In this document: positions 1-26,837 of the stretch, one piece after another | Numbering within the stretch: the stretch's first letter is position 1 | Layout: every line of letters begins with the position of its first letter | Source: a virus | Lineage: Duplodnaviria > Caudoviricetes | Virus record (IMG/VR): IMGVR_UViG_3300030397_000879 | Location: 1 to 26,837 of that record | Direction: 5' to 3' (one strand) | Length of the DNA stretch: 26,837 bases | The notes under the pieces: generated by a model | Database searches by the model: none | What the model was told of the DNA's origin: nothing | The model's input: the letters and a program-made list of their open reading frames with translations, nothing else | Program-made: the position numbers and the translations under genes

Positions 1-99
1 CTGTCCAGTTGGCTTTAGTTTAAATTGTTATTGTAAGGAGTTGGTATGGTTGTTGAGCAGACTGATGAGACCGAGGGTGTTTTTGTTGAGAAGAATCAT

Positions 100-159
100 C
101 TATATATCTATGGAGAGTTGGAAGATAAGTAGGGTTATGATAATTTGTCTTTTGTACAT
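100..159 (-). CDS. Putative 19-aa hydrophobic peptide MYKRQIIITLLIFQLSIDI
   Basis: On the minus strand, AAAAGGAG (SD) is followed by AAACACC and ATG at 159-157, with TAG at 102-100. Read by hand; below the ORF-track cutoff. Confidence 0.35.
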   Translation of the reverse strand: MYKRQIIITLLIFQLSIDI

Positions 160-248
160 GGTGTTTCTCCTTTTGGGGATATTTTAGGGTGGATGGGGGG
201 TTAGCACAATGGAACAATATTTCTATGGCAGGGGGTGTGGGTGTTGGA

Positions 249-332
249 GATAATGGGGGGTACAAGAGCGCCTACTTATAACGAACTACAGATGTTTTAA
301 GCATTTCTGTACACAATTGCATATATAATTGT
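249..332 (+). promoter_or_regulatory. Tandem putative -10 elements (GATAAT 249-254; TATAAT 324-329 inside palindrome ACAATT-N8-AATTGT 313-332)
   Basis: Both hexamers and the palindrome are conserved in repeat copy 2 while neighbouring sequence diverges. No clear -35 elements. Confidence 0.5.
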
Positions 333-333
333 C

Positions 334-417
334 GATGGAAGCCCGTTGTGCAGATGTCTCTGGTTTTTGAGTTGGCGCTCTTTACAGGATGCTAATGCAC
401 GACGGGCTTTTGCCGTC
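334..417 (+). ncRNA. Structured antisense-loop RNA 1 (P4 CI / P1 C4-like architecture)
   Basis: Stem 339-352/396-409 has one G-U pair. Loop 370-384 is the exact reverse complement of 431-445 (directly before the HNH ATG) and partly complementary to 264-282. Confidence 0.75.
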
Positions 418-446
418 AGAAAAATATAGTTAAAGAGCGCCAACTT

Positions 447-827
447 ATGTTATATTTACCCCCTTTTTCCCTCTGGATGAAGCGCGAACGTCGTAAGCTT
501 TATCTGAATCGTTATCGTGCCAGGCAGCAAGGCTTGCCGGCGACCCTTGGCATTGCTGAATGGATGGAGATTTTGAAAGCACATAATTGGTCATGTGTCT
601 TTTGTGGTCGTCCGTATCAGAGTTTGGAGCATGTTATCCCGATCCATGGGGGTGGGGGCACAACGCCTGAGAATTGTGTGCCCAGTTGTATTGATTGCAA
701 CTATAAACGGAATCGGGTGGTGACGAATGCCCAAAATTTGGTGACGTTGATGCAAAACAATGCCTATGTGGTGGATGACTATATCCAAGCGTTGTTGGAT
801 GAGTTGGTGCCCCTGATTTGTGATTAA
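447..827 (+). CDS. HNH endonuclease, copy 1
   Basis: CVFC ... EHVIP ... GG ... N ... C-x2-CN pattern of the HNH/McrA-like family; lies upstream of the terminase genes. Confidence 0.9.
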   Translation: MLYLPPFSLWMKRERRKLYLNRYRARQQGLPATLGIAEWMEILKAHNWSCVFCGRPYQSLEHVIPIHGGGGTTPENCVPSCIDCNYKRNRVVTNAQNLVTLMQNNAYVVDDYIQALLDELVPLICD

Positions 828-864
828 GATTCAACTGTCCTGATAATTGAATATCGGTATATGT

Positions 865-915
865 GCGGTATATACCGCTGATACATTGCTATATATTGGG
901 TGTTTATGGTATAAT
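865..915 (+). promoter_or_regulatory. Putative late-operon promoter with upstream operator palindrome
   Basis: TTGCTA (886-891)-N18-TATAAT (910-915) with extended -10 TG (907-908). Perfect palindrome GCGGTATATACCGC at 865-878. Confidence 0.6.
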
Positions 916-948
916 TTGAGTGTTCGATTGTTCGAGCGTTTTGTACTT

Positions 949-1482
949 ATGGCTACCCAGAAAGCGTTGATTCCAGGTGTTGAAGATAGGGTGTTACCGA
1001 ATCAGGAACACCCTGAAGACCGTAAGCTTTTTGAGCTTATGTTGGGTGATTTGCCTTGGGCAGATGATTACTTGGATTTGGTGGCACAGTTTGGGTGGCG
1101 GAAGGCGGCTTATATTGCATGGGCAAGTCAGCCGCCTGATTTGCGTATACCAAAGACGGTCGCTGATACGAAAGAGGGGGAACGGGGGTTTGCCAGCCTT
1201 ATAGGTTGTTCGCCCCGTGCGATTCGTGGGTGGCGACAAAAGAATAGTGCCATTGATATGGCTATTTGCAAGGTGAGTATGGGGACATTGTTGGAGGCAC
1301 GGGCGGGTGTTTATGAAGCACTGATTGAATCGGCTTCTAACCCTAGCTATCGTCATGCCCCTGACCGTCGTACTTATCTCCAATTGACTGGGGATTTGGA
1401 GGAAACACACAATCATAACCATGCAATGAAACCAACTCAGATGAGTAATGATGAGTTGCGGGAGGCGGCTGGCCTGACATGA
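949..1482 (+). CDS. Terminase small subunit-like HTH protein
   Basis: HTH-like segment (FASLIGCSPRAIRGWRQ); stop overlaps the terL start (ATGA). Start moved to ATG 949, downstream of the promoter; the 847 start of the ORF track overlaps the promoter. Confidence 0.7.
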   Translation: MATQKALIPGVEDRVLPNQEHPEDRKLFELMLGDLPWADDYLDLVAQFGWRKAAYIAWASQPPDLRIPKTVADTKEGERGFASLIGCSPRAIRGWRQKNSAIDMAICKVSMGTLLEARAGVYEALIESASNPSYRHAPDRRTYLQLTGDLEETHNHNHAMKPTQMSNDELREAAGLT

Positions 1483-3089
1483 GTTTTGTGGACCCCACAC
1501 AAGCCAGACGTGAATTGGCACGTCGGGAATTGGCACAGGAGTCTTTGATTGATTTCTGTGCTTATGTTGATCCTGATGCGGCTTGGCCTGGGGCTGAGGA
1601 TGCGTTTGTGCAGAATCGGTATCGGGCACGGCATTTGAGGCTGATTGCCCAGTATATTGAGATGGCGATGAGTGGGGATTTGTGGCTGGGTGTGCCTGGT
1701 ACGGGGAAGAAGGTCCTTTTGATTACGACCCCACCAGGGCATTGGAAGTCTTCTTTGGTAAGTCGTAAGTTTCCCGCTTGGTTTGTGGGGCATCAGACGT
1801 TGCATAAGTGGCCTCATCAGCTTATTTTGACGAGTTATAACGCGGCTTTGGCTGAAGGGAATAATACAAAGGTAATTGATACGATTGCGGAGAATGCGTT
1901 GTATCGGAATGTTTTCCCACAGGTGGTGCCGAGTAAGCGGGAATGGAGTGCCCAGAAGTGGTCTTTGGCAGAGGATACCGCCTTTACGACTTGCCGAGCG
2001 GCTGGTGTGGGGGGTGGTTTGACGGGGTATCACGCACGGGTAGCCGTGGTGGATGACCCGATTAAGAGCCGAAAGGATGCCAATAGCCCGACGTTTATCA
2101 GTACGTTGTGGGATTGGTGGAATGATGAATTGCGTACTCGTCTATTGGATGAGGATTCTTTTATTTTAGGCATTTGGACGCGTTGGTCTGAGAATGACCC
2201 AGCGGGGAAGATTTTGACAGCGAAGCAGAATGGTCAGAATGAAGACCAGGTGGTGCTGTTGCGGTTGCCTGCTTTGGCAGAGACGCATAAGGAACGGGTG
2301 AGTGCTGGGAAGATGGGATTGCCCATTGATAAGGCTGACCCGTTGGGACGAAAGGCTGGAGAGGCGTTGTGGCCGGAAGTGGAAAGTGCTGGACAGCATG
2401 AGGCCACGCGTAAGAGTATTCCAGCCACCTTTGATTCTCTCTATCAAGGACGCCCACGACCGGCTGGTGGTTTTATTGCGGGTCGGGAACAGTTCCAGAT
2501 ATTGACAAGTAAGCCCCGTAAGCATGTGAAATGGGTATGGGGAACGGATTGGGCGATAACTGAGAAAGAGTCTGCACCTAAAGGTAATGCTGACCCAGAC
2601 TATACAGTGGCAGCGTTGGTGGGCTTATGGACACCCAACGGTGACAAGAAGGATAGTCGTTTGATTATTGCCCGCATTGCAAGAGGCCAACACAAGACTA
2701 GAAAAGCCAAAAATATGATTAAAAAGGTGTGTTCGTCGTACAAGTGCCCTATATATGGGGGTCAGGCACACATTGAAACCATCGTGTTTGATGACTTGCG
2801 CTATGATTCGCAGCTTATTGATTACCGCCTTAAAGTGTTGAAGCCCAGCCAAATGCCAGGGGATAAGGTGACACGGGCTAAGACGTGGTTGGAAGACCGT
2901 TTGGAAGCGGGGCAGGTGTATGTGTTGCAGGGGCCTTGGAATGAGGATTTCTTTGATGAGGTGGAGAAGTTTCCGCATGGTGCCCATGACGATCAGATTG
3001 ATGCTATTAGTGTGGCTGTTCATGCTTTGGGGCTGGGGCAACGGAGTAAGCAGGTACAAAGTGCCACTGTGAGGGGGTTTGGGTACTGA
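1479..3089 (+). CDS. terL: Terminase large subunit
   Basis: Walker A-like PPGHWKS, AAGVGGGLTG, Walker B VVDDPIK, TRW coupling motif, nuclease motifs DWA/DYT and FPHGAHDDQIDA. Confidence 0.95.
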   Translation: MSFVDPTQARRELARRELAQESLIDFCAYVDPDAAWPGAEDAFVQNRYRARHLRLIAQYIEMAMSGDLWLGVPGTGKKVLLITTPPGHWKSSLVSRKFPAWFVGHQTLHKWPHQLILTSYNAALAEGNNTKVIDTIAENALYRNVFPQVVPSKREWSAQKWSLAEDTAFTTCRAAGVGGGLTGYHARVAVVDDPIKSRKDANSPTFISTLWDWWNDELRTRLLDEDSFILGIWTRWSENDPAGKILTAKQNGQNEDQVVLLRLPALAETHKERVSAGKMGLPIDKADPLGRKAGEALWPEVESAGQHEATRKSIPATFDSLYQGRPRPAGGFIAGREQFQILTSKPRKHVKWVWGTDWAITEKESAPKGNADPDYTVAALVGLWTPNGDKKDSRLIIARIARGQHKTRKAKNMIKKVCSSYKCPIYGGQAHIETIVFDDLRYDSQLIDYRLKVLKPSQMPGDKVTRAKTWLEDRLEAGQVYVLQGPWNEDFFDEVEKFPHGAHDDQIDAISVAVHALGLGQRSKQVQSATVRGFGY

Positions 3090-4384
3090 TGGCTGAGAAT
3101 ATATCGAGTATTTTTGATTTGCCAGAGTTTAAACCGTATCACGATGTATTTAGAGCACGGGCGAACCGGTTTGGGACGTATTGGAAATATTATAAGGCTG
3201 AGGTGTACAAGGGTGAGTCTTACAAGACTGTTGTAGGACAAGCTGTCGGACAACGGATTGCGAATATGGTACGTCCGTTGTTTACGCCTTTGGCACGGGC
3301 TGTGAATCTTGATGTGGCGTTGATTCCAGGGGAGTGGCAACTGAATGAGTGGACACGTCCCCACAAAGCTGTAATTGATACGCTCTTTGAACAATCCAAG
3401 TGGGATGTTCAGGGAGATTTGTTTGTGAAGTTTGTGGTGAGTATGGGTGAGGCTGCCCTTTATGTGGTGGATGACCGTGAAAATAAGACGGTGATGTGGC
3501 AGGTGTTACGGCCTGACAGTTATTTGCCTATTTATCGGTCTGCTTTTGACCCTACCTTACGTAAACTGATTTTATTCACAGAGGCTCCTTTGGAAGGCGA
3601 TGGCGACATGGCTGAGGTCGCTTTTGTCCTTGAACCTGACAAGGTACGGACCTTCCATGGGGGGGAGCTGACTCCTTTTATGGGGAGACCGGTTGAGTAT
3701 GCTAATCCGTTGGGGTTTGTGCCGGCGGTGGTGTGTCAGAATGACCCTGGGGATGGCATGGGAGAACCGACGTTTGATGATGCCATTGCCAGTCTTGACC
3801 AAGTGAATTTACAGGCCACGTATTTGGCGAATATCATCCAGAAACATGCTGAGCCGCAATGGGCAACTTTTGGTGCTGAGCCTGGTGATTTGGAGAAGAG
3901 TGGCGATAAGGTTTGGTTTTTCCCTGAAGGGAGTGATGTGAAGGCTGTTTTGGCTCAGGTGGACTTCGAGGGAGTGTTGAAGTTTATCCAAGAGGTGAAA
4001 GAAGAGGTGAAAGAGTCTTTGCCAGAGTTAGCGATTGCCAAGCTGGTCGGGGTGCAACGGGTAGCGGCAGCCACGATTGAATTACAGTTGGCTGAGGCTG
4101 TGTTTAAGATTCGTCGCTTACGTAAGCCGATTGATATGGCGTTGGCTGAGGCGTTGCGGATGACGGGCAAGATTGCCACTGATATGGGCAATTCTGAGGT
4201 GGGTGTCTTGGATGTGGTTGGTTTGGGCATGGATAAGAAGCGGCCTGTAATTACGCTGGATGCGTTGACGCGAACGCAGATTCAACAGGCGGAGATGAGT
4301 CAGGAGCTGCAATCGATTGCTTTGGAACGGGAACGGGCCATGCTGATTACGGAAGGTGAGGAGGAGGAATTGACCGATGCCTAA
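3089..4384 (+). CDS. Portal protein (SPP1-like)
   Basis: 431 aa directly after terL; NPLGFVP-like motif seen in SPP1-type portals; coiled C-terminus. Confidence 0.85.
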   Translation: MAENISSIFDLPEFKPYHDVFRARANRFGTYWKYYKAEVYKGESYKTVVGQAVGQRIANMVRPLFTPLARAVNLDVALIPGEWQLNEWTRPHKAVIDTLFEQSKWDVQGDLFVKFVVSMGEAALYVVDDRENKTVMWQVLRPDSYLPIYRSAFDPTLRKLILFTEAPLEGDGDMAEVAFVLEPDKVRTFHGGELTPFMGRPVEYANPLGFVPAVVCQNDPGDGMGEPTFDDAIASLDQVNLQATYLANIIQKHAEPQWATFGAEPGDLEKSGDKVWFFPEGSDVKAVLAQVDFEGVLKFIQEVKEEVKESLPELAIAKLVGVQRVAAATIELQLAEAVFKIRRLRKPIDMALAEALRMTGKIATDMGNSEVGVLDVVGLGMDKKRPVITLDALTRTQIQQAEMSQELQSIALERERAMLITEGEEEELTDA

Positions 4385-5285
4385 TGTTCGTGATGAGATG
4401 ATGCATTCGATTGACAAGGCACAGGCGGCTTTGTTGCGTCGAGAGAAGATTTTAGCCAAGCAGATTATGCGGGCTTATCATCGAGCGCGTCATGATTTGG
4501 TTGATGCCTTGATGCAGGCTTTTAGTCAGTTGCCGAATGAGCCTAGTGCTAGTCAGATTCGGACGATTGCCAACAATTTGTCTTTGATTCGGGCGATTGA
4601 AGCCCGTTTACGGGATTTGGAGCGAGAATTTAGTAGTGTCTTGACCACTGGTTTGACTGAAGCCAGTCAAGCGGCTTTTGCTCAGGCAGCGGCTGAGATT
4701 GCTTTGCTTGTTCAGGAATTGGGGGTGGAGGTTTTTGCTTTTTCTGTAGATAGCTTGTTGGAGCTGACGATTCAACCCGCGATTGACCAGGTGCCTGATA
4801 TTGTAGCGGCTTTGCGAGCGAATTTGTTGTCTACTATTCGGGAGCGGTTAGCGGCTGGGGATCGTTTTAGTGATATTGCTCAAGCGGTTTTGGCTGTGAA
4901 TGAGAGTGTGTTTAGTAATGGGGTGACCAGTGCTGAGCTGATGGTACGACGGTCAATTATTCAGGCGAATAACAACAGTAAGATGCTGTATTACGAGCAA
5001 AGCGGTATTCCGAAGTTGCAAAAACAGGTGATTGCTAAGGTGTCTGCTAAGACGACCAAGACATGTTTACGAGTTCATGGTCAGATCAAGGATTTGGATG
5101 AGCCGTTTACGATTACGGGCAAGCCTTCGTTTGGTCGGAAGCAAATGCATCCCCCTTTTCATTGGAATTGCCGAACGACTGTAGCTCCTTATCTGCCTCA
5201 GTTTGAAAATGATAGTAATTTAACAACTCGTGATATGCGGGATGCCGCCCGTCAGGAGTTGAGAGATAGAGAATCCACCCCGTAG
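4377..5285 (+). CDS. Minor head morphogenesis protein (SPP1 gp7 / Mu gpF family)
   Basis: C..HG and PPFHWNCRT C-terminal motifs; position after portal. Confidence 0.85.
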   Translation: MPNVRDEMMHSIDKAQAALLRREKILAKQIMRAYHRARHDLVDALMQAFSQLPNEPSASQIRTIANNLSLIRAIEARLRDLEREFSSVLTTGLTEASQAAFAQAAAEIALLVQELGVEVFAFSVDSLLELTIQPAIDQVPDIVAALRANLLSTIRERLAAGDRFSDIAQAVLAVNESVFSNGVTSAELMVRRSIIQANNNSKMLYYEQSGIPKLQKQVIAKVSAKTTKTCLRVHGQIKDLDEPFTITGKPSFGRKQMHPPFHWNCRTTVAPYLPQFENDSNLTTRDMRDAARQELRDRESTP

Positions 5286-5297
5286 GTGTAAAAAACG
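5276..5297 (+). promoter_or_regulatory. Mini H-type pseudoknot motif upstream of the scaffold RBS
   Basis: CACC(5276-79)/GGTG(5285-88); loop CGT(5281-83) pairs with ACG(5295-97) after a TAAAAA linker. Same architecture at 5830-5853. Confidence 0.5.
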
Positions 5298-5307
5298 AAA
5301 GGAATTG

Positions 5308-5811
5308 ATGATGGCTGATGAAGATAACACCAACCCACAACCCATAGAGGAACAAGCGACAGGGGACAACAATGACCCTAAGCCTGTGCCTTATAACCGC
5401 TTTAAGCAGGTGAATGACCAGCTCAGACAGTCCAATGCTTTGATTGAGCAGTTGCAAGCTGAACGGAAGCAACAAGAGGAAGCGGCATTGGCTGAGGAAA
5501 ATAAATATAAGGAGCTGTATGAAACGAGAGAAGCGGAGTTGAAAGCTGAAAAACAAGCCCATTTGAGAGCGAAAGTGGCGTTGAAGTTGGGGTTGCCTGC
5601 GGAAATTGCCGGCCGGTTACAAGGGGATACGGAAGAAGCATTGATGACTGATGCCCAAGGGTTGCAAGCTTTGCTAAAGCCAGCAAGTCCAGGTATGCCC
5701 AAAGCCCCGAAACCAGGGGCAACAACGATTACCGCTACCCAATTGGATGATCCCAAATGGGTACGTGAAAACACCAAGAATTTAGTCAAGGATGCGAAGC
5801 TGCATTCTTAA
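5308..5811 (+). CDS. Capsid scaffolding protein
   Basis: VPYNRFKQVN motif, acidic coiled coil, GLP...RLQGDTEE; located between minor head and capsid genes; SD AAAGGA. Confidence 0.85.
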   Translation: MMADEDNTNPQPIEEQATGDNNDPKPVPYNRFKQVNDQLRQSNALIEQLQAERKQQEEAALAEENKYKELYETREAELKAEKQAHLRAKVALKLGLPAEIAGRLQGDTEEALMTDAQGLQALLKPASPGMPKAPKPGATTITATQLDDPKWVRENTKNLVKDAKLHS

Positions 5812-5823
5812 TTTTTTGTTTTC

Positions 5824-5865
5824 TCCTGTCGTGTCGTAGCACGTAAAAAACGAAGTTGTACAGGA
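5824..5865 (+). promoter_or_regulatory. Mini H-type pseudoknot motif upstream of the major capsid gene
   Basis: CGTG(5830-33)/CACG(5840-43) and TCGT(5834-37)/ACGA(5850-53), enclosed by TCCTGT(5824-29)/ACAGGA(5860-65). Confidence 0.5.
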
Positions 5866-5896
5866 ATTAATTGATTAACGATTAGGAGAAATTATC

Positions 5897-6793
5897 ATGG
5901 CAAATATTACAACTGCTGAGGTGACATTAGCCACCATTATTGCGGCTAATGCCCTTGGTTCTTTAAAAGCCAATACTGTTTTAGCCAATCTTGTCATTCG
6001 GGATTGGGACAATGAAGTGGCTACGCATGGGCAAACCATTACGGTACCTATTCGTGGGGCTTTATCTGTCAATGACAAAGCCGCCAATACCGACATTACA
6101 TTGCAAACCCCCAATGATTCCACTGCCTCTGTGACTTTGAATAAGCACAAAGAAGTGTCTTTTGTGATTGAGGACATTGCCAAAGCGTTGTCACGTCCTG
6201 ACTATTTGATGGGATATGTTGATGATGCAGTGGTGGCCTTGGCTGAGCAAATTGATACTGACTTGGCTGGTTTATACAGTGGTTTGTCGCAAACCATTGA
6301 TGCCACCAGTGGGTTAGGGGAAGATGATTTTCGTGAAGGACGTCGTCTCTTAAATAGTGCCAAAGCTCCTTTGAGCAATCGACATGCTGTCGTGCATGAA
6401 GATGCCGAATACGAGCTTTTAGCGATTGAAAAGTTTATACGCTCTGATTACCCAGGCTTACAAGGACAAAGTGGGGCCTTAGTGGATTCCTTCAGTGGTC
6501 GCTTTATGGGCTTCAATGTTCATATGGACCAGAAGATTGCTGTGGCTAGTTCACAATGCAAAAACTTGTTCTTCCATCGTGACGCGATGGTGTTGGCAAC
6601 GCGTCAATTGCCCAATGCGCCAGCGGAGCTGGGTGTGATGCAACGCACCATGAGTGAAGATGGCGTTGGTTTACGGGTAACACTCAGTTATGACCATGAC
6701 AAATTAGGTACTAAAGCCACCATTGATTGTCTCTATGGTGTGGCTGAGGTGCGTGATAATCATGGTGTAGCTGTTTCCACTTCTGAAATTTAA
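5897..6793 (+). CDS. Major capsid protein (P22 coat-like, HK97 fold)
   Basis: GQTITVP, LAEQID, GRFMGFNV, FHRDA and D.LYG motifs; SD AGGAG; position after scaffold. Confidence 0.9.
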   Translation: MANITTAEVTLATIIAANALGSLKANTVLANLVIRDWDNEVATHGQTITVPIRGALSVNDKAANTDITLQTPNDSTASVTLNKHKEVSFVIEDIAKALSRPDYLMGYVDDAVVALAEQIDTDLAGLYSGLSQTIDATSGLGEDDFREGRRLLNSAKAPLSNRHAVVHEDAEYELLAIEKFIRSDYPGLQGQSGALVDSFSGRFMGFNVHMDQKIAVASSQCKNLFFHRDAMVLATRQLPNAPAELGVMQRTMSEDGVGLRVTLSYDHDKLGTKATIDCLYGVAEVRDNHGVAVSTSEI

Positions 6794-6835
6794 TCCATAT
6801 TGATTGACTGAAAATTTCAGTTAAGGAGTAAAGTG

Positions 6836-7213
6836 ATGCCTATTTTTGAACGAGGCCGTGATGTCAAAATTGATGCCCTTTTCACTGTTGGGGCTGAGTC
6901 TTCCAATGTCATTAACGTCGCTATCCAATTGGTTGATCGGGATAACCGCACTGAGGTGGATGAGCGTGTAGGGTTGGCTTATTACTGGTCAGATGATGCC
7001 AATGGTGACACACCAAGTAGCACCCCCCCCACCACAACGGCTATTGGTACCGATGGGGGTATTACCAATAGCGGTGCTGTAGGCAATGTCATTAGTGAAA
7101 CTGATGGTGACCTCGATCTTGATGTCACTGAGGCAGGGACTGGCACTTGGTATCTGAATCTCATTCTACCTGATGGCAAAGTGATGACATCAGGGGCTGT
7201 GACATTCGCGTAA
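6836..7213 (+). CDS. Putative head decoration / Ig-like virion protein
   Basis: Beta-rich, acidic, Gly/Thr-rich; follows the capsid gene before a terminator; SD AAGGAG. Confidence 0.55.
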   Translation: MPIFERGRDVKIDALFTVGAESSNVINVAIQLVDRDNRTEVDERVGLAYYWSDDANGDTPSSTPPTTTAIGTDGGITNSGAVGNVISETDGDLDLDVTEAGTGTWYLNLILPDGKVMTSGAVTFA

Positions 7214-7238
7214 TTTTTATATTTTGATTGTGTAAGTG

Positions 7239-7268
7239 GGTGGCTTGTCTGTGAGCAAGCCACCTTTT
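7239..7268 (+). terminator. Intrinsic terminator after the capsid/decoration genes
   Basis: GGTGGCTTG(7239-47)/CAAGCCACC(7256-64) followed by TTTT. Confidence 0.65.
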
Positions 7269-7280
7269 AGGAGTTTTGTT

Positions 7281-7502
7281 ATGGCAACAAGAAAAACCAA
7301 ACGTTATTTCATTGTGAATCCTGCGGGAGCCATTCATGAGGTGACCAAGGAACATGCGGCTGAACGGTTGCGCCAAGCTGGTTATCGTAAGGCCACTGTA
7401 ACTGAGGTGAAGAAGTTGCAAGCTGCCAATGGTAAACAGGTATGGAAAAGCCCTATTTGTGAACCTTGGGACCCCACACCAGAGGCAATTGAGCTGGACT
7501 AA
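7281..7502 (+). CDS. Hypothetical basic protein
   Basis: SD AGGAG at 7269-73, ATG 7281; fills the gap in the operon. Confidence 0.7.
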   Translation: MATRKTKRYFIVNPAGAIHEVTKEHAAERLRQAGYRKATVTEVKKLQAANGKQVWKSPICEPWDPTPEAIELD

Positions 7503-7505
7503 GCC

Positions 7506-8339
7506 ATGAGTGGAAACCGTATCAGCAATGGTGGGTTTAATGGTGATGCCGCTAACTGGACGTTGGGCAGCTCTGCGGCCTTTATTGCTTCTCAAGGCAA
7601 GAAGGAACTGGGTGCTGTACATCTGGCAGGGGCTGGTGATTTCCTAGAGCAAAGCTTTACGGTGCCTGTAGGCCGTGACCAAATGATTGACGTTTGGGTC
7701 AAGAGTGTATCGGGTGCGGGTAATCTGAGTCTGACGATTACGAATAGTGCTGGGGATACAGTGCATACAGCCACTTTATCCGTGACTGCATCGTGGGCTA
7801 ATGCTCTGAGTAGTCGCACGGGTTTACCTGAAGGTAATTTCACTTTTAAGCTGGCTTATAGTGATGTGGCTTGTTATGTAGATGACATCAGTTTGGCATG
7901 GGTAATTAAGACACGGGCTGAATTGGCGGCCTGGGTGCATGATTTGCTGGGGAATCTGGCTTCAGATTCGACCGATGGACCAGGGTATAGCACAGCTGCC
8001 AGTGGTAGCGATACGGAAGGGGATTACACAGAAGCTGTTGATTATGGCCTGCGTCAAGTGGGGGCTGTAGATGAACGGGGTGAACCTGATGTACGTTGTC
8101 TGGATGAGGACAACTTGGACATTTGTATTGATGAGATTCAGAAGTACATGTTGCACAAATTGCATCGGTATTATGCCTTGAAAGCCACTGACTTTACCTT
8201 GGAAGGACGTACAGAACGCTATAACCAGCGCGTGAAAGCCATTGAAAATCTTTTGGGTATTGCTGTCGGTGGACGACCTTCTGCCAGTGGACGCGGGGTG
8301 CAAACCCGTAAGCTGATACATCAGGGGGTTTTGGGCTGA
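7506..8339 (+). CDS. Putative head-tail adaptor with N-terminal carbohydrate-binding-module-like domain
   Basis: N-terminus NRISNGGF...W ... YVDDISL resembles CBM4/9-like jelly rolls; helical C-terminal half; adaptor position. Confidence 0.55.
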   Translation: MSGNRISNGGFNGDAANWTLGSSAAFIASQGKKELGAVHLAGAGDFLEQSFTVPVGRDQMIDVWVKSVSGAGNLSLTITNSAGDTVHTATLSVTASWANALSSRTGLPEGNFTFKLAYSDVACYVDDISLAWVIKTRAELAAWVHDLLGNLASDSTDGPGYSTAASGSDTEGDYTEAVDYGLRQVGAVDERGEPDVRCLDEDNLDICIDEIQKYMLHKLHRYYALKATDFTLEGRTERYNQRVKAIENLLGIAVGGRPSASGRGVQTRKLIHQGVLG

Positions 8340-8677
8340 TGTCTGCCACTTCACTCGCCACTGTCACTGCCTCGACGTTACGACGTCCAGCTCCTTCGGG
8401 TGGGTTGATTGGTGCTCCGGAGAGCAGTATTGCCAGCTTCCTGATTACGCCTTTTCAGAGTGTGAGTGCTGAATTGGCGTTGGAGGCTACGATTCAAGAT
8501 GCCAGTGAGAGCAAGGTGTGTCACGCCTTTACGAGTGGGGGTAGTCTCTACGATGTGAAGGAAGGGGATATTTTAGTGGTGAGTGGCACTGAGTATGACA
8601 TTCAGCATGTGGCTGAGTTTAATCGCGGTGTGGATTCATACAGCCGCATCATTGTTAACGAAAGAAAGGTGAATTGA
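8339..8677 (+). CDS. Putative head closure (stopper) protein
   Basis: DVKEGDILVVSGTEYDIQHV resembles SPP1 gp16 / lambda FII-type proteins; synteny. Confidence 0.65.
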   Translation: MSATSLATVTASTLRRPAPSGGLIGAPESSIASFLITPFQSVSAELALEATIQDASESKVCHAFTSGGSLYDVKEGDILVVSGTEYDIQHVAEFNRGVDSYSRIIVNERKVN

Positions 8678-8679
8678 TT

Positions 8680-8961
8680 ATGGCTGATGCGAGAAGTGGA
8701 CAAATTACGATTGGTGCTAGTGCTGTAGCTGGCCCAATGGCTCCATTAGGCGGTGTGTTTGTCTTGAAACCACACCCTAGTAATGTGGGTACTGTCTATT
8801 TTGGGGACAATGGCACGTTAGCCTTACCCAATACTGGGGTACGCATGAGTAATAAATTGAGTAAAGAACACACAATTACAACTTATCGGTCATTGAATGA
8901 AATCAATTTTCATGGTGACAATGCCGGTGACAAGGTGTGTTGGTTACAAGCGGAGTTGTAA
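8680..8961 (+). CDS. Small beta-sandwich virion protein, paralog 1 of 3
   Basis: Shares RSGQI..AVAGP..HPSN.G.V..GD..F.GD..G.KVCW with the next two ORFs. Confidence 0.75.
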   Translation: MADARSGQITIGASAVAGPMAPLGGVFVLKPHPSNVGTVYFGDNGTLALPNTGVRMSNKLSKEHTITTYRSLNEINFHGDNAGDKVCWLQAEL

Positions 8962-8962
8962 G

Positions 8963-9244
8963 ATGCCTGGCATAAAAACAAATCAGTTTACAGTAACAAC
9001 AGCAGGGACGGCGGTGCAAGGACCAGCAAGTCCATTAGGGCGCACTTTTTACTTATCGGCACATCCCAGTAATACAGGGGCTGTGTGGGTCGGTGATGAT
9101 GGTGCTGGGGCTGTCAGCAATGCCAATGGTTTTCCGCTTCTGGTGGATGCCCGTCCTATTGAGGTTAATGTGCCTCGTTCGTTGGCTGATTTATGGTTTG
9201 ATGCAGATACCAATGGCAATAGTGTTTGTTGGTCTGCGGTTTAG
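8963..9244 (+). CDS. Small beta-sandwich virion protein, paralog 2 of 3
   Basis: SD GGAG, ATG 8963; motifs VTTAGTAV, AHPSNT, VWVG, NGFPL, VPRSLADL.FDADTNG..VCW. Confidence 0.8.
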   Translation: MPGIKTNQFTVTTAGTAVQGPASPLGRTFYLSAHPSNTGAVWVGDDGAGAVSNANGFPLLVDARPIEVNVPRSLADLWFDADTNGNSVCWSAV

Positions 9245-9255
9245 GAGAAAACAAA

Positions 9256-9540
9256 ATGGCAAGTTTACGTAGTGGACAAATTGAAGTAACAACAGCGGGC
9301 ACAGCGGTGGCAGGACCTGCTACCCCGACAGCTCGACGCTTTTTGTTAGCAGCTCATCCTTCAAATACAAACCCTGTTTGGGTGGGTAATGATGGGTCTG
9401 ATGATGTCACTAGTGGCAATGGTTTCCCCTTGGAAGCGGGGGGAGATACGGTGGTGGTGGAAGTGCCTCGTTCATTGGCTGATTTGCGCTTTGATGCGGA
9501 TACCAATGGCGAAAAGGTGTGTTGGCTGGTATTGCTATGA
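9256..9540 (+). CDS. Small beta-sandwich virion protein, paralog 3 of 3
   Basis: SD AGGAG, ATG 9256; same motifs as paralog 2, with visible DNA similarity. Confidence 0.8.
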   Translation: MASLRSGQIEVTTAGTAVAGPATPTARRFLLAAHPSNTNPVWVGNDGSDDVTSGNGFPLEAGGDTVVVEVPRSLADLRFDADTNGEKVCWLVLL

Positions 9541-9908
9541 TTCGGATTGAAGCCCCACAACTGAGTGAGACACAAGCTAAATTAGAGGCTGCCCAACAAG
9601 CGATTGCGCCTGATACGGGTGGGCTGGCTGATATTTTGGCAGTGGGCTTGGCTCAGTTGGAACGCTTTACAGTGGCTAATATTGAGGTGGATACTGGTCG
9701 GACAAAGAATAGTATCTTCCCAAAGTTAGGGCAACAGGGGAACAGTGTGGTGGCTTCGTTGAATACGAATGTGAGTTATGCCCCTTATGTACGCGATGCA
9801 AGCCATAAACAGCCATTCTTTGACTATGCTGCCAAGGTAGAAGGGCCGCGAGTAGCAAAGATGCTGGGCTTGGAAGTGGATATCCGCGTAACAAAGGCGT
9901 TTGAGTAA
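9537..9908 (+). CDS. HK97 gp10-like neck / tail completion protein
   Basis: VDTGRTKNSI, TNVSYAPYV and QPFF motifs; ATGA overlap with the upstream stop. Confidence 0.8.
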   Translation: MIRIEAPQLSETQAKLEAAQQAIAPDTGGLADILAVGLAQLERFTVANIEVDTGRTKNSIFPKLGQQGNSVVASLNTNVSYAPYVRDASHKQPFFDYAAKVEGPRVAKMLGLEVDIRVTKAFE

Positions 9909-10345
9909 TGGCATTAACGAGTATTGAACTGGCTTTGGCTGAGGTTAGTGATTTGTTTGATTCACTGGTGACTGACAGTGATATTGTGGCAAATCTTGAC
10001 CATCCCCCATTGGCCTCTGAATTGGAGGGACGATCTCCGATTGTGTCCACTCATTGGGATGGGGGGCTGTATCAGTTCCAGGGAAATGATTTTACTAATT
10101 TTGATGCCGCTTGGATTGTGACGATTTTTGTTAATCGAGAAGGACATAACAATGCTACGGCAGAAACGAAGTTGGCTCAGGTGGCAACCAAGATTATGCA
10201 GAAGGTGCGTGATAATGTGAATGGCACCAATTACATGCAGTTGGCACCAAGTAATCAGCCGATGAGTGTGTATTTTACGGTGATTAATGGGGTGCCTTAT
10301 CGTATTTGTGAAATTTATTTGGTGAGTCGGACTATAGACAACTAA
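9908..10345 (+). CDS. Putative tail terminator protein
   Basis: 145 aa between the gp10-like gene and the tail tube gene; called mainly from synteny. Confidence 0.6.
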   Translation: MALTSIELALAEVSDLFDSLVTDSDIVANLDHPPLASELEGRSPIVSTHWDGGLYQFQGNDFTNFDAAWIVTIFVNREGHNNATAETKLAQVATKIMQKVRDNVNGTNYMQLAPSNQPMSVYFTVINGVPYRICEIYLVSRTIDN

Positions 10346-10357
10346 GGAGAAATTTAT

Positions 10358-11335
10358 ATGTCTTCAAAAGCATTAACTTATTTTCAGGCGGGGATTGAAT
10401 CAACACGGGGTACAGCTGTGGCAGCGGATCGTAAGATTTATGCGCTGGGTGGCTTGCCGAAAGAGGAAAATAACCTCTTTCATGTTGAACAATCGCGTGC
10501 AAATTGGATTAAGAATCAGGATGCTGTTTCAACGCATCGGGGAATCCCCAGTTGGGGCTTAGAATTGCCGGCAGTGGCGTATGATGCCTTGCCTTGGTGG
10601 TTACACCTTTGTTTGCAAGGTAATGTCAGTGCTTCAGGGGCTGGCCCTTACACTTGGACATTTAATGATGCCACCACTACTGACACCTTGGAATCTGCCA
10701 CATTTGAGGCAGATGATGATGCAGAATCTTGGCAAATCCCTTTCGGGATGGTGAATAGCTGGGAGTTGTCTGGTAAGGGTGGCAGTGGTATGACGCCTGT
10801 GTCAGCGAAGTTTGACTTGATTGCCCAGAAGTTGTCTGGGGGGCATACAATGACGGGTTCTATCTCTGATGTGGATTATGCCGGCAATTATTTAGCATTT
10901 AAGAATGCTGATTTGTATATTGATGATACGGCTGGGGGGATTGGCACCACGAAGATTTCAGCGGCCTTGACTGAGTTCAGTATCAAATGTGCTAATAACT
11001 TGGAGCCCGTGTGGACAGGTGGTAGCCAATATTATTCTCATGTGGAACGGGCTGAGCGTTTCATTGAGTTTATGGCTGTGTTGAAGTTCAATGCGACTAC
11101 GTTGGCTGAGTTCAAAAATAAGTATCAGACAGACACGGCTCGTTATTTGCAACTGGCTATTCCTGGTAGTGGTAATTATGACTTTGATTTCACCATGCAT
11201 ACAGTTATGAAGACCTATGAATTTAAAGATGAAGGGGCTGAACGACGTGTGGCTATTATGGGGGAATCTATTTATGACGCGACACTGGGATACGGTGGTC
11301 AGATTGTGGTAACCAACGATTCTAATAGTCTCTAA
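10358..11335 (+). CDS. Major tail (tube) protein
   Basis: N-terminal G.ES..GT motif, beta-rich, SD AAGGAG, precedes chaperones and tape measure; no sheath gene. Confidence 0.8.
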   Translation: MSSKALTYFQAGIESTRGTAVAADRKIYALGGLPKEENNLFHVEQSRANWIKNQDAVSTHRGIPSWGLELPAVAYDALPWWLHLCLQGNVSASGAGPYTWTFNDATTTDTLESATFEADDDAESWQIPFGMVNSWELSGKGGSGMTPVSAKFDLIAQKLSGGHTMTGSISDVDYAGNYLAFKNADLYIDDTAGGIGTTKISAALTEFSIKCANNLEPVWTGGSQYYSHVERAERFIEFMAVLKFNATTLAEFKNKYQTDTARYLQLAIPGSGNYDFDFTMHTVMKTYEFKDEGAERRVAIMGESIYDATLGYGGQIVVTNDSNSL

Positions 11336-11682
11336 TGATTACGATTCTGGGGTTGGTTCTGACGTTTATTTTGCTTTCTTTGGGCATTCTGACGGCTGGT
11401 TTGTGGCTGGTGTGGCAGGATGTACGAAAGATGCCGATGGCCTTAGAAGGGGCTGTGCAGCGGTTGGTCGTTTTGGCTGAGGAAGAAGCACCCCCACCTT
11501 CAACCCCTGCTTATTTTCACTTGATTACGACAAATCATCCATATGAGACGATTTGTATAGATTGTGGGTTTGAATGGACGGCAATTGTGCCGATTAATGC
11601 CAAAGGTAAAGAGTGTCCACGCTGTTATAAGCTGGATATGGATTATTGTTGGGGAGAAAATTATCCCTCCCCTAGTTTGTAA
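11335..11682 (+). CDS. Membrane-anchored zinc-ribbon protein
   Basis: N-terminal ~27-aa hydrophobic helix; CIDC ... CPRC; TAATG translational coupling. Confidence 0.65.
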   Translation: MITILGLVLTFILLSLGILTAGLWLVWQDVRKMPMALEGAVQRLVVLAEEEAPPPSTPAYFHLITTNHPYETICIDCGFEWTAIVPINAKGKECPRCYKLDMDYCWGENYPSPSL

Positions 11683-11695
11683 AAAGGAGTTGTTA

Positions 11696-12064
11696 ATGAG
11701 TAAGGTAAAAGCTGTACGTAATAAAGATCGTGAAATTCCAAAAGGGTTTGTACGGATTGATTGTCCCCCTGAGTTATTTGATGCTGAGGATGCGTTTGTG
11801 ATGCGTCGAAAACGTGTGCCTGTTTATCGTGTGAATGCCATTAAAAGTGCAACCCAAGATGACCAGCTGTATAAAGATTTGGCTGTTGTTTTCCCTAAAT
11901 GGCAAGGCATTACGGATGTGGAAACAGGGGATGAGTTGCCTAATCCAGAGGATGACCCTACCGTTTTTAGCCGGTTGGATTTGTTTGAGCAGTTGCCTTG
12001 GTTTGGGGATATGTTGCAAGTAAAGCCAACAAACCCAAAAAAATCTACTCGCAACCGGACGTAG
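11696..12064 (+). CDS. Tail assembly chaperone (lambda gpG-like)
   Basis: SD AAGGAG, ATG 11696; ends in ...NPKK over a slippery site. Confidence 0.75.
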   Translation: MSKVKAVRNKDREIPKGFVRIDCPPELFDAEDAFVMRRKRVPVYRVNAIKSATQDDQLYKDLAVVFPKWQGITDVETGDELPNPEDDPTVFSRLDLFEQLPWFGDMLQVKPTNPKKSTRNRT

Positions 12065-12219
12065 AAGGCTTGTGCCTTTTGTTTGGTTGGTTACCCAGTG
12101 AAGCGGAGTGTGAAGATTGGGCAACACTAGCATCCCTACAGGAACGCATCAGCGAAGCCAACAAGGAAAAAGATTTTCAGGCATGGCAAAACGAGGTCAG
12201 GCGCAGTTGGGGCCGGTAG
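12034..12219 (+). CDS. -1 frameshift extension of the chaperone (gpGT-like)
   Basis: C CCA AAA (12034-40) and A AAA AAA (12037-43) are in X XXY YYZ phase; the -1 frame is open to 12219 and contains FGWLPSE. Confidence 0.75.
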   Translation, partial: PKKIYSQPDVEGLCLLFGWLPSEAECEDWATLASLQERISEANKEKDFQAWQNEVRRSWGR

Positions 12220-12317
12220 AGGTTAAACGGTTTTTACTGGTGGTGCGTCGTGCTTTGTTGATGGTGGTGCGTGAAATTGAAAAAATGTATCCAGATGATT
12301 TTGTAAATTCTTCTTAA
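12183..12317 (+). CDS. Small amphipathic basic protein (start uncertain)
   Basis: KRFLLVVRRALLMVVREIEKMY helix; fills the gap before the tape measure leader. Confidence 0.5.
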   Translation: MAKRGQAQLGPVEVKRFLLVVRRALLMVVREIEKMYPDDFVNSS

Positions 12318-12349
12318 GTAATAACTGAAGCCCGCATAGGCGACTATTC

Positions 12350-12397
12350 CGGCTCTAATTCCCCAGTTTTGGGTGAATTAGAGCCGTTTTTGTTTTT
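12350..12397 (+). promoter_or_regulatory. Strong hairpin + U-tract directly before the tape measure start
   Basis: CGGCTCTAATTC(12350-61)/GAATTAGAGCCG(12375-86), inner CCCA/TGGG, then TTTTTGTTTTT-ATG. Confidence 0.65.
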
Positions 12398-14716
12398 ATG
12401 ACCGCTAGAAGTACAGTATCCCTCGTATTAAGTGGTGAAGACCAAAGTGCAAGCAGTGTCTTGTCTTCAGTTGCCGGCAGTGTCGGTGGCGTAGGCACAG
12501 CGTTGGCTGGGTTGGCTGTGGGTGGGGCAGCTCTGGCTGCCGGGGCCATGGTGACGGTGGGTGTTTCGGCTTTTAATATGAGCCAAGACATTCACCAGGC
12601 GACGAATGATATTCAAACGCAGTTGGGCTTGACCCGTGATGCTGCCACTGAGCTGTCGGATGTGGCGGTGGATGTCTTTTCCAATGGTTTTGGGAACAGC
12701 ATGGGTGAGGCCGCTGATGCGGTGGTGGCTGTGCGACAGAATATTGATCGCTTTGGGGAGTTGTCTTCGCAGGAGCTGCAACAAGCCACTGAAACGGCGT
12801 TTGGGTTGCGAGATGCCTTTGATATTGATGTGGGGGAAAGTGCCAATGCCGCCGCTGCCTTGATGCAAAACTTTGGCTTGACGTCTGATGAGGCGTTTGG
12901 CTTTGTCACGGCTGGTTTGCAAGCGGGCTTGAATAACAGTGGGGATTTCCTTGATACGATTGGTGAGTATAGTGTCCAGTTTGCCGATGGGGGAGCAACA
13001 GCGGCTGAGTTCTTCAGTGTAATGGATACGGGCTTGCAGTCGGGGATGTTGGGCGTAGACAAAGCGGGCGATATTTTCAAAGAGTTCAGATTGCGTATCC
13101 AAGATGGTAGTGATAGCACATCTAATGCGTTGGCTGCCATTGGCTTGTCTGTTGATGACATTATGGCGGGGCTGGATGATGGCTCTTTGACTGTCATGGA
13201 TGCCTTTAATATGGTGTCCAGTGGCATTCGTATGGCTGACAGTGACACGACGGCCTTTAATGCGGGTGTGGCCTTGATGGGTAGTCAGTTTGAGGACTTG
13301 GGGCAAAGTGCGGTGGCTGCCATTGATCCGCTGGCTTTGACCATGGAGGATATTAGTCAGAGCACTGGGGATTTGAATGTTCAGTATGATAACTTGGGGG
13401 GTGCTCTTGAGGTCATGAAGCGGAAGGCGTTGGTGGCGTTGACGCCTTTGTCTGATGTGGCTTTGAATCTGATTAATGATAATTTGCCGGCATTGAATGC
13501 AGCTTTTGATATTTTTGAAGGGAAGCTGAGCACAATCGCTACACTGTTGGGGGATGGTGACTTTAGCGGAGCCATGACGGAATTGTTTGGGGCGGAAGCT
13601 GGGGCCGCTATTACCAGCTTTGCGGAGACGATTGGTGGTTTTGTTAATGGTACCCTGATTCCTTTCGTGCAAACTCATAGTGAAGAGTTTAAGGGCGCGA
13701 TTACGGCTATTGGGGTGGTGTTGGCTGGTGCCGGCATTATTGGTGGTGTGGTGGCTGTGGGTGCTGCCATTGCCGCTTTAGCCAATCCTATTACGTTGAT
13801 TGTAGCTGGTGTGGCTGTGTTAGGGGCGGCATGGGCTGGTAATTGGGGTGGTATTCAGGAGAAGACACAAACAGCGGTTGAGTTTGTACGTACGACGATT
13901 GACGCAGGGGTGACTGTGGTCAATGAGCTGTGGCAAACGCATGGCGACCGTATCACAGAGATTGCGAATACAGCGTGGGAAACGATTCAGGGTGCAATTG
14001 AAAGTGGCACTGAGGCAATCAATTCTGTGTTGACTGCTTTTAAAGCAGCGGCTGAAGGGGATTGGTTTGCTTTTGGTGAGAATTTGCGGGAAGGAGCTGA
14101 CAGTGCTTGGGAAGCGATTACAGGGGTCTTTACGGCTGCCAAGGGTGCGGTGGTGGCTGTGGTTGGTGATATTGTTTCTGGTATCTCTGAACGTTGGAAT
14201 ATCAACAATTGGGGGGATTTGGGCAATGCGGTCGTCAATGGCATCAAAGGTGGTATTTCGGCTGGTCGAGATGCTGTGATTGGTGTAGTAATGGATATTG
14301 CAAGGGGAGCTGTTGATGCCATCAAGGGCTTTTTTGGTATTTCGTCGCCTTCGCGGTTGATGCGGGATATGTTCCGAGACGATATTATGGGGGCGGGTGT
14401 TTTGGGCATGAAGGAGAAGTTGCCTGAGATGATCCGCACAACAGAGGATATTATGGGGCAAGTGGGGGATACGGTGCAGACAGGTGTCCGACCACTTGAC
14501 GCTTTGATTGCTCGACGGTTGGGGACTGGTGATAGTGGGTTTCGTGCACCTCCTTTTCCTACTAGTCAGTCTCCAACCTTTGGTCAATCAGGACGGGGGG
14601 ATGCCCCTATTCATATTGAAAAGATTGAAATTAATGACAGACAAGCGATGTTGCTTTTGTTGGACTTTATTCAACGGAAGGGTAGCTTGGATGCTTTGCA
14701 GGGGTTTGTGACATGA
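12398..14716 (+). CDS. Tail tape measure protein
   Basis: 772 aa, Ala/Gly-rich; DFLDTIGEYSVQF ... DKAGDIFKEF core; periodic Trp residues; FGISSPSRLM motif. Confidence 0.93.
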   Translation: MTARSTVSLVLSGEDQSASSVLSSVAGSVGGVGTALAGLAVGGAALAAGAMVTVGVSAFNMSQDIHQATNDIQTQLGLTRDAATELSDVAVDVFSNGFGNSMGEAADAVVAVRQNIDRFGELSSQELQQATETAFGLRDAFDIDVGESANAAAALMQNFGLTSDEAFGFVTAGLQAGLNNSGDFLDTIGEYSVQFADGGATAAEFFSVMDTGLQSGMLGVDKAGDIFKEFRLRIQDGSDSTSNALAAIGLSVDDIMAGLDDGSLTVMDAFNMVSSGIRMADSDTTAFNAGVALMGSQFEDLGQSAVAAIDPLALTMEDISQSTGDLNVQYDNLGGALEVMKRKALVALTPLSDVALNLINDNLPALNAAFDIFEGKLSTIATLLGDGDFSGAMTELFGAEAGAAITSFAETIGGFVNGTLIPFVQTHSEEFKGAITAIGVVLAGAGIIGGVVAVGAAIAALANPITLIVAGVAVLGAAWAGNWGGIQEKTQTAVEFVRTTIDAGVTVVNELWQTHGDRITEIANTAWETIQGAIESGTEAINSVLTAFKAAAEGDWFAFGENLREGADSAWEAITGVFTAAKGAVVAVVGDIVSGISERWNINNWGDLGNAVVNGIKGGISAGRDAVIGVVMDIARGAVDAIKGFFGISSPSRLMRDMFRDDIMGAGVLGMKEKLPEMIRTTEDIMGQVGDTVQTGVRPLDALIARRLGTGDSGFRAPPFPTSQSPTFGQSGRGDAPIHIEKIEINDRQAMLLLLDFIQRKGSLDALQGFVT

Positions 14717-16131
14717 CGACAACACCACCAGTCAATGCTTATATTCCTCCGATGTTTTGGTATTTGTTGGCCTCGTTTGAGGTGTTACGCATTACGGATG
14801 GTACGGATACGATTGATTTACTGGACCCTGATGGCTTGATTTTGGCAAGAGAGGGGTATGGTCCCATACCGGCGTTTGAGGATGACAATGGGGATTGGCC
14901 TGATGTTGAGGAAACAATTCGTTGTCATTGGATGAAGACGACTGAGGATAATCGCGCTAGTGATTGGCAGAAGTTGAATCGGTTGGCACGAAAGGCACGA
15001 TTGTATAAGCGGGAGAAGGGACTGCGCTTGGGTCAGTTTGTGTGGCTGGAGGCTAGTCGCTACCATGAAACGAAGACACGATATGCTTTGATTCGGAATA
15101 TTGTGGTACCTGGTTTGAGTCCGAAGCATTGGGGACAGGCTCAGCCAGTGCCCGTGACGTTGGTGATTACACGGGAAGGGCCTTGGCGGGGGGTTAGTCC
15201 TGATGCGATACCCACAACGGCTGTGAATGCGGAGACGATTGAGCAGTTTACGGATTCTAATAGCAAGACGAATTATGTGGATATTGATGCGGCTGATGTG
15301 CCTGGTGATGTGCCGGCGTTGTGTGAGATTACGGTGGACACATCGAGTTTGAGTAAACGGGCTGATAATTTATTGGTTGTGGCTAGAACAATGGACACAA
15401 CGACGCGCACAAACTTCAACCCTTTCTTTAATGCGGGGGATGAGTTGGACAATACGGGGTCCCACGCGGCCTCGACTGATTGGCCTGATGATGAGTGGAT
15501 TCATTTGTCGGGTGCCGGCAGTACGACATTGCGCTGGTCTGTGAGCTTAAGTGTCTTTCAGTATTATTTTGGCACGTACAATGTCTATTGTGCGTGTGAG
15601 GCCAGTGCTGACGGGGCGGTGCAGATTCGTTTTTCTGATGGGGTGCAGACGGGGGATTATGTGGATGTGCCTGATGTAACTGCCTCTTATGATGCCAAGT
15701 TACTGTATCTAGGGCGTTTTACGTTGCCCTGGGGAAATCATATGCCGGCGTCGTTGGGCTTGGCTGCCAATCAAGATATTAAGATTGATGTGACAATTAC
15801 GGGGGCTGAGGACTTTTATTTGGGGTATGTGTATTTGGCACGGGTGGACCAGCCTTTTTACCTGAAGGCGGCGGATACACCTGTGTTGATTGATGGCAGT
15901 GAGGAACGGGCTTACAGTGTGGACAGTAGCGGAAATTTGACTAGTGGTGTGCCGGTACGGGTGCGAGGTCGGTATATTACATTGCCTCCCAATGAGCCGA
16001 CGCGTTTGTGGTTTTTTGTGACACGGGATGATGCCACTGAGGGAGATGATGTGATTGAGGACTTTTCTCGCACGATGGATGTGACTGTGAAGGTTATCCC
16101 ACGCTTTACCAGTATTCGGGGGACTGTGTGA
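14713..16131 (+). CDS. Distal tail (Dit)-like protein, probably with an inserted beta domain
   Basis: Directly after the tape measure gene; GDVPA motif; 472 aa, long for a minimal Dit. Confidence 0.65.
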   Translation: MTTTPPVNAYIPPMFWYLLASFEVLRITDGTDTIDLLDPDGLILAREGYGPIPAFEDDNGDWPDVEETIRCHWMKTTEDNRASDWQKLNRLARKARLYKREKGLRLGQFVWLEASRYHETKTRYALIRNIVVPGLSPKHWGQAQPVPVTLVITREGPWRGVSPDAIPTTAVNAETIEQFTDSNSKTNYVDIDAADVPGDVPALCEITVDTSSLSKRADNLLVVARTMDTTTRTNFNPFFNAGDELDNTGSHAASTDWPDDEWIHLSGAGSTTLRWSVSLSVFQYYFGTYNVYCACEASADGAVQIRFSDGVQTGDYVDVPDVTASYDAKLLYLGRFTLPWGNHMPASLGLAANQDIKIDVTITGAEDFYLGYVYLARVDQPFYLKAADTPVLIDGSEERAYSVDSSGNLTSGVPVRVRGRYITLPPNEPTRLWFFVTRDDATEGDDVIEDFSRTMDVTVKVIPRFTSIRGTV

Positions 16132-17261
16132 TAGGTAAACCCTCTTTGCACTTGTTACAGCCGCTGTTGGTGGGGAGTAATCCCCTGGTGGATGATGATG
16201 TCTTGGAGAAGGCGTTGGCTACCTATCGCCGTACGTCGTTGGCGATGGGGGGCGATTTTCGCGCTCAGTTTAATGTACGGGCTTCGGATTTCTTGTTGGA
16301 GACGTGGTTTAATGGCTGGTTGATGGGGCATTTTGAGGAGTGGACGGATAACAATGAGTCCTTTGTTGGCTATGTGCATAGCCTGAATTTGTCTTACAAC
16401 AATTTGGTGTTGAGTCGGACGGTGGATGATATTTATAACCAAGTATATGTCCGTTATAAGACGTCTTCGAGTGGCAGTGATACGACGGCCACAGCAGCCA
16501 ATGATACAGATAGCCAGGCTATTTATGGCACACGCACGTTGTTTCAGGAGGCTCCTGTGTATATGAATGCGATTAGTGCTGGGTTGTATCGGAATAAGCT
16601 GTTGGCTGACTTTAAGTTGCCACGGGTGACGACGGAACGATTGAGCAATAGTCAGTCGGGCATGGGGGTGTTGAATGTGGAGTTGCGGGGGTATATCCAG
16701 ACGTTGGATGCGAAGTTGCATAATTCGTCTTCGACAGCGACAGATGATGCCTCTGATGAGATCAGAGATGCGATTAGCGGGGCTGATTTTGTGACGAGTG
16801 GCACGATTGACACCAATACGTTGGCTGTGGTGGAGGAAGCTGATTATGAGCGGGTATGGCCTCGTATTCGGGATATTACGACGCTGGGGGATGCTTCGAG
16901 TAATCGCTGGTTGTTGGGCTGTTATCAGGGGCGGACGTTGAATTATCAACAGGCGGATATTTCGAGTATTGCCTATTATGTGTATTTGAAGGGGCGGGAG
17001 GGGGTACGGATTACGGACAGCAATGGGGCTGAGGTGCCGGCATCGTTGGTGCAGCCTGGTCAAATTGCGTTTGTGGCTGATGTGATGCCGGCAGTGCCAC
17101 AAGCGAGTACGTTGTTGGATGATCCGCGAGCTATTTTTATTGAGGCGTTGGAGTTCCAGTTGGGTCAGGTGTCGCTTCAAGGCACGACGCAACGGGATAG
17201 TGTGAATACGATTTTAGAGATTGCATTGAATGATGCATTAGGAGATGTAAGTAATGGCTGA
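16128..17261 (+). CDS. Baseplate hub / tail tip protein
   Basis: YNQVYVRY ... D.DSQAIYG motif typical of tail hub proteins; synteny. Confidence 0.7.
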   Translation: MIGKPSLHLLQPLLVGSNPLVDDDVLEKALATYRRTSLAMGGDFRAQFNVRASDFLLETWFNGWLMGHFEEWTDNNESFVGYVHSLNLSYNNLVLSRTVDDIYNQVYVRYKTSSSGSDTTATAANDTDSQAIYGTRTLFQEAPVYMNAISAGLYRNKLLADFKLPRVTTERLSNSQSGMGVLNVELRGYIQTLDAKLHNSSSTATDDASDEIRDAISGADFVTSGTIDTNTLAVVEEADYERVWPRIRDITTLGDASSNRWLLGCYQGRTLNYQQADISSIAYYVYLKGREGVRITDSNGAEVPASLVQPGQIAFVADVMPAVPQASTLLDDPRAIFIEALEFQLGQVSLQGTTQRDSVNTILEIALNDALGDVSNG

Positions 17262-17847
17262 TGATTTTACACCTAGTAGTGATGCCGGCAGCACATATGG
17301 GGCTGATGAGATTAGTAGTGTTAAGTATCCACGAATCAAGCTGATTCATGGGGCTGATGGTACGAATGATGGTGATGTCAGTACGGCAAATCCGTTACCT
17401 GTGGAAAAGGTGCCTGATGTGGTAACTGATAGTAATAGTGTGTCGCCTACGGGAACAGGGGCGGAGACGATTTTGTCTAGTTTGCAGTCTCGTTTGAGTT
17501 TGACACCTGAACAGATGGCACGGTATGAGTGGATGATTACTTTGTATAGTACGCTTGACCAGGCAGCGGATGTGAATGTGTGGGGGGGACATGAGGCGGC
17601 TGACAATGCCAGTGGTACGGTGTTCACAGCGAACAATGCCATTTATAGTGAGAGTGGTATTGTGGCGGCTAGCACGGGGCGTTTGACGTTGTATCCAGAG
17701 TCGAATGGTACAGGGGCAGCCAGTAAAGTGAAGGCGGTAAGTGCTTTGAAGGGACCTTTGGCTGATATGCGGATTACGGTACAAAACAGTAGTCCTGGCT
17801 TCAGTAGTGGCACGATTTATTATGACATTATTGGTCGAGCACGATAG
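17254..17847 (+). CDS. Putative tail-associated / receptor-binding protein
   Basis: N-terminal KL..GADG...DVSTANPLPV segment followed by a beta-rich domain; last gene of the tail block. Confidence 0.5.
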   Translation: MADDFTPSSDAGSTYGADEISSVKYPRIKLIHGADGTNDGDVSTANPLPVEKVPDVVTDSNSVSPTGTGAETILSSLQSRLSLTPEQMARYEWMITLYSTLDQAADVNVWGGHEAADNASGTVFTANNAIYSESGIVAASTGRLTLYPESNGTGAASKVKAVSALKGPLADMRITVQNSSPGFSSGTIYYDIIGRAR

Positions 17848-17883
17848 TTTTTCTGAGAGGAGATTGGTTGTACTTTTTTATTT

Positions 17884-18381
17884 ATGGATGATGTAAAAGT
17901 GGCTTGGCAGGAGTTTTTGGCAACTATGCCTAAACCTGAACGGCGGTTTGTATTTGACTTGCTGGTGGTGATTTTTGCGTTTTTGGTTTTTGCCATTTTG
18001 GGGCAGCTTGTTCAGAATCGGATTGAACCTCAATTTTTTTATTCGCCTGATGCGATGCATGTACATGACTATTGCCCTGGGGATGATATGTTTACGGTGC
18101 AAGTTGTGGGCTATACGGATAATGGTCGGGCATTGACTGTGGTGTATAGTCAGATTGTGGGCAATGGGGTGCGATATGATTTCCCTGAACGTGTCGCGCA
18201 TAATGCCGGCAGTGGTGTACGGCAGGACTTTGATTTCCCTTTTCGGAGAAGTATAGACCCTGAGTTGTTGCCTGTTGGTGAATACAGGTATAACCACACA
18301 GCCACGAGTGTCACCCCTAAAGGGGAAACTTTGCAGGGGCCTGTGTCGTTGCCGTTTACGGTGGAGGATTGTGAGACGTAA
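17884..18381 (+). CDS. Single-pass membrane protein with extracytoplasmic beta domain
   Basis: Hydrophobic helix FVFDLLVVIFAFLVFAILG; two Cys bracket the soluble domain. Confidence 0.65.
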   Translation: MDDVKVAWQEFLATMPKPERRFVFDLLVVIFAFLVFAILGQLVQNRIEPQFFYSPDAMHVHDYCPGDDMFTVQVVGYTDNGRALTVVYSQIVGNGVRYDFPERVAHNAGSGVRQDFDFPFRRSIDPELLPVGEYRYNHTATSVTPKGETLQGPVSLPFTVEDCET

Positions 18382-18791
18382 TGGATGCTGTAATTGATTG
18401 GGGTGCGATTGCTCAGAATTTAGGCGGGTTTCTCTTTGCTGTTATCTTTTTGGGTTGGATTTTGGCGAGGCGTGAAGGGAAGATGACGGATTTGTGGACT
18501 GAGTTGTTTAAGCAGAATCATCAGTTGTTTCAAGACCAACAAGATAAGTTTGCAGCTGCTTTGGATAAGATTAGTAGCACTGTGCAAGCCCAGCAAGTGG
18601 AAACGGCTGATAAGTTACGTTTGATTGATGAAAATCGAGAGGGGATTCAGGCGAGTGTTAGTGCGTTGCAGACAATTCAGAAGGGGATTGACGAGATTAT
18701 TGGCTTTCATAAAATAGAGAGTCGCCTGAAGGAGTTGGAAGAGAAGGTTTCTAACTCTAAAACTAAGGGCACTAGAGGTGTTTATGATTAG
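18381..18791 (+). CDS. Holin-like protein (N-terminal TM helix + coiled coil)
   Basis: GGFLFAVIFLGWIL helix followed by a long coiled coil, a BhlA/UviB-like architecture. Confidence 0.55.
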   Translation: MDAVIDWGAIAQNLGGFLFAVIFLGWILARREGKMTDLWTELFKQNHQLFQDQQDKFAAALDKISSTVQAQQVETADKLRLIDENREGIQASVSALQTIQKGIDEIIGFHKIESRLKELEEKVSNSKTKGTRGVYD

Positions 18792-19077
18792 TGTGTTTGT
18801 GGCTTTTTTGAGTGGCATCGTGTCTCATCAGACGCATCATATTTTTAAGCAGATGCCGCAGGGGTATTGGGTGCGAAATGCGCGGTATATTGTGGGGATA
18901 CTTTCTTCTGTGCCGGCGTATTTGTTGATGAGAGAGGAGCAAAAGAAACGGGCGAGTGAGTCTGTTTTGGATAATTTGAGTTATTATATTTTACTTTTTG
19001 CTAGTGTTGGTTTTGGGGTACAGGTAGGGTATTTGCTTGACCATGTGTTGGGCAGGAATGGTATGACTGACAGGTGA
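18784..19077 (+). CDS. Small multi-pass membrane protein (possible holin)
   Basis: Three hydrophobic segments in ~97 aa; last gene before a terminator. Confidence 0.55.
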   Translation: MISVFVAFLSGIVSHQTHHIFKQMPQGYWVRNARYIVGILSSVPAYLLMREEQKKRASESVLDNLSYYILLFASVGFGVQVGYLLDHVLGRNGMTDR

Positions 19078-19116
19078 TGACTGGGCTATAATTTGTTTTC
19101 AAATATTTAACTTTCT

Positions 19117-19158
19117 GACACCCTTTGTATGGCTCTCCGTACAAGGGGTGTTTGCTTT
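19117..19158 (+). terminator. Intrinsic terminator ending the late operon
   Basis: GACACCCTTTGTATGG(19117-32)/CCGTACAAGGGGTGTT(19137-52) with G-U pairs, followed by TGCTTT. Confidence 0.7.
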
Positions 19159-19286
19159 ATGGAACAATGTTTCTATAGCGGGGGGGAGGGGTATTGGTGA
19201 TAATGGGGGGTACAAGCTCACCACTTGTTACATCTTGATTTGCCATATAGGCATACCAGCCCACAATTTCATATATAATTGTCGTT

Positions 19287-19361
19287 GAAGGCCCATTACG
19301 CTAAGGGAATCAGGTTACGAGTGGTGAGCTCCGCTGGTGTACCGACGCGTAATGGGCTTTC
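19287..19361 (+). ncRNA. Structured antisense-loop RNA 2
   Basis: Stem 19287-301/19347-361 has one G-U pair. Loop 19319-332 is the exact reverse complement of 19383-396 (SD GGAG up to the ATG) and complementary to 19215-231. Confidence 0.78.
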
Positions 19362-19396
19362 GCCGTCAGAAGTAACTTAAAAGGAGCTCACCACTC

Positions 19397-19774
19397 ATGT
19401 TACTATTACCCCCTTTTTCCCTCTGGATGAAGCGCGAACGTCGTAAGCTTTATCTGAATCGTTATCGTGCCAGGCAGCAGGGCTTGCCGGCTACCCTTGG
19501 TATTGCTGAATGGATGAAGATTTTGAAGGCACATAATTGGCTGTGTGTCTTTTGTGGTCGTCCGTATCAGAGCTTGGAGCATGTTATCCCGATCCATGAT
19601 GGTGGGGGCACAACGCCTGAGAATTGTGTGCCCAGTTGTATTGATTGCAACTATAAACGGAATCGGGTGGTGACGAATGCCCAAAATTTGGTGACGTTGA
19701 TGCAAAACAATGCCTATGTGGTGGATGACTATATCCAAGAGCTATTGGATGAATTAGCACCCTTTATCTCTTGA
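19397..19774 (+). CDS. HNH endonuclease, copy 2
   Basis: Same motifs as copy 1; differs by 5 internal substitutions plus the last few residues. Confidence 0.9.
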   Translation: MLLLPPFSLWMKRERRKLYLNRYRARQQGLPATLGIAEWMKILKAHNWLCVFCGRPYQSLEHVIPIHDGGGTTPENCVPSCIDCNYKRNRVVTNAQNLVTLMQNNAYVVDDYIQELLDELAPFIS

Positions 19775-19831
19775 TTGAATCAGTTGTGATTGTGTTGTGG
19801 TGTATTTTGTTGGGGAAAATGTTCGAGGGCA

Positions 19832-19861
19832 TTGACAAATCGTTCGGTTTTTTTATATAAT
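19832..19861 (+). promoter_or_regulatory. Consensus sigma70-type promoter
   Basis: TTGACA (19832-37)-N18-TATAAT (19856-61). Confidence 0.8.
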
Positions 19862-19973
19862 GTTTTTGCTCATTTTGTTACGGCTAGGGAAAAGTTTTAA
19901 CAAGGTTTACAAGTTTGTCTCCTTTTGTGCAGGATTTGAGTTTTTTGGTTTCATAAAGAAACAACCTCCTTGT

Positions 19974-20042
19974 AAAAAGCCGCTTGGCACTACAGCAACT
20001 TTTTCCCTAGTCGTTGTATGTGACAAGTGGCTTTTTTCTTTT
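19974..20042 (+). ncRNA. Structured antisense-loop / attenuator hairpin 3
   Basis: AAAAAGCCGCTTG(19974-86)/CAAGTGGCTTTTT(20024-36) with inner CAC/GTG and TACAGC/GTTGTA. The loop is complementary to 19880-19896. A U-tract follows. Confidence 0.65.
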
Positions 20043-20072
20043 AGGTAGGATTTGTAAAAAGGATGGTGTTAT

Positions 20073-20789
20073 ATGAGAAAGGAATGTCCCTATTGTGGAC
20101 GAGGTTTAGAGGTTGAGATGAGGTTGCGAGCGGTCAGTAGTGGTTCTGGGGTGGCTCCTGGGGTTTTTACAATGGGTGCCGGGATGATGAGTGGTGGGCC
20201 GCGTCGTGTGTTACGGAAACCTGTGTTGCCTTTGGGGGTGAATCATTTTGCTTTGGCAGGGATTGTGGGATTGGCCTGTAGTGTGGCTGTGGTGGTTGGG
20301 AGTACGTTTGTTTGTGCTGTAGATGGGTCTTTGTGTCTGAGTATGGGGCAAATGGTTCTGGGGGCAATTTTGGCGGGTGTTGGTGGTGGTGTGGGGACGT
20401 TGCGCTTTATTGATGGGGGTCGGTATGAGGTACGGGAGGAGCTGGGGACAGTGAAGGCTCAGCAGGTGGCTCCGATAAAGGTGGATGTGCCGGTGCAGCG
20501 GATTGAGTTGGCTGTGAAACGGTCGAATAGTGTGAATACACGCTGGTTTGATTTGCCCAGTGGTATTCAGGTGAAGCATTTGCGGAATGTGTCGCGGGTG
20601 TTGCAGCAAAATGATTGGCGGTATTCGCGTCCGTTGTTTGAAGATCGTAAGGCGTTGACACAAACGCAGTTTCGCAAGTTGACGGGGCTGCTGAAGGAAC
20701 AGGCGTTGGTACGGAAGGTGAAGAATAAGCATGTGGTGACTGAGGAGGGGCGTTTGTTTTTTCAGCGGTATTGGAGTTTGGTGTCGTGA
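20073..20789 (+). CDS. Membrane protein with N-terminal CxxC and C-terminal winged-helix-like domain
   Basis: CPYC, two hydrophobic segments, basic C-terminus ending ...LV.K....VTEEGR; SD AAGGA. Confidence 0.65.
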   Translation: MRKECPYCGRGLEVEMRLRAVSSGSGVAPGVFTMGAGMMSGGPRRVLRKPVLPLGVNHFALAGIVGLACSVAVVVGSTFVCAVDGSLCLSMGQMVLGAILAGVGGGVGTLRFIDGGRYEVREELGTVKAQQVAPIKVDVPVQRIELAVKRSNSVNTRWFDLPSGIQVKHLRNVSRVLQQNDWRYSRPLFEDRKALTQTQFRKLTGLLKEQALVRKVKNKHVVTEEGRLFFQRYWSLVS

Positions 20790-20838
20790 TTGGTCAGTTA
20801 TCAGTTGCTTTTTCTCTCAATGGTAGCTGTGGTGAGGT

Positions 20839-20955
20839 TGTAACCGATGGTGATGGTGCAAGGGCACCACAAGTTTATGTTGTCATAACCCCATATAAGC
20901 ATTTTTTTGATAACAAAACTTTATACACCATCGGTTACACACCCCATATATGGGG
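20839..20955 (+). other. Large branched inverted-repeat structure
   Basis: 14-bp perfect IR 20839-52/20926-39, side hairpin TGGTGC/GCACCA, inner stem 20871-85/20908-21, then palindrome CCCCATATATGGGG at 20942-55. Confidence 0.6.
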
Positions 20956-21032
20956 CATAATTGCGAATGTGTTTTTGTATATGGTGTTTTGTTGGTGTTT
21001 GTTGGACTTCTGGTGTATGGGGGAAAGTGTGT

Positions 21033-21248
21033 ATGAAAACGGTTGTTGAGGGTGGGGGGTATGCTCAGGGTGTCCATCCAACAGGACGTCCCCTATTGGA
21101 TTTGTATACATGGTCGTTTTTTGTTGGGGCGGCCTGTGGTAATTGTGTGAGGTATAAACAATGTCTGAAGGAAGAGTTGCCTATCGAGTCGAAGAGTCCA
21201 CCATGTCATCGCTGGATTGTGAAGCGGGAACTGGTGCGCTTGGGATGA
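21033..21248 (+). CDS. Hypothetical Cys-rich protein
   Basis: G-rich SD 21019-23, ATG 21033; CGNC..C..CH; ATGA coupling to the next ORF. Confidence 0.55.
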   Translation: MKTVVEGGGYAQGVHPTGRPLLDLYTWSFFVGAACGNCVRYKQCLKEELPIESKSPPCHRWIVKRELVRLG

Positions 21249-21427
21249 ATGATTGTGTGCGCTGTATGAGGTTAACTGAGTTGCTGGCGGAGTCGTTGGC
21301 TATTTTGATGGTGCCTATGGAGGAGATTCCAAAAATTGAGCATCATATTTATGGTGAGATAGCAAGGTTGCCGGCGTGTACGTGTCCAGCACAGGCGGTT
21401 GTGCCGGCAGAGGAGCGTCCATTCTAA
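21245..21427 (+). CDS. Hypothetical protein (CxxC/CxC)
   Basis: ATGA and TAATG overlaps on both sides. Confidence 0.6.
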   Translation: MNDCVRCMRLTELLAESLAILMVPMEEIPKIEHHIYGEIARLPACTCPAQAVVPAEERPF

Positions 21428-21555
21428 TGGGAGAGGTTGCTGAACTTATGGATGGTATTTGGTGGGAATTGTTCCCTGTTGTTTTTGGGCTTGGCCTGTT
21501 TGTGGCTTGGTTAATTGATAGAAGAAAGAATAATGGAACTGATAACAGCGATTAA
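21427..21555 (+). CDS. 42-aa single-TM peptide
   Basis: Hand translation MGEVAELMDGIWWELFPVVFGLGLFVAWLIDRRKNNGTDNSD; TAATG coupling. Confidence 0.55.
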   Translation: MGEVAELMDGIWWELFPVVFGLGLFVAWLIDRRKNNGTDNSD

Positions 21556-21799
21556 TCTTGCTTTGTTGTGTGTGAATTTTTTACTTGCTCTCTTACTGGG
21601 CTTTGCAGTTATTTATGCCTATCGCAACTTGAAGCCAATTTTGCAAATGATTCAACATTATCAGGAAGTTATGCTTGGTAAAGAAGTTCTGGTGGATCAG
21701 ATTGAACGATTCCATCTTATGGAAAGGTTGGCTGAGGCAGTTACGGTGCTGAGGGCTCAAATGGATTTAATGCGACGAAAGAATGGGGAGGACTCGTGA
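21533..21799 (+). CDS. Membrane-anchored coiled-coil protein
   Basis: N-terminal hydrophobic helix; TGATG coupling downstream. Confidence 0.6.
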   Translation: MELITAINLALLCVNFLLALLLGFAVIYAYRNLKPILQMIQHYQEVMLGKEVLVDQIERFHLMERLAEAVTVLRAQMDLMRRKNGEDS

Positions 21800-21966
21800 T
21801 GCTATATCAGGCTGAGCAATATATTAAAAAGGAGTGGATTATTGTGAATAGGGTGTCGAATAAGCCTTTAAGTGATAAGTATGGAATGATCATAGTTTAT
21901 AAGGAAGATATGGCTAAGGAGTTGGCTAGGGCTTTTAATGTGCCGGCTGGGGTGAAGGCGGAGTGA
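21799..21966 (+). CDS. 55-aa hypothetical protein
   Basis: SD GGGGAGG, ATG 21799, open to TGA 21966 (MLYQAEQYIKK...GVKAE). Confidence 0.55.
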   Translation: MLYQAEQYIKKEWIIVNRVSNKPLSDKYGMIIVYKEDMAKELARAFNVPAGVKAE

Positions 21967-21967
21967 C

Positions 21968-22564
21968 ATGAAACCAATATTATTCAGCCCAGAATTGGTA
22001 GTAGCTATTTGTAAAGGACAAAAAACTCAAACGAGGCGGGTAGTAAAAAAACAACCCACGTATGGAGTGTGGTCACATGGATGTGATTACTCAGGTTCTT
22101 TATCCCCTTTCATGGAAATGCATAGTAATGGTGGATGCACTTGTAACCCTATTAACTCACCATACGGTTATTCTGGTGATTTGATGTGGGTGCGTGAACG
22201 TTTTCGATATGAACACCAAGACCATTGTAAAGGGGGAAATTGTGGTTTGCCTGAATGCATTTATTATTATGCCCACATGGATAGGGAAATTGCTAATACT
22301 CTGAAATGGAGCCCATCCATCCACATGCCAAAATGGGCATCCCGTATATGGTTAGAAATAACAAATTTAACTATTCAAAGAGTACAAGAGATAACCGAGC
22401 AGGAAGCAATAAGAGAGGGAATGGTAAACGTGCCCGTTGGAACAGCAACATATAGCAATCGTCAGTCCTTTCAGGTTCTTTGGGACAAGATTAATAAAAA
22501 GCGTGGCTATTCCTGGGAGTCAAATCCTTGGGTGTGGGTTATTGACTTTAAATTAGTTGATTAG
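21968..22564 (+). CDS. ASCH/PUA-like phage protein
   Basis: MKPILFS...G.KTQTRR, GD.MWVRE, WSPSIHMPKWASRI.LEIT and W..NPWVWVI.F motifs. Confidence 0.85.
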   Translation: MKPILFSPELVVAICKGQKTQTRRVVKKQPTYGVWSHGCDYSGSLSPFMEMHSNGGCTCNPINSPYGYSGDLMWVRERFRYEHQDHCKGGNCGLPECIYYYAHMDREIANTLKWSPSIHMPKWASRIWLEITNLTIQRVQEITEQEAIREGMVNVPVGTATYSNRQSFQVLWDKINKKRGYSWESNPWVWVIDFKLVD

Positions 22565-22584
22565 TCAGGGATGAAGGTGGAGTG

Positions 22585-22716
22585 ATGAATGAGAAACACG
22601 ACGACAATACATATGCTTGTGCGAATTGTGATTGCCACTTGGAACACGATATTATCATTTGTGATGAGTGTTTGGAGGATGCGAAGTTTTTGAGAGTTAA
22701 GCATGGGTTGGAGTAA
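22585..22716 (+). CDS. 43-aa zinc-finger-like protein
   Basis: CANC ... CDEC; SD AAGGTGG. Confidence 0.55.
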   Translation: MNEKHDDNTYACANCDCHLEHDIIICDECLEDAKFLRVKHGLE

Positions 22717-22719
22717 AAC

Positions 22720-22920
22720 ATGATTTATGAAAAACCAGAATTAATAGAGTTTGGTCAGTATCATACCTGTTTATTTGTTGCTCAAAGACCATCATTTGCT
22801 CATTGGAAAAATGAGGTTTTTAGACGGCATCTTCTTGCTATAAATAAGTTATCTAAACAAAATAACTTACCTGAGTTACCTATACTCACGGAAGATATAA
22901 ACTTACTTGATCATTTTTAA
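22720..22920 (+). CDS. Hypothetical protein
   Basis: SD GGAG; 66-aa ORF in an operon-like run. Confidence 0.55.
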   Translation: MIYEKPELIEFGQYHTCLFVAQRPSFAHWKNEVFRRHLLAINKLSKQNNLPELPILTEDINLLDHF

Positions 22921-22962
22921 AGATGATATAAGTATCTTTAGTACAAGTAAGGAGTTTCAGAC

Positions 22963-23199
22963 ATGAAATTGAAAAAATCTTTGCAGTTAGATAGTAGCGA
23001 TAGATCGGGTTATCTGCATTGCCCGTACTGCAAGTCTGATGATGTTTACTATGCAGATAGTACATACGCGGAAATCTATTCGATTAGGTTAGGAATGGAT
23101 GGTGAGTATGCAATAACTTTGTGCCTTTGTGGTAACTGCAAAAAATTATTTGTAGATGATATTCCACACGATACATCTAATGTGGTTATAGTCGAGTAG
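22963..23199 (+). CDS. Zinc-ribbon protein
   Basis: SD AAGGAG; CPYC ... CGNC. Confidence 0.65.
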   Translation: MKLKKSLQLDSSDRSGYLHCPYCKSDDVYYADSTYAEIYSIRLGMDGEYAITLCLCGNCKKLFVDDIPHDTSNVVIVE

Positions 23200-23241
23200 G
23201 AAAATAACCATAATAGTTATTAGTTAAAGTAAGGAGTAACA

Positions 23242-23577
23242 ATGTACGGATACGCAGCTAGAAAAACATTCGATCAATTTAATTTGCGTGGTGAATATAC
23301 CACCCTAGAGAGTGCTAGACAGATGGCAATTGTCAAGTCAGAACAATACCCAAATGACCAAATTGTTGTTTACAATGATAGCCAAGACCTGATTTACTCT
23401 TTCATAGGTGGTCAGGTGCAAGAGCAATGTCCCGAATGTCTAGGGGCAATGGAAGTATGGACACAGGAAACAGACCCTTGGGGAGAACCCTACAGGGAAC
23501 CATGCCCTAACTGCGACGGTAAAGGCTACGTACTGTTTGATCCAGAAGATGAGTACAGCGTAGAGCGGTTGAGATAA
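23242..23577 (+). CDS. Protein with DnaJ-type zinc finger
   Basis: SD AAGGAG; CPECLG ... CPNCDGKG. Confidence 0.7.
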   Translation: MYGYAARKTFDQFNLRGEYTTLESARQMAIVKSEQYPNDQIVVYNDSQDLIYSFIGGQVQEQCPECLGAMEVWTQETDPWGEPYREPCPNCDGKGYVLFDPEDEYSVERLR

Positions 23578-23828
23578 TGGCTTGGATAACATTTAAGCAT
23601 AATGACGATTGGCTAGAATATGCTGGCCTAAAACTCCCCATTAGCGATGGGTGCTCGCTTTGTGATAACAAGGAAGTAGAGGCGGCTATTGTCATTTGGG
23701 ATGAAGTTGAAGGCGAACAGCGTACCATGCTGGCTTGCCCCGACTGCCTCAAAGGACTTGATAGCCAAGTAGCAAATAAAGATGCTGAACTGTCGGCTTC
23801 TTTAGGCGATGGAGAGATACCATTTTGA
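23577..23828 (+). CDS. Zinc-finger protein with acidic C-terminal GDGEIPF
   Basis: CSLC ... CPDC; TAATG coupling. Confidence 0.65.
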   Translation: MAWITFKHNDDWLEYAGLKLPISDGCSLCDNKEVEAAIVIWDEVEGEQRTMLACPDCLKGLDSQVANKDAELSASLGDGEIPF

Positions 23829-24106
23829 TAACTAATGAATTATGCCAGCACTGCCAAGAACTTGACCACTTAGAACAGTATGCCAACAAGCGGAATGAAC
23901 TAAATGATTTCAAGGATGGTCACGAGCGATTATCCTTCAATCAGCAGATAGATTTTGAGATAAGGCAATTATGGCCTCAGTGTATTTGTGGTGGGGAGAT
24001 TTACTTAGGCGGTCATTGGCTAGATTGCCCAGAATGCGGGGATGGATCGTGTGACGAGTGTAATAGTGATGGTGAAATTTTCATCGAACATAATGACATT
24101 AACTAA
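23825..24106 (+). CDS. Cys-rich zinc-finger protein
   Basis: CQHC, CIC, CPEC, CDEC; TTG start overlapping the upstream TGA; SD GGAG. Confidence 0.6.
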   Translation: MITNELCQHCQELDHLEQYANKRNELNDFKDGHERLSFNQQIDFEIRQLWPQCICGGEIYLGGHWLDCPECGDGSCDECNSDGEIFIEHNDIN

Positions 24107-24202
24107 AAACCTAGTCCAAGATAAATAACATTGTTCTTTTATCAATGATTTTCAATTAAAGAAACTTATAAAATAAACGACCTCATACTCTGGAAAACGA
24201 CA

Positions 24203-24736
24203 ATGAAAAAACTTTATTTATTCGATGTAGATGGAACACTAACAAAATTCTATGAAACTTTACTTTTGCCCAATGTAATCAAGTGGTTGGGCAACAATAA
24301 GCCGGAAGGTATCGCACTTGTATCTAATCAAGGTGGTGTTGGTCTTCAACATTGGATGGAGGCTGGTGGTTTCGGCGACCCAACTAATTATCCGTCTGTG
24401 CAAGATGTAGAAGACAGAATGAATGATATATGCAAATCCATAACGCGAACTTATGGCAAAGATTTTAGGGTGGAATGGTTTGCAGCTTATCGTTACAAAT
24501 CCAAGAAAAGCGGCAAGTGGTCGCCGATACCAGAGGGTGAACTAGACTCGCCGGAATGGTCAGAGGATTGGCGTAAACCAAATGACGGTATGTTGAAAGC
24601 GGCTTTATCTTCATTCGGAGTTTCACCCAATAATGCTGTAATGGTTGGTGATAGCGAGGAAGATATGCTGGCAGCACGTTCAGCAGGCATTGAGTTTCAT
24701 TGGCGTGATGACTTTTTTGGAGTAGAGCTAATATAA
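24203..24736 (+). CDS. HAD-superfamily IIIA phosphatase (GmhB / polynucleotide 3'-phosphatase-like)
   Basis: FDVDGTL (motif I), VSNQGGV (II), RKP..GM (III), MVGD...D (IV). Confidence 0.88.
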   Translation: MKKLYLFDVDGTLTKFYETLLLPNVIKWLGNNKPEGIALVSNQGGVGLQHWMEAGGFGDPTNYPSVQDVEDRMNDICKSITRTYGKDFRVEWFAAYRYKSKKSGKWSPIPEGELDSPEWSEDWRKPNDGMLKAALSSFGVSPNNAVMVGDSEEDMLAARSAGIEFHWRDDFFGVELI

Positions 24737-24829
24737 CACTTTCACTTTAACAACAAAATTCTGTGAGAGTTTTACAACCTATTCGATGCTAATTTTTTAA
24801 TATCAAAAACGACCGTTTCGGAGGTAACA

Positions 24830-25267
24830 ATGTTAGGCGTATTGCGGCATAATGGTATTGAGTTTGTTCCTTGGTTAATCGAAGAGAATCAATTACAAAA
24901 CAATGACGAGGTTGTAGAGCGGTACACAGGCACAAAAGAGCAATGCGAATCATCGTTCTTGCAAACATTTTACAAGCCAGCACCTAAAGACATTGCAAAA
25001 CTTGACAGGTTTAGTGGTTTCATCTCTACGGACGGCAAATTTTATTATGCTCATTTTGCAGACCACACAAGAACGGCTAGAGCAATAATGAAAACTTTGG
25101 GTGTTTCACCGTTCGAAGAATGGATAACCGTTAAACAAGGTAATGGAATTGTTTATATGTGGTTATTGCAAAGTGAACTGACACCAAAGCAGAAAAATAC
25201 TGTGATAGCCATAGAGGGAATCACTGGCAAACTAGTAGAAATATTTGAGAACTCACTACCGTTTTAA
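24830..25267 (+). CDS. Hypothetical protein
   Basis: SD GGAGGT; GFISTDGKFY...DH...A segment. Confidence 0.7.
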   Translation: MLGVLRHNGIEFVPWLIEENQLQNNDEVVERYTGTKEQCESSFLQTFYKPAPKDIAKLDRFSGFISTDGKFYYAHFADHTRTARAIMKTLGVSPFEEWITVKQGNGIVYMWLLQSELTPKQKNTVIAIEGITGKLVEIFENSLPF

Positions 25268-25281
25268 CCAAAAAGGCAGTC

Positions 25282-25524
25282 ATGGCACGACAAACTGAAC
25301 CAATTACACCAGAAAACTTAAAGAGGTTAGGCTTTCATCTAGAGGAAGCGCCATATTGGGGGCGAGTGCATGATGTTTACCACCACTTCGATAAAGACTT
25401 GTATATAAATTTTCTAAATACCGGCATTACTGCGGACTTTGGAGAATGCGAAAGATTTTTTTATGTTAATAATATGCGTGATATAAAAACGCTTTTAAAT
25501 AGCAAATTGCCGGAATTCAACTAA
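25282..25524 (+). CDS. Hypothetical phage protein
   Basis: PITPENLKRLGF start; SD AAGG. Confidence 0.65.
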   Translation: MARQTEPITPENLKRLGFHLEEAPYWGRVHDVYHHFDKDLYINFLNTGITADFGECERFFYVNNMRDIKTLLNSKLPEFN

Positions 25525-25612
25525 AAGTATCGACCACGTATAAAACACAATTCACTCAATATTCTTTATAAAATAAAGGGACGTTTTTGCTACGTGCCCA
25601 ACCCAGCAATAC

Positions 25613-25807
25613 ATGAAATACATCAGACGCAACCACAAGCCCAAAGGGGCAGTTATTCATCAAATGATTGATTCCCACAGCTTAGGGTATCAATCTGCTT
25701 GTGGCCTCACCCTAAGTACCAGGAGCTGGTCAGTGGTGCCCACGGCCCCACGGGGGCGCATTTGCAATACATGCTCATCCAGTAAAGTATGGAAAAGGAA
25801 GGGATAA
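25613..25807 (+). CDS. Hypothetical basic protein (H/C zinc-binding-like)
   Basis: H ... ACG ... CNTC; weak SD. Confidence 0.45.
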   Translation: MKYIRRNHKPKGAVIHQMIDSHSLGYQSACGLTLSTRSWSVVPTAPRGRICNTCSSSKVWKRKG

Positions 25808-25809
25808 CG

Positions 25810-26028
25810 ATGACAAACTGCGAACATAAGACTTATGCAATATTGTCTAACAACGAAGGGTATTCTGTTTTACGGTGTACCGATGGCTGTGGGGAGCTGT
25901 TGATTGCTGTGGATGGACAACGGGGGATTCACCACACCATAAAGCTGAGTGAGTATGTGGGGGTTGTCAATGCCAATTGGGGACCAATTTGGTTAGCTGC
26001 CAAGCAAATTAACCAGGCAAAAGCATGA
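25810..26028 (+). CDS. Hypothetical protein
   Basis: SD AAGGGA, ATG 25810; CEH ... CTDGC. Confidence 0.55.
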   Translation: MTNCEHKTYAILSNNEGYSVLRCTDGCGELLIAVDGQRGIHHTIKLSEYVGVVNANWGPIWLAAKQINQAKA

Positions 26029-26276
26029 ATTTTTGTTTTTTTTGAAAAAGCCACAAATTCACGCTTTCTTTATGGACGGATTGCCATATAATTTGCCATA
26101 CTTAGTCAGATTCAGTGCCAATATAACCAATAGCAAAACAATTACATAAAAACAGACAGCCCCACAATTGGAACTTGCGAGGCTGTCGCGCATCAGTGTT
26201 TTACCCAACTAGAACACAAAAGATGCCAAGAAAAAGGAATAATAATATGATACCTAAAATTAGAACATGCGACCTA

Positions 26277-26304
26277 TTGACTTTTACTACAAAATCTTTA
26301 AGAT
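26277..26304 (+). promoter_or_regulatory. Putative sigma70-type promoter
   Basis: TTGACT (26277-82)-N16-TAAGAT (26299-304); predicted +1 near 26311. Confidence 0.5.
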
Positions 26305-26344
26305 TGTTCGTGCAACGTCAAGAATTTAATAATTTCGATTGTAG

Positions 26345-26415
26345 AACAAAGCCCTTGGCTTATCATTTTCTTGGCGTTGCAACCAAATTTGATAGGTCAA
26401 GGGCTTTGTTTTTTT
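26345..26415 (+). ncRNA. Structured antisense-loop / attenuator hairpin 4
   Basis: 21-bp stem 26345-65/26390-410 with 2 G-U pairs. The loop is complementary to 26311-24 (via 26368-81) and to 26223-34. A U-tract follows. Confidence 0.7.
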
Positions 26416-26421
26416 CAATAC

Positions 26422-26457
26422 AAAAAGGGCTAGGTCGTGAGAGAAACGACCTAGCCC
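26422..26457. terminator. Perfect 12-bp hairpin; terminator-like on the minus strand
   Basis: GGGCTAGGTCGT(26427-38)/ACGACCTAGCCC(26446-57) preceded by AAAAA. Confidence 0.55.
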
Positions 26458-26485
26458 CCACCAACATTATCAACGGAGGTTAATA

Positions 26486-26837
26486 ATGTCTTCAACAAAA
26501 CAAAATGAGCTATCCTTGCCTGAAGTCAAAAAACGTCCACCTATGGCACACATCAAGCAAGTAAATGATTACTTGCAAGAGATGTTGCTTGGAATGGCAG
26601 CGAACTATTCGGATCGTGTGATCTACCAGGTTGAAAGGGAAGCCATTGACCGTCTGATTGCCATCGAGAAAGAATTGAAAACTGTATTGCCTAAGACAGC
26701 TCACGCGCTGTTGGCTGAACTCATTGACATCTATAACATCGAAGTGTCTAAAGTAGGCCATACATGCTTCTTTGCAGGTTTGCATTTTCCCAAGGCTTTA
26801 CAACAACTTGATGCCAATTGGATCGTGACTGGGAAAC
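26486..26837 (+). CDS. Hypothetical helical protein, truncated by the window end
   Basis: SD GGAGGT, ATG 26486, frame open to the window end (MSSTKQNELSLPEVKK...). Absent from the ORF track because there is no stop. Confidence 0.75.
   Translation, partial: MSSTKQNELSLPEVKKRPPMAHIKQVNDYLQEMLLGMAANYSDRVIYQVEREAIDRLIAIEKELKTVLPKTAHALLAELIDIYNIEVSKVGHTCFFAGLHFPKALQQLDANWIVTGK

Follow-up and report, generated by a model that had tools for sequence, protein, structure and literature searches.

In phage P4, the seqC site overlaps the start of kil, and both P4 kil and P1 icd act as leader genes in polarity-type control. Plasmid antisense systems use loop-loop recognition. Processing of the P4 leader yields the CI RNA, whose partners are an upstream site, seqA, and a downstream one, seqC (PMC4825925 and PMC3632133, which, like all other papers cited here, are cited for the accessible part of their text). 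The C4 RNA consists of three stem-loops, undergoes RNase P processing and carries the loops that set P1/P7 specificity (PMC5320573, PMC12197685); four changed bases in C4 and its target abolish the cross-reaction between P1 and P7 (PMC5320573). A motif survey of 2010 reported C4 from Proteobacteria and phages, and its main text, in the accessible part, does not mention HNH (PMC2864571). In the Salmonella prophage Gifsy-1, the short leader form of IsrK acts in trans on the long form (PMC4825925), and the homing endonuclease genes of T-even phages carry cis hairpins over their RBS (PMC2988022). No A-B-C antisense switch on an HNH gene was found in the open literature, subscription papers, including the primary P4 work, lying outside this search. 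The accessible text of a paper on P1 Ref holds nothing on antisense control of ref (PMC4713147).

The window analyzed here is a whole virus record of 26,837 bases with 46% G+C, which may itself be partial. It contains an accessory HNH cassette in two copies (195-827 and 19145-19774), whose leaders have the same architecture: site A is followed by a conserved TATAAT, then by a 21-pair stem that carries loop B, and finally by site C over the RBS. The first-pass annotation had reported this order of elements together with their sequence strings and had likened the arrangement to P4 seqA/CI/seqC. Every element and string was recovered in its place, and the likeness in topology is supported by covariation and folding. 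The leader is a real, well-covarying RNA element.

The phage record and its HNH cassettes

The main genes of the record all lie on the + strand, in the order terminase, portal, capsid and tape measure, followed by small genes. Among named organisms, relatives of the large terminase occur in an Anaerolineae bacterium (55%) and in a Chloroflexi bacterium (50%); hence, the host is probably a member of the Chloroflexota. DNA of this phage was present in four runs of one aquatic study, among which the source sample may be included. In Logan contigs of one study, possibly the source sample, each leader is contiguous with its own flank; thus, a collapsed repeat or a misassembly is unlikely.

Population-variable sites adjoin both HNH cassettes (122-130 and 18998-19018). 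At 122-130, an X1 Logan contig carries about 920 extra bases, with the 122-130 sequence on both sides of the insertion, and loose contig ends in X2 and X3 are consistent with it; a second alternative path in X1 departs at 18998-19018. A low-depth X2 contig leaves the HNH gene at 783 / 19733 with a third 3' sequence and may represent a third cassette variant. Elsewhere, the tail region (8674-9540) holds three short tandem paralogous genes, two of which share a 70-nt repeat with 81% identity. The gene-poor stretch 20839-20955 contains a perfect 14-bp inverted repeat with a 73-nt loop, followed by a 14-bp palindrome, possibly an RNA or an origin. A further structured leader (26080-26486, with TATAAT near 26088) lies ahead of the gene at 26486. 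Its terminator-like hairpin and U-run (26345-26410) would be disrupted by an alternative pairing (26311-26332/26360-26381), and another hairpin (26427-26457) precedes the RBS of the gene. This whole leader is attenuator-like and has short motifs in common with the copy-2 leader.

The two cassettes are 18,950 bases apart and align without gaps at this offset from about 195 to 800, with all features described below on the + strand. Copy 1 starts with a conserved upstream block (195-262) composed of a near-palindrome (211-223), a G-rich tract and GATAAT (249-254), the candidate promoter P1. Between 209 and 262, 46 of 54 positions are identical in copy 2, and the near-palindrome was found in the window only in the two copies. 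Site A1 (264-282) is an imperfect complement of B1 and a look-alike of C1 (15/16 bases) that lacks a start codon. It is followed by a conserved box (312-333, 21/22 identical between the copies), whose TATAAT (324-329) lies within a short inverted repeat and represents a candidate promoter P2 or operator. In the long stem (329-419), a candidate antisense RNA, positions 329-351 pair with 397-419 below a terminal sub-hairpin; the antisense segment B1 spans 369-384. The variable part of B forms a short tip on a GAG/CUC mini-stem in both copies. The target C1 (431-446) covers a Shine-Dalgarno-like AAAGAG and the spacer to the ATG, has a weak flanking helix (422-429/450-457) and abuts the HNH nuclease gene (447-827; 126 aa). 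A separate promoter-like site (886-915; 10/12, extended -10) lies 3' of the cassette, before the gene of the terminase small subunit (terS).

Copy 2 is preceded by a terminator-like hairpin (19117-19152) and repeats the same plan. Its conserved upstream block (19145-19212) contains GATAAT at 19199-19204, and site A2 (19215-19231) complements B2 and its 5' flank through 15 Watson-Crick pairs and one G-U pair out of 17 positions. The TATAAT (19274-19279) is followed by the long stem (19279-19369), with a terminal sub-hairpin and the antisense segment B2 (19319-19332), and by the target C2 (19383-19396), which covers the Shine-Dalgarno sequence AAGGAG and the spacer and has a flanking helix (19371-19376/19399-19404). 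The HNH gene (19397-19774) encodes 125 aa, 94% identical to copy 1, and a separate consensus promoter (19832-19861; 12/12) lies downstream. After this perfect sigma-70 promoter, the region up to 20041 shows nested inverted repeats (19880-19893/20001-20014 and 19974-19990/20020-20036) and a U-run, and may be a small RNA or an attenuator ahead of the gene at 20073. C is part of a weak hairpin in both copies, and each copy builds the helix that flanks it from different bases; these hairpins are small and not significant alone (z -0.6 and -1.5). A LexA-type box with one mismatch at 212-223 and 19162-19173 is not supported, since matches of this quality are no more frequent in the window than chance predicts (8 found, 8.2 expected).

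The HNH assignment is based on Pfam PF01844 (29.5 and 32.5 bits vs. a cut-off of 21.4), on conservation, and on a structural model (pLDDT 92.7) with a helix, the HNH core and a long C-terminal helix. Copy 1 has C50, C53, H62, N76, C81, C84 and N85, i.e., the zinc cysteines and an intact H-N-N core, and these residues are conserved in at least 90% of 77 sequences. Among solved structures, the stand-alone nicking Gme HNH (4h9d) comes nearest; structural neighbors include the HNH domains of IscB, Cas9 and TasH. The family is large, with 11,486 clusters at E up to 0.001 and look-alike clusters in phages and Chloroflexota. The sole close relative is copy 2, the next best reaching at most 53% over part of the length, and the closest outside relatives (P0002, P0004, P0009 and others) are on Logan/ENA contigs. 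One sequence of the HNH family (P0023) and one of the terminase family (P0233) come from the same sources, with contigs of up to 37,633 bases, and may share one related phage.

An HNH profile gave no match in four related phage records, all of them partial (17-44% complete). In three of these four, terS is preceded by other genes, and the gene downstream of 886-915 matches the pre-TerL gene of related phages. With no HNH match in these partial records, other genes before terS in three of them, and a separate promoter-like site 3' of each cassette, leader and gene together read as an accessory, self-contained cassette. A function of the HNH protein as terminase cofactor was rejected, given that related phages have other genes at this position and that copy 2 is far from the terminase. 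The nuclease most likely helps the cassette itself to spread or to compete with co-infecting genomes.

Pairing, covariation and predicted folds of the leaders

The 15-bp and 14-bp matches claimed for the two leaders are both exact: B1 (370-384) is the reverse complement of C1 (431-445), with an extra G-U pair between 369 and 446, and B2 (19319-19332) is that of C2 (19383-19396). A1 and A2 each complement their own B imperfectly, as the first-pass annotation states for copy 1. Among the perfect inverted repeats of the whole window with arms within 400 nt, B1-C1 is the longest and B2-C2 is one of two 14-mers. Of 200,000 segment pairs (45 x 35 nt) drawn at random from the window, only 4 reached 14 bp, and these can include the true B/C sites. 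On either strand of the window, its own reverse strand excepted, the best partner of each B is its own C, followed by its own A, and the next-best site for B1 is close behind (-23.1 vs. -23.6). A role of B as a regulator of other phage genes was rejected, since no partner in the window beats its own C and A.

In the stem (329-351/397-419), 21 of 23 positions are paired in both copies. The covariation claimed for this stem is present: 14 of the 21 pairs are unchanged, 4 are changed on one side and 3 on both sides. Among the 14 aligned B-C pairs, 9 are changed on both sides, 1 on one side and none is broken, compared with 36-49% paired positions in slid-partner controls; these counts come from two sequences, from which the structure itself was read, and the B-C differences could be explained by fewer events if small indels were allowed in the alignment. 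A two-sided change is also seen in one A-B pair beyond the B-C helix (T368-A278 in copy 1, C19318-G19227 in copy 2); this argues that A is maintained by its pairing to B and is not a mere duplicate of C.

Identity between the copies is 97% in the HNH core (459-788) and 85-95% in the conserved boxes. In B and C it is at the level of 31%, within the same range as the spacer and the loop flanks (31-36%). Given this difference, the leaders diverged long ago, and the coding core was probably homogenized more recently by recombination. As far as two sequences can tell, B-C and stem pairing that has outlived the divergence of the leaders shows selection for pairing. Selection for new codes is not demonstrated by this pattern, and the re-coding named in the first-pass annotation is not shown to be deliberate, B and C being no more diverged than the spacer and the loop flanks around them.

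Both leaders are predicted to form a more stable fold as + strand than as - strand (-40.7 vs. -26.4 and -43.8 vs. -31.6 kcal/mol; z about -4.9). This advantage of about 12-14 kcal/mol and the G-U pairs both favor + as the RNA strand, as had been suggested. As nested folds, A:B, the long stem and B:C are predicted to be mutually exclusive; they lie within about 6 kcal/mol for a transcript starting near 262 and within 2 for one starting near 335. In a growing transcript that contains A (start near 262), A:B is predicted to dominate until the 3' arm of the stem is complete, and in one without A (start near 335) the stem comes first, an order that represents the equilibrium at each length and not true kinetics. 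B:C in cis is the minimum-energy or a near-minimum fold in both copies and at equilibrium is as stable as the stem; thus, an RNA acting in trans is not strictly required.

Binding of the hairpin to its targets was predicted as net energy corrected for accessibility. The cognate values are -19.5 (B1-C1), -16.0 (B1-A1), -21.7 (B2-C2) and -19.3 (B2-A2) kcal/mol, and the cross values are -6.4 (B1-C2), -3.4 (B2-C1), +0.6 (B1-A2) and -11.0 (B2-A1) kcal/mol. On these energies, the mutual insulation postulated for the two copies is predicted at the C sites and leaks one way at A, from B2 to A1. Opening of the RBS in copy 1 is predicted to cost 8.4 kcal/mol at equilibrium, 3.9 with A:B trapped and 4.0 with the stem trapped; the respective values for copy 2 are 7.6, 6.7 and 6.7 kcal/mol. 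A release of translation by A is therefore clearly predicted only for copy 1 (8.4 to 3.9) and barely for copy 2 (7.6 to 6.7), and the effect of the decoy on translation appears modest. According to these models, A more likely acts by keeping the stem from forming, i.e., by delaying it, in new transcripts. Read-through transcripts bury the RBS deeper, with 10.4 and 17.2 kcal/mol needed to open it. This is partly due to the G-rich tract, which can pair with the first HNH codons in the read-through folds of copy 1 (fold-back duplex -24.8) and, more strongly, of copy 2 (-33.1). Collectively, covariation and folding support the A-B-C anatomy and, as a prediction, the proposed blocking of the HNH RBS by B.

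The proposed switch and competing readings

The two leaders are likely largely independent RNA switches that hold enzyme production down. We propose a same-strand antisense switch of the P4 CI type, by which the nuclease would be made briefly on entry and then silenced; as a model, we consider it evenly balanced between right and wrong. The proposal builds on the observed complementarity and covariation, the position of C over the RBS and the HNH identity of the gene, and on the predicted folds, their order and the binding preferences; it further posits that transcription starts at two sites, that a hairpin RNA acts in trans and feeds back via A, that an entry burst is followed by silence, and that one code escapes the other. 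In transcripts with A, A would pair with B before the 3' arm of the stem exists. This would delay the stem and leave C open, allowing some synthesis of the nuclease. In transcripts from the second TATAAT, or in processed ones, the long stem would form first and show B in its loop. The hairpin RNA would then bind C on other transcripts and block initiation, and by binding A on others it would free their B, which would yield more hairpin and hence positive feedback. The outcome would be a burst upon entry into a naive cell and silence afterwards. A cassette with the other B/C code would largely escape the RNA of the resident cassette, and two codes could thereby persist for one nuclease.

Several points weigh against this switch. 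Trapping of A:B is predicted to open the RBS of copy 2 by only 0.9 kcal/mol, the RBS being equally open with the stem trapped, and B2 may bind A1 (net -11.0). A PHROGs scan of 24 proteins returned neither an integrase nor a repressor and thus gave no sign of a lysogenic state. The weak point of the switch is its promoters, neither of which is a good sigma-70 match: the upstream -10-like box, taken for a promoter in the first-pass annotation, is called as such only in copy 1 (9/12 matches); the conserved TATAAT lacks a recognizable -35 and is called in neither copy. The conserved leader boxes do not recur above chance at other promoters. A tRNA-like end is a cue for RNase P processing; the 3' end of the stem has no CCA in the sequence, and neither a terminator nor an RNase P-type end was found in the leaders as a mark of a small-RNA end.

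None of the searches for further leaders turned up a third one. Two DNA patterns gave 9 and 26 matches in viral contigs, none with the leader plan (longest B-C complement among the 26, 8 nt); a third pattern gave 0 in viral contigs and a strict one 0 in metagenome contigs. Blastn of phage records returned nothing better than E 0.7, and a two-leader profile against the fetched loci nothing under E 0.07. A covariance model recovered only the two copies in 37 sources, with 0/5 in further entries and 0/151 in Chloroflexota genomes, from collections that may omit records very near the window's own. Scanning of 2.1 million bases on both strands (loci L197-L287 and the window) for the A-B-C plan yielded 10 matches, 6 of them outside the window, and C abuts an ATG only in the two leaders. 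The longest leader-start complement among distant HNH loci was 11 nt, as assessed in the 138 of 161 with enough upstream DNA, and it was at most 9 nt in 22 loci inspected singly, 9 of which were already in the 161-locus set or duplicated. The HNH profile scans covered 13/64, 4/64 and 41/64 parts of the collections. That only two sequences carry the leader also counts against the switch.

A more far-reaching and somewhat unlikely version describes a selfish cassette with its own RNA 'immunity'. Here, a trans-acting hairpin with an upstream decoy, which turns the nuclease on at entry and off after establishment, heteroimmune loop codes and two non-interfering locks, all in the style of P4/P1, would have evolved independently in Chloroflexota phages, and would serve one mobile gene. 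If true, the phage could fire the same nuclease in cells already protected against one code.

B:C in cis is at or near the energy minimum in both copies, which speaks for a purely cis switch of the T4 homing-endonuclease type, in which B folds on C in the same transcript and hides the RBS. Whether B is free would be decided by A, by stem formation or by a cut in the stem; no trans RNA would be involved, and the differences between the copies would reflect drift and compensation. Structures of this kind are documented for I-TevI, II, III, segB and mobE (PMC2988022), the divergence of B and C is at spacer level, and the read-through folds bury the RBS too. However, the T4 cases are local hairpins with the late promoter inside, and no sigma-70-type promoter-like site was called between B and C, phage-specific promoters being outside the scope of the scan. 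Moreover, B lies here in the loop of a conserved 21-pair stem, which excludes nested B:C and is predicted to form first. We regard a purely cis mode as unlikely.

Addiction or abortive infection, with an unstable B RNA that restrains a toxic nuclease until genome loss or transcription shut-off releases it, is decidedly less probable. The HNH motif is intact, and a stand-alone cassette with a cognate-specific RNA resembles the Sib/Ibs pairs (PMC2943612). PADLOC gave matches to HNH-bearing defense proteins, but these are weak (E 1e-6 or weaker) and span only the HNH core of much longer models. In addition, this explanation has to assume toxicity of the nuclease, fitting RNA half-lives and a state as prophage or plasmid, and its antisense lies on the same strand, whereas type I systems use the opposite strand. 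Polarity, in which a block of HNH translation would terminate transcription ahead of the late genes in copy 1 and of the 20073 operon in copy 2, with HNH as a leader gene, is very improbable. Long same-strand gene runs follow both cassettes, no terminator-like site was called between the copy 1 HNH gene and terS, and CI acts by termination (PMC4825925), but each downstream operon has its own better promoter match, and related phages have other genes before terS. Finally, a guide RNA with B as a programmable spacer targeting DNA is barely conceivable: a constant scaffold with a variable loop does lie beside an HNH gene with IscB, Cas9 and TasH among its structural neighbors, but B matches only the cassette's own A and C, the 126-aa protein consists of the HNH core and helices, with no model match to RNA-guided HNH proteins (IscB/OMEGA, TIGR-Tas; IscB model score 19.5 vs. 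a cut-off of 175) and no RNA-binding domain beyond HNH, and its nearest solved structure is the stand-alone nicking 4h9d.

Comparison with known antisense systems

If the same-strand switch is right, the seqA/CI/seqC logic, known from enterobacterial phage immunity, reaches a stand-alone nuclease cassette, and it does so with an RNA fold absent from Rfam, in a probable Chloroflexota phage. It would also suggest that mobile phage nucleases vary their silencing RNA like plasmid incompatibility loops. Built on one scaffold, the two copies form a natural cognate/non-cognate pair; therefore, cis vs. trans action and specificity are testable with four reporters, and the leaders could act as compact orthogonal translation switches.

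As in P4 seqA/CI/seqC, one strand carries a single antisense segment with complementary sites upstream and downstream, the latter of which covers the first gene's start, as seqC does with kil. Unlike the multi-arm RNA of P4, the RNA here is a single long stem without a match to the Rfam IsrK/seqA or C4/CI families. The gene under control encodes an HNH nuclease and is followed by a separate promoter; the phage probably infects Chloroflexota, and two codes occur in one genome. When the whole window was searched with Rfam cmscan at E up to 1, the one match was a chance snoRNA elsewhere, with none at the leaders; the C4 families (RF01695), which the first-pass annotation had singled out for this comparison, gave no match. 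The likeness to C4 lies in an antisense segment that is presented by a loop and blocks the RBS, and in separate specificities that arise from a changed loop and target. However, C4 has three stem-loops with two recognition loops, a' and b', is processed by RNase P and controls an antirepressor operon, whereas the present leaders have one stem with a terminal sub-hairpin and one recognition segment, and HNH, with no antirepressor seen, lies behind C.

With the T-even genes (I-TevI, I-TevII, I-TevIII, segB and Aeh1 mobE), the cassettes share RNA pairing that hides the RBS of an accessory phage nuclease; indeed, the RBS is predicted to be pairable by an upstream sequence of the same transcript, through B:C in cis. 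The T-even structures are local cis hairpins undone by a late promoter, whereas here a loop 46-50 nt upstream contains the anti-RBS segment, which can also target A and takes part in three alternative folds. IsrK differs in that it opens an RBS and activates, while B complements the RBS and should close it. In type I toxin-antitoxin systems, the antisense comes from the opposite strand or a divergent gene, in contrast to the + strand and the same leader here. The B tip and the C hairpin recall the loop-loop recognition of plasmid antisense systems. With no Rfam match and no C4 fold, the element is P4-like in topology and T-even-like in the gene it controls, but a member of neither group. The logic of the switch has precedents of the P4/C4 kind; its setting on an accessory HNH cassette differs from theirs.

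Follow-up and report, generated by a model that had tools for sequence, protein, structure and literature searches.

The locus considered here raises the question of whether a hairpin that precedes a small phage gene, and whose loop can pair with sites upstream in its own transcript, belongs to an RNA switch, and if so how that switch would work. The window, meaning the whole stretch of DNA that was analysed (26,837 nucleotides), is an entire 26.8-kb virus record, approximately 40% complete, in which terminase, portal, capsid and tape-measure genes are followed by small genes of early type, and every one of these lies on the plus strand; the head-tail region also carries three small tandem paralogous genes (8674-9540, about 95-115 aa). 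Relatives of the small terminase were found in 3 of 401 genomes from the class of an Anaerolineaceae genome, compared with 0 of 401 in a control phylum, and on this basis Anaerolineae are tentatively taken to be the host. The stretch containing the hairpin, referred to here as E4, recurs with 0 differences in three contig sets, all from one study that is possibly the source of the record. Sequencing depth is several-fold lower than in the flanks across 24000-26818 and, in two of three runs, across 19068-19335, which could be due to a variable module or to amplification bias.

The E4 hairpin (26345-26410, plus strand) has the 21-bp stem attributed to it by the initial annotation. Positions 26345-65 pair with 26390-410 over 21 nt (90% Watson-Crick plus 2 G-U pairs; z-score -7.85, reached in 0 of 200 shuffles), and folding favors the plus over the minus strand, as is also the case for E3 and L160, two elements described below. 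Since a run of seven T residues directly adjoins the stem on its 3' side (26409-15), a feature overlooked initially, E4 is shaped like an intrinsic terminator whose loop is long. This loop (26366-82) is antisense to two upstream sites, as had been proposed. Target T1 (26311-24), located at the predicted 5' end of the transcript, is complementary to 26368-81 through 13 Watson-Crick pairs and 1 G-U pair (-22 kcal/mol), a match reached in none of 3000 dinucleotide shuffles, and is narrowly the best site for the E4 loop in the whole window (-22.0 vs. -21.5). Target T2 (26222-34, of which 26223-34 is complementary to 26366-77) has a duplex energy of -17 kcal/mol and a match reached in 2 of 3000 shuffles, and with its last base it overlaps the start of a leader-frame ribosome site. 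The 16-nt antisense segment was described as exposed, which in the fold model applies to 26375-82 (apical loop) and to part of 26366-70 (interior loop) but not to 26371-74, which is paired. Invasion of the 3' arm by 26271-80 was dropped as a defining feature: the pairing is weak, being reached in 90 of 3000 shuffles, its site lies partly over the -35 box, and L160 lacks it. The AAAGCCC core is not the same as in the first two RNAs of the initial annotation: in exact form AAAGCCC is confined to 5701, 7447 and 26348, and the elements taken as those RNAs contain AAGCCC and AGGCCC.

Transcription is predicted to start near 26310 from a promoter, P1 (TTGACT-16-TAAGAT, 26277-26304, plus strand). The proposal of this promoter is favored by a 9/12 consensus match and by counterparts in the same place relative to the target in L160 (TTGACA-17-TATCAT) and E3 (12/12), but promoter-like sites of this quality occur at chance frequency (18 found, 18.4 expected). 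Two other boxes on the plus strand may be relevant. A TATAAT -10 box with a poor -35 (26087-92), picked out by consensus match only, could be the source of transcripts carrying T2 and the leader frame, and a weak inner AATAAT box (26328-33, 8/12) could perhaps give rise to hairpin RNA without T1; the likeness of the inner box to the -10 region of E1 and E2 was matched by 9 of 224 controls. A direct repeat, TTGCCATA, occurs twice around the TATAAT box (26081-26099), and the same 8-mer is found at 19240, upstream of E2. Of the neighboring hairpins, one at 26155-87 has 13 pairs and a T-tail on the minus strand, where it is terminator-like. The second hairpin reported at 26427-57 is indeed present and perfect over 12 bp; its T-tail also lies on the minus strand, a correction that makes it a likely terminator of opposite-strand transcription. 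The strong Shine-Dalgarno sequence noted ahead of gene 26486 is GGAGG at 26475-79, and a weak plus-strand hairpin (26464-89, -6.9 kcal/mol) holds this site together with the leader stop codon and the 26486 start codon.

The leader frame consists of 78 codons (26247-26483, plus strand), spans P1, T1, the terminator and the second hairpin, and ends 2 nt ahead of the ATG at 26486. An AAGGA Shine-Dalgarno-like site (26234-38) lies 8 nt ahead of its ATG at 26247. The frame from 26223 to 26480 is open in 0.4% of 5000 shuffles (1.3% for any of three frames), and it may be translated. The 78-aa sequence is present in the Atlas, possibly from the same genome, an entry that is no proof of expression; no homologue was found, and there was no Pfam, PHROG or NCBIfam match. 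The gene that would be gated (26486-26818, plus strand) is cut by the end of the window. Positions 26819-26837 are a 19-base tail that is common to unrelated contigs and resembles a random-amplification primer-like end at many loose ends; the last gene therefore has a false C-terminus in the window, and its true product, P0001, is 140 aa long. A search of 5.8 billion proteins and 1.84 billion representatives returned P0001 itself and nothing else, bar one false match caused by a repeat protein (P0004, rejected as a relative). The full protein was assigned to no Pfam, PHROG or NCBIfam family. Its single-sequence model is helical with low confidence (pLDDT 46), and Atlas rows for DUF6809/DUF6664 (score 0.82-0.84) provide a lead only. 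The antirepressor-like or toxic function suggested for this gene received no support from any search, neither P0001 nor the leader frame matching an icd/ant-type family in Pfam, PHROG or NCBIfam, and because the 140-aa product has no homologue found, the suggestion stands as analogy only.

Folding of growing transcripts from 26310 outlines how the two pairings of the loop might follow one another. Up to 26402 the best structure combines the T1:loop helix with a hairpin of the 5' arm (26349-61) at -24 to -25 kcal/mol; from 26406 onward the terminator is best, and at full length it leads by 14.5 kcal/mol (-39.9 vs. -25.4). These figures are equilibrium folds at each length and include no kinetics. 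The T1:loop antiterminator is thus predicted as an intermediate only, and since the terminator is 14.5 kcal/mol more stable at full length, read-through would depend on kinetics. When T1 is blocked, the terminator stem builds from 26395. Stepwise folding gives the same order in E3 and in the leaders L160, L515, L310 and L140 from other contigs. That some RNA two-state switch exists at E4 is, in our judgment, very probable.

The search for relatives relied initially on the terminator base, and this pattern, run on viral contigs, returned 64 loci and yielded L160. The leader at L160 heads an operon after the lysin in a phage whose terminase subunits are 41% and 38% identical to those of the window, and it has a target at its predicted start and a loop antisense to that target. 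Of 239 terminators, L160 matches E4 best, and in the 13-bp helix that the two share all 3 variable positions have changed on both sides with pairing kept. With only one true homologue, this covariation is limited to 3 positions in 2 sequences, and stem covariation was reached in 65 of 500 shuffles. The E4 arrangement is real and is conserved in one relative. Wider scans added L515, L310 and possibly L140/L271; of L515, L310 and L140, only L140 (2.9%) aligns with E4 better than background. In L310 the loop has two targets, one upstream and one at the ribosome site of the gene that follows, and a reading frame that comes from the upstream target continues in frame across the hairpin into that gene. 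With its terminator-shaped hairpin (minus strand, about 410-560), L310 links the two layouts found in the window. L140 and L271 are possible further relatives: a leader at about 600-720 is conserved in two phages, with a 9-bp loop match, identical in both, to the loop of a small upstream hairpin, and the gene that follows is nuclease-like (weak SfsA match).

The AAAGCCC/GGGCTTT base is generic and common in ordinary terminators, and among 219 long closed terminators that have it (full flanks, window included, L515 left outside for its short flank) upstream and downstream matches numbered 16 and 11 at a score of at least 9, 6 and 7 at at least 10, and 4 and 1 at at least 11, so that upstream matches are not enriched overall. 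A refined viral pattern gave 92 unique matches, of which L160 and L515 were again the only leaders of this kind, the terminator pattern in 401 Anaerolineae-class genomes gave 16 loci with a single 11-bp match (L799), and blastn against 50,697 phage records gave no match. Virus records related through the capsid (26) or the terminase (5), 19 terminase loci and 3 Anaerolineae-class contigs, most of them fragments or distant, yielded no further element. Several candidates (L342, L292, L267 and the L498 group) were set aside by eye as low-complexity, coding-region or promoter-overlapping matches, and L001 was rejected as a 40-residue match within a long unrelated frame. L002 and L018 (1001-1086, minus strand) are related long branched hairpins from two viral contigs with a GCCCG/CGGGC base and compensatory-looking differences; no Rfam match and no self-target were found for them.

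The window itself contains four leaders in which a loop code is accompanied by its own nearby target, as was claimed. Cognate pairings range from -22 to -31 kcal/mol (-17 for T2) and non-cognate pairings from -4 to -17 kcal/mol. We take the three other RNAs of the initial annotation to be E1 (331-421), E2 (19281-19371) and E3 (19974-20036). E1 occupies 249-447 on the plus strand, with a target at 264-281, a TATAAT at 324-329, a hairpin at 331-421 and a loop antisense to the ribosome site of an HNH gene (431-447). E2 (19215-19396, plus strand) is its paralogue with a different code and with targets at 19215-28 and 19383-96. The two are homologous, lying in a duplicated cassette ahead of HNH genes that are 95% alike; their loops differ. 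The ribosome-site matches were reached in 0 (E1) and 1 (E2) of 3000 shuffles, and the upstream-copy matches in 73 and 0 of 3000, respectively. Between the cassette copies (195-830, before the terminase, and 19145-19780, after lysis-type genes) the loop, upstream box and ribosome site differ in a concerted way. Near-palindromic GAACA-N3-TTTC boxes are found upstream of E1 (211-222) and E2 (19161-19172), and resemble the Gram-positive/Chloroflexi LexA box. E3 (19832-20040, plus strand) displays the layout of E4, namely a perfect promoter, a target at 19880-94, a terminator hairpin at 19974-20036 with an antisense loop (match reached in 0 of 3000 shuffles) and then gene 20073. A 62-codon frame (19860-20048), open in 3.7% of shuffles (11% for any frame) and with its ATG in the -10 box, also crosses the E3 terminator.

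The proposal that these four leaders share one RNA scaffold is not supported. Two layouts are present: E1 and E2 have an outer stem, no U-run, and targets both upstream and at the ribosome site, whereas E3 and E4 are terminators with targets upstream only. Sequence, tree-distance and covariance-model tests did not place E4 with E1/E2 or with E3 above ordinary terminators; of 239 control terminators, 42%, 59% and 25% were at least as similar to E4 as were E1, E2 and E3, respectively. A covariance model of E4 and L160 scored E3 at 19.2 bits and E2 at 9.3 bits, and unrelated terminators with the same base at 20-34 bits. A model of E1 and E2 scored E4 at 18.6 bits, whereas 74 other loci reached 17.3 bits at most and a plain terminator of the window 16.3. 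Together with the short upstream likeness found in 9 of 224 controls, this is a faint hint of a possible remote kinship. In viral contigs the E1/E2 pattern gave 118 loci, with the layout in none among the matches listed, and the HNH protein had no match; the E1/E2 model had 0 matches in 151 Anaerolineae-class genomes.

Taken together, we give about an even chance to a reading in which this region is an attenuator leader: the loop of its terminator-shaped hairpin is antisense to the transcript itself, and the hairpin, once released as RNA, would shut the leader off in trans, in the manner of P4 CI. Transcription from P1 would begin at T1, which would capture the loop ahead of synthesis of the 3' arm while the 5' arm folds on itself, so that early transcripts would read through into gene 26486. 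Hairpin RNAs without T1, terminated or trimmed and produced by 5' trimming or from an inner promoter, would accumulate and bind T1 of new transcripts, allowing the terminator to form. On longer transcripts started upstream, ribosomes on the 78-codon frame may cross the terminator and open the 26486 start, and the same loop, bound at T2 beside the leader-frame ribosome site, would close this ribosome route too. The predicted outcome is a short burst of expression on entry, followed by self-silencing and code-specific immunity against phages sharing the loop. Further points weigh against this scheme: the terminated RNA retains T1 and could quench itself, the candidate inner promoter being weak, and L160 does not conserve T2 or the long leader frame in that form, having an 18-codon frame and a TTG frame instead.

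Of the alternatives, a switch acting only in cis, in which polymerase speed, the leader-frame ribosome or a phage or host protein decides between the T1:loop helix and the terminator and no RNA acts in trans, fares best, although we regard it as unlikely. Every fold computed here is intramolecular, as this explanation expects, and in each of E4, L160, L515 and L310 the target coincides in part with a start codon or a short frame, a post hoc observation with a background of 14% per site. It leaves unexplained, however, why each of the four leaders has a different code, and it does not account for T2, which lies upstream of P1. Quite improbable is a countertranscript of the pT181/pIP501 type, which would run on the minus strand from approximately 26331 to the terminator at 26187-26155, cover T1 and T2, and force termination. 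Both the 13-pair terminator and a promoter-like site (ATGATA-17-TACAAT, 26366-26338) are present on that strand, but the latter matches at 9/12 positions, as expected by chance, and no equivalent was seen by eye in L160.

It is also improbable, and to a greater degree, that E4 is a plain terminator and that a protein-binding DNA operator is repeated in inverted orientation as T1, T2 and the loop. One copy does lie at the predicted +1, a usual operator position, and the base of the stem is, as noted, that of many ordinary terminators. Against an operator, when the 12 target:loop helices were extended without preference for G-U they comprised 155 Watson-Crick pairs with internal departures of 5 G-U, 0 A-C and 4 others, which favors pairing of plus-strand RNA; this support is modest, as the helices were first found by a G-U-tolerant search. 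The paired double changes between E4 and L160 and the occurrence in one genome of four unrelated box sequences, each centred in a hairpin loop, are likewise difficult to reconcile with an operator. The least probable explanation is activation of the IsrK kind, in which the T1 end that the short terminated RNA retains free at its 5' terminus would bind the loop of new transcripts to permit read-through or translation, as IsrK activates its own mRNA in trans (PMC4825925), since a loop that is bound would not keep the 21-bp stem from closing and the loop covers the ribosome site in E1, E2 and L310, which points to repression.

Extended to the whole genome, the trans-repression reading leads to a broader proposal, which is possible but which we hold doubtful. 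This phage lineage, probably infecting Anaerolineae, may control several operons by means of a set of orthogonal RNA switches that need no protein, in which each leader's hairpin, once released, would be its own repressor, with a code of 13-17 nt that changes in step with its targets. The E4 loop, by closing the T1 and T2 routes, would then provide multi-channel RNA immunity outside the Proteobacteria. To our knowledge, immunity through same-transcript antisense RNA has been characterised mainly in the enterobacterial phages P1 and P4. If the proposal is correct, a terminator acting as its own repressor would be a minimal design (the entire switch measures about 110 nt) that is present in several orthogonal copies in one genome and invisible to Rfam, RNA-coded timing and immunity would be wider than catalogued, and the layout would supply both a search rule and natural orthogonal attenuator parts.

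No description of the element was found in the literature searched, which comprised listings and abstract openings and few of the older P4 and P1 papers; related motifs may be described in the supplement to PMC2864571. Rfam gave nothing relevant at gathering score and E<=5, a weak sau-19 match in L140 reaching 28 of 80 bits. The UUGGCG loop hexamer reported for the ColIb-P9 Inc RNA target also occurs in E4 (26371-76), but is considered incidental rather than defining, its first four bases being predicted as paired and the hexamer not being kept in L160. An antiterminator and a countertranscript are reported for pT181 (PMC3753616, PMC10724649). E4 resembles pT181 and pIP501 in that a 5' segment would serve as antiterminator and that blocking this segment would let the terminator form; the blocker in those plasmids is an opposite-strand RNA, whereas in E4 the antisense sequence is the terminator's own loop. 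There is a further parallel with IsrK of Gifsy-1 (PMC4825925), in which a short terminated leader RNA can pair with its own long mRNA and translation is coupled; unlike the E4 model, IsrK activates, and no likeness to it was found by sequence or in Rfam.

The closest parallels are with the antisense RNAs of P4 and P1/P7. Processing by RNase P belongs to the known background, as does the nested translation of eta and kil in P4. P4 CI, with seqA and seqC, is a same-transcript antisense RNA that causes termination (PMC4825925), P1 has the c4-icd-ant operon (PMC8198154), and c4 and c4-a1b1 motifs are listed for Proteobacteria and phages (PMC2864571). Unlike P4 CI, E4 is a single long terminator hairpin with no Rfam match and no downstream target (the best downstream site scores 5.75-6.25, whereas E1, E2 and L310 each have a target beyond the RNA), and the gene it would gate is unrelated to any family found. 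Unlike C4, it ends in a U-run, and neither the C4 antisense RNA model (RF01695; gathering score or E<=10) nor the c4-a1b1 target motif (RF03163; E<=10) matched. Given these unmatched models and the lack of a downstream target, we would like to emphasize that E4 is not filed as a member of the P4/C4 group but as an element that appears to work like it. With P1/P7 C4 it shares two unpaired segments able to read cognate boxes and a small upstream frame with predicted coupling to the next gene, and E1 and E2, which have an extra outer stem and a target on either side, come nearer to that plan than E4 does. With P4 CI it shares an antisense segment and an upstream 5'-end target in one transcript (the start being predicted), premature termination as the predicted output, and a frame, started upstream, that crosses the RNA.
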